Source of the DNA: Phoronis australis
Lineage: Eukaryota; Animalia; Phoronida
Direction of reading: 5' to 3'
DNA length: 64,000 bases
NCBI GenBank assembly: GCA_002633005.1
Contig: NMRA01000125.1
Coordinates: 777,566-841,565, forward strand
Part shown: positions 1 to 64,000 of the stretch, one piece after another
How positions within the stretch are numbered: the stretch's first letter is position 1
Layout: each line of letters begins with the position of its first letter
The notes under the pieces: model-generated
Databases searched by the model: none
Told to the model about the DNA's origin: nothing
What the model saw: the letters and a program-made list of their open reading frames with translations, nothing else
Made by a program: the position numbers and the translations under genes

Positions 1-3000
1 CCAACATAGAATATTTCTGACAATGCGGCAAACAATCAACGTCAATAGATAACAATTCATGACAGACAATTCTATTAATGATTTAGTTCATGGCACTTGG
101 TCAACAAAGTTTATTAATGACTCGGTTGATGACAGATACTAGGTCAACAAAGTTCATCACAGGTAACGGTCTGGACTTCAAAGAAAGCGAACGACTGCCT
201 CTGTGGCGTAGCAAGGTGGNTGGTAAAGAGGTGCTCGCTACGCTGCTAGACTGATTACTGTCATTTCAGGTGTTCAGGGTACAGACACTTTCTGCTTGGG
301 TGAAAACCGGCACCAAGTTCTCTTCCGTGAACATTGCAAATATTATTTGACTCCACAACTGCTCCCGGTCATTCAGAAATTCAACAACTCAGGCTAGTAG
401 TTACGACTTATCCTCTGACACTGGCTTTGATTTATGAGGTACTTTACAGCATCTCAGAGGTTCTGAATTGTTTTAGGCATGATTGACTAAAGCCACAAAG
501 CTTTCGTCATCGCACTATTTTGTTGAAAATCTCTAAAGGACAGGAAGGACCTTCGGTCCACATTTTGTCATTAAGAGAATGATACCCTTGACCAGTCTTT
601 ACAAATAAAACTTCTTACAAGTTAAAAATTCAAAGGTATTTATTTACTCTAAAAAGTGTTTTAATTAAAATGTTAATTTAAGAAAAAGAGAGATACATGA
701 TTTATATATCCTCAAACCCACGGTTAACTGACTCACTGGGCAAAGGTCATCGGTTTCAGTTTTGATGCCGACCGCGTGATGCATCCAAAGACAACTTGTT
801 TTCATTTCAAAGACCTTAGACTTGATTTTTATAAATATTAAGTGCAGAATTCTTGTTCACATGCTTTGTTCTTATTGTCAGTAATCTCTAGTCATCATTT
901 CCGAAGTGGACAGTTTTGCAAGACAATTTTCACTATAATACATGCAAGGCTGGGGCAAGATCATTTTTGCTTAATCATCATGATTGACTCTTAATTTTCT
1001 ATACGTTCAAAAAGTTACATAAAGCTACTAGGTGCAATATGGCAGTAAGAGGGTCTTAACAACAGCCACACAAATTAGCTAGGAAAAGTGGTGGCTGGAT
1101 TGTCTGCCCTGTCTAGCAGAAAGCCGTCGACTTTGAATACATGTATATGCCAAATAATATGCACAGTATACATTGGTTATTCCAGCCACCACAGCACAAC
1201 TTCCATTATATTTAGTAAGTTACTTACTTTTGTCGCTGAACACATTCAATTTTCAGGACGGCTAATATGATGAATTGCGGTTTTATGCTCCAGCGACGAA
1301 ATTAGGGGTCATTGAGTGCGAAAAAGTGGCATTTAGATTTTTGTTAGGGTACATGTACCTATCCATGTACATAAAATGAATTTGTTTTGAATTTTGACGT
1401 ATAGACTGATTTTTGAAAATGTATTGCTTTTTATATAGACTAGCTCTTAACACGGCAATAGTTTATATACATGTATGCCATTTATTTATTATCGAATGAA
1501 TATTTTATGAAACAAAAAGATAAATAGGCAACTTGAAAAGTTGACACTTCTTTTGGTTGTCGGGATGAACCTGAAAATGTCATACATAGGCTTTATACTG
1601 ACCTATAAAGCGAAAGCGACATCATCGGCGTCAAAGAAAAATGTATACATGTAAAATAAGAAGAATAACACTCGTTTAACCAAGTGACCTACGTGTACCA
1701 CATGCGCATCTAGGGGGCCTCGGGGGTCTCGTCTATTGGCGAAGTGGGAAAAAGGTCCGCCTCACAGAAACAAAAACTCTGAAAAAGTAGAAAACGAGAC
1801 AAAAGTCCACTAAAAAGGCAGGAACTACCTAAATTCGGTGAATGCACAATTCATAGCTGTGAACGTACCCCGCTTTTTAGGTAAAAGGCCGGCTTTGGTA
1901 AATTCCACCGTCGGTTTACCCGGCCAGTTTGCATTAGGTAACAGAGAGCTGGCACGTCCAGCCTCCATTTCAGTCAATCGTAACGCCAGTGCCAACGAAT
2001 TGCTGAACGTAAACGTCGGCAATTGATGCCTTCTGATAAAATCATTGTCGGCACTAAAATCTCGCCTTGGCTTATTCATGAGGTTACATGTACGTCTCTC
2101 AAAGTAATAAAGTAATTGGAGTTTCACAGTGAGCACATTTTAATGCTTCATACTTTACCTAAATCTAATTTATCAACGGAAATTTAAAGTTTCAAAGGTC
2201 CTAAATGAGAATGATGTGCTTGCCGTTAAATGTTTTATGTACAGTAATTCAATGTCATAGTTTTCAGATGTAATATGCAAAGTACATACAGTACTAATCT
2301 TTGATAAATAGATTCAGAGTTGTGTAAATTTTCAAAACAAAAATTTCGCGTTTCTCTCCGTTGTTTTCGACATCGTGCAGTTTGCAACATTTTAAGGCAA
2401 GAAAGTTTCATATTTTCAATCGATAACATACATCCGGATACACATGTAAACAATGCATTAACTTGTATCATAAACTACTAATTAGAAAGCGTACCTCTTT
2501 GGCCCCCGACGTCCAAGAAAATAACAAATGGATACGATGTCCACAGTGTACATGTGGGATTTGAACAAGAAATTCTCTCGTTAGTGTGCTATATGTTTTA
2601 CGATGTTTTATTCTGCAGTAAATGGGCATTTTTCTTGTAAACACACCTTTAAGATATCAACCAGTAAGCTCATCTTCGTGAAACAGTGGACTACTGAACA
2701 ACTATCCACTTCCCGTATTACGGTTTTGACTACCAAATATTTTGAAAATATCTTACAGGTGTTTTTTATTCCGTTTTAATATTGAAGGTTTGAAATGATT
2801 AAATTAACTCTCACGATCTTGCCTGAAAGTTTCGTTTGTCACAATAGCACAGAATAGGACTCTCCGGGATTATACAGCGGTACATTAATTAAATCTCGCT
2901 GTATTTATCCACAATGCCGCAACACCCATCGTCGTGTATTAACCTCGATACATGTGTTTAGAAAAACACGTCCTGTTGTAGGACATCATTTTGGAGTACA

Positions 3001-5148
3001 TTTTGACGAATCTGGTTTGAGTTCATTCACTTTACGTGAAGGAAAAGAAAGCCAAAAGAGTGTCTTAAACGTGTCGCCAGCGGCAATAGTACAAATGCAT
3101 TGGTTTTGGGGCGAAATAACAGAAAACAAGTGGACCAGAATGACAGAAGGAAGAAAGTTATTTGATTTAACTGACCAAATTACAAAGATGATACACGTAG
3201 ATACTCTTTACTTGTATGATTATGAATGCGCACAGCTCAATAAAATTAGTTGTTTGAAATGTCTAGTCTGTGTACATGCATGACCAAGGCTATAAAATGG
3301 ATGAGCGTCAGGTCTTGTGATATACATACACCTGTACATAGATACACTTCACCTTGGTTGCAAACCAACGTTAAAACAATTTTGATTACACATAAATGCA
3401 GTACTCTTAGGTATACTATTAAAGCACTTGAGATAAAACATCGAAAAATGAGCATTTGGGGCACAAATCAAAATACTTCGGTAGAAATGCGATCACTATT
3501 CTCAATTTTTGGATCTGGCATGTCTCGATGGACATAGCCTAACACAATTGATTGTTTCACATTACTTATATTTTCACAATTGTTATTGTTGATTCTCAGT
3601 GACTTACATGTAATTCAAATCAGTGTGGGGAAAATCGTAAAAGACCAGAGGAGGGATATTGTTGGCGCCGAGGGGGGGGGACAAACCCTGGCAAAATTCA
3701 AAAGGAATAATTCTAAATAGAACATTGTGAGCGCACAAATGCATCCCTGGCTTGACCACTGTCTAATTCTGGTGAGCAAGGATGGACGACTTGTATGAGA
3801 TGAAAAGCAATTTCTTTAATGAACAGAAATATGCAAACATTGAATATTTTTATCCAAATCATTTGAATCTAATTTGAATTCAAATTTTTGTCCCTATCGC
3901 CACTGAGAGACGTGGAGTATTTTAACATGCGGCCACTATATCGAAAAACGGCTTTTCACCTGTGCTCCCAATAAGTTGTTCCTTTATACAGCCTAGCGGT
4001 GTATGCTGGTTGTGCTGTTTGATGAGCATAAACACATAAAGTCATATTCGTAGCCTCAAATTTCCCTTCAGAGGTGCACGCTATCTGCGCATGAGCGGAC
4101 TTTAGTCTAAAGGCAAGTCACGTGTCTTTCAAACTGGGAAACGATTGGTATGATGAGTGAACTCGTACATGAACAGTGTAAACGCTCAGATAATGCTCAC
4201 CTGTGAGGGGAAATAAGAGGCTACGAAAATTGCTGATGAGTTCATCACTTGTTTGACAATGACATATCAAACTGACCCAGGTATTGGTAATTCAATGTAG
4301 GTTCATGTTCAGCAATTTTGTAAAGTTTAATACAGCCCTGAGTCCAGTGAATTTTAACAGAATGTTCTAAAATTTTAGTGCCAGAATATGCTTTATATTA
4401 CGGAATCTCCAAGTGTGTTATGAAGTCCGTAGAAGTGTGAAAAAGTGGCACGGCTGATTTTCATGGTAGAGAACAAAAAAGTGTCTAGTTTTGTCACCAA
4501 GTGATCTTATCGTCGCAGATGTTGAGAAGTCTTCAAACAAACTGATGTGCCAAAGTGAATGGAAATCAAAAGGACTAGTTTATGTTGTCTGTAGTGTTAA
4601 TGATGTTCCATTTCGTCTTAAGAAGCAGTAATTGAATCAGAAGTGATCATTAAATGGAGTACGCTTAGATTATAAGAGCGTTAACTGTGTAAATACCATT
4701 CCTCGATCCCTCTGAAAATGTACTTAACTGCATTTCCCTAGCTTCCGTGCCTTGCGAAAGGAACTTTAAGGTTCCTGCACGAAAAAAACGCCATTATTTC
4801 CCATTAAAACATTTTCTGGTATCCATACACGTATGTCAACCTTAATATTTTGAGACACTCTATTCATTTACGCTGCACTTTGTAATATAGGTCTACAAAA
4901 TGTAATTTACTCGGTGCACCCATTAATCGCGGTGATATGCGTTTTTCTATTGCAGGGTGGTTTGATTGATGACGTTTGCGGGTACAAACTGTCGGACTCC
5001 TCTCATAAAGTCGAGTTTCAATTTGCATAAATTGAAAAGAAGATGATGATGAGGGCTTGGAGGCAGTGATATTTGTCGTCTGTCATTTACTCTATGAAGG
5101 AATAATAGAAGGAGAATTGGCCGCGTTGACAATCTAGCACAGTTCATC

Positions 5149-6306
5149 ATGTCCGTCGGAAACGGTTCATCTACTGACGTCCCGGAAGTTATGGACCAAA
5201 CCTGGCTACGGGCTGTTTTCATCGTGCTATATTGCATCATTTTTATATTAGGAGTTGGTGGTAACATTCTGGTTATAATTGTTGTTCTGCGAAACAAAGT
5301 CATGCAGACTATTACTAACTTATTCATAACAAATTTGGCAGCCAGCGATATACTGATTTGCATATTTGCCGTTCCTTTCACACCGCTCGGCGCTTTGATG
5401 GAATCTTGGATATTCGGGGAAGCTCTTTGCCACTTGGTTCCTATGATAATGGCGGTGAATGTGTTCGTGTCAACACTGACCTCTATTGCGATAGCCGGCG
5501 ACAGGTACCTCATAATTGTCCACCCATTTAAACCTCGCATAAAGGTACGGCACTGCCTGTTTATAATATTAGTGATATGGTTCATTGCCATTTGTACGTC
5601 ACTGCCAATGTCTGTGTTCATGGAACACTTCCATGACAACGTCACTGACACTTATCAATGCCGTGAACAGTGGCCCGGTGACGGCGAGTCAGGCAAATAT
5701 TACGGCGCCATGCTAATGTTACTACAGTACGTCTTACCGTGTATTATCATCATGTTTTGTTACATCGCTGTCGGCCTTGTGTTACGGAAACGAGCAACAA
5801 TGAAAATAGGTTCAAAGAGTCAACAGAGGGAGCAAGTGGAAATACGGCGCAAGCGCAAAACAAACCGGATGTTAATATTGATGATAGCCATTTTTGTTTG
5901 CTGTTGGATGCCTCTAAACACGTTTCACTTAGTCACGTCGTTCATTCCTACGAAGAGTTTAGAAAAGTTCCATTTATACTTACTGTGCTTCTTCACCGTT
6001 CACGTGATTGCCATGTCTTCAACTATTTACAATCCCTTTCTGTACGCTTTCATGAACGACAATTTCCGAAAAGAATTCCATTTATTCATACCGTGCTGCT
6101 TTCGTATGTGTAAAAAGCGTGACGTCAACGGCTCCTTGCCCATGCCTTATACACAGGCTTCTGAGTTACGCCGTGCGTCGACACCCAATGCCGATCAGGG
6201 GTCAGATTCGCCTTTGAATGGAAAAAGCAATGTCTTCACCCAGAATGTCGCATTTGAATCCGATAGCTGTAAGGTTCACCTTTTTGCTGAACAGGGAGCG
6301 TCTTAA
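5149..6306 (+). CDS. Rhodopsin-class neuropeptide GPCR, short neuropeptide F / prolactin-releasing peptide receptor-like (385 aa, intronless CDS)
   Basis: Seven hydrophobic segments with class A motifs: GN in TM1, NLAASD in TM2, DRY, CWMP in TM6 and NPFLY in TM7. The segments RNKVMQTITNLFITNLA, VPFTPL and HVIAMSSTIYNPFLYAFMNDNFRKEF resemble sNPF/PrRP-type receptors. N-terminal N-glycosylation site NGS; CC palmitoylation-like site after helix 8. A probable 5' UTR splice acceptor (gtttttctattgcag) ends at 4955. Confidence 0.93.
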   Translation: MSVGNGSSTDVPEVMDQTWLRAVFIVLYCIIFILGVGGNILVIIVVLRNKVMQTITNLFITNLAASDILICIFAVPFTPLGALMESWIFGEALCHLVPMIMAVNVFVSTLTSIAIAGDRYLIIVHPFKPRIKVRHCLFIILVIWFIAICTSLPMSVFMEHFHDNVTDTYQCREQWPGDGESGKYYGAMLMLLQYVLPCIIIMFCYIAVGLVLRKRATMKIGSKSQQREQVEIRRKRKTNRMLILMIAIFVCCWMPLNTFHLVTSFIPTKSLEKFHLYLLCFFTVHVIAMSSTIYNPFLYAFMNDNFRKEFHLFIPCCFRMCKKRDVNGSLPMPYTQASELRRASTPNADQGSDSPLNGKSNVFTQNVAFESDSCKVHLFAEQGAS

Positions 6307-8915
6307 ACATTGTAGTGTATCAGTATTTTGTATAAGTGACAAATCCCAATCTTTATATTGGCTGCTAAGAATCAATACCGAATAGGTGCACTAGTGGCTG
6401 AAAACAGAGGAATAGTGAGGTCACGTGTTACTTTAGTCCCGCTACCAGAGGTTTCAAAGACAATACATGGCAAGGATTGACACGAAATGTAAGTGGTGCT
6501 ATCAGACAGCCACAGAGTGTAACACTTTCAACGAATCAATTGCTTCTAATATACAATCAGAAACGACGTTGAACGCCGCCGCAGGTCATGAAAAGAAATT
6601 GCCAAAACTTCAAAGCGAAGTAAGCTCGAAACCTTACAATTTTTGCCATGTGGACAAAAGATGTTTACGTTTTCCGGCGAGGCCAAGTCATGGGTTGCAT
6701 GCATGAACGCCAACAAGACACGGCGACGACGTCTGTAACTAAATAACGCTTTATCTCTCGTAGGCGATACATGTACCGACCGTGCAATAACGGCGGTTAG
6801 TGTCCTTTTAAATGCAGAATGTGGCAGCCTGCAACAGTACAGTCGACGAGTATTTTGTCGGATAAGCGGGGCCGACCCTGACGTCATGGTGGACGAGTCC
6901 GAATGGCTGATGTGTGAACTGTCAACCAGACTTCCAAGCTCCCTTTCGTTGCCGCCTGTTCGACCAAAAGCTGTGCGCTGTACGGTTCGTGTTTTGATAC
7001 CCGCCTTGTTCATTTAGGCAATACTCGAGACAGATAAATGCTAACTAACGTGTGATGTGTATGTAGCGTACAGGGAGTGCGGCGTTAAAGGGACATGTCC
7101 TTCTTATTCTTCTAAAACGTAAAATGTCACTCGATACAAATTACGTCTCATACTTTTCCATGCGGCGGTGAGCGCAAATAAGTTTCTTCCCCAATCAAAT
7201 CCGCTCGTGTCATCGGCACCAGTCATACGATTGGGAGAATTGGTCCACTCTCGGATTATTTTGGTGAGAATTTCGAAAATCCCAAGGGAAACGTTGGGAC
7301 CAGTCTGCCAGTGATCATACATGTATATCACCAGTTTATTACCTTGTGTTCACGATGGTGTTCGTCTAGTGTTCTGTACCAAGATGGCGGCTGTATTTGT
7401 GATGATCAATGAATAATTTTTTGGTTTTCTATCGAGTCTCCGGTGAACTAATTCTCAAAAACGCACTTCATTCTTTATTGTCAAGGAATCTCTTGGTTGG
7501 TGTCAGGACTCGACTTAGTTCCAGTTTAACCCTATAATTGCAACTGGTAGTCTTGTTACGCATGGTATAAATACGTTTAACTTTTCACGTGTTGTCCAAT
7601 ACCTCCCCGTTTAAAAACTAAAAAATATGTTCAAAGTATTTCTGAATCGCAAGATTTGTGAAAATGCAAACAGTCGGTGGACTAGCCATCAGTGTGAAGG
7701 TCAAACCTGCTAAAAAGGATGTACAGTCTTTGTCCGGGTCTTCAGGACTAGCGAGTGGAAAATAGAGCTGAGAGGCCTCAAACCAGTAACCCAGGGTTGG
7801 TGACAAGAACCGACAACCATTGTGCAGTATGTATCACGAACATCTATCCTGACCTCGGAGGGCGACTCAAAAGTCACCACTTGAATTTTAATTGCGTCAC
7901 CCACCTGTTTTTCTGTTACTGGTCCGACTTTCAGAATAGTTTGGCAATGCTATTTTTTTCTTCTCAGAAGGTGACCTTTGTTTCAGTTTCTGTGTCAGTA
8001 TTTGGACCCGGACACATTTGATACAGGAGGACTTTTGAGCCTTTGAGGCACTGACGATTGATCACACCAATTTGTGTCCTCCTGGCTGACGAGAAAGCAT
8101 TAAAAGTTACCGTGCTTTTGTTACATTAGGCTGTGACTGATAGAAACTACTAGTACTTGGGAATGGCATTTCTGAAAAATTCTCAAAAACAGATAGATAT
8201 GTTTTTTGAATTTTATATTTTTGAGTTTTCAGTTTCAGACAAGTTCTCTATTTTACTGCCTGAGAATTTTAAACATATTACAAAAAACGCGTGAGTTAGA
8301 AAGCGCAAATAATATTCTTCAATTTCATAGGGAGCTTGGTGACAATTCCGCCTAATAATAGCAGGCTGAGGAGAACTTGTCGATTATTCCGTATTTCTCG
8401 CAAGTTCATGCCCCCAACAAGCTGCAACCTGTCTTGGCCACCTACCCTTGCCATTACGAACATCTACCTTTCCATGGCCTGAAGTCCACTACCGTACATG
8501 TATGCATTTCTAACTACACTGTATAGTCACGTGACATTCAACGTGACGTGAATTTCAACCCATGGCTTGCTAAAGTTTTATCTTCTCTCGATCTTTCTCA
8601 TGCGCTGAAACTCAAAAAGAATTTTGGTTGCTGTGTGGTTATATATGAATAAGTGGGCTACAGCAGCCTATCCAGACTACCGAAATACCCAAAGACCGTT
8701 CTTCATCTTGAAAATCACAGGCCACATCAATGACAGGTGAGGACAGTATGCGAAGTTAAGAAACACACACGGTGTGCATGCAAGGGTGTGAAAATATCAT
8801 GTTGCGAATGCTCGAAGGATTTCCTTAATTGCGGATGTCCGAACCCCTGTCATTCTGCCACTCGAGTGACTTTTAATCTGGAGAATGGTTAATAATTTTC
8901 GCGCTCCAGCGATCG

Positions 8916-9151
8916 CAAGGCACTTATTTAGAACAAGAGCACTGTGCATTATTCTCAGATTTCTCGAGATCGGGCGTGCGTTCAGTAACGCTTGAACCTA
9001 GCTAAAGTCTAGCCAAAGTCACGTGTTTTCATTTAGAATACACGGCGATATCTACAATAATCTCGCGAAGTCTTGCTTTTTAGCTAGGTCCTAGCGTTAC
9101 TGAACGGGAGGCGGGATAGGAGGTGATAATGCATCAGCCAAATAAGTCTTG
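8916..9151. mobile_element. Palindromic MITE-like element (about 235 bp)
   Basis: Nested imperfect inverted repeats: caaggcacttattt/aaataagtcttg, tgcattat/ataatgca, and cgttcagtaacgcttgaacctagctaaa/tttagctaggtcctagcgttactgaacg. No clear TSD. Confidence 0.6.
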
Positions 9152-12100
9152 GTATTCTTAATTTTGAAAGTCACAGGTCATGCTGTGTTAAGAAACAGCG
9201 CCTACTGAAGAGAAATTTGAGCCTTGAAACTGCACGTGTTTCGGATTTTCCCCTTGTCGATATTTATACGTTTTTCTTCGCAAAATTTTGTAGCTTGGAA
9301 CGGAATTTGTAAAATCTGTTATGTCGACAAGTAAATATGATATGAATTATTTGGTACAAGCACCCTCATATTACAATATGTACTGTACATATGGATTTGG
9401 TGGCCCGTATAGATTTAGTTGGATGCATAAATAGTCAGTTGCATGCTTTTAAAACCTGCCAGTATATAATTACGTGCAAGTTCATTTTAGAGTGTAAGGT
9501 TACATTTCCGAACACAAATATTTAACAAGCGCCTTACCTAGTTTCTGGCAACAAAATATTCTTCGTCGCAACGACACCTGTACTGTACACTGCACATGCA
9601 CATATCCTCTTGGAACTGGAAAAGGGTTCACAGTAAGCAAAAGATTTGGACTGATGCAGCTGCAATTGTAAAATAAAGATTAAAATCCATCTATTAGGAA
9701 ATAGTGGTTGATAAAGATTTGCTCGACAGGACATTTTCAGATAAGGTGGACAATGACTCATTGGAATCGCTTTCTCGTAATTTGAGCTTAAACAGACGCC
9801 ATTGTGTATCACCACGAGATTAGGCACTGCGCCATGACTGAATTTCGCTCCCTCTGTTTAACTAGCTGAAAGGGAAACGAGTTTGGCCTTTTACTCTTAT
9901 GAAATCTGTTGAAACGAGGGACTTTTTCGAATTACCAAACAAAAGTTAAAACTCTAACAGACCAAGAGACGCGTCTCAAAACCGTCGATTTCATTGAGGT
10001 CGGCCAACCCTAAAACTCGAAAGTGGCGCCCAGGATTTCATTTTCAAACTATGCCAGTTTTTTATATGCAATAATCAACATTTCCAATGAGTGCATCGCA
10101 AAGCAGTTGCTGAGATTCGTTTCGGTTGAAATGATACCAGACCCTGTTATGATGATTTGAACCAACCCTCGTTATGTCACCTGCTAATGCATCATTGAAA
10201 AATAAAAACAGGAATCAACTAAACACTCCTACACCCAATTTCGCAAATTGCACATTGTGACCCTTGGTGGGTGATCTTTTGCCACAGTTGTCGTGTATTC
10301 CGCTAAAAGCGTGGATCACGCTTGCCTGTTTAGCAGACTTTGAAGGAGTTTTCAAATTTCCCTTCAAACGTTTTAGGGTTGTTAAGGGTTACAGAGCATT
10401 ATTTCGTTTCAGAGAATTGATGGGAAAATTGTTTTTAGTATTTGTTTAAAAACTTCAAATATGTTTAAAATGACTGCTAAATAGAGGGACATGCATCGTT
10501 ATGAGTAGCATGACCTTTTTGAATTGCTATTGATCAATTCGGCATATTTTACTCACTTTGAAAGATATTTTGAACCTTTAAAACAATTTTCAAACCGGAA
10601 GTGTTGCGTTATGAATGAATTTCAGAATGGGAAAGCCCGTGTGTCTGCTCATCGGCTGTTGTATTAGTTTTCCTACTTGTTTATGGTATCATTGCTCAAG
10701 TCAAATGGCGAATTGTTATGTACAAGTACCGGGAATGAAAATCCGCATTTGCCTCGGCTACTGAGCAGCTATTACAACGGAAAAGCAAGAAAGCATGGCT
10801 AACTCATATTGGCTGGCTGGATCTTCCTCCTTGCGCCACATTTGTTGTACAAAATGTCGAGCAATGAACATTTCAAGAAGACAGAATGTAACGAGTGTTT
10901 AAAATGACTGTCATGAGATCATAAGTGCGATGTTGTCGGATTGTTCGTGTTGACAGGAGAGATCAATCTTTATTTGTGTTTATTGTGTCATATGAATGTT
11001 GAAATATAATTATCGGCAAGTGAATTGAAATGGTTGTATTATTTTGATGTTCTTGTATGTGCCCTAATAGTTTGGTAAAACAATCCTCCTGTCTCAATTG
11101 GACCGTATGGGCGTTCTCATGAACAGTGTTCTTTTTTGGTTATTGATCCTTTTCTCAAGAGCAGTACTTTTTTCTCAGGCGTCGCACTTTTGTTTTACGA
11201 ACATAATTCTCGCCGCATTACATGTTTGAAGACTCTATAAATTGGATATGTTGTATCAAACATGTGGTATGTATTGTACAGCAAGTGCATCTCATGACGT
11301 TTGTCATTCGCGAAACGAAAAATGGTTAGTGAAAAAAGAAGTGGGTTCGTATCTGGAAAACGGCCAACAAGACAACAGAACAGCTCGCAAGAAATGAATT
11401 GAGTAAAGGTTGTCGATGCGTTACATTTCTTGCAATTAATATGTTTTGCAGCTCATGGTAGTCTCTTCCCATAACCGTTGTTACGGTACCATTTAAAGAA
11501 TCTTGAACAAGCTATAGAAATTCGTAAAAAATGTTACGCCAACAGCAATTAAGTGTTTATTCGGAACCACAAGCGTAAACGTTTCATTGTGACCTCATCC
11601 CGCTGGGTGTCGCTTGATCAAATGATGGTGTACAGGTCATGATATGGAGCAAAACAAACAAAACAGTAATCGTTTACGGAGCTTCTCAGGTTCACCAATA
11701 ACCTGAATTTTTCGGAGGTATGAAGTTTGTTCCGTAACAAGTAAAATTAGGAAGAAAACGTAAAATAGGCAGACAACGAGTAGAATGAAGGCGTTTATGG
11801 TCTTTGTGAGAAAATTGGCCTTATAACGAGTATATGTACGCCGGTGCGGGTCGTGAGGGAGGAAAGAGATCTCCCCAGGCTGTACATTGTGGTTACTGCG
11901 GCCACACTGACAATATTACAAAAACACGGCTGTCAAGTTTTCCACGTACCCCACGTTCTCATTTAACAAGCCTGTCTGTAGGATGAGTATTTTTAGTCTC
12001 ACTGGAGAAGGTAGGTAATCCTTAGGACACGAGTTTCTCTAAATTTTGCAAATCAAAACGTTACCTGTGGTAGTTGCAAGGCTTAACCGAACCAAATTAC

Positions 12101-12273
12101 TGTAGTGGGTACTAATGAGCACCGGAAATGTCGGTCGCCGAATGACGTCGGCAGTATATGCGGAAACGTCAACGTGTTCCAGACAAAAGTCGTGTTCCTC
12201 ACGGCGTTTTAGGAACTCTAACTCTGCCCTCAAGAGAAAAGACGTCAAAAATTAACCTTCCGCCGGTACTGAC

Positions 12274-12870
12274 AATAGAGAATCGTACACTCGTCTCGGG
12301 TTTATGACATGGGAAAAACCTACTGGAATTTTCGTCGAAATCCCGACGTTTTGCCCATTTAATAAAAATTAGACGAGTGTAGGATTTGTTTTCTCACATG
12401 AACCGTGAAAACGATCTTTTTACCAAAGAAAAAACTCTATGTGTCTAATACTTTCAACCACATGACACAACTTTTGTAAAAACGCGCTTTTGTTATGTAA
12501 AATAATTTAGTATTTTTTTGTTACCATTTTTATTTTAAGCTTAACAATTTGAACATAATGAATAGTCTTTGAACACTTAATATTACTAAACTTAAAAAAT
12601 GTTTATAAATAACAGTCAACAAGGCTTCTCGGCGCTTGAGCACTGAACAGACCTTGAGACCGCTAGCCCGTCTCGCCGCGTATTTTCTTGAGCTGGGGTT
12701 CCAATAAGGTGTTGCATTACTCACCATTAGTGTTTTGCAGACGATAAAATATCAGGTGTATGGATTTCTACTTTGCACTATTTTGCGAGTCACCCATGTA
12801 ATATCAAAAAATTATGTACACGGTGTTATTAACCAATCATGTCATAACACATTTCAGTCAGTGAGAATTA
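12274..12870 (+). mobile_element. Non-autonomous interspersed repeat with a terminal hairpin (Crypton-like), copy 1
   Basis: Reverse-complement homolog of 20316-21047 over about 600 bp. Starts AATAGAGAATCGTACACTCGTC, with an inverted partner GACGAGTGTAGGATT about 100 bp inside. The superfamily assignment is inference. Confidence 0.7.
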
Positions 12871-13298
12871 GTTTTACTTGCATCCCATTTAGAAAAAGCC
12901 AGTATTCGAGGCTTTCTTTTGGCGGCAGCGGAATCAAGCGCTTTTTGGAAGTGCCATTGCCGATGCGATGGTTTGACCTAAGTTTGATAAGTTAGAAAAT
13001 AGAATGTGGTTGAGATGTTTATTGTTTATTATTTTGAAAATAACTTTGAGGGAGTTCGACATAAAACTAACCAATCAAAATAACTGAAAAAAACGTGATT
13101 ATAAGTGTTCAAAAGTGTAGCTTGCGTGAAAAAGCAAACAGTTCCCTCCCAGTTTCCAAGCATCCTATCGGCAGACCAGGGGTGCGTTCAATGCACCAAT
13201 TCTTCAGCGAGAAAATCGAGATCGCGCAAAATCACGAACGCGAAAGGTAAGTGTTTGGCAAGTAGCAGTAGTCGTAGTAGTAGTAGTGGTGATAGTAG

Positions 13299-14721
13299 CG
13301 AGGAGTGCAGTACAAGAGAGTTCACTTGTGAGTTCGCTGTTATCGCTACTACTAGCTCCGCCAAGTGGTGAATAAGCAACGGTCTTGTCTGAAGCGCAAG
13401 AACAATGGGGAAGGGTGCATTTTGCAGTGCAATTAATTGCAATAATTCATCCAAGAAAACCCCAGACGTGTCATTATTTACTTTTCCTAAGTACCCAGAA
13501 AATAAGGATTAGTTGTTATTTAAAAATATGATACACTGTCTTTCATTTGTTGTGTTCTGTTCACGCTGTCGTCTGCAGTGTAGGCCACTGCACAGGCTAC
13601 GCTCTGCCTTCTGCGGATACTTTGTTATCTCATGTGTGTGAGGGAGCATCAGAATGGAATACAGTGCTGTGGTAGTGACGAATTGTCCTGCTTTTTTCTT
13701 CTTACTTGTGTTACACCTACTGCACTGGTAGCAGCCTGGTGTATTCAATAGGGAACACATTCAAAATTGTTGGTTGGACATGAAACGAGCAGTGAGCTGG
13801 GCGCACTTTGTAATGAAAAGTTGCAAAACACTCAGGAGGCTACTGAGAAATGATGGCCACCAGTCATTACAAGCAAAAGTCATTGCGGTCATGCACAAGA
13901 CGAGGCGGCCAAATCTTATCACCACCTGAGCACATGTTGTCAATGGTCAGGGAAACAAACCAAAATTTGTGACGATGAGAGGGGCTCAACACTCATGCCG
14001 CATACCCCAATCAGGTTTTTACCTGTTTAGCATGTACCCCATGGGAGGAGGTCAACAGGTGACCATTTGGCTCCCACCTGTTTGCCTTCCTCCCTTGTAC
14101 CCATTTAATAGCTACAACCTTCATGGGGGCAACTACCCCTGAACCAGTGGCAGATTTAAAGGGGGAAAGGGCTCCCATGTCCCCCTCCCCCTAATATTCT
14201 TCCAGATTCCATTTGGTAGTTCGGAGGTGCAAATGTTTGACGGGTAACATTCTGGTTAATAGCTGCCCTTCCCCCAAACTCGAAATCCTGGATCCGCCAC
14301 TGTGAACCCCCAGGAGCAATCACTAAAGTTATGTAGTCCATGGAGGTATGACATGTTATGAGGAAAGGTATTTTGCCTTATTAAGAACTCAAACATGAAA
14401 CAAAACCATGGTGGTGGCTTTTGAAGGAAACTTCAAGAGAATGAAAGCAAAATACACTTTTAATATTAATTAAACGCACATTTTCATTCTCAATCTATTA
14501 TAAGTGGATGTTAGTTGACGTGTTTTACTCAATTTCAATCACACAGTAATTTTATTGCACGTGGAACGTCATTAAAGTATGATTTTATCAGTGTTTACAT
14601 GGTTCGGATTGCGCCGCTAAATTAGTGTTGTTTATTCTCCGCTTGGTGCGCTAGTTTTTCGACCGATGCAGCGAATTGCAAGATGGCGGAGTGAACTCTA
14701 CTATTCTATGTACACTCCTTG
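13299..14721 (+). mobile_element. Internally deleted P-superfamily-like DNA transposon with a THAP-domain remnant
   Basis: Imperfect TIRs of about 85 bp: C(G)AGGAGTG...gagttcac...ccaagtggtgaataagcaac versus the reverse complement at 14627-14721, ending CACTCCTTG. A 7-bp TSD ATAGTAG lies at 13292-13298 and 14722-14728. THAP N-terminus MGKGAFCSAINCNNSSKKTPDVSLFTFPKYPENK at 13405-13506. CA..TG ends, a 7-8 bp TSD and a THAP domain are P-element hallmarks. Confidence 0.75.
14145..14302 (+). mobile_element. hAT5-like MITE (5-bp TSD TGAAC), nested in the P-like element
   Basis: TIRs CAGTGGCAGAT / ATCCGCCACTG, with TGAAC directly on both sides. Homologous to copies at 18766, 45285 and 62237. Confidence 0.8.
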
Positions 14722-15700
14722 ATAGTAGTAACAGAAGCAGTAACTGTGACGGTAGCAGGGGATACTGTCATAACTCTCTTTATTCCGAAAAGGAACAAGA
14801 ACATACAACGGAATATAACTTTTTCTGATGAAGGACCCTATCAAAATTGATTGGTCTGTACATGTACATGTAAGTTAGAATGTTGAACTGTGGAGGAGAA
14901 TTCATGAATTATGCAAAATGATTCATGAACTGGGGATATAATTCACAGTTTCCGTTCAATAAGCGAAGATTTGTTTGCCTCAAGTGCATGGCCAATGCCT
15001 TGAGTGTATGGAGCGCATCCCTGATAAAATCCGGTTATCCATAGCGACATTTTCAAAAGAAATAAGCCACACTGCACGCCACTGAACTGATAATGACAAC
15101 TTTGAAGCTGCATGTAAACTCACTTGTCTTTGAAGTCGCCGTAGCCTAACCTGTATCCCGTGACGTGCATCACGTGTTGTCTCGGTAGGATTAGTTTCTA
15201 GTGCAGAATATTCGCTGTGGATATCACGAACATGGGCACGGCTTGAAACTTACCAATTAACATTTAAACCACAGGAGGTGTCACGAGCTTAAGCTTAGTA
15301 ATTACCTTGGTCTTTGGGTGTTGCTAAAAGGTAATTTCCGATCATGCGCATTAAATTATCTAGTGTTAGTTCCAAGTTATACGACCGATTAGTTAAAATG
15401 CAGTGCGATAATTTCCGTTGTGAGGTGATGCTAATCGGATAGCCGGCAAAATGGTGAATGTTGACCAAGACCCTTTTTCCCTTTGACGTCACACGCATGC
15501 TGGCGCCCCCAGTGGAGGTCATGAGAATTCACAAACCGAGTTAACCACGGATTTAGCCTATTATGGACGTTACTGTAGTAGCATTAGACGAGTCACAGAT
15601 AGATTTGTATTGTGACTTTCGTCAATCCTCAAAAGTTCAGAATTAAGAATGTATTTGGGATATGTTATATAGTGAATTCTGAGGTTGCGGCATGATATAA

Positions 15701-16542
15701 GGATTGTTCTGAAACCCCATCGACCCCCATACCCCGCGACGCCCTCGACCCAGGACCCCCTCTACCCACAACCCCATCGATCCACGACCCACGACCCTCA
15801 ACCAATGACCCACAACCCACTCGACCCAGTCTACACAAGCTCGACTCGATCTGAACAAAGAACAAGCGCTGACTTGCAGGACCAATGAGTTGGGCTGTGA
15901 GCTAGGCTAGCATTTCCTCTTTGTTTTTTTTTGCAATTAAGGCAGTTGATTCAACAAGTTTGAAAGCCAAATTGACCAAATCAAATCAAAGACCTACCAA
16001 CCTTACAAATGTCGCTCAAAGCAAAGTGTAATCGTCTCGTCTGCTCTTCAGTGAATTGCAGAGTGCGAGGAACCGACAAAACTGTAATTTCACCAGTAAT
16101 CACAGTTTGAAAAAACAAACTGTTAACTAAAACGATTTCAACGTTATATGGAGTATATTGATAACGAGTATATAATATCAAAAAATAATAAAATTATGAA
16201 ATTATGTACATTAACGTTAACGTATTCTCTCCCTAAGTTTATTAGAATTGGGCCATTGATAGCCGCTCGTGGAACTATTTGCGTGACAACGATAGCGCTT
16301 TAAAAAAACACCGGGGTTCTCACGTACGCCACTTTCTGTTTTTACTCACCGGACTTCAGCCAGAGCAGATTCGCGTGAAGGTGTGTCTTATGGGAAAATC
16401 ACCCAGCGACGTAATAAGATTATGAAATATGTAAAAAGCTTACAGATACCTCTATTGCCACAGGTCTTGGGTGGAAGGGGTCGTGGGTCGAGGGGGTCGT
16501 GGGTCGAGGGGGTCGTGGGTTGAGGGGGTTTCGGAACAATTC
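15701..16542. mobile_element. Foldback-type element with TIRs and subterminal tandem repeats
   Basis: Ends GGATTGTTCTGAAACCCC and GGGGTTTCGGAACAATTC are inverted. Inside each end are degenerate GACCCACGACCCCCTC / GAGGGGGTCGTGGGTC tandem units in opposite orientation. No convincing TSD. Confidence 0.7.
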
Positions 16543-17157
16543 GATAAATAATTTGCTCAGCTGAGTGTCTGAAGTCCTGCGTCCGCTGTAATGCGAATAG
16601 CCCCATCAGAAGTATGCAGAGGTTGTGTCGTTATGTCTACCACAACGTTATGTTTTTGTTCAAAATCGACTCTCATTTGCCAAAGATTCGCCAACATGTC
16701 CATAAATAGTTCCGTTGAAGAACAGCACATCTGTGGCTTGGCAAACAAATGGTGTCATCACCCTGAGTCGAGTTACTGGTATCCTAATTGACCTACCCTT
16801 GTAGAGCCTGCAATATTCTAATTATTATCCATTTCAATACAAAATGTTTTTCGTAGAAAATGTTTCATGAATTATGAATCCCCAGATGTTAATATTTTCC
16901 CAAAACCCGGATACAGCACTTTTTAGGCACGTTTTTCTTGCCTGTTTTTTATTTGACAAAACTGTTTTGATTAATTGGTGCGAAAAAGTTCAGTACTTGA
17001 TATAGTAAATAGTATTCTGCGGTTCACTGGCATAGCCAGAACTATTGACAAAAATTGCTCGAAAACTTCCCGTAGTGTTTCACGTCAAAAAGACACCGGC
17101 CCCACGTCATAGCCGGCAACGTTCCACAACTCCTAACTGGTGACTGATAACCATTAA

Positions 17158-18485
17158 AGGCGAAGGCAATCTTTGTTCATGTCATTTTTAGCAAAAATAA
17201 GGTTCGTTGGTTATTCTAGACATATTTTTCACTTATTAACTGCTTTTCGTAATTTAATTAATTACTCGTGGCCTACTCCGGAAGTGACGTTTTGGGAGGC
17301 AAGAATTTCGCGCCAATTTCTGTTCATATAGTCTGACTGTGAGAGCAGTCGAGTCAGTCGTTGTTCTACCTCGGTTGTGATAAGTTCGGTCGTCGTTTGC
17401 TTTTACTTACGAGTCAGTCAACATGCCACGCTGTTGCTGCGTACTTGGGTGTACTCATTATCGTCTCACGTACAGAGGAAGAACTGTCCCACTTGCCCGA
17501 GTGTCCCACGACACACTCCCAGTGGAGAGTGATCTGAGCACCCAAACTGCTTGACATCCCGCTGTGTGACTCCCTCGCTACACACCTGGCACCTTCTAAA
17601 TAGCTCCAATACAAGTCCACAATAAACTTATCAAACTTAGGCTCACCGATCTGTTAATTGGAGGATGACGAACTGTCCTCTTGACTGGGTGTCGAACTGA
17701 GCCTGTATTCACTCCCACTACTCAACATCGCTGCAGGGCTGCTTACAGGCTCTGGGCTAGAGACAACAGCACAGGGCGAATCACTGCTAGTTCCCATAAT
17801 TGCACACAATGTGGTACTTTCCGAGGCACGGGTGACAGTAGATGAAGTGCCTCCAGTCACTGTATATAGTGGCCACAAGGCTTCTCGCTTCAAAAACGCA
17901 CTTCTCGGGGTTGGCGACGAGACACTGCGGGGAATCAACAACGACGGTAGGGTACCCTTCCTCAGGCGTTGTTTCGCAGGGACCTTCATTAATTCAGCGT
18001 ACATATCTGTCATAATCTGACGGCAGAAAATTCCTGCCATGCACTCGGTAACCCTCCATTGCTTTGTACATTACGTGGACGGGTAGCGCTGCGTTCTTCA
18101 CATGAACGAGCTAGCCAAGTACGGCGAAGTGTGTCGTCCTTCGGAAAGCGACGCAAGGTACCCAAAGCGCGTGTGAGACGATAATGAGTATATCCCGGCA
18201 CACAGCAACAGCGTGGTTTGTTGACTGACTTGTAAACAAAGGCAAACAACTACCGAACTTATCACAACCGAGGTAGAACAATGACTGACTCGACAGTTCT
18301 CACAGTCAGACTATACTGAAAAGAAATTGGCGCGAAACTCTTGCCTCCCAAAACGTCACTTCCGGAGTAGAGGACGAGAAATTAATCAAATTACGAAAAG
18401 CTGTAATTAAGTGAAAAATGTGTCTGGGATAATCAACGAGCCTTATATTTGCTAAAAGTGACATGAAAAAACGTTGCCTTCGCCT
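17158..18485 (-). mobile_element. Kolobok-like DNA transposon derivative with about 310-bp TIRs and a degenerate THAP transposase N-terminus
   Basis: Left end TTAA|AGGCGAAGGCAA; right end TTGCCTTCGCCT (the right TTAA is degenerate). TIRs span 17158-17469 and 18172-18485. The minus strand encodes a frameshifted THAP domain (PRCCCVPG..LRRFPKDDTLRRTW..RLRKGTLPSL), a Ser-rich linker and KFIV..C..G....HWECVVGHSGKWDSS. No DDE domain is present. Confidence 0.72.
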
Positions 18486-18765
18486 AATGTGACATTTACA
18501 GTTATCTACATGTACATGAAGTTGATATTATTGATCATTCATTTTTTCGGACATTATGTTTCTACAAAAAACAATGACTCAACGTCCTACAATACAAATC
18601 TGTTCGCCTGTCAGGCTCCGTTGCCACTGGTCCATGAATTTTGTTCGTCGACCTCCACTATAGGGGCGCCAGCGTGCGTGTGACGTTAGAGGTACAAAAG
18701 GTGTTGGTCAACATTCACCATTCATAGGATAGCCATGAATGTACCACGTTTCATATATGCCATCC

Positions 18766-19064
18766 ATTTAAGGGGAGGGGGCAGGGGGCCATGCCCTCCC
18801 TAAAATTCTCCCAGTCCCTGATACCATTTGGCAGTTCGGGGTGTGAATTGCTGACTAGCACAGGCGCGCACCCAGGAGGGCTCTGGGGGGTGGGGGGGCG
18901 AATGCACAATGCATAGGCTTTGAACAAATCCCGGTCACCGTTTTTTAAGAATATGGTCTACAAACCTTACAATTCGAGACTCCTACATCTCTACATTCTA
19001 GGCTGGGCGAAATTCTGGCTATTCTTGTGCCCTGCCCCCCACTCAAAATCCTGGGTTCCCCCTG
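18766..19064 (+). mobile_element. hAT5-like MITE, composite copy with eroded left end
   Basis: Aligns with 45285-45665 (ccatttggcagttcgg..gtgtgaattgctgactagca..ctcaaaatcctgg). Carries an internal CAGGCGCGCACCCAG..CTGGGCG insert at 18861-19009. Confidence 0.7.
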
Positions 19065-19567
19065 ATTTACAAAATGCCGCAATTTTGTCGTGCCCGGCCA
19101 GTTACATGTACATGTTAAGAAATTAGATTGTTACAAATTCGTTCATGCCTATGTCTAGCAGTGCGAGCATACTTTACTACAGAGAGGCGCGGGAAATCTT
19201 AGGTTTGACTGGTCTCGTGCCGAATTGAGCATTAAAAATATGAAATAGTATTAGGCTAGACGGGCTCGGTTCGAAGTTGACTTAGGGTTTCTCATGGAGA
19301 GCTGATATTCGTCAAATCGAACGCAAGTTTTTGCTCGGTAGGCCCGATGACCGGCTTCAAATTGACAGACTTATAATTAATTCTAATATCATACGTTCAG
19401 TAGATTGGTTGGCATTCTAACTCCAACACGTTTCGCAACGTGTCTAAAGTCACAGTGCGTCCAAATTACTCCTCAGTTTCGTACAAACGTTTGTTTTTAT
19501 GACTGATATTGAAAGCAATGCATTGCTTATCTACAGCATATCCTCTATTTTCTTAGGCATGTACATG

Positions 19568-20256
19568 TAGGGTGGCCCAAAATGTTAGTAAATTTTTCCT
19601 AAGACAATAGTACCTGGTTATCGTTTAACTGGAAACAAATGGGAACCCTGCCACTTAGTTTCATATGGCGTCGAGAAGTTGCAAAGGTTTCACAAAGCTA
19701 ATACAACCAGCTATGCTGCTCCAACTCCATTTTATATGTTTTCTGCAGTGGAAATTACATGTATGTTCCATTTGAAAATATGATGAAGTGATTGGTTGAG
19801 AGGTGCTCGCCAAGGCTATGCTAGAATTAAATTAGTACCTAGTTGAGACTAGACAGTCACAATAATTGTTTTAGGTTTTTAATTTCATACTGAAGTCCGC
19901 TGGGTAACGACCACAATATGACCGTCAGCGTATACTACCCTGGTGTTGGTTCTTAGTAAATACTCAGCGCTGATGCGACACCTATCAGGCCGGTCAGTTC
20001 ACGGGTCTTTTCCAACCAAGTCAATACAGTCAGGAATTCGGCTGTATTTTCCGCTTGCACGAAGCCAACTGCGCGTTGAAGGCTGGAGAATGAGGTTACA
20101 AGAAAGCCAACGTTGTAGAAGACATTTCCTGACAATGAAGGACAAATGAAACATTTTCTTGAAATTCATTGCCTTGTTAACGAAACAGAGACGCAAAAAA
20201 GTACAACCATGTTCTCATGGTATTGGGAGTATTTTCTTAACATTTGGGATACCCTG
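19568..20256 (-). mobile_element. Degenerate Tc1/mariner-like element
   Basis: Imperfect TIRs TAGGGTGGCCCAAAATGTTAG and TTAACATTTGGGATACCCTG followed by TA. The minus-strand peptide FSSLQRAVGFVQAENTAEFLTVLTWLEK weakly resembles a mariner transposase C-terminus. Confidence 0.55.
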
Positions 20257-20315
20257 TAAACGAACTAGAAAACAAATGTTTGGAGTGTATTTAGTCATCA
20301 CAAAGGCCAAATAGA

Positions 20316-21047
20316 TAGTTTTCTCACATCACCTGGAATGTGTTGATAACACCGAGTACGTAATGTTTTGACATTACATGAGCGAATCCCAAAGTAGTGC
20401 AAAGTAGAATCCGCACACCTTACATCTTATCGTCTGCAAAACACTAAAACAGCCAAACGCGCGGAAACGAAACAATGCCGGAATTCCGAGAAGGTGACAA
20501 GGTTACGATTGACTAATAGGGCGTACTCCCAGTCCATATCCACGTTCATTCAAACGGAGACGAGCCCCAACTCAAGAAACGTGGCGAGACTGTCTAGCTG
20601 TGCTGTCTCAAGGTCAATTCAGGGCTCACGCGCGGGGAAGCCTTGTTGACTGTTATTTATAAGCATCTTTTAAGTTTTAAAAATATTACAAGTTCAAAAA
20701 CTATTTATTAGATTCTAACTTCAACATTTGCTGCGAAAGCTAAATGCAATTTTCAATTGTTAAGCTTAAAATAAAACTGTTAACAAAATGTTACAGAATT
20801 ACTTTACATTGCGCAAGCGTGTTTTTACAGAACTTGCGTCATGTGGTTGAAAGTTTTAGACACTTCGAGTTTTTCGACAAAAAGATCGCTTTTACGGTTC
20901 ATGTGGGAAAACAAATCCTACACTCGTCCCAGATTTATGACATGGGCAAAACCTCTTGGAAATTTCGGCAAGCCTCGGGGTTTTGATGAAATTTCCAAGA
21001 GCTTTTGCCAATGTCATAAACCTGAGACTCGTGTAGGATTCTCTATT
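20316..21047 (-). mobile_element. Non-autonomous interspersed repeat with a terminal hairpin (Crypton-like), copy 2
   Basis: Reverse complement of 12274-12870. A long imperfect hairpin at 20914-21040 (arms about 50 bp) is centred on ggcaagcctcgggg. Confidence 0.7.
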
Positions 21048-23931
21048 GTTTTTTTATTAGCTTAAGATTCGTCATGGTTTTCAGTTTAGATTGCCTGGCC
21101 GACTCTAAGGATGTCTAATAGATAAATTGATCAACCGAGCCTTGGACGCGACGAAAAATTAACAATCGTTTTCTAAAGACGAAACGAAAAACAGTCGTGT
21201 ATGGACAGATTAATTGGAATTGTCACTGTTACAGGAATTTTTCTATAGCATATTCAAGTTCGTAGAAAGATTACCAATGACAATTAAACAAGAACCATTA
21301 CAATTTGTTGACATTGGAAATGGGACACCCAATCACAAAACAATTGGTAATCGGATCTTGTATTAGGATTATCACGTGGATTTGACGCGCACTATCGCAA
21401 TCCGACATAGCACCCATTGCTGTGGAGACCGGGTATTTCCAGAGAATGTGAATGCCATGTCTCCATTTCTTTGTCCATGCATTGGTTGTCTCTAATTCCC
21501 ATTAATTTCCAAAAAGGACAATGGTTATCGATGTTATTTTGATATTATTGTTCTATGAGCTTTGTTTGAAAATCATTGGTATAGCGACTCTGAATATGTT
21601 CAACAATATTAATGATAGGTCTTTTAAAGCTTTGAATACATTTTTATCGCAGATGACAATTCTTTTGCAAATAAATGTCTTCATTTTCTGGGTTAATACT
21701 TAAACGTTCCAAACTCTGTCAAGTCACAGCCGCCAGCACTTTGCGATTCCATTTCTTTATTCTCGCGTTTCGTTCTTCTTAGACGGCGAACATTTTTTAC
21801 AAAAGCATCCCCATTCTCATGAACTCTAGTGGTCATTTAAACTCAAATTAAAACACTTTCAAGAGGTATGAGCAAACACGTTGTATCTAGTCGAAAATAA
21901 CGTCTGGCTACAGATGTAGTTCGTGAGGAAAGAAATTTGCTTGCGAGATAACGCTTGTGACAGTGGTAAAAACAGTTCTTAATAACGAATCTTCAACGTA
22001 TTTGTAAGACACGAAGATTTTTAAGGAGAAAAAAGGCCATAATAATAAAAATACACGTGCGTTTCGTGAAAAAAGCTTCCCTGCTTGTGTCTTTGCTTGC
22101 CCCCTACGCGACTGGGCTTTAGATACCGTTGCCAGTATGCTTGTAATCATTCGGTTAATACTATTATTCCATTGTTAATCTCATCGGCTCTCCCCACACG
22201 CCTCGAGCGTGCATAAATCACCTTATCGTGTTGGTTGCACGAGCAGCAGAAATCCTAGCTCAGGTGTACCTGAGTCATTGGCATGGTTAGTAAATCCGAA
22301 GTTCAAGTTGGCCGGTATTCCTTTGTTTAACACCTGTTTTTTGCCATTATGTCATTCGCTGTTCATCTACATGTAATTTATATTGTCCGATGCACATATA
22401 TTAATACATGTATGTGAACTCATTGTGCTGAAGAGAGTTGTTTTACAAATTAACACCAAATAGCAATTTAAATGTGAAAGTTGCATTAGTTATAGGCAAA
22501 GGGTGTCCTATTGTTTTCTTTTTTGAATTTTTTCCGACATGTCGGAATGCTGAAGTGCAAGTAACTTGTCTTACGGTCCAAACAATGTCCACAGAGCACC
22601 GGAAACACATAAGCTGTAGGAATTCCAAGCAGGAGTAAACAAGCCATTCCTTGAAAAAATAAAGATACTTTTTCGGCTTCAAATTAAAAACTTAATGTAA
22701 AATAAGGCTGATCAGCTTATGGTAGCAACCATTTTCCATAATGGTGTGTTTCAACAATACGTCGTGTTGAAACCACTACTGTACTACCACGTCATGGCGT
22801 CATTCTGAACAAGCAAAAATTCTGTCTTCAACACATTTTAAAAGAATTTACCACATACGTTTAAGTTCATTTTCTAATTGTGGGGTGTGCAGCGATAAAA
22901 TGGCTGCTGCAGGTGAAGAAGGCTTTACACAGTAAACAGCTAAGGTAATCAAACAAGTAGCTGTCGACGGATAGAGTATGTTGAGGTCCGTGTTTCGGAC
23001 TCGGCAAAGCAGTGATTGTGGTTAGAGATGAGACAAATGAAAAGAAACCGTTATTTCATTTGTATTTATTTGTGTCATGCTAAGATTCACTGTGCAATTT
23101 GCATGTTGTATTCTGCGGAGTGTTAATATTGTAACCCTACTTATTCCTAACATTAACTGTAATTTGTTGTTTAAGGCGTCAAATTTTTTTGGATAATTTT
23201 ATTATCGAGCTATGTATATCATATGTCAGTCAATTAGCAAATGCTTAGTGTGTGAAGTGAGTAATAGTTATTATCTTCTAATTTATTTTTATTGTATATA
23301 CATGTATGTTCTGTTAACTCTGTTGAAGATCGTTTCCAGTGAAAAGGCGCTTGCCTTGTCTTAGATCTCTTGCTCTGACAACGTTTGTTTAGTGTTGCTT
23401 TGTCGGCAAATCGTGTATAAGCAATAAATGTAACTAATTCGTTCCTCTTTTTATGCCAATAAGGGTTTAGGCTAGGCTCGGGATTTGGGCTGAACATTTG
23501 GGTTTGATTTTAGTTTTTCCTCCAACTGGAGTGTCGATGTACATGTAGCTCCTAAGTTAATTTGTGAAATGAGCTACAGTGTAGATGCCTGGCATTTACA
23601 TTTTCAGTCGAGCAAGCTTGATCAAACCAGATAGGCGCGTTACACGATAAATGAACAGTTGGTCGTTGTTATTTCTTTGTTAAAATGCATTCTTCAACTC
23701 GCCTGTCATTACTCCTTATAATCTATAACAATTTCATAATTGACACCCTGCCCTGGAGAACGTCTCTTGAGGGGGCTTCCTATTGACAAATATTTTATAT
23801 TTAGGCGTTTGTGTATGATGCCCAAGTGTTTTTACAATAAAGTATCAACTTATTTATGTCGTAACCTCGTACGTCTTTGAAATAGCCACCAAAGCAGGAC
23901 AAGATTTTCTACCTCAAACAATTTGGTTTAG

Positions 23932-24326
23932 CCTAAACACAGAACTTCGTTTTATTCTGAGTCCGTCTTTATTCAGACCATTCAACAGTGGAACAGTTTG
24001 CCAAATAGTCTAAAGGAGGCTGACTGTTATGATAATTTCAGACACCAACTCATTAGTTACCTGTGTTCGTCATAGCTGTCCCTCCTTTTTGCCACGCCCA
24101 TGTATATACCATAAAAAAGTTTTTTGTTTATTTATTTATTTTTAATTCAGTCTGTAAATCCAATTTGTAAATACTGTTTAATTTAATCTGTTTATCTATC
24201 TTAATTTATTTAATTTAAATTTTGTTGCACAGGACCATGCTGGATATTAGCCTTTGGCTAAAACATCTTTTATATCTATTGTATTTTATCCTCTATAAAT
24301 AAAGTTTATAATTGTTATTATTATTA
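23932..24326 (+). mobile_element. 5'-truncated LINE (CR1/L2 group) 3' end
   Basis: 23932-24075 translates PKHRTSFYSESVFIQTIQQWNSLPNSLKEADCYDNFRHQLISYLCSS*, which includes the WNxLP C-terminal signature of CR1/L2-group ORF2. It is followed by an AT-rich 3' UTR, an aggacc..tagcctttggcta..tatcct stem region, AATAAA and a (TTA)n tail. Confidence 0.8.
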
Positions 24327-25421
24327 ATTTCGCGATGTAAACACATAAAAACAATGAAGGTGCTTGAAGTTGTACATTTATAACCTCAAAGTTTACATGG
24401 GCGCGTCGTATATAGTGAATTTCAAAGTAAGATGAAATAGAAATCTAGTGAGCTCGCTTCCGAGCATAGTGTAACCGTGGAATACGAGAAGTATGGACTC
24501 GTCTTATTCTTCGTATTCATGGTTCGTTTTGTTGTGCTAACGGCTTGTCCCAAGGCAATGACCATTTTATCGATTAGTGTTCAACACATACTTCCTGTTA
24601 GCAACAGCATGTGCATGCATTCGTGTCAAATTCGTATTGGCTATCAACAGCACGTGCATGCAGTTTTTGTCAAATTCTTATTGGCTATATATGAATTGGG
24701 TTACGTTTGACCTATCACCAGTTCCCATTGCACTCTCACATATAAAGCGCTGAAGAAAGTTTGCCACTATTGCTCAGTTCAACTTTTTCAGAAAAATAGT
24801 GCTACCGTGACCCTGAGCTTGCAATATACATACACTGTATGTCTCAATAGGTAAAGTTGGTTATTTAACTAAGAGTTAAATGAGGTAAATATTGCTGTAT
24901 GTCTATATGTAATTAACGCCAGGGTCGTTTAGGGTTAAACTGCTGGTAACTGCGAGGAACTTAGTTTTTCGGAAAAAGAGATGAGATTAAATATACTCCA
25001 ACTCATTGAGCTGAGTAAGTGCGTAATGGGACTGTGAACGTTTTTATTTTTCATTCACGTGCATTTATGATATAAAAATATAACAAATTATACATAATGT
25101 TAAGCAAACATAGCCGTTGTTCTGTTTACCGAGTCCAATAAGCGTTTATATGTGCACTAAATACACCATCTCCACCTACGTTTCGGTAGACTTAACAGTC
25201 AGACATCTTCAGGGAAAATTATTAATCACAGGTGAAGTATGATCCAGTCAAAAAATAGAATGGGTTGCAACTACAGAAAAAGCATATGGTTACAACACGT
25301 GCAGGGGTTTGGTGGGTCCAGTGCGATTGGACCGTGGACGTCGTGGCGTTTTCCTTAACTAAGATTGTCACCAGAGATATGTCTGCATCGTGATCACTCT
25401 AGCTCGTATACTGAAAACGGT

Positions 25422-25562
25422 TTAGAATTCGCGTCCAAAGGTGACGTGCGCACTTCGAATGTGTCTCGCCAGGGCGTCGCTCCGTGTGTATCTTTGCAAA
25501 CACCCAGGTACTGAGCATGCGCACGTTTTCTTCTCTGCAACCTTCAAATGGGTTTTTCGATG
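25422..25562 (-). CDS. hkb: Huckebein-like zinc-finger transcription factor, exon 3 (last)
   Basis: Acceptor ttttacag|CAT, phase 0. Completes finger 3 (HRKTH), encodes a fourth finger CSVPGCLQRYTRSDALARHIRSAH, and ends at TAA. Confidence 0.88.
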   Translation of the reverse strand, partial: HRKTHLKVAEKKTCACSVPGCLQRYTRSDALARHIRSAHVTFGREF

Positions 25563-26200
25563 CTGTAAAAGGAAATACAACGGATTCAAATGATGAGAAT
25601 TGTTCAAGGCTGGTACTGAACACTAGCGAAGAAGTGCTGTACATGAGATTTAAATATCGGACAAAACGAATAAGAAAGAACTTTAGATGTCGCCAATAGA
25701 CGGCAAACTTCATTTGTTTATTATTTCATTTTTTCTCAAAAATGCTTTTGGTGTGCTTGAAGCAACGCTGTAAGAAACTTAACATAATTAAGCTTATGTT
25801 GACTTGAACTCAGTAAACGTATAATATTTTCTGAAAGTAGAAAGCCTGCAGATTGTTTTACCAGTCTGACATATATCTAACAAACAAGAAAAGTGCATTA
25901 ATAGCAAAACAACGGCATCGATAAATGGCCAAATTGCGTTTGACTTTAAAATGCCATAGCGATTACGCAATTAGACTTATCCAAATTATCGTTTCGTTTT
26001 CGATTGATACAACTTTCGAAATTTTTCATGAAACTCATAAAAGTCTAACAGCGTGTTGGAGAACAGCGTATAAACCATAGTAACTAACAAGAGTTTCATG
26101 TGAATCCAATTAACCGTTTCTGAGAGCGATATGGTGTTGCAAAATTAGCCAGATTTTGATAATTCCCTGAGGTCCTAAATAATATTTAAACATGCATTAC

Positions 26201-26355
26201 CTTGTTTAAATGATCTTTGCGTCCGAATTTCTTCATACACTCCGGACACTGGTGGGGTTTTATTCCTGTGTGGATTCGTCTGTGACGAGTCAGCTCCTCA
26301 TTACGGGCGAATCGTTTACCGCAGGCTTCGTGGTCACATTGAAATGGTCGTTCAC
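26201..26355 (-). CDS. hkb: Huckebein-like zinc-finger transcription factor, exon 2
   Basis: Acceptor gtttcag|GT, donor AAG|gtaatg. Translates [52 protein letters not shown]. The recognition helices RNEELTRH and GRxDHL match Drosophila Huckebein as I recall it. Confidence 0.92.
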
Positions 26356-28809
26356 CTGAAACCAACACGGTCAGCATACACACACACGATATATATTCAG
26401 ATTTTTGTCAATATCATCGCTGCTAGAGTCGACGTCGCCATTGTCTTCGTCGTCGTCATTAGCTTGCTTTATTACAGTTCCAGGTTTGTTGTTTCGGCTT
26501 AAACTAATTAGAGTTGGGTTTTGTTTGTAAATTATGTTTTATTTCTTTTGAAACATGTGCTGCTATGTCGAAGCAGCATTCTTTAGAAATGAGTTTTGGA
26601 ATTAATTAGTTTTTGTAAAGAAACCTTTTATAAGAAACAACTGTCTTATACATTAACGAATGCTGACTTTGTCTGCTACAGGGTATGTCACTACATACAT
26701 GTACAGTAGTTTATGGTATTTGGGTATAGTACGTGCTACAACCCAGGCTCGAAAATCGGTTTCTATCAGTCGACGTGAAATCAAATCGAGAAGTTTAATT
26801 AACACATTTAAAACTTCTCCGAAACGCTGTGAACTATCATAGATTTGGTGCTGAAAAACAGTGTGTTCGGATTAAAGACACAAACAAAAGCAATGGGTGT
26901 TTTTAAATTACACAAAGTGTTTCGCTTCATGGACACAAATTATTAAGTAAAATCAGGAAAATTAAATAAGGACGTTCTGTATCAACATTTCAGGCAATAA
27001 ATCAATATGCGTAAGCTAATTTGTAATAGTAAGGCATTGTTCTATAACATCAACAGATGTTTGGGGAAAGAAAAATAGAAAACAAGCGACCAAAATAGCA
27101 GCAGTAAATAATCAGTTATAAATTCGACAGATTATACCCACTTTGTATAGCACATTGTAGAATATGAGCTATGTTTATTTAAGTTATAGCATGTAAGATT
27201 TATTATATTGGTGTTTTTAGAAAATTAATTTTGTCACGTGGCCAGTGTAAGTTAAAATAGTAAGACCAAGTAGTTCGTAAATGAAAAGACAAGTGCAATT
27301 CACGCATAAATTGCTAATTAAGATAGCCATTTTAACTTAATCTAACATCAGATATGAAAGAAACTGAGATGGAAATAATGTTTTCACAAAATTGAACTAC
27401 TGAACCTAGTGGATTTTGTTTTTTATCTCCTACAAAGGGCAGGAGACAGAAAAACTGACATTGATTTTTCCTTGTGCACACAACTTTATTAGGGACGGTA
27501 CAGACAATACGTTTTAATTCATGAATACTGTTGGCGATGGAAAAATATTACTTGATTTCGGTAACTTGGAGACGATAGGCCCAGTGCAGTGTTTTTCGAC
27601 TATGTCGAAGGATTATACCGTTGTTTTGCATAAGATCGGTCGGCATATGTTGATGAACTAAGCAAAATAATGGCGACGGAATTTAGAAAACCTTCTAGTA
27701 TGTTCTATCTGGTTCGTATGCTCGGGGTCTTAATTTTATATATCAGAGGCAATGAAGTAGATTAGGGTAAACTAGTGCGCCCGTTCGACACTTTCCTTTG
27801 TTCGCCAATTAGTGGCGTAACCAATCGTAAAACGGGAAATAAAGTAAAATTGTGGTTGATGTACAAGTTAGTCAGCCTATGAGATACGGGTTTCATTTAT
27901 TTATCTATATACACATGTAACAACTATTCGAATATGGTGTGCTTAACTGATTTTATGTTCGCACACTAGTCTTAGGCTAACTTGGTCTGTTTTGAACCAC
28001 TGACTTTTAATAAACAAACTGATTAATTTGTTGGTTTGAACATACAAAAAGTAGAAACCAGAGTCAATTTGGAATTTAGGACTTTGTTAATTTATGTATA
28101 AGATACCGGATACTGCCACGTATATAAATGAAGTGATTGACTTTTAAATTGTTTTAAACAAATCTAAAATGTTTTCAGGTGTTTAATTACTTCAAAAATC
28201 CACACTAAGTGCATATTTTTCACATTTTAAAATTATTTAAACATAAAAATCGTTTATTTCATACGCGGACAGACCTGTACAAAATTAATGTAGTTGCCGA
28301 TCTCATATCCTGCTTACATTAACATAAAACTGTGTCAGAATACTGCAAATCGCGTTTTACTTGATATTCTAGAACCTTTTTGGAGTTCCGATTTTCATAT
28401 AAATATCTAACTGCATGGTATAATTAAAGTTATGGTCAGCTTTTGAGCAGCATTGCGTACTTCTGCCAATCTGTCTGGTATAAAGGTGGCGTTATTCCAT
28501 CGCTAAAGATACTTGATTGGGCGTATGCATGTCAGTGACTTCTGACCGGAGATTTACAGGACGATTGTATAATTCATGCAAAACATACTCTCGCATTGCC
28601 CGTAAATGATACTACACACTGATACCCATTTTATCAATTTCACGCTTTCAAAGGCTACATGGAGGTGAGACAGGGAGAAATCTGTGCAATCAATTAACAT
28701 GTGCCAAGAGATTGCTAATTGGGGTTATTTCCACTGCATTTTGGTTATAACAGTAAAATTATTATTGACAACAGATCGCTATGTCAACCATCAAATATGA
28801 TAACATTAC

Positions 28810-29257
28810 CTGTATGCACACGATAGTGTCCTTTCAGTTGGCCGAAGTTGGCGCAAGCAACTTCACATCCGGGATACGTGCACACAAATCTTTTCAGTTT
28901 TTTAGCGGGCAGCGGTGTTGATTGCTGGGTTTTCGTGCTGTCTTTCACTAAAATGTTTTCAATCAAAAATGATGTTGAAAAATTCAACTCTGCAACTTTT
29001 CGTGCTATGTTTGTAACACACTGTTCGCCCGAAAATTGTGTGGTATTGTTCTCTGTCCTGTTCCCTGCCGTTTTCACTCCGGTGCTCAAACCGCCAAAGT
29101 ACGTGCTCATGAGATACTGTCTATAGAAAATTCCAGAGGCTACTCCTTGGTGGTGATAGACGGCATCAGGCAACCTTGGATCCATGAAAAATCTCCTACC
29201 AAATCCATAATAAGACCACCAGAACCTATCTTCGAAACTGGTTTCATTGAAAGACAT
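28810..29257 (-). CDS. hkb: Huckebein-like zinc-finger transcription factor, exon 1
   Basis: Start cacaaaATG at 29257; an alternative in-frame ATG at 29305 lies about at the expected TSS. Contains the eh1-like motif FLIENIL and finger 1 CTYPGCEVACANFGQLKGHYRVH (Hkb-type GQLKGH). The donor ACAG|gtaatg is phase 1 and matches exon 2. Confidence 0.88.
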
Positions 29258-29330
29258 TTTGTGCAATAAAATATTCGAGTGTGACTGTTTGCGAGACAAC
29301 TTCATTTATTGTCACGATATGCACTGACGA

Positions 29331-29337
29331 ATTTATA
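29331..29337 (-). promoter_or_regulatory. Candidate TATA box of the hkb-like gene
   Basis: TATAAAT on the minus strand, about 75 bp upstream of the preferred ATG. Confidence 0.5.
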
Positions 29338-29634
29338 TCGGATTAGGGCTTTTGTAGGGCCAGACAGCCGCGGTATCAACCAAAGTTCGAGTTATGGACC
29401 GACCACAGAGGGCGCGATAACCAAAGTCCACGTGCTCGAGATCAAGGTTACATAAAGCACCTTTCGATGGCTCTGCACTCATCTATTAATATGCACCGTA
29501 TTACTGATAAGCAACGCGTATGAATTCACGGCCAATTTTAGTTCATACAAAAACGGATTCACAAAAATTGCGGCTTGGAGGATTATAACTTAGGTGACAA
29601 TGAGTGAACTACCAAAAAACAGTGTGCTCCTGCT

Positions 29635-29688
29635 TGTGTGTGTGTGTGTGTGTGTGGGTGGGTGGGTGTGTGTGTGCGTGTGTTTGTG
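29635..29688. repeat. (GT)n microsatellite, imperfect
   Basis: Read directly from the sequence. Confidence 0.95.
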
Positions 29689-30725
29689 TAATATATATTT
29701 ATGTTTGCGTGTGTATACAAGCCGGAAAACCCCAAAGTTAAAAGTAGTTACTAGTAAAGACGATATGGTAATCGGAAACATATCGGAAATAAATGTTTGT
29801 CGCCAACAGAATAACGGCAGGGAGTTGCAGTGGTGACTTTGTTGGCGGAAAGGAGTTAATGGCAACAGCGACGACGGCAAAATGCATTTTGGAATGATTG
29901 TTGGATGGAGGTAGTCTTCTTGAAGTTACCGTCTAGAATCGGCCAATGCAATAAAACAACACAACTCTAAACATTTGCTGGAATCGAAGTCGACGACTTA
30001 CCCAGTCGTTTAAGGTTATATAGTATCGCATCAGCATTTCTGTGTATTAAGCAAATTATCAGAAAAAGTACATTTTCTGAGAGAAGAGAGCCTGCAAAAT
30101 TTGCTTATTTACTTTATATCAATTTGCCAGTCACATGACTACATGTTTGTCTTTGTACTAAAGGTTATAGTCGAGAAGAACGGTACATTCATTAAAACAA
30201 CGGGATCAATAACATAGCCAAATCATGTTCGTCCGGTGGTGCAAGATGAAAACTCTAAAACGCTGTTACAGTTCCATAAATTACCTTTTCGTTTTCATTG
30301 TATGCAACTTTTGAGTTTTTCCTTAAAATTCCCATTTTGATAACCCCTAGTGCAAGACTGCAACATTACCGTGAACGGTGCACCACAGGGGGACAGGTTG
30401 GCTTTAGCCCTCCCACGTTTTTCAGTGCTGTGCCGCTAATGATTACGAAAACAATTCACCGTGATGTAGAAAAGTGCATAAAAGATAGAACCTACCTAAA
30501 ATTTTCATATAAATTCGATCAACCATTTCTGAGGTATGATGTTCCAAATCTCATTTTCTAAGGTCCAGCAGTCTGTCATTCACTGATTGGGATTTAGCTC
30601 CGCCAGCCGAGTGATCAGCCTGAAGAATTTTCTCATGTATCATGCCACGACCAAAGGCTATCGATGCAGCTCATCTGTTGCCATGAACATTTTCCGCAAC
30701 AGTTACTAATTTCGCTTCAAAACTA

Positions 30726-30970
30726 CTGTGGCCCAAAGTTGACAATGAAATAATAACATTACGAAAAAAATCGCTTTTCTACGCGGAGCAAACCTTTCAG
30801 CTGCAGAGAAAATTTTTCTCAGTGAAAAAAATTATCCGCGGAGAAAACCTTTTCTCCGCGGGAAGACTTTTCCACGGCGAAGAAAACATTTATCCGCGGA
30901 GCAAAGTTTTTTCCACGGAGAAAAGTGATTTTTTTCATAATGTTTTTTCAATGTCAGTTCTGGGCCACCG
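30726..30970. mobile_element. TA-flanked MITE with internal palindromic tandem units
   Basis: TA|CTGTGGCCCAAAGTTGACAATGAAA ... TTTCAATGTCAGTTCTGGGCCACCG|TA. The interior is built of degenerate TTTCTCCGCGGAGAAAA units. Confidence 0.78.
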
Positions 30971-31476
30971 TACAAAACCGCAATTACGTTACTATTTTAA
31001 GAATAAATGAATGCAATTCTAGAGTACAGGTCTGGTGTCCAGAATCTTTTCCCTATAAGAGCATAGGCTAGCAATTGTAATTAACAGATGTGTCGTTGGT
31101 GTTATTACTCGAGGTCGAGATCATTCAAATTTTTTGAAACTGCGAGGAAGTCGGTCAACAAACTCTGAAAGCTTTTCAATATTTAGTTTTAGGTTTAGAC
31201 TCAAATTCAATCAAAAGTAAGCATTTCTGACAGACTAGGAATGCAAATAAACTAGTCTAACTGGCAAAACGTCGACTGGCTAGTTCGACGTTACCGGATA
31301 TGTTCCAGGAAGTGATCTTGCACGGCAGTCCAGACGTGCGTTCACTTAAGGCTAGAATCTCTCGAAAAAGCAAGAACATCCAAAACTTCGCGAGATATCG
31401 TCATGTATTACGAGCGAAACACGTGAGCAAACAATCTTCCTAATAGAACGCTTGCGTCAACCAAACTCTACCCCCA

Positions 31477-31740
31477 TGACATCGTATGGATGTCGCAAGC
31501 TATTGTTTAACTTGTGAACTTCATGCGACGGACGTAAGCGCGACGCATGGTTATCACCTGTAGGGCAATACCAGTGTTTGCTTTGTTGCGTCTTTTTTCA
31601 ATATAACAAAGCAGGTCGCACGGATATCGTACCTTGGGCGCACATCAGTAAGTTACCGATAAATGGTTACCATTTTCTTTATTTTAAGAAAGAAAAGCAG
31701 AATGCACAATGGCTTCGCCTATCTATTTGTCGCTACGCTA
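31477..31740 (+). repeat. Unclassified interspersed repeat, copy 1 (direct repeat of 35331-35600)
   Basis: Colinear similarity over about 260 bp, e.g. aagctattgtttaacttg, catggttatc, taccagtgtt, ttgttgcgtcttt, ttaccgataaatg. Confidence 0.75.
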
Positions 31741-33052
31741 CGTGAGCTTTTCGATTTTGGCCCAAATAATTATAGAGGTTACTCCTAATACAATACGCTT
31801 CGCCTCTTCGCCTCCACTTCGCCTCCTTTACTTAAATTTACATTACAAACTTCTATCAGCGCCGCCATACGCATCTACCATTTTCAGCTGACCAAGCGGT
31901 CGTTCCGTAAGACACGAGAATCTCGCCGTGAAACGCGCGATCACTCACGACGTTATGGGAATAGCTCCATGTACAAGTAGTACAAGGAAAGCACGTGACC
32001 ACGCTAGCTTCTTCGCGAGATTATTGCGTCTACGAAACTCAGATACTTCAAGACAACTTCTCGATTTCAGTGAACTGGACGAATCGTCGATTTGTGATAA
32101 AATCACAAAAACTCAATGGATTTTGTTACATTTATCTTTGGCCTAAGCTAATAGCTGTCTTAGGCCAAACTAATTGTGAATGTGCGGTTTTTTGGTCTTA
32201 AAAATTATTTAAAGTATTCTTCAAAAAGCGTGTAGCTTTGTAGGCTTTGATTAGCCGTGCATATTTCGTACGGATGGGATTATACAGCCGTATACGATTA
32301 CTGCTGATTACATCAAACCTTCACCTGGCACAAAATTCTGCTTCGCTGTGAAAAGGCCTTAAGCAACAAAATAATAGTGATAAAAATCGCAAATTACCAT
32401 AGAATGTTTAATGTTTCCTTCAAGCACGTAAAATTACATTACTCTCACGAACGTTTATCACTGTCTACTAGCTGCACGAGAATTAATTGCGGAATTAACA
32501 AACTATTTGTTTGCTTTGTCGATTAATCGCAGATATAGAGTTTGAGTTGACACTTTGAGAAGGCACTGGATGAGATGATATATCATGTTTCTCACCAAGT
32601 GAACAAGTATTAAGATAGTTGATGACAGATAGCGGGATGAGGCCACTGCGTACGCCCTCAAGGTTGTGTTTAAGAAACATGTACTTGTCGCAGTTGAATG
32701 ATCGTGATCTATAATTATTTACGCGACGTTTATAATTTGTGGTCAACAACATCAGTCAAATAAGCCGTAAACAAACTCTCTTCACGTATTCGCGTGTTTG
32801 TTCTTCCAAAGCAAGCAACATTTTGTACGCTTGTCATTTATTTGGATTGAGATCAAACTCGTTCTATGCTAAGTTCGCCCGTTTCCGAGTGCTTTTAGCA
32901 TATACATTACATTACATAGGGCCTATTTACATCATATCGTCGTACGAAAATTGACAAGTAGTGTATTGAATGAGCGTGATTGCAATTGATTTCAGTAAAA
33001 CTAGAAATTTTGAGCCGCTGTCCGCACGTACTATGGTATAATGAAACTTAGT

Positions 33053-33192
33053 GGGGTCCGTTTGGTCGAGGTCGTAAGACCGGTCTTAAAAGACTGTCAT
33101 AACTTCGTTTTCAATTTGCAAGCACTAAGGAATTAAATGCCTACGACCGACTTACGATCGAGTGTATGACCTTTGATAAAACAGATCCCTGG
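33053..33192. mobile_element. Short degenerate TIR element (PIF/Harbinger-like MITE)
   Basis: ggggtccgtttggtcgaggtcgta and tatgacctttgataaaacagatccc form an imperfect inverted pair. The family assignment is tentative. Confidence 0.45.
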
Positions 33193-33367
33193 TTGTCTGA
33201 AGCAGTAACGAACTTCCAGTTCTACCAAGCTACAGTGCACGACATCACTTCTAATCTCATTAAACAGCAACATGAAACGAAATTAATTTAAATCGATAAG
33301 AGGTCTAAACGTAATGTTCTTTTATCAGAAAGCGCATGTTTATAGCTTCTTGAAGTTTTACGCTATA

Positions 33368-33598
33368 CATAGGCGGATCTACAGGGGGGTTCAGGGGGTT
33401 CAAACCCCCAATCGGGACAGGATCAAAAAAATTGAAAAAAAAAATCACCAGTAAAACGAAATTAGCTATTAAAAACCACAAAAAATCTTACACGGGAGGA
33501 GGGAAACCATCTCCCGACCTTCCTTCCCCTCGGTGCTACGCGCCTCGGATTCGCTCGATTCCTAAACCCCCCTTACTGAAAACGTAGATCTGCCCCTG
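33368..33598. mobile_element. hAT5-like MITE (5-bp TSD CTATA)
   Basis: TIRs CATAGGCGGATCTAC / GTAGATCTGCCCCTG, with CTATA on both sides. Confidence 0.8.
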
Positions 33599-34545
33599 CT
33601 ATAGGTTGTGGTCTGTTACAACCACGGCTACGTTGGAATGTGCTATGTTGCCACATAGCTAACAGGTTTAAAAAATGTTTTCTAATTGTAAAAACCGAGA
33701 GTGTTACCAAAATTGCGAAATATAGCAGAGTGTAATAATAGAGAAAGGAATTGAACCAGAGACATTATATGAAAGACTATTTAAATCGAAGGGAAACAAT
33801 TTCAATGGTTCAAAAGATTTTTGCACTAACACAAAGATTTTAGAATATGGGTCCCTAACAATTGCTGTAAAGATTTTAGTCAGTATTTCATTTAAATTGA
33901 TGCATGTTTATAAATTAATTGGACTTTGGTGCCGTGTGATGCAATTACATTCTTCAGTAAAAATTCAGGATGCAGTGACATTTACAAATAAATGTGATCA
34001 ACTAATTACTCCAGCTATATACGAAATTTGCAGACAAAGGTTTTCTGTGAGATAAAATGTACTCATTACATTGGTCGGAATGTAAGACTTTCCATATAAG
34101 TTTAGAAATAAACTCATTTCTTTATAAAAATAGTGATCCTGATACATGTTACGGTAAACAAGAGAAATTTTTGCGATTGTTATGTTACTAAAGAAAATGG
34201 ACTCTTGAAAATAACGAAATACATAGTAAAGAAACAATGTTATTTTGATCACCTGTTGCGTAGTTGTCACGGTCAACAACGGAACTTCCACATAAAAAAC
34301 GGTATATCTGGGTCTAAGCTAAAACGCAGGGATGAAATGTTCACCGCAACAAACAAAAACATCTCGAAAGCTTTCTTCGTCGAACGGGAGACGTAACACC
34401 CAAAAGTATCCGACGTCCGTTTTTGTTTTTTTTTCGTTTTAGCCGAACGAGACAATATGGGAATGTCGCGTGGGAAATTACAATCATATGATAATATGGC
34501 AATTTCGCCGTCTGTCAAAACGCGGCACAATTTGATGGTGTGGAG

Positions 34546-34850
34546 CAGTGGCGGATCTAGGATACCATAAGGGGAGCCCAACATGTTGCCTCGGGGAATT
34601 GGGCAAAGCGCTATTGTATGTGCACAGCCTGCCCGAAAGTTGCAGGAACCGGGGATGTGGACCTCCTGCTCAGAAAACCATTGGTGGACTAAAAAACAAA
34701 AAACGGGAACACGGTTCGACCTGGGGTCTGAGCCCCCCCTCATGCAGTACGGCCGCCCTAGTTGCTGAATTATTTCTTCATGCTGTTGCTGCTTCATTTT
34801 GCTTGCGGCAGCCAAGGGGGTGGGCTGGGGCCCTGCTCAATCCGCCTATG
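34546..34850. mobile_element. hAT5-like MITE (5-bp TSD TGGAG)
   Basis: TIRs CAGTGGCGGAT / ATCCGCCTATG, with TGGAG on both sides. Confidence 0.8.
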
Positions 34851-35330
34851 TGGAGGTATGAGGTATGGTCGTAAAAAATCAAAAAGCGGGACCGTCCGCC
34901 AAGAGTGAGGCAATTGGCAAATAGCCTGTACGCTGTCAGCAAAACAAAGTATTGGATTGGATTCTTTTACAAGCTAACACTTCTGCTCAGAAGTCGAATT
35001 AATAAAAATGCTGCAGGTAAACCTTGCACAATAGAATTTAAAACGTACACACACACCCTTAGCTGGCATTAGTTTGGTAGTCAGTCTAAATTGGTTCTAA
35101 GACTGGAGCTGAAAAGATATCACAAGCCAGACTATTCATGGCATCCAGTCATTGCCTCAGGTAGCTCCGCGTAAGGAAGGCCATTGCGGGTTTGTTGACT
35201 AATTTTGCCTAGAAATCGCTGGTTGTCTGGAACCGAACCTCAAGAGTCGCATGTTGAACAAAAATGACAAAATGAAAATGAAACAATGAATAACTACAAC
35301 AATCGACCAAAACCCAGTCACTCATGCCAA

Positions 35331-35600
35331 ATGATGTCTTATGGATTTCGAAAGCTATTGTTTAACTTGCGAGATCCATGCGACGGTTGTAATCGTGTTG
35401 CATGGTTATCGCTTATGGGACGCTACCAGTGTTTTCTTTTGTTGCGTCTTTGTTGGATATAACAATACAGGTAGCACGGTTATCGTACATTAATTGGGTG
35501 CCCATCAGCAGTTTACCGATAAATGTTTATCATTATCTTTATTAAAAGGAAGAAAAACAAAATGAACAATAGACACGCCTATTTACCTTTATCTATGCGA
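35331..35600 (+). repeat. Unclassified interspersed repeat, copy 2
   Basis: Direct homolog of 31477-31740. Confidence 0.75.
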
Positions 35601-37199
35601 CGAACATGCGTCCTAGTTTCCTGTGTGCGAGCAGACAGCCGGAAACTCACAGTGCAAATTTTTGCTGCTAGTCTCGGGGTCGCAGACTAATAACTCGCTA
35701 GTTCCCTGCGTGTCCGCTAGGGAGTAGAAGACACGAGGTATCGTTTAATTTTTCCAGGGGAATTTTTTACACCGGCGTTTCTGATTGACTGGTCGAATTC
35801 TCAACAGGTAGCGCTTCACGTAAACAAACCTGCATGATTGAAGGAGGAAGTGTGAATAAATGTGGATATAGCTTGTAGTCTGTTGCACAGACAAATCGGT
35901 GCTTAATTGGGATATGTTGAAGAAATGTAAATCGGAAAGTTGTGTTAGTGTCTTTTCGGTGTGCATTTATCTACTGTCGCTGGCTTTTGTTTACGTCGCT
36001 GTCCTGTTTTCACACAGTATTCAAGTAAGAATAACATCGACCAGTTGTCTGTGTATTGTACGTGCTTCAATCATGCAGCTATTAAACATTACTGCAGAAA
36101 CGAAAAATTTGCTGTCACGCCACTTGCATGACAAGGCTAAAAATTGTTCACAGTACGTCATTTACAAAAGTCTTTGTGGAAAACCTAACCAATGACTGCC
36201 GAAGTTACATCAACTAATGATAAAGCGTGTGCTACTGAGTGATGTGCATCCTCTACCCCCTAGCGAACACGCGGGAACCAGCGAGACTCTAATACTGAGA
36301 ATTTATACATGTAGTTTACGCTGGAGTTGTCATTCCAGGCCTATAGTTATGCTCAATACTACTACAGAAAAAGATCTTATGATCCATGTTTGCCTACCTG
36401 TATTTCCAACGAATATTCATCACTTTCTTATCCTTTCTCAGAATTGAAACTGTTTATAATAAAGACAGATTGAAGTCCCTTGAGGAACAAAACTAACACG
36501 GTCGTAACAAGCAACTTCAGTATTCGGCCTAGTATTCTGAAGCAATATCGGCGTGCCAGTTCTCAGTTAAACCTGGCTATCATTTCTAATCTGAGTTAGG
36601 GACAGCGCGAGACCGATGACATGAAAATAAGTGAGCCAAATAAAAGGTGGGTTTGCAACAGGAGCGCAAGTTGTTGGCCCTTTGAAAGCAAAACCTGTTA
36701 ATTTGTTTGTCCTGCGATGATTTTGCAGTACACCAACTTTACCTGGAAGAGCATTAATACATCTGGTGATGTGTACAAAATGACAATGGGATCTCATGGA
36801 CTCTCCTGCAAACTTTATACATTGTTTAGAGGCTACAGAAACGTTTGCTCTCCTCTTTCCATATGGATATGAGCGTACATTTGTACATGTAGATTTATGT
36901 ACGTTACGTTTAAGTCATTCTCTCACAGTTTGTGATCTAGGGCGTACAAACATCTTCAGTATAGAAGAGGCGAACACCGGACGTGCGTATATGTACCAAC
37001 GCGTCAATCTTATAACTCCTCCTAACTTAGGGAGTGATTAACACCTGCAAGTCAATAGTTAGTGCAAAGTATAACTAATAACTCTTATCGTCTCCCGGGA
37101 TACAGTGATATCAGACACATGTGTGTCAAGTCTAGAATGGAGGGTGCACGCGAAGGATTGACAGTGCGTGTATAATTGACCTAATCCCCATCAGCATGT

Positions 37200-37588
37200 C
37201 ACAATCATCGTCATCGCCACCACTACCACAATGCACCACCACCATTTTTATCACCACTATAACCGTCGCTACCGTAGCCTTCATCATTACCATCATCGAC
37301 ATCACTGATCTTCATCATCATCATTTTTACCCATCGTCATTGTAATAACCATCAGTCATCATCATCACTATCTTCATTGTCATCATCGTCATCATAATTA
37401 CCATTATAATCATCATCCTCATTGTCATCGTAATTTATGATTAACAACTTGAACGTCGGCGTCGTCGCCATCATCTTCGACGCGTAAGTGATCATCAGCG
37501 TCAACATTAAAGTCATTTCATCGTCATCGACATTTTTGTCATCAACGACATCATCGTCATACTCATATGAGTGTAATTATCACCACTG

Positions 37589-37650
<62 letters not shown>
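37200..37650. repeat. (CAT)n microsatellite with a degenerate upstream flank
   Basis: Perfect CAT run at 37590-37650, preceded by about 390 bp of decayed CAT/CAC/CGT units. Confidence 0.95.
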
Positions 37651-40600
37651 TTTCCGTCGTTATTGCCTCCACCCAGCGAAATAAATGCTGTGTTGAACTC
37701 AAGAAAACTTTGATAGTATGCGAACAGTCACAATCTGAGGAAGACAAAACGTACACAGAATGGGAATGTATTAGTCCAAGGACATATCTGCCAATATTTA
37801 GTGAGTCGTAGAGTGTTGAAGTCAAACTGATGGAGAAAATGACACAAACACATCGCAACAGTTTCTAGATTCTTACTTTTAGTCTTAGGTATGTTAGTCT
37901 TTCGTTTATTCACAAAAATAAGAGAAGAATCGCTTGAATAGGTGTAGCTGGGAAAGATTAAAGAGAATGAGAGTGGTTAAATTAATAAAAGTTAAGACCG
38001 GGGTTCATGACGCACAAATTCCGTGGGTCGTCCGCAGTCGTTTGGCGAGATCCGTTGACCTTGGTGACTAGAGTTGGCCCATTCCGTTCCTAGGACCTCC
38101 CCTCGCCCCTAACGACGATGCTCTTAATCTTTTAATCGGCTAAGTGATAAAAAATTACCGTTATCCAAATGGTGGCATAATTCTGCTATTTACATCGGAG
38201 TGTTTAGGGCTATCACTAGTTAAACCGCGAATAAGTCGCGAACAGTAATAACTTAATCCCCATAAATGAGATTAGACTTGTTCGGATTTCTGTGAAAGCA
38301 TGCTTCAAACACTTGATTGATACTTGAAGTTACGAAATTCGTTTTGTTTTGTTTTTTTTCACGCTTGACACAACAGAAATATCCGGTTTCCTGCCGAATA
38401 CAAAAGTATGAACAAAAACGAAATGGTAAAACAAGTCCTTTTCAGTTCTTTGAGAATTGACGATTGCAAATCATCGATCACATCATTGTCAAGTCTTGTG
38501 TTTAATTGCTTGATTTTCTGAACATTAATGGAAACTAAAATAATTAATACAAAAAGCTTCACAATAATGGAGTGAATTCGTCAATACTGTCTGTTATAGA
38601 TCATTTTTGCATCATAAAAAACAAGAGCAGAGTAGACTGGACTCTGCAATACAACAAAACACTGGCTGCGTGCCCGTATCCTATAAAGTCATCCCATATT
38701 TAGCGTTACCGAATTGGCTTTTACAAGCACTATGATATTGTTGCAGTTTTTGAAAGCTAATCATGTCATTTTTAAGATAAACTCTTTCAGACAAATGATG
38801 TTTTCGCCTTCACTAACTCTCACAAAAAGCTTCTACATAAATCATTGCATGTAGGTATTTAAAGACAAGCAGGTTTTTGCAAAGTTTCGTTCGGCTGTTA
38901 ACGACGCCATCCCCACAGAGGAGCGTTGTTGAATTTTATGTCAGGATGATTACAGAACATGTTCGGAGATTTCATCGAGGAGAAAGCTTTAAGAGGTCTA
39001 TGGAACACCGGAACACCGCTTAAACACCACATCTACGTGTCCTGCGTTCTTTTGGAATATTTCATACTGGTAACTAAGTTCGTGCGTACATCAACATGAA
39101 CGTCTAACTTCGCCATTTGACCTCTTGTTGAATGGATAAAACCCTGTTTCAGAATATTAATCGAGATGTTAACAAAGATCCGATAATTTCAACCTTCGCC
39201 AGTTCAGGTATACTTGGTATAATTAGTTTAACTCTCTTTGCGAAGTCGACTAAATCGGCGAGCGTGACAAACCATAAGTGTAGGGAGTGGAACACCAAGT
39301 CGAGTCACAGCGCCCTCTTTGGTTACAGTGCTGAAGTTTTACCGCATAATATTTTTATGTCCAATTTGAATTGAACTCGTCAAAATCTGAGTGTTTGCAA
39401 TACAGTTAAATTTTGTGATATTCTGCGTATTGATTAATTTCGGTCAAGGCACTGAGTGCAACACGATACTCTAAGTGTGTAACCGGTACACAACACTCGA
39501 GAAGTACATGTAATCACGTTATCCATTTGCTAACATATGTGATAAATGATGATAAACTCTGCGACTGTGTAACCAAAAAGGCAACGAGGATAAGACAGAT
39601 TAGCTCTCAAATCCACTAAGCAATGATAGCCTACATGTAAACAGACAATGAACGTCCAGATTTCAAACGTGTTTTTAATGATCAAATTGCGTCGGCGACA
39701 CGGAAACAGTATGTTGCACGTTATACATGTAGGTCATTATTATACAAGTCTCGACCGCTTGAGACTTGCCAATGATTGCGTGGTAAGATACGAACGCATC
39801 CAGGGTGGCTTAAACCAATGCATGATATGTGTACATCGGTTGCCCTTACCGAATGCCTGCTTGATGAAATGCATTGTGCAAAACAAGTTCATATATGTTG
39901 CAATTTTCGATTTCGCTGCACGATTTCTTTCTCACCTACCAAAATGAATAATCATCTGATTAACTCGTATTTTCGTTCTGTACGTCATGAAAGAGTGCAC
40001 AAACAAATTTCCCCCAACATTGGCTTGCCTTCCACTGAAACTGCCTCCCAAGACGAAAAGCGTAAAATGGCAAACTCCAGTTTTTATTTTTTCTATTTTT
40101 CGTCACTTCATCCAAATTAAAAAACGAGCTGCGTGCCTGTGATAACCCACACGCAGCCACCTCAGGATGAATGACGCTCAGTAGTGACTTTTTTACAAAG
40201 TGGTAAAATTGTAGGGGGCGTGGTCCCTAAAGCTGTCACTATAAGTTACATGTATGTAAATTCACTAACATTGATGGCGACCCCCAGGAGTTACAAAATA
40301 CATGTATGGTCAACGTGCAGTGTAGACGATACATCAAATCGCGGACATCTCGCTACCGTGGACAACGGGCACCAGTCAAATATGGATACTCTGCCTCATA
40401 AAATTTATGAAACTAATACCCAAGTCTGAAAACAAAGAAACGGAGTACGGTGGAGAATAATAGTGTGAGTAAAGAAGGATAGATGGCGCAACGTGTAGCA
40501 TTCGGATTGCCCGGTTAGGATTGCCGAGGAAACCTTAAGAGATGCCAAAGTGGTCTACATCAGTAGCTTGCAGTCTTAGAATGGATGTTTGGAAGTATAC

Positions 40601-41927
40601 GACGGGCGTGAGCAGATCGACCTGGGTCTAAACAATACAAAATATTAAAAAATACGAATGCACTAAATCATTATAATATTAAATCTTTCGCAGCTTTGCT
40701 GATACTCACTACCTACATGTACGTTAACGAAATTCTGTAAACTAAAACGCTTTTTAAATATTCCTATGTCATATCTATAGCAAATATTTGCGGAGTTCAT
40801 CGTTCTCGTTTGGAGTGACAAGAGGCAGAAGAATCAAAAATGACATGTTTGAGCACAACATATAATGAAGTTGCATAACAAGAAAAACGGTTTTTGTGCC
40901 ATGTCACGCTCAATCTTCAAATGCTTCACTTTGCCTGTAATGCAGTTTCATAGGAAACAATCCTTTCATCTTTAGGAAAACACTAACAGGTGACGGAAGT
41001 GGCTTTTCTTAAAATCTCCAAAATATCGCTTAGAATATTTTTATGGAACAAATTCTGGACATAGGGATTATTTTGGGAATTACCGTTCGAATAAGCATTG
41101 CACGTGCGGAGGAAATGGTCATGTGGTCGGTTGTCGCGTGTGTAAGGAGTTCCGTGAAAATCAATCGCTGATAACATCATCTTTGAAAATATGTATCTTT
41201 TTCATATTTAGGGGCCCAGCATTATCAAGACATTCGACCCAAACAACCAAAAATGTGAAAATACAAAAGGATTGACCGCCATCGAAAAGGTAGAATTTTG
41301 AAAAACGGGAAGACCAATATTTGTGAATTACACAAAATAACTATTTCCTATAATTATTTATAAAATAGTGTTACTTCTTTCCCATAGTATCACAAGAATA
41401 GTGTTTCTTTTGAAGATCGTTACTAGGAGTTGTTTGTCAGGAATTCACACATGTCGACTGTAGGGATACGATTTGTGATGACCGTGTACACGTCGAATGG
41501 GGGTACTCAAAGTACTCGCAATCATAAACAGAGAATTCAGCGGGGTTTTTTGGAATCCAATTTTAACTCGTGAACTGTTATAGGTACCTCTAAAATAAGC
41601 AAAAATGCAACTTCATACGAATTTCCTATATCCTATGTTTCCCGGTTACCCGTCAAAAATCTGCGAGCATGCCTGCGGAAATTGTATTTAACCGACATTC
41701 CGTGTTAATAAACAAATTCGTTGGTTTCTGATTTACAGGTTTATATATCTTCGAAAATCGCCATATTCATGGATTAGTTTTGGCATTTAAAAGCTTATCT
41801 TGCAAGAATGTTGACGTTTCACTGAATGTAGTTACAGCCGATCTACAAATAATAAAATACACTTGGACGATTTTTGCCTATCTAAAATAACTCTCAATGA
41901 TATTGATGAAATTCGGATAGTTTCCAT

Positions 41928-41957
41928 GTACATATATACATATACATATACATATAC

Positions 41958-42030
<73 letters not shown>

Positions 42031-42031
42031 C

Positions 42032-42066
<35 letters not shown>

Positions 42067-42073
42067 CATACAC

Positions 42074-42116
<43 letters not shown>

Positions 42117-42117
42117 C

Positions 42118-42150
<33 letters not shown>

Positions 42151-42157
42151 CATACAC

Positions 42158-42190
<33 letters not shown>

Positions 42191-42192
42191 TA
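41928..42192. repeat. (TACATA)n hexanucleotide satellite
   Basis: Read directly; occasional TACACA/CACATA variants. Confidence 0.97.
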
Positions 42193-42560
42193 TTCAAATG
42201 ACAATGAATACATTGCTTTTCGATTTAGGTACGAGATTTGTTGTTTAAACTCACAAATAGAAGATCAAAATGGATTTAAGCCATTAAATTAAAGTAAATG
42301 CATTGCTCATTGAATCGATTGTTGGCTTCTGATTTACATGTACGTCTTCGTGTATCAATGAAAATCGACTTACAGTGTATTGATAAATGATTTTTTGACA
42401 ATTAGAAACAAATTGAAAGAAATGGCGAACTTAGTTGCAAGCTGACATTGGGACATCTCGATCTATCATCAGGTCCCCAAATAGCAAAATACATTAAACG
42501 ATTTTTGTCCATCTGAAATACTGAGTCTCAAGGAATACTGATGAATAGCGAACAGCTCTA

Positions 42561-42969
42561 CAAAGTGTACCAAATTGTTCACACTATTCAAATGGCAATA
42601 AATTGTCTAATGACTTATGAACTAGATTATTGATTTGAAGTCATAAACCGTAGTTCGAAAAAGAAGTCCCCTGAAATAAATGAAAGTAAACTCATTGCTT
42701 ATTGACTTGGGAACTTTGTCTTTGCACTTCCTTAATGTTTTTAGTTTCCAGTAGAATTGAGCAATGAAGTTTTGTTCTTCAGCATTGAATCTTTGGCTTG
42801 CCATCATTCCCATGCATGCGACACAGACGGAACGCGTCATGACTGATGCACCCATGTTAAAAAGAAGGTGCTACCATGCAGTAGGCCCGCGCAAAATCTA
42901 AGTGATCCACGGGAGCTGAATTTGAACTCCAAGCGTTGAAGTGTGTACACTTTGGGACACACTACACTG
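42561..42969 (-). mobile_element. Internally deleted Tc1/mariner-superfamily element
   Basis: TA|CAAAGTGTACCAAATTGTTCACAC ... GTGTGTACACTTTGGGACACAC..CTG|TA. The minus strand reads MASQRFNAEEQNFIAQFYW, then after a frameshift TKNIKEVQRQ, resembling the N-terminal HTH of IS630-Tc1-mariner transposases. Confidence 0.65.
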
Positions 42970-44198
42970 TATGTATCATTTTCCCCAGCCACCAGCAATT
43001 GGACTACCGGCCGCGTTTCAAAAAGGGAATTTGAAACAGCCCCTAAGGCACTATACTAGGGACCTCGATTTTTCACCTTTCCAAAAAATTCCTTCAAAGA
43101 ATGCCCATAATAAAACGAACTTTCCCCGTAACTGCGTTATAATAAAACGAATCTTGACCTTAGAGCCAGCGCAGATAGGTGCGAGCTAAGCTGCCTGTCT
43201 CAAGTGAATCATAGCTGAGCTGTAGTTCATCGAATTTCGTTTTTTACACTGTTAGACCTCAGCTACAATCACTTGAGACAGCTCCCAGCTGTATACTCGT
43301 CAGTGCGCTGGCCCTGGGCCCATTCTCACTCTCTGTCAAAGTTTGTTGGTTCACGGGGTTCTCATATCCCTGCTGATGGGTGCACCACCGGGATTACTCC
43401 CCCACCTATGGCGGACGTGGGGGGTTCGGTGCAAATATGGCGGCATCCGAAAAACGGGGGAGGGGTCAAAGGTAGTGGCGATAGGAATTAGGGGGGGGGA
43501 TAGTTTGGCGAAGTCGCGTTTGGTTTGTGCCCCCCCCCCAATAATTTTGCCTTCCTACAGGCTTGTTTATTGATTAGTTCACTATTTGCAACAAACAGTA
43601 TCAAAATATGATCAGAATTCTATAACTGAAGTTGAACGTGAAATCGCGAAAACGATGCTTTATTTTTTCCAAATTAACATTTCGTTTCATGCAAGTTGCG
43701 ATGTGTTTCTATAAATCGAAAATTCATATATTTTGATACAAGCTCAGTCTTCCTGGCTTGTGTACTGTCTCGGGAACCCCACAATCCAGTCAATATACTT
43801 CGAGTCGCCTGTCATAGGAAATGAGTCAAGTTTAACCCTGGAGAGACACTTTACACGGCTCGTTTTCAAAATATTTTCGGACATAAACGAAAAAATTAGG
43901 AAGTTTTTAAAATGCAAGTTATCCACTCGCACAGTCTACCACTGGGTTGTAACATAACTCACTGAGGTGAACGATACTAACTTGTACTCTGGAAATCCTT
44001 CCAGCGTCACCATTTATTGCAACATACCAGCAAAAGACCTTATAAAAATAATTGCAGGCGGTCTGATATACGTTGTACCAGACGTGCGCAGGCCTCACAT
44101 GTGGGCCCATTGCACTGATCACCTGGAAATATTTTTATGCTTTATTAATATATGGTTAAAACTGAGCTGAGGAGCTAGAAACCTGGCTGAAGGGTTTA

Positions 44199-44280
44199 GC
44201 AGTGTGACCTGGTGGGACTTGAACCCACGACCTCGAGTAAAGAAAGCGGGCACTTATCAACCAGGTCACACTGCCTCCTC
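44199..44280 (-). mobile_element. tRNA-derived SINE head (Pol III A and B boxes)
   Basis: Minus strand GGAGGCAGTGTGACCTGGTTGATAAGTGCCCGC...GAGGTCGTGGGTTCAAGTCCCACC has an A-box-like segment and the B box GGTTCAAGTCC. There is no proper cloverleaf, so it is not called a tRNA. Confidence 0.65.
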
Positions 44281-45284
44281 AAAAAGACCTTCTTACAATA
44301 AACAACACTTAAAATCAGAAAGTACTTGATTCGTACCTCGTTCCGTTCTACAAACTTCATTAGACAAATCCTAAAGAAAAACCGACACTTTTTCAACATA
44401 GAGAGCCAGAAAATTTGAAGTTTCGAATTTTTGCCAGTCAGCACCAACAACATGGCTGCCGAGACGAGCTCAAAAACCAATTTCATGACGGAAGAAAAGC
44501 GAGATATTCAGATCAAAATTTGTTCAATTTAAGACCGAAAATCGGGCTAAGTTAAGATCGAAAACGAAAATGCAGAAAACATTGTTTCAATGTCCACAAA
44601 GTCTACGGTCTTAACATACATGTACTTAGAAACAAATCGTGATCACAAAGAAATAAATATAGCTTATTGGGTCGGATCATATATAAACTACATGTACGCT
44701 TTCGCCACCAGAACTCAGCGAGGCGGGGTATGAAACACGATTTCAATAATAATCTTGTTCTTGAAATTCTAAATGTGGATATATTTGCAACATTTTGGAT
44801 ACGATTGGGATCTCGTTCACATGAGAAGACCCTGGCTTGGCTGCAAAAAACATGTCACATGTGAAGTCAAGTCGACGTTTTGCTGTAAACACACTGCATT
44901 GTTTCAAGAAGTCTACGGTGCTTTGGTGCCGGTTATAGAATTCAAAGCAGACGATCTTCAACTTGACATTATTAAAAGACATTTGATTGTGAAAAATATC
45001 CACGAATTATTTTCGAGAGTTTCAGTACTGATAATCGTTGTGTTGGTCATTTGAATCAAAAGTCTAATCAGCTGGCTGCCGGCTATCACTCTTAGCTTAA
45101 ACCGATTTTGGTCTCAAGAAATTTCATGAAGCGCGGCAGCTAAGACATTTTGGCCTTAAGTTGGGACGATTTCGGTCTAAGTTAAGACAGAGTGAAACGG
45201 GCCCAGGGATGCAAGTTTTATAATATTCCTGTTTCGGTGAGAAATTCCTTCTGGTGTTGCAAAATGGTCATGAACTGATATAAC

Positions 45285-45665
45285 CAGTGGCGGATTTAGG
45301 GGGAGGGGGGGCCAAGGGGCCATGCCCCTTTAAAATTCTGACAGTTGCCATTTGGCAGTTCGGGTGTGAATTGCTGACTAGCACATGCGCNNNNNNNNNN
45401 NNNNNNNNNNNNNNNNNNNNNNNNNNNNNNNNNNNNNNNNNNNNNNNNNNNNNNNNNNNNNNNNNNNNNNNNNNNNNNNNNNNNNNNNNNNNNNNNNNNN
45501 NNNNNNNNNNNNNNNNNNNNNTTTTTTTTCTTGTCAAAAGGCCCGCAAACCCAAAAATTCGAGACCGCTGCATCCCTAAATTTTAGGCTGGGCGCGCGCA
45601 AGCCGAAATTCTGGTTATTGCTGTGCCCTGTCCCCTCATAACTCAAAATCCTGGATCCGCCCCTG
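45285..45665 (+). mobile_element. hAT5-like MITE, composite copy (5-bp TSD ATAAC), spanning an assembly gap
   Basis: TIRs CAGTGGCGGAT / ATCCGCCCCTG, with ATAAC on both sides. The N-run at 45391-45521 lies inside the nested insert. Confidence 0.82.
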
Positions 45666-46810
45666 ATAACGAAGATAGAATATTGAGACGTTTGGGTATG
45701 AATACGGAATGATGAGTAGGTGCTGCAATGAACCAAATCATAGTAACTTCATAAGTTTTATTGAACAAGATTAAACTACCAAACATGGCAGGCATGATAT
45801 GAAGCAAGAAGTCAAGTGGCGACATCGACATTATTCAGTAGCACATAGTGCTTACAGAAGCGCTATTGCCTGGCATATAATATAGACGCCAAGACAGCCG
45901 ATTGTTTGAGCACGTGTACAAAGTACATGCACTGCAAATTGTATACTATACTAACATAAGTCGGAGTGTACTTGTAGTAGCATAAAACATGTTTGGTCTT
46001 ATGCGCGGCGTAATCCAAGAATTTATAATTCTCTGCTTCCGTGAGAATATGTGAAAGGTACAGTGTATCGTAGTCAAACAAACCGGCTTTTTGTAGCTCT
46101 AGCATAATATAACGTAACTTAGTTACTACAATTCTCCCGGCACCTTGCGCTCAAACTGGTCGCCTTGTCTACCGAAAGGTGGAGCGCCGAATGCACCTTA
46201 TCGGTGCAGCGCTTTCATTCTAACAACAATGTTATAAAGCTTGTAGAAGGCCCTGTCACGCCAAACTTGTTCTCAGGACTCATGAGCCCGTCTTAAGAAA
46301 TTCATTGATGAAACGAGATTGAAATGGGGAACTTCGAATCAAAATCGTACTGAGAGACTGAGAGCTGGAGTGACAGAACAGCGGAGCCTTAGAAGTGCTC
46401 AAAGGAAAGCATCATACGAAACAAATTTGAATATCCATGTTCTAGCATTAGTGTAAGGATTTAAACCAGGATTTGTAACTCGACGGAAATTCAAGCCTCG
46501 TTCACACCACGGTGTAAGCGCACAGTCCATTGAATATTTATACGCTGTAGCATATGGACTATACGCAGACTTGAGCAACTCTTGAATCAATCTAAGCTAC
46601 AGTGAGTTTGGCATACATAACTCGCCCAATCGTGGATGGATTCTATTCGGAATAATACGATCATTGGAAATTAAATTCCAAAAATAAAAAGTAGATATTC
46701 AGCGTATTAAATTGAAAAGATTAGCTGGCAATAAATCAAAGTTTACAGCCAAAAGGCGAGACGAAAACGTTTGACAATACTTCATAGAAATTTCAGGACA
46801 TACCACGGTC

Positions 46811-46925
46811 AAATAAATTATCAAATAAATTACACAATAAATATACAATTAATTCAAACATTTCAAATGAACAAATAAATACAGAAAATAAATAAATTAA
46901 CAAATAAATAAATAAATTAATAAAT
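46811..46925 (-). promoter_or_regulatory. AU-rich element (ARE) cluster in the 3' UTR of the secreted-protein gene
   Basis: About ten ATTTA pentamers on the minus strand, including overlapping TTATTTATTTATT, 190-300 nt after the stop codon. A candidate AATAAA lies near 45760. Confidence 0.6.
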
Positions 46926-47110
46926 TAATTTAACATTTCAAATGCAAAAATACTCGTCAGCAGCAGAATGACTACATGTGAATTCTCAGTGATATTGTGA
47001 TATCAAAGAGATGCTCACATTTTAATATCAGATGACAGCAGGTTGATACTTGGGAATGCATAGATCGGATGGAATCCAGTCGGCGAGCAATCAGACACTC
47101 GCAGAGACAT

Positions 47111-47257
47111 CTATGGCTGATCAGCCAACAAAGATTGGTTGGCCTCTGCCAACACGCATCGAAGCCAATATAGATGAGCCAAGTGAAATAGAGCCCGATC
47201 CATTTTGTCAGCCAATACCCTCGTGGAAGCGGTAAAGTCAACGGCAGGGAAGCCAAG
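47111..47257 (-). CDS. Orphan secreted helical-cytokine-like protein, exon 5 (last)
   Basis: Branch-like CTAAT and acceptor ttgttttttccag|CTT, phase 0. Translates LGFPAVDFTASTRVLADKMDRALFHLAHLYWLRCVLAEANQSLLADQP*. Confidence 0.75.
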   Translation of the reverse strand, partial: LGFPAVDFTASTRVLADKMDRALFHLAHLYWLRCVLAEANQSLLADQP

Positions 47258-47557
47258 CTGGAAAAAACAATGGATGTCCATTAGAGCTCTCTTCGTGTCC
47301 GCTTACTGTAACTTAACTAACGAAGAACCTGAAGGTTTGGAAAACTTGTGCATTCTAATAATAGAGTTATGAGGTCCCTGCTTTTTCCTTGTGAGAATTC
47401 TAAATACTTGAACAAAACATACCGGAATTTGTGAAATGTTTTCACAAATAATCGTAAAGCATCAACATTAGTAATATTCAAAAGCCAGACTATTGCAGCT
47501 GATTCTATCCGAAAATTCTGTTAGCATAAACCTATATGACTGACAATCACCAGTTAC

Positions 47558-47635
47558 CCGATTCCTCAAGGTAGGTTTTAAGTTTTGACAATTTGCAGAC
47601 GCGTTACCAAATTGGTTACTAAAAGTGCTACCAGC
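47558..47635 (-). CDS. Orphan secreted helical-cytokine-like protein, exon 4
   Basis: Acceptor catgttctag|GCT, donor CGG|gtaact. 78 nt, phase 0-0, open: AGSTFSNQFGNASANCQNLKPTLRNR. Supplies an amphipathic helix and a sixth mature Cys. The splice sites are weaker, and skipping this exon would keep the frame. Confidence 0.6.
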
Positions 47636-47749
47636 CTAGAACATGGTTACAAGTAATAATTCTGGACAATAGATGTCGCTTGGAACACGACGTTGCGCAA
47701 TAAGACGGGCTATCACACAGGTATACACACGCAACATCAATATGCTCAC

Positions 47750-47965
47750 CTCGTCTACGTATTCGCCAAAAATCAACCCCAGATTCTTCAAATGTACGAT
47801 TTCACAGTACAATTCATGTTTTTCTGAGGTACTGTCGCTGCTACAGACGTGCGCCGTCTTGCACGATTCGTCTGTCCCCAAATAATAACAGGGCTCCAGG
47901 GTGTCCACGCGGGACGAAGAGACGTCGAAAAGCTTGGCGGCACCGTGAGCGTACGACACAGCATG
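47750..47965 (-). CDS. Orphan secreted helical-cytokine-like protein, exon 3
   Basis: Acceptor tttgtgtttatacag|CAT, donor GAG|gtgagc. 216 nt, phase 0-0: HAVSYAHG...EPCYYLGTDESCKTAHVCSSDSTSEKHELYCEIVHLKNLGLIFGEYVDE. Confidence 0.8.
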
Positions 47966-50900
47966 CTGTATAAACACAAATGGCATATTGAATTATTTAA
48001 GGTGAAAAGCAGACACATGTTACATTTAACTTCCCGAGAAAATTAAATCGGCATACCACATTCCATCGAAGACTGACACATACGATGTTTGCTGATCACC
48101 AAAAAAAAACAACAAGAAACTAGGCACGTTGAACTTCCTTTAATTTCAACCTGAGTGGCATTTTGGTGAAATTTAGCGGTTGTTTGCTGCGAAGTATTAA
48201 ATCATTCTAATGATACATTGTCATGATATGTTGATTTCATCAGCACTCCGAAACCGGCTTTCGCCTCAGTTGTCTCACATTTCCGTTCTCAGTGCGTTCA
48301 TGCATCAGCAGATCGCTAACTATTCGGAAGTGACTCTTCCTTTCTTTACTAAAATAAAGCAGGGAACCATGTCGCCCCACATCATGGCCAAAAAGGCATT
48401 CTAGCAACAGGAGAACAACTCGACACTAAGCCCGTACATAAGAACTGGTGCCTGTATTCAGTAAACGTGGCCTGGATATAGAAAATTCCCAGTTAAAAGA
48501 CAACTAACGCAATAAGAAGAATATACTGTAGTGCACAATTCGGAATCAGTCCTTACCGTTGTTGTGTTGAACTTCGGAACTGCAGGAAGTTCTGGGAAGT
48601 ACCTACGTAGCGTCATATTGGCTAGGTTTGAGCAACTTTTCTGCCAAGGTTCGTAGAATTCTGGATATTTCGCACACTGAAACGAAACGAATTGTATCCG
48701 TCATTAGCAGACGATTTCAGGTAAGGGAACTGTCACACCAACCATAGATAGTGCACTTAATACCGTGTCTCAGTCGATAACTAAAAAACACGAGTGAGAG
48801 CGTTCTGCACTGCGTCTAAGGGGTCCAGTCACACCGGAGTACGGTACTCACTACTTGACACTAGAGAGCCCGTAGAACTCCCGGCGTTAACGATTTCTCA
48901 TTCTGTTTTGGTTAAAATCGTCTGATTTTTGACATAACGGATTGAAAACCTACACAACTGAAATTGTCACTAGAGGCAGCCGAGGAATTGCAACCACTTG
49001 TTGAAACAGAAACTGTTTACTTATGGTTGGTACTTGACCCATTAAGTGACAAAAAGGTGGAACACTCCAATTTTCTCCAGTGTCTTATTTGGCTCTGTGA
49101 GCACCGAGATAATAATTTGTGTGGGATACTTTCGGATGATAAACCCCGATTAGAGGAAATTGTTTTGTCGCAACTGTGGCATTTGTCGTTATTTTTCAAA
49201 TTGGCTCATCGGAAGTGTATTGAGAGGAGTCACAGAGAATTTTCATTCTTGATATTTTGTCCAATTTATGATATGTGTAGCTGTGTGTAGCCACACGTTG
49301 ATTACTCCGGCCTAACCCGTGAGTCATAAGGGGATTCCGCGCTAACGGGTTAACCATAACTCAACGACTATTGGCCAATGCAATTCAGTACATGATTGAC
49401 AGTTATGAATGTACAAGGCGCAATTTTCCCGCGGTAGAAACAACAACTCACTGTGACAGTATTCGCTTGACAATTTCCCCTCAAACTCACTGGATCCAAG
49501 CATTAAGACGTTCCACTCAGACTCGTGGTCCCAACTAGAGACTATTCCCTCATACAGTCAACCACAACGACAGAAAACCGAGAGCGATACACGTTTTTTT
49601 AGAGCTTCGACAGCCGTACTCTGGCGACCCACGCCAACATAGCCGTGGAGGTTGTATTATCTTACATTGACACGTGCTTTGACGAATTATTATGATTATG
49701 TGAAGGCAAACACATTTTATTATACCCACACCAGTTGTTCACTGGCAATTCATTTTAACCTTATTCACTGACTATAACGGCGTCTAATTGTGAGCGGTGC
49801 AGGACTCGTGGAAATGGGGGGAGGTATTGTAACTGACGTCAGTGGCTGGTGCTTCGTTTATTCACAATTTAGTACATTGAGACAATAACCATCGTGTTTA
49901 ATTACCGACAGAGTGTGAGTGAGTAATCGTTGAATTGTTTATTTTTCTCATTGTTGTAGGTCTCATAATATTGACGTTATTCCCCAAAACTCATCAGTGA
50001 TAATGAACGTCAATTAGTCCATATTAAATGACTGCGAGGCTGGGAACTCCCTCCGTATGTCTGACGTGGAAGGAAGTCGGCATTGTTTATTTTTACTTCC
50101 GACTCTGAGTCTGTCGTTGCAGCGGCGTGTAATTGAAGTGGTTACTGTGACGTAACTAAAACGGGGATTCCGCTGGTGAAGATGACGGGATTTCCGGCGC
50201 TTTCAGTAGGACAGACCGAATGAATGCCAAAGTGTGCGCTGAGGAATGCGTGTTTCTCGCTGCGTTTCACGGGTAGGCCGGTGGGGACCAGGGAGATGGC
50301 GGGCCACATTGAGGTAATTTCGAATATTGCCGAACTATAAAAACGCCGTTCAACTGAATCACGACAATGCTTTAATCTAAATAGGAAATTTCGGTAAAAC
50401 CATTCTCTAATAAATGTTTCCTGTGCCTGAAGTGTTACTCAGTGCGATACAGTAACGTTTGTTTTAATAATAAACGAAATTATGATTCCAAGGAAATGAA
50501 TTGCGTGACATTAGAATGAGTGATTGTTTGCTTTTTATTGACATTCACCTTTTACGAAATGCTTGAGACACCTGTCGGTGAAGCCAAATCGGAATGTCTT
50601 CTCTTTAGAGCAGTTTTTAGAGCACGAAAAGCCACGCGGCCCATCCTTGCAAACATCCCCGAGACAATGTAGTCTCTTTCCGCTTACATTTACACAAACC
50701 TTATAATCTCGGTGGATTTATTAAAGATAAACAACCGCTATCATTAATTTATCGTGTCATAAGGTTGATAACACTCGAGTGGAAATACTGCAATTTTAAC
50801 ATAGTTTGAGGCAGTCAGGATCGGAATAAAAACAAACAAGATTGTTCTGGTGGCGCTGCGTTTAAGTTCGTGAAACTAAATTGACATTATTTGCGAATTG

Positions 50901-51066
50901 GAAAAAGACGACTCTGCGAATGGTTCTGCTGCCGTGGACACATAAAATGTTTCGAAAAATTTCATCGCGGCTTGTGGAAAGCTACCGCAATCACTACGTG
51001 CCATAATCCGATTCGATTTTATACATTAAACGTGCAAACAGTACTGATCAAAATGAATTCACTTAC

Positions 51067-51296
51067 CCAGTCATTAAATGCCTTTTCAGCCTCTCCATTT
51101 AAATCCCCGATGTGTCCACGAACACCATTTGTAACTACACTGCGTGCTGATCTAACGTGACTTATTTCTTGGTCCTCCGTCTCCAACACCTTGCTCCGTA
51201 ATCCCTCCAACAGGACAGATCTCCTGACTGGCTCCGCTGGTCGACAAAGGACGGTGCAAATCAGTGCGCTGAACACAACGATGGAGTTGCTATTAA
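51067..51296 (-). CDS. Orphan secreted helical-cytokine-like protein, exon 2
   Basis: Acceptor ttcttttttcag|TT, donor TGG|gtaagt. 230 nt, phase 1-0. Contains the signal-peptide core IVVFSALICTVLC-RP, a dibasic RR, the furin-type site RSAR and then VVTNGVRGHIGDLNGEAEKAFNDW. Confidence 0.8.
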
Positions 51297-51404
51297 CTGA
51301 AAAAAGAATATTGGCACTGACACGATATACGCAACGAGTAAGTCGTGGTCTCTTATATCACCGTTATAAATAGTTAGATATTTAAAAAAATAACGTCTAC
51401 CTAC

Positions 51405-51408
51405 CCAT
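51405..51408 (-). CDS. Orphan secreted helical-cytokine-like protein, exon 1 coding part (ATG G)
   Basis: accATGG|gtaggt: strong Kozak context and a phase-1 donor that matches exon 2 across a 108-bp intron. It is the first ATG downstream of the TATA-predicted TSS. Confidence 0.7.
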
Positions 51409-51527
51409 GGTAAATGCGGTATGATAACTCAACTTCGACGGATAAATAAGTATATATTATATGTATATGCAGGTCCCTATGATACGCTTCACAATCGTTT
51501 GGATGAAAATGTTGAGCGACATCACCT

Positions 51528-51688
51528 TATTTATAGTCCCAGGTCCTAGTTCCTTAATTTACTATTCTAAAAATAATCCCCCTCAACTATTGTAGGCGTT
51601 AGGTTTTGTCTTATTGCTTTCGAGAATTCGCTACTCGCTGGTCAGTTCCGAGTGACGTCATCTCACTTGTTCCCACGTTTGTGATTGG
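51528..51688 (-). promoter_or_regulatory. Proximal promoter of the secreted-protein gene
   Basis: TATAAATA at 51535-51528, palindromic CRE TGACGTCA at 51653-51660, CSL/Su(H) consensus CGTGGGAA at 51677-51670, and CCAAT at 51688-51684. Confidence 0.6.
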
Positions 51689-54600
51689 CCCTTTGAAATC
51701 TCGCTCAACATTGATTCATTCGTAGTAAAATCCTGTCGAAGGAAACTTGAAAAAGATGCGGTGATAAAAAACAAGTGTTATAATGATGAAGTAATTATAG
51801 AAATATCATTCAACACTTCCTGAAGTGGGTTGGTAAAATTTAAATTTTGGCCAGAGTTGTCCAAGGAGGAAGCCTTATCATTTAACTATCGGTCGACGGT
51901 GCCCTCCCAGTGTGCCTAAATCCGAGCAACAAGACCCCAACAGTCCAGCCAAGCGCATTACGGACACTTAACTACCAAATGATAACGTTGCGCATTTCCA
52001 TTAGTTCTTGGGTAATTTTAATTCCATTTTCATTATCGTTTTCGCCGATCGCGACAGGACAGTTGTCGAGATATACAAAACTCAGGATATAGCAATCCAC
52101 AATAAGTTCCATGTTATCTATTGTTTCGCAGAGGTACGAAAGTGTAAGAACATCCTACTACTGCCTCAGGGATTTGTTGCCCAAAGCAACAGCCTGGCGT
52201 GATTCTTCCGTCACGCTCCCTACTCTGTATGGCACGATGGAGGCTTTATGAAGCGGGAATTGAACCACTAGGTTTCACATTCTTTATTGCTTCGCAGTTG
52301 CACGAAACTGGTAGAACCAATTGCAAGCCTCTGTGGTTTCCTGTGTCTGACACTGTCGTGTTTATACTTCGGCCAATCATGTGTCAGTCTCTAAGTTTTG
52401 TTAAAAAAACACAGAATTCACAATCGAATGTCCAAGAAAAAACGTTAGCCATTTACATGCAATAATGCTTGCTTTACTTCACGTACACGTGTTGTGACAG
52501 TTATATTTATACAAGAGGCACTAATTTTCACTTTCCATTACACGTCACGTTATCAGCTAGTAGGACTCGACTGACGTGGATGTCGGTGACATTAATCTTG
52601 CCTTCACGTTGCCAAATTTTCGTTTTTTCAACATTTTACATAATGCAAAGCACGTCTCAATATACAGATTAAAAATGAGCTGAGTTGTGAATATATGTCG
52701 GTCTGTAACGGACAATTTCAAAATAATTAGTTTATCTATTAGGTATTACAATTTGTCATGTGCATCAAGCTAGACTCTAGAAACATTTAGTAGAAACAAA
52801 AACGCAGTAAATAAGATGAAATCATGTTTACCATCAGTAATGTTAACAATGCAATTATTTTAAATTGCGTGTTTAAAAAGACCTTTAAGATTTTGTAGAA
52901 ATAATAGCGACCGCGATTCATAAATTGGTTGATTTTCAATTCGATAAATACTAATGAAATTTCGCCTGTCGCACGCTGCTGGTGTCTTTTTTACGAGGTG
53001 TTATACACCAAGTAGGCATTTAGTATAGGATACCATATACCTTTACGGAATCACTCGTCGTCGAGTGTGCACTCTACATTCGTCACAGGGATCGGGGTGT
53101 TATGTGAGAACGACGAGAAGAAATGTCACGGTTGTCTATTTACACCAGCTGCTTGCCTATTTAGATTGACACGATGTTTCGCTCGGTCATTTCTCGTGGC
53201 ATATTCAGGTGTTACAGCGATGTTAGAAGAACGAGCACACACTAGACTCGTGAGATTGGCGAAATAGATAAATTGATTTAACTAAATCACTACCTCAAAG
53301 CGGTTTGTGAACCCATGAGAAGAAAGAAAAAATGCGATACTATCCAGAAAAGGAAAATGCCCGGCGCTTGGCCCCTGACTCTGAGTAACGTGTCTCGTCC
53401 GGAATGAAACAATGTGGGAACTAAGGGTTCTCAATGCAATTTGCCATATCCAAACAAGAAACAGTGGCTTGCTGAGCTTGAGAAATTCTCATCTGAGTCA
53501 CCATTCATAGACCTTGCGCACGTGTGATTGGACCAGAATTCCTTGGATACTTGCAGGGACGTCGGGCTGATCCACAGGCCGTCTCGTATTCAATTTTATG
53601 GAAACCCTCGTCCCTTCTCTGCTTCGTAATCACAAAACGAACGCATTCATTTTTTCGTGTTCGTGGAGTAGTGGACCATTATTGCTGGTTCCTAGTGCCA
53701 ACTGAGATGATTTTATCCTGCGCTAATGATGCAAGTAATAATAGAAGAGTTGTGATGACACGATCACCCATTATTGCAGTCAGTGGTGGTAACACTCTGG
53801 GCGATCACCTTAGGTATAGCGTTTTGCCTGAGCGGACCCGTTTATGTTACTTCCTAATTGCTTTTATGAAACATCATTACCTAATAAAGGGTGCACATGA
53901 GTAGGATAAATGGGCGTAAACCAACATCGCCAAAGGTAAAATGCATTTCACCTCTTAGGTAAAATGTTTAGTCTATTTAATTCGAGGAACTCGAGTAAGT
54001 AAGCAACACAAAGCAATTAATACACGTCGTAACTGTTGCAGGTAAAAATGATTGAGATTCTGATCTCGACGGGACGACATTGTCACATTGACGCGACGCT
54101 GTTGACTGTAATTCACCCGTAAGTCTAATTTTCTTTGGAAGACGTCTTGTAAACAGTTGAAGGTCCAAACACTAGCCCGCCAAATACACAGCTTTTTACT
54201 ACACTTTTTTCATTGAACCGCTGGTCGTTATTATCTTGTGTTTACAAGAGAGTTTACAGGTGATGATAGTAATTCTTGCGTCTCTGTTATTAATATTACG
54301 AGTTTGTTATTGTAATGTACCAGTGCTAGTCTTGCCATGTTATTGTTGCAAGGATCGCTAACAAAATTATTGTGGTCATCAACTCCGTGATAATAGAACT
54401 ATTATATCTACTTCCCACTGGGTTGGGCAATGATACATACGGACCCTGCTTACTTTTCGACTGTCAAAATCACTGTCCAATATACACATCACTGGTTCAT
54501 CCTATGCAACACACAATGGGTGTGTCGGGGAGGGGCAGGGGCTGTTGTTTTATGAGCTAACCTGTGTGTTTAGCTGCTGTTCACGTATCTGTGAACAAGG

Positions 54601-57600
54601 ACTCATTGTGTTGTCGTTGTATACTAGGTGATCTCTCAGAGAGGAAGTTGTGCAACTTGATCTTTCAATGATTGTCAAGTTCGCGATGTATTGCCGTTAG
54701 TATTGACATGTCGAGTATTACCCGGTAAGCACACTCTATAATCGCTTTGAGGCTCAACTGGTGAATTATAAATGTATTTAATGTTAGTTGAATAGAAAGA
54801 CACCATTGCATTGCCCTTCATGTTATAATAAATTTATGTGATTGTAAGCTTCCAATGATTTTGAAAAAAAAGAAAAGGAAGCCAACCGTGTTTACCTCCA
54901 ACGTGGCATTATTTTACAAGTATTCTGGCCATTGATAAAACGTGTCGCTGAATAGCCCACACCATTCTGTTAAAAAATGAATTGAACGCCATGGCAATGC
55001 TTGCTAATGTTTGAGCGTACTCTAAGCAGAACGGAAAAGAGTGGGGTTTTATTGAACGAGCCTACGGGTCTGGTTTACGTGTAGGTTCATTGTTCAGACG
55101 TTATTGCTCTTGCACGACTAGAAATGGTACTCATTTCGGTTGTGTGTACTCAACGTTAGGGAAGGTGCAGCGATGCGAGAGGCTAGTATAAACATCCTAT
55201 TACATGCATCTTTATGAATGTCAGACTTCTTTTTGGCACCAGTTGATACAATTTAGTCTAATAGATCTTACTAAAATTCCAATACTTTCTTTATCAGTGT
55301 CATAAAAACGCCATTGGCTGCGAAACACTCAATTAGCGATGGTGGTATTGTATTATCACTTCTCGACGTGCAAGTAGGGAAAACCTCATCTCAGTATCCC
55401 AGAAACTTGAGTCCGTGGGCTTCTGTGTTGTGAACATCAGGGACAGCTACAGTATTTAGCAGTAGCTTACTACACAAGCATTACTTGACCGACTTGGTGT
55501 CACATAAAACCACTTAACCAATATACAATCGGCTTACCACAGGAAAACAAATGAATAACGCGCCATAGAACTTCAGTGCGAAGCTTCGTAAGTATGCAAG
55601 CCACTTCAAAAATCATACAGGATTGTTTAAGGGCTAATGCATCTACCAAAAAGCCAATTCGCGCGACCGCACCATTGTGTTGGTATCCGTGATACATACT
55701 GAAAAGCATAGATAGTGAGTTGGACGGAAATTAATAGATCAAATTTGGAGTACTTGACACTCTCTGGTAGAATTGGGGCAATCTCAACTCATTTTGTCGT
55801 TATGGTGCATTGCATTTGCGCTTAGTTTTGTACAGGCGTTTTTCGTACAAACATTAAAAATGTCCGCCTTTCTTAAGCGACGGAGTGTAATATTTTTAGA
55901 GTCAACAGAAAACTTGCCGTTAGCAAAAACTTATTTTACTATGATGTAATATTTAACATCAAAATATTTAATTATTTAAATGAGGTATGTGTGTGACAAG
56001 GTTACCATTTGTGCTGTGGGTTAGATGAACAGGTGAAGAATAGCAGACTGGGACAAGGGGTCCAGTATGCAATGGCCCATCTTGTGGAAATTTAATAGGA
56101 ATTTAACACCTCGGTGATAGTCGCCAAGACTGATGATCGGTCTGTTTCACATCGCCTGATCATGACCAATCACGTGCTCTCATTATTGACCATGAATAAA
56201 GGTAGGGTCCATTGATTAAGAAACTGTGACGGGAGAGCGGGTTGGGTCACGACGACAAAGGCTGTATCCTAAAATAAAGTCACGAGTTCACAATTCACAA
56301 GCCTGAAAGAGTTTCCTTGTACCGGTGTTGGATTGGCGAATTGTGAGCTTGCTTTCTCTCTATAAACAAACATTCAATCGCAGGAATTGCCAGTGTCTCA
56401 AGACTCGGATTTGGCAGTAACGATCGAGGATTGGTAGAGATTAATGATTTGAAATCGCCGGTTTTTCCAGATTACAGCGACTTTCAGACGATAGGCTGAT
56501 GTTTGCTGTCGACCTCCATCAATTGATCGTTGACGTTTTGACATTTCACGCACTTTACAACATTGTTATTTCAGCACTTTTTTGTCGAAGGTGTCTCACT
56601 CGGTTGTTGTGGATTTTTTGCTAAATAATCAGCCGATAAACGTCCGATGCGCGTTAATGGTTGTGTTATGCTCAGGTATGTTTACCTGTGTGTATCGAAA
56701 TACTGACACTTATTTCCGATTTCTCCGCCTGAGTTGGTTTAGAATGCGTAGAGTAGTTTATGCACTGGGTCTGTTTAATTAATTCTCTGTGCTGACGCAG
56801 AACGACTCCGTTGTCCAATGTTTATACAATCACTTATTCTTCTGTTATCGTGTATTGTGTGGTGGCTAATTTATTATTACCTGAGGCCAAAGATTTGACA
56901 CAGGTGAGACCTTATAGTGCACCTGGCGATAGCAATGATAGCTGTACACAGCTAAGGAAACTGACCTGTCATTTCCATGTCAGGTGTTCTTGCCACTACA
57001 GGCCGGTTTTGTCGCAAATGAATACCGTTTCTAATTTCGCGACAGTTTACACAGTAAATAATACTACAATAAACCGAATGTCACATTAAGAAGTTAACTT
57101 GAAAAGGCGGGAGTTTTATATCGAGCTTTGATATTCGAACTCGTTGTGATATTCCCAGTCACTGAGAACAAGGAAACGCGCCACTAAATAGGGTCACCGA
57201 TATTTAAAATCCTACGTTTTATTATTCTGTTTTAAAACCATGCCGTGGAATACAAGCTTGTCTATAGAAGCCAATGTTTGAGTTAAAAAAACATAAGACA
57301 CGAATAATACTCTGGAATCGGGACGACCGGGGGAATCTTTCGTTAGCGAAAATTATCATTACGAATAAGAAACTCCTACACTACTATCTCCAATCACAAA
57401 CTTCACATTGAAAATCATCTTGTACATGACTTTGTCTGGAAACTGAAAACACTTAGTCGCACAAAGGCGCACCATAGTTTCTATTGCTACATGTAGTAGA
57501 ATGCAGGCATGCAGTTGGTGTTTATTGTTGACAGAGTTTACGCAAACTCACCGAGTCCCTTTATTCTTTTCATTGCAGCTAACATAACTAAATCGTGATT

Positions 57601-60600
57601 TCACGCACTGTAATGTCAAGAATTTCCCTGTTTGAATTTTTGCATGTGTGTTCGAGGTCTAATTCCATAATAATTAGCGATCTGCTAAGCAAAATACCGC
57701 AACAATTAAACGAGTCAACCCCCGTGGCTTGCGTATCCGCAACTATTTCGATTATTAAAAGACAATAATATATGTTGGCTATTAGAAACTAACCTTTTAA
57801 TAAACAGTCGGCAGTAATTCTTTTAAAATATTTAACTCCCCCGTTGTACGATTGAATCTGTAAAATAATATTGACCAAGTTATTAACTTACTTAAGATTC
57901 AGTCGAAAAGTATTCCGTCAAATTGCATACAGTAGCTAATTGTTTAAATCCATTCTTTTATGATGGCCGACCCAAAGCAGGGAATTCGTATAAACTAATT
58001 TAGTGTTTAGTGTCAGACGTAGTCATTGCTATTGCCTTGCAGACAAATTCTGTGTCCAGTGTTTAGTTCCATAAAAAGGCCGTCTTGTAATCTCTCGAGC
58101 AACAGGTGCTAACGGAAATTGGCGATTACGCGTATCGTTGAACCCCAGACGAGGTGTCTACCTTGGGGCTTCACTAAGCCTGTGGCTAAATAGAAAAGTT
58201 GGCCCTAACTTTATCCGACCAAAATACACTTAATGACACTAACACAATACCCCATTGTCCGTGTCTTGAGCAGGAATCTTGGACTAGACAGAATGCACGG
58301 ACGGTGTGCAGAGTTGTTATCTCAACATGTATCCTGTCTTCAGTTTTGTTTGATCTCGCCGAAAGTTTACATACTTTAGTCATGACCAGTCAGTGGGCCG
58401 GATGACCGTTGCCAGCTACTGTTTACAAACGGCTGAAGATCATCAAGCGATGATTTCCAACTTCCACTGCAAGCGTCGATGGACGAGAACGCAAAAACAA
58501 CCTCGGTTCGGTCGAAAGTTAAGTCACGTCGATGTCTCATTGCGATCGTTTCCTTTAGTCTAGACATGGTTTGCTTCAATCTGCGCGTTCGGTGATGTTA
58601 TGATGGCAATATAAATGATAATAATCTTAATAACTGAAATAATTGAAATGTTATCACTAATAACCATTGTGGATGACTCCATAGTGCATTGGACATCACA
58701 AGTCATGATGTAAGCTACCCGAAATCTCTACAGCCGAGACCACGGTGAGTGGTAAAAAGGGAGACGTTTGAGCGTTTCAAAAAATGAAGAACGGGCTAGG
58801 AGAGGGGAGTGGGGTGTATTTTTTTAAGTTTAATTCACTGATGTGCACTGGATAGTTAAACAGAATATCGCGATACACGTAATATATAGGCCCTAAATAA
58901 CAAGGAGTAATATTCCACGTACGGTATTACTAGCGGTCTAAAACGCGAATGGGATTGGGTATTCTACTCATAAAATCAGCCTCAGGATATCCATTACCGT
59001 GATAGTATTACATTTCCGACACCAGTGAACAATAACAACGAAATCATCTTCCACTCAAAAAAACGCTTGAGTACCGTTTTTTGAGGTACGCTTTGCATGT
59101 GACTTGCGTTTGTTACAAATGGCTTCGGGAAACACGATATGGAGTCTAATACATATTCCAGCGACTGTTATTCTCTTTTCGGGAATTCTGGGTCCTCATC
59201 TTCCATTTCCGCCTTGACTTTTCAGCTATTTATTTCATTACGTACCAATGAGGGGTTGCAATTTTACTTTTTCCGCTCGGGAATTTTATTGTTTGAATTT
59301 TTGTTTCGTCTTTTTGCTCCATTTCCGTCTTTCAGATCCAGCCCTTTACCGGTCTTCCTTTGATGAAAAAAAAAACGTATCCTGTTTGTACATGGAGCTT
59401 TTGTCAATTATTTCCAACAACGGTAAACAACTTCACGTTTTATTTGTACACTGGTTTATTTCCTATGCCGTTGCCACGTCAGTCGTTGGGCGCTAACTGC
59501 AGGGCAGGGGGTCCTCTTGGACTCATCACCATAGCTCATCTATTTCCTTTTTGCTCAAGACCAGAAATATTACTAATAACTTGCTCATCATAAATGTCAT
59601 CGGAATATGTTTGAAAGTTGTATTCTACTGACTCACAGTGATGGTAGAGGCGATATTTCTTTTATTTCCAAACTGTTTGCCTTGTCTTCTAGTCAGCCGT
59701 GATTCACAGTCTAATGTTGAAAGGCGATGTTCTTTTTGTGGAATGGTGTAGGATTAAATAACTTGTTGATTGCCAGTTTTCCACCGGCAATAAATTGATG
59801 GAAGAGGCGAGATACGTACCGGAAAACGCTATGTGAGTATGATACATGTCCGTTACTCGTTCTCGCTTGTGGATATTTCAAGCATTGACATACAAGTTTA
59901 TTATTCTTAAAGACACGAGGCTTGAGTCGTCATTGACCTACATGTAGGTCTTTGTGCGCTCAGATGAGATAGTTTGTTTACTTAGTGTGAGCTAGCGTGA
60001 TCGTCTTGTTTACCTTAACACTTAACACATACTTAAGCCAACAGTAATTAAATAGAACTTGTTTCAAATAATAGACCCACAACGTCACTTCAGTAAGATT
60101 TTACTCCCAATGGTATAGTGTGGCAATTGTAAAATGCATCAGTAAAATTAAAACAATGGTCACAAAATGTTTGCTTTCAGTGCTTGTAGGTTTTGAATTG
60201 ATGTAAAATTTCTACGATCATTAACTCTTCCGCGTGTTGGTGTGAATTGACTTATTGTCTATTTTTTCGCGAATACACGAGGGATTCCGTGAATCCTTGA
60301 GCTTCAGGCCTACCTTCAGAATGGTGGAAATCGAAATTATAATCTCAACATCGATTACTGACAAATGCTGTGCACTGGCACACCCGATGTTTATTATCGC
60401 TCCTACATGAATGAAACCTGTGTATTGACTGGCCTTTTGATTGGTCGTAACAACGCTAGGTTTATTTCCGCAACTTATCATCAGAGCCGATAATCTTATT
60501 TGTCAACATCTATATTTAGCTTGACCCGCAGGCTTATTGTTGTTATGAATGGAACACGTCATTTGGGTATGACAATCACAGTAGCCAATAGGAATCCAGA

Positions 60601-62236
60601 AGCTGGGGTTTCCCGTATTGCCGAGGTAGGTAGACAGCCGCGTACGTCAAACTGGGTCACGAGACAGATTGGTCTCGAAATAACTGTACGTAACTGTGCA
60701 CTCTGTCAGCCGGGATTTATTCGCTAGCTGGTTTCAATTCAGTTCTTTACTAATCAAATTATCCGTTTAGTGAATCTCACCGGGGATACGTAAGGAAGGG
60801 CTGAGTTAATATGAGTGCAATATGCTGATACTGCACTGTTTCTACACTTAGTTAAATAACCGTTCAGACTCGCTTTCCGTCCAATAAGCGACCTTTTGAT
60901 TTAGGCCACTTAGCAGACACAGGTTGTTTAAAAATTCTCGACTTGTTCCTTTCTCAGGTGTTAAATGGTTTATGGGATTAAAAATATGTGACACTTCATT
61001 GCTCCTAAGGCTGCACGTACCTGATGCTTGGCGCCCTGTTTACCAGATGCCACGCAGTGGCGAGTCGATGTATACAATCTGGTTCCAAGCAACAATAACT
61101 TGCTACATTCTATTTCTTTCGAAGCCCCCAAACAGCATCAGATTTGACAACAGGAACAGTTTGAGAGAAACGAAGTGGTCAATACTCGTTTTAGTGATGA
61201 TAGATAGCTTTTGTAACCGCTTGCCTGCCATCATACAATATTTCTAAACATGTGTCAGTTAATGCGGCGTTTTTGCCTTCTCCAGTTATAAGTAGCCAAG
61301 TCGGCACAAGTGCCTGTTCAAAATCGCTTTCTCAGGCTGGCGTTTTCTGAAACCGTGTCTCCCTGGCTCTTCCTGCCAATTCATGACGTCACTGGAGGGT
61401 TTCCTCTGATGTTAAAGAGTCTGTCCGGAATCGAACACCATAATCACTTGAATCTGGTAAACATCACTAACCTAGTGGTTAACAATGATGCCTGGTGCCT
61501 CGTTAATGTCTTTCCTCTTCAAATCAAGAGGCAACGGTACTTTTACGAAGCTTTTGGGTAGTCAGTGACGGGAAGGCTCACTGTCACTGACGACTTTCTA
61601 ACAGGATGGCCCCAGCCTCGAATTTAATTCATAAGTAATACCCCGTTCATTCATGACATTTTTAGCAAGATGTCTTTTCACAAATGTTTTAATTTAAATC
61701 ACTTTTGAAGTCAGAGGATGTCCACTCAGGTTTGACCGCCGTGGAACCCACACGGCGACAACGAACTGAAGGACCTGGGGCGGGACTTGTGATGAATGAT
61801 GGAAAAATGTTGAGTGACAGCAACATCGGAGGGGGGATACGCACTGGCCCGAGGTCTGGCCAAGGCTGGAGCACGGAAAGGGGGGGGGTGACTATTGTAC
61901 TTGGGAGTGGTCCCGGTGTGGGAGATCTGAGTATCCAACCAAAAAATCAAAATTCGAACCCACCCCACTTGGGATTCAGCATACTAAATGTCGCCAAACC
62001 AGTGGGAAATTTTAGGGGTGAATGTGAGATTTGTCCTCCCTCCGTCGTTATGTGGATAAGCAGGAACCATGTGCACACTTCTGATCACATATGATGTCAT
62101 TATTGTTTCACATAATGCATTTCCTAGGTTTCTATCTCAATTGTCAGTCTTTTGTGTGGCTCCTGATGTCACAGTGGAGGATATTTTCCCTTTTCAACGT
62201 CTAAAATTGGTTTTTAAGAGTAGGAGCCCTTATATT

Positions 62237-62390
62237 CAGGGGCGGATCCATGATTTTGAAATAAGGGGGCCAGGCCAGTGTATTAGAAGGATTTTTCCTG
62301 TCAGACGTTCGCCCTCACGACCTGCCAATTGGAATCTGGGAGAATTTTAGGGGGGCATGACCCCTTGGCCCCCCTCTAAATCCGCTTCTG
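62237..62390 (-). mobile_element. hAT5-like MITE (5-bp TSD ATATT)
   Basis: TIRs CAGGGGCGGAT / ATCCGCTTCTG, with ATATT on both sides. Reverse-orientation homolog of 14145-14302. Confidence 0.8.
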
Positions 62391-64000
62391 ATATTACGCT
62401 TTCCGTGTTATTGAAAATGTAAGTTACTGTGAATTCAGCGAGTTGCCAAAATGAAGTTTGGACGCCTCAAATTAAAACAAGGCCAGGTTCGACAATATTA
62501 GCACGGAGTGGGGAATGGACTATCGTTTAATGCGTTATACAAAAGTTACTTGAATGACAATAGACTATTTTGTGATTCAAAGTGGAATTTCAAAGAACTC
62601 TTTTGTTTTCAGCGGAGGTTTTTTCGATTTCAATAGAATTTTACCTGTCGTCGCCATCTCGGCAATAAGCTAAAGGTCGGGATATCGGTGTAGGCACTAG
62701 AACCCCTATGGCCTAGAGCAAAAACGCATACCCTGTCTTCCATGTTGTTAAATTTCAAATTAGATTATCCACGATTAACGATTAACAGCGCCTAATGGCA
62801 GCTTGTGCTCTTGAATTTCTTCGTAACTTAGTGTTCTTCCTGGCGTGTACCAGTACAGGGCAGGTCGGGCAGGGTTTGTTGCCTGGTTTTGACTGGTCAC
62901 TTAGATCCGCCGTTTGATCCGCTAAGAGCAACCTTGTCCTCGAAGCAAACGGGATCTACCTTCACCATACGATTGAGGTGCCTACATACCACTGAGTGGT
63001 GTAATCTGTGGTTAGGCACTGTTCGGTCATGACAACCACAATATAAAAATTCGAACTTGGGTGGTGCACATTGCGTCATGTTATGCCAAGTGCTGCGACG
63101 TGCAGAATGTGGCTGACGCTTCCTTCTTCATCCTGTGGTTAATCTGTTTATTTTTTATGATTCCCAGTAGAAATTTTAGCCTACTTATAGAAGTTTGAAA
63201 GTTGTTTTTATCTTGTTTTGACGATTTCAGTTGCCTGCTTCATACAGTTTTGCAAGACACGCGCCAGTCACTTGAGGCGAGTAATCTTCGTTTAAGGGAT
63301 ATTATCAGAAAAAATTGATTTTATGAGACCAGCCTAAGCGCGGTCTCATAAAAACCTGGGACCCCTGCGTTCGTAGCTCAATTCTCTGCCATCGGAGAAG
63401 CTAAACCTCATATATATTGTACTGTATCTGATAAGGTCACCAGCCTTTCAGCGATTGTCAAAAGCCGTAACTGTTGAATTGTAATGATAAAATCTAACAG
63501 AATGGACGGATTTCGTTTATAGCTCCGGCAAAGCCAATACCTACAAGAAATCCATCTCATTTAAGAATAACCAAACATACATTTCGGTCTTAAAACCGAT
63601 AATGTGTCATCTTTAACGACGGATACAGTGACTTGGCTACAATAATTCCACATTCTAACCATGTTGATCAATCACTTTAGCAGTGCCGGACTAAACAACG
63701 GCCAATTAAACAACTCATAGCCCCTGCATAAAATAGGCGCCCTGCGTCGTAGTTACTCGGGCGGCCTCCGAACGTGGAGCGGGATGAAAACCGTGGCCAC
63801 CAGGAGGAGCTCGATACTTGTGGTAACCGGGGGAGGGAGGCCGATCGAAAGTTGTGGCAACCGGGGAGGGAGGCCGACCGATTTTATATTGATTGATTTA
63901 TTTAACGTCAGTTGATCATAAAAGTAATCCAATGCAACTCGATGAATGTAAAAATAAATTAAAATAGGACAATTGGTGTACGGGAGACACAAAAAGTAGT

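What the first reader, a model, noticed from the sequence alone, without database searches (positions are those of the whole stretch)
47111..51408. Hidden five-exon gene with the architecture of a long-chain class I helical cytokine (candidate invertebrate JAK/STAT ligand)
Seen in sequence: five minus-strand exons (51408-51405, 51296-51067, 47965-47750, 47635-47558, 47257-47111; 4/230/216/78/147 nt) with GT-AG sites join in frame. The 224-aa product is MVNSNSIVVFSALICTVLC-RPAEPVRRSVLLEGLRSKVLETEDQEISHVRSAR-SVVTNGVRGHIGDLNGEAEKAFNDW|HAVSYAHGAAKLFDVSSSRVDTLEPCYYLGTDESCKTAHVCSSDSTSEKHELYCEIVHLKNLGLIFGEYVDE|AGSTFSNQFGNASANCQNLKPTLRNR|LGFPAVDFTASTRVLADKMDRALFHLAHLYWLRCVLAEANQSLLADQP*. It has a signal peptide, a propeptide ending at a furin-type RxxR, six mature cysteines and two N-glycosylation sites. 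Hydrophobic periodicity suggests helix A, a long Cys-containing loop, helix B, a short loop, helix C, a longer loop and helix D, i.e. an up-up-down-down pattern. Established: vertebrate IL-6, IL-11, G-CSF, GH, prolactin and EPO genes have five exons, a very short first coding exon, a phase-1 first intron and phase-0 introns after it. These cytokines diverge too fast for BLAST. Outside vertebrates and fly Unpaired, ligands for gp130/Domeless-type receptors are largely unidentified. Inference: this is such a ligand. I recognise no actual sequence homolog.
Basis: partly seen in the sequence, partly recalled or inferred. Interest (0 to 1): 0.93.

Follow-up and report, generated by a model that had tools for sequence, protein, structure and literature searches.

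The report
Lophotrochozoan IL-6-family-like cytokine gene
A weakly transcribed gene in a likely lophotrochozoan invertebrate encodes a likely secreted protein whose exon layout, once a missed exon is added, resembles interleukin-6-type cytokines, so it is a plausible but still unfolded and untested candidate for the JAK/STAT ligand reported missing in these animals.

Summary
The five exons join in frame with GT-AG ends and phases 1-0-0-0. RNA is sparse: 13 of 13 read pairs point to the minus strand, and depth arithmetic shows intron 1 spliced in one molecule. The revised 4/230/120/216/147-nt model (238 aa) fits vertebrate IL-6-family genes better: four proline-free stretches and a proline-rich loop exon. 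The last exon folds as one 38-residue helix, and the 3' UTR is ATTTA-rich. No homolog was found. The full fold could not be tested, and the IL-6 signature and FxxK motif are not met. Verdict: likely (~0.7) a long-chain class I helical cytokine; receptor binding is inferred only. The scan noted similar genes before in annelid, octopus and springtail DNA.

The parts
51653..51660 (-). CRE-type palindrome TGACGTCA about 125 nt upstream of the TATA box (6 such sites in the window)
   Evidence: function not tested; the label is recalled
51528..51535 (-). TATA box TATAAATA
51405..51428 (-). Exon 1: 5' UTR (reaches at least about 51428) plus 4 coding nt (51408-51405); phase-1 intron follows
   Evidence: one X3 fragment has about 27 nt in 51297-51444, of which about 4 nt lie at 51425 or above, so intron 1 was removed in that molecule
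51067..51296 (-). Exon 2 (230 nt): likely signal peptide, about 35-aa pro-segment ending RSAR (50-53), and predicted helix A up to residue 78
   Evidence: RNA depth over 51149-51296
48557..48676 (-).
   Evidence: best splice score in the window, protein P0005, Pro and sequon positions; only unspliced reads seen over it
47750..47965 (-). Exon of 216 nt (72 aa, 4 Cys): predicted helix B, Cys-rich B-C loop and helix C in the revised model
   Evidence: single-sequence fold uninformative (pLDDT 40.6, helix at 47-61 only)
47558..47635 (-).
   Evidence: weak acceptor, 41% GC; skipped in 1 of 1 covering mRNA fragments
47111..47257 (-). Last coding exon (147 nt): short C-D loop plus predicted helix D, stop TAG
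   Evidence: AlphaFold2 single sequence: helix 8-45, pLDDT 89.9; RNA depth
46676..46925 (-). ATTTA-rich (ARE-like) block in the 3' UTR
   Evidence: 13 ATTTA in 300 nt, the window's maximum on either strand, mean 0.75; partly a degenerate simple repeat
45757..45762 (-). AATAAA, likely poly(A) signal of a 3' UTR of about 1.35 kb
   Evidence: minus-strand reads at 46000-46650 in X2 and X3 and a 473-nt X4 contig running from 46267 downward

Best explanation
This is a minus-strand, spliced, weakly transcribed gene that likely encodes a secreted long-chain class I helical cytokine of the IL-6/gp130 type, predicted to be made from exons 51408-51405, 51296-51067, 48676-48557, 47965-47750 and 47257-47111 (238 aa) and likely to signal through the animal's Domeless/gp130-type receptor to JAK/STAT. 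Shown: the exons, open frame, phases, promoter and UTR motifs, minus-strand RNA, and the last exon folding as one long helix. Inferred from single fragments: splicing of intron 1 and a direct join of the 216-nt exon to the last exon. Inferred from sequence only: inclusion of the 120-nt exon; signal-peptide removal near residue 19-20; furin-type cleavage after RSAR, giving a mature chain of about 185 aa with 7 Cys and 3 sequons; helices A (~60-82), B (~119-141), C (~160-185) and D (~198-235) in an up-up-down-down bundle. Inferred from family knowledge: low resting mRNA, kept short-lived by the AU-rich UTR and induced by injury or infection, and binding to a class I cytokine receptor.
For: [quoted passage not shown] Here the phases are 1-0-0-0 with a 4-nt first coding exon. 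In the revised model intron 2 falls at the end of predicted helix A, the 120-nt exon is the loop (5 of the 8 mature prolines), and the next exon carries two helices, as I recall for IL-6, G-CSF and GH (exon-to-helix mapping recalled, from no call). There are four proline-free runs: 25-82, 113-142, 144-193, 195-237. The last exon gives helix 8-45 at pLDDT 89.9. Length 238 aa lies in the 150-280 window used to find lamprey IL-6, which BLAST missed. The ATTTA-rich UTR is typical of cytokine mRNA. A Lys sits at the start of helix D in LxxK (205-208), followed by K-M-D-x10-W-L; I recall this spacing from CLCF1/CNTF (a lead, untested). The host is a likely lophotrochozoan by the neighbouring GPCR, a group in which gp130-like receptors are reported but IL-6-family ligands were not found by BLASTP (PMC8226699 passages).
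Against: No fold of the whole protein was obtained. No homolog was found for any exon: word-index searches 0 of 7 and 0 of 8 candidates; HMMER over 1.84 billion representatives gave 1 hit, a spurious repeat ORF; Pfam nothing for any of the exons or sub-stretches; PDB sequences only chance hits at E>0.8. The IL-6 signature Cx9Cx6GLx2Yx3F and the LIFR-binding FxxK are not met. Hydrophobic moments of the four predicted helices do not beat shuffles (p 0.165, 0.107, 0.367, 0.68). One long helix is a generic result. The 72-aa exon folded poorly alone. The revised form has an odd number of mature Cys (7), a long Cys-rich B-C loop and a short C-D loop. A pro-segment at the N-terminus is not a feature I recall for vertebrate IL-6-family cytokines. 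The ATTTA block is partly a simple repeat. The junction evidence is one fragment each, and the 120-nt exon has no spliced read.
Confidence: 0.68

Rival explanations
1. Same cytokine, six-exon form: both the 120-nt exon and the reader's 78-nt exon are used (264 aa, 8 mature Cys, C-D loop about 37 aa), and the skipped form seen in RNA is a minor or alternative isoform.
For: The frame stays open. The 78-nt exon is the best phase-0 candidate between its neighbours, with a 98th-percentile donor. It would give an even Cys count and a longer C-D loop.
Against: Its acceptor is at the 76th percentile, its GC (41%) and GC3 (35%) are intron-like, and 1 of 1 covering mRNA fragments skips it.
Confidence: 0.25
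2. The reader's exact model (224 aa, no 120-nt exon, 78-nt exon included) is the main mRNA.
For: Open frame, GT-AG ends, even Cys count.
Against: It ignores the strongest exon signal in the window, its exon 4 is skipped in the only informative fragment, and its 216/78-nt exons 3/4 invert the usual short-3/long-4 pattern (recalled).
Confidence: 0.07
3. A secreted, furin-processed, helix-rich protein of another kind (lineage-specific hormone, defence or matrix protein, or a short-chain or type II helical cytokine) whose intron phases match class I cytokines by chance.
For: No family, homolog or fold match. Amphipathicity is not significant. Phase-0 introns are the commonest class (established knowledge). 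Type II cytokines also have five exons (10.64898/2026.05.30.728932 passages). A pro-segment and 7 Cys suit other secreted families.
Against: The joint presence of a 4-nt phase-1 first exon, a Pro-rich loop exon, four Pro-free runs, a 38-residue terminal helix with a Lys at its start, and the window's densest ATTTA block.
Confidence: 0.27
4. Not a protein-coding gene: chance exons in a weakly transcribed non-coding locus.
For: Only 26 reads in about 5 billion bases read; several are intronic. A codon model trained on one GPCR did not separate the exons from background.
Against: TATA box, a single upstream ATG, strong splice sites, two inferred spliced fragments in frame, raised GC in exons, and a poly(A) signal at the end of the RNA-covered UTR.
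Confidence: 0.04

Closest known systems
Vertebrate IL-6/gp130-family long-chain cytokines (IL-6, IL-11, G-CSF-like layout; lamprey and hagfish IL-6-like genes of PMC13081863)
   Same: [quoted passage not shown]
   Different: IL-6 signature Cx9Cx6GLx2Yx3F absent; extra pro-segment with an RSAR site; four Cys in the predicted B-C region instead of the A-B loop; fold untested; host is a likely lophotrochozoan.
LIFR-binding subgroup (LIF, OSM, CT-1, CNTF, CLCF1, fish M17)
   Same: A Lys at the start of the last helix (LxxK, 205-208) where FxxK lies; K-M-D-x10-W-L spacing and an LNG motif in helix A that I recall from CLCF1/CNTF and LIF (recalled, untested).
   Different: Phe of FxxK is replaced by Leu (Phe is conserved in 98.4% of 607 vertebrate sequences, PMC9601804); five exons, not the two or three I recall for these genes; no Pfam or PDB sequence match for single exons.
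Drosophila Unpaired 1-3 (Domeless ligands)
   Same: Invertebrate, secreted, proposed role as JAK/STAT ligand.
   Different: No Pfam match of any exon; different phylum; function here untested.
Unpublished IL-6-like candidates noted earlier in this scan (annelid e1-7142862, octopus e1-8668338/e1-8668329/e1-8791932, springtail e1-9357833)
   Same: Hidden four- or five-exon genes read as IL-6-like cytokines in invertebrates.
   Different: No shared words with three exons tested; this one is single-copy in its window and has no relative to fold.

Membership tests
Long-chain class I helical cytokines | Up-up-down-down four-helix bundle | not testable with these tools
   The spliced protein is not a contiguous stretch of the window and no full-length natural relative was found. 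Only single exons were folded: last exon one helix, pLDDT 89.9; 72-aa exon pLDDT 40.6.
Long-chain class I helical cytokines | Four long helical segments with long A-B and C-D loops and a short B-C loop | tested here: inconclusive
   Four Pro-free runs and a Pro-rich 40-aa loop exon fit. Hydrophobic moments are not significant (p 0.11-0.68), the B-C loop looks long and the C-D loop short.
Long-chain class I helical cytokines | Five exons, first intron (phase 1) in the signal peptide, three phase-0 introns in the mature domain | tested here: met
   Phases 1-0-0-0 in both five-exon models; comparison with PMC13081863 and PMC3271213 passages. Only intron 1 and the last join have RNA support, from one fragment each.
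Long-chain class I helical cytokines | N-terminal signal peptide and length 150-280 aa | tested here: met
   Hydrophobic stretch at residues 5-19, the highest 14-residue mean hydrophobicity of the windows scored; 238 aa. No SignalP was available, so the signal peptide is judged by hydrophobicity only.
Long-chain class I helical cytokines | Binds a class I cytokine receptor and activates JAK/STAT | not testable with these tools
   No genome is held for the window, so no receptor sequence was available; no assay.
IL-6 proper | Signature C-x9-C-x6-G-L-x2-[FY]-x3-[LF] | tested here: not met
   Exact pattern 0 matches; only a relaxed C-x12-C-x8-G-L-x-F form in the 72-aa exon (motif).
IL-6 proper | Pfam IL6 or related HMM match | tested here: inconclusive
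   No Pfam family for any of the five exons or four sub-stretches, but pieces of 26-76 aa have little power.
LIFR-binding cytokines (LIF/OSM/CT-1/CNTF/CLCF1) | FxxK at the N-terminus of helix D | tested here: not met
   No FxxK in the 238-aa model; LxxK at 205-208 at the matching place (motif).
Unpaired family | Pfam Unpaired domain match | tested here: inconclusive
   None for single exons; whole protein not scanned.
Type II helical cytokines (IFN, IL-10) | Five exons with a long first exon and all introns in phase 0 (phases recalled) | tested here: not met
   First coding exon is 4 nt with a phase-1 intron.

The most novel reading that the evidence does not exclude
This is a furin-activated, CLCF1/CNTF/LIF-like gp130-family cytokine from a poorly sampled lophotrochozoan lineage that keeps the vertebrate 1-0-0-0 five-exon layout and site III position. 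That would put an IL-6-family ligand with this gene structure in the last common bilaterian ancestor, and would add pro-peptide control and an alternative C-D-loop exon as new ways of tuning a JAK/STAT ligand.
Probability: 0.4. Interest if true: 0.8.

Novelty: new member of a known kind. Interest (0 to 1): 0.58.

Why it matters
gp130/Domeless-type receptors are reported in molluscs, but BLASTP surveys found no IL-6-family ligand in invertebrates beyond fly Unpaired (PMC8226699 passages), and even lamprey IL-6 needed structure-guided searching (PMC13081863). A verified lophotrochozoan ligand with the vertebrate exon layout would date the IL-6 gene architecture to the bilaterian ancestor and give a reagent for testing JAK/STAT activation in these animals.

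Tried and rejected
The run index listed no RNA holder; the four runs came by species label. Word-index protein searches with the 72-aa exon and the last exon, lengths 'longer' only: none of 7 and none of 8 candidates scored. Exon 2 and the 120-nt exon were not searched this way because the third search went to the GPCR. HMMER over 1.84 billion representatives with the 72-aa exon: 1 hit, P0006, rejected as a tandem-repeat ORF whose score is summed over four repeats. ESM Atlas: no usable hit for either exon. Metagenome contigs: 0 of 352 and 0 of 597 pattern matches confirmed. PDB sequence searches: only chance hits. Foldseek with the single helix: 0 matches, uninformative. A codon model trained on one GPCR did not discriminate exons. 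The GPCR tree did not resolve the phylum: long branch, quick tree only, 54 of 120 listed hits used. No complex prediction was run: no receptor was at hand and the report claims no binding between the pieces. Ten literature searches found no paper describing a lophotrochozoan IL-6-family ligand; the library lacks most subscription journals, and I opened no supplements (those of bioRxiv are closed), so a listing there cannot be excluded.
Full report
Observation. The five minus-strand pieces (4/230/216/78/147 nt) have GT...AG introns and give 224 aa without an internal stop. The intron phases are 1,0,0,0; there are six mature Cys, two sequons and RSAR at 50-53. Around it lie a TATAAATA at 51535, a TGACGTCA at 51660, the window's densest ATTTA block (13 in 300 nt against a mean of 0.75) below the stop codon, and an AATAAA at 45762. 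The start codon is the only ATG in 51510-51405. The ATTTA block is partly a degenerate simple repeat, so it is weaker evidence than its count suggests.

RNA. Three RNA runs, found by species label and read to about 18-19%, gave 26 reads over 46000-52500. All 13 pairs lie in the direction expected for minus-strand RNA in a stranded library. No junction reached the tool's 3-read threshold. Depth arithmetic on bins chosen to match the exon ends resolves the two coding-region pairs of run X3. One pair has 262 nt in exon 2 and only about 27 nt in 51297-51444, about 4 of them at 51425 or above; an unspliced read would give 132 nt there, so intron 1 was removed in that molecule. The other pair has 181 nt in the last exon, 67 nt in the 3' part of the 216-nt exon and none in 47301-47744. 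Each inference rests on one fragment. X1 and X2 hold three unspliced pairs in the long intron region. Reads at 46000-46650 and a 473-nt contig of X4 suggest a 3' UTR of about 1.35 kb.

A missed exon. It is the best in the window on either strand; the only other at 8 or more is the 216-nt exon, at 8.8. The revised model 4/230/120/216/147 nt gives 238 aa with 7 mature Cys (79, 93, 144, 153, 159, 172, 224) and 3 sequons; with the 78-nt exon as a cassette it gives 264 aa and 8 Cys.

What the protein looks like. In the revised model five of the eight mature prolines fall in the new exon, leaving four proline-free runs (25-82, 113-142, 144-193, 195-237). The last exon alone folds as one helix of 38 residues at pLDDT 89.9. 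The 72-aa exon alone gives a poor model (pLDDT 40.6, one helix at 47-61). This places intron 2 at the end of helix A, makes the new exon the A-B loop, puts helices B and C in the next exon and helix D in the last. Against this, the hydrophobic moments of the four segments do not beat shuffles (p 0.165, 0.107, 0.367, 0.68), the B-C loop is long and Cys-rich, and the C-D loop is short. The IL-6 signature is not met. FxxK is not met, though LxxK sits at the start of helix D, followed by K-M-D-x10-W-L, a spacing I recall from CLCF1 and CNTF. That resemblance, and an LNG motif in helix A recalled from LIF, are leads and not tests.

Relatives. None was found. Word-index searches with two exons scored none of 7 and none of 8 candidates. 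HMMER over 1.84 billion representatives with the 72-aa exon gave 1 hit, a repeat-derived ORF that I rejected. Pfam, PDB sequences, the ESM Atlas and metagenome contigs gave nothing (40, 41, 47, 48, 88; 19, 65; 57, 83). These were searches with pieces of 26-76 aa and have little power for a fast-evolving family. With no full-length natural relative, the whole fold remains untested.

Host. No genome is held. The intronless receptor gene at 5149-6306 is about 47-56% identical to mollusc, annelid, nemertean and brachiopod neuropeptide receptors. In a quick tree of 55 rows it falls on a long branch on the lophotrochozoan side, outside the sampled annelid and mollusc clades, in no well-supported group. 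I read this as a likely lophotrochozoan of a poorly sampled lineage; long-branch placement is unsure.

Mechanism. Most likely (0.68) the gene encodes a secreted long-chain class I helical cytokine. The signal peptide would be removed near residue 19-20 and a furin-type protease would cut after RSAR. The mature chain of about 185 aa would fold as an up-up-down-down bundle and engage a Domeless/gp130-type receptor, with the Lys at the start of helix D as site III. Resting mRNA is low, and the AU-rich UTR would keep it short-lived until induction. Only the gene anatomy, transcription and the terminal helix are shown; processing, fold, receptor and induction are inferred. The main rival (0.27) is another kind of secreted helical protein.

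Known systems. [quoted passage not shown] PMC3271213 (passages) gives the IL-6 signature, ATTTA motifs and the IL-11 first intron 7 bp after the ATG. PMC9601804 (passages) gives FxxK and its conservation. PMC8226699 (passages) found no IL-6-family member in invertebrates by BLASTP but a gp130-like receptor in molluscs. 10.64898/2026.05.30.728932 (passages) covers five-exon interferons. 10.64898/2026.10.26.761873 (listing and start of abstract only) links Vago4 to Domeless. PMC4929537 (passages) added nothing on gene layout. The gene meets the layout, size and signal-peptide criteria of long-chain class I cytokines, fails the motifs of IL-6 proper and of the LIFR-binding subgroup, and is untested for fold and receptor. 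I file it as a likely member of the broad class, not of either subgroup. Ten searches found no paper on such a ligand in lophotrochozoans, but the library is incomplete and I read no supplements.

Earlier notes of this scan. Five AI notes describe IL-6-like genes in annelid, octopus and springtail DNA. I could not link them to this gene by sequence and did not test them, so they are context and not support.

Verdict. A real gene with a corrected exon set, and a likely but unproven invertebrate IL-6-family-like cytokine. Interest 0.58; 0.8 if the fold and receptor activation are confirmed.

Noticed in passing
window 5149-6306 (+): Intronless 385-aa rhodopsin-type GPCR, closest to neuropeptide Y / prolactin-releasing peptide receptor-like proteins of molluscs, annelids, nemerteans and a brachiopod (47-56%), on a long branch; not in the protein collection by exact look-up.
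   Followed up: partly
window 29305-25422 (-): Multi-exon C2H2 zinc-finger gene (pieces near 29305-28784, 26407-26186, 25622-25422) with about four fingers, KLF/Sp- or WT1-like in look (label recalled); a possible synteny anchor.
   Followed up: partly
window 48658-48650 and 48598-48590 (-): Two TTCnnnGAA (STAT-site-like) motifs lie inside the 120-nt exon, both in frame as Phe-x-Glu; there are 34 such sites in the window. Either a coding coincidence or an exon that doubles as a feedback enhancer. TTCnnGAA variants lie upstream at 51824 and 51626.
   Followed up: no
window 49834-49841: A second TGACGTCA palindrome in the long intron; 2 of the window's 6 such sites lie at this gene.
   Followed up: no
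window 17332-17537 and 18098-18310: Two similar stretches (about 200 nt) flank 17654-18070, whose frames read like a fragment of a THAP-type transposon (recalled look, not tested).
   Followed up: no
window 41815-42292; 45391-45521: A long (TATACA/CATATA)n microsatellite at about 41.8-42.3 kb gives many spurious ORFs; an assembly gap of about 130 N lies about 230 nt beyond the likely poly(A) signal.
   Followed up: no
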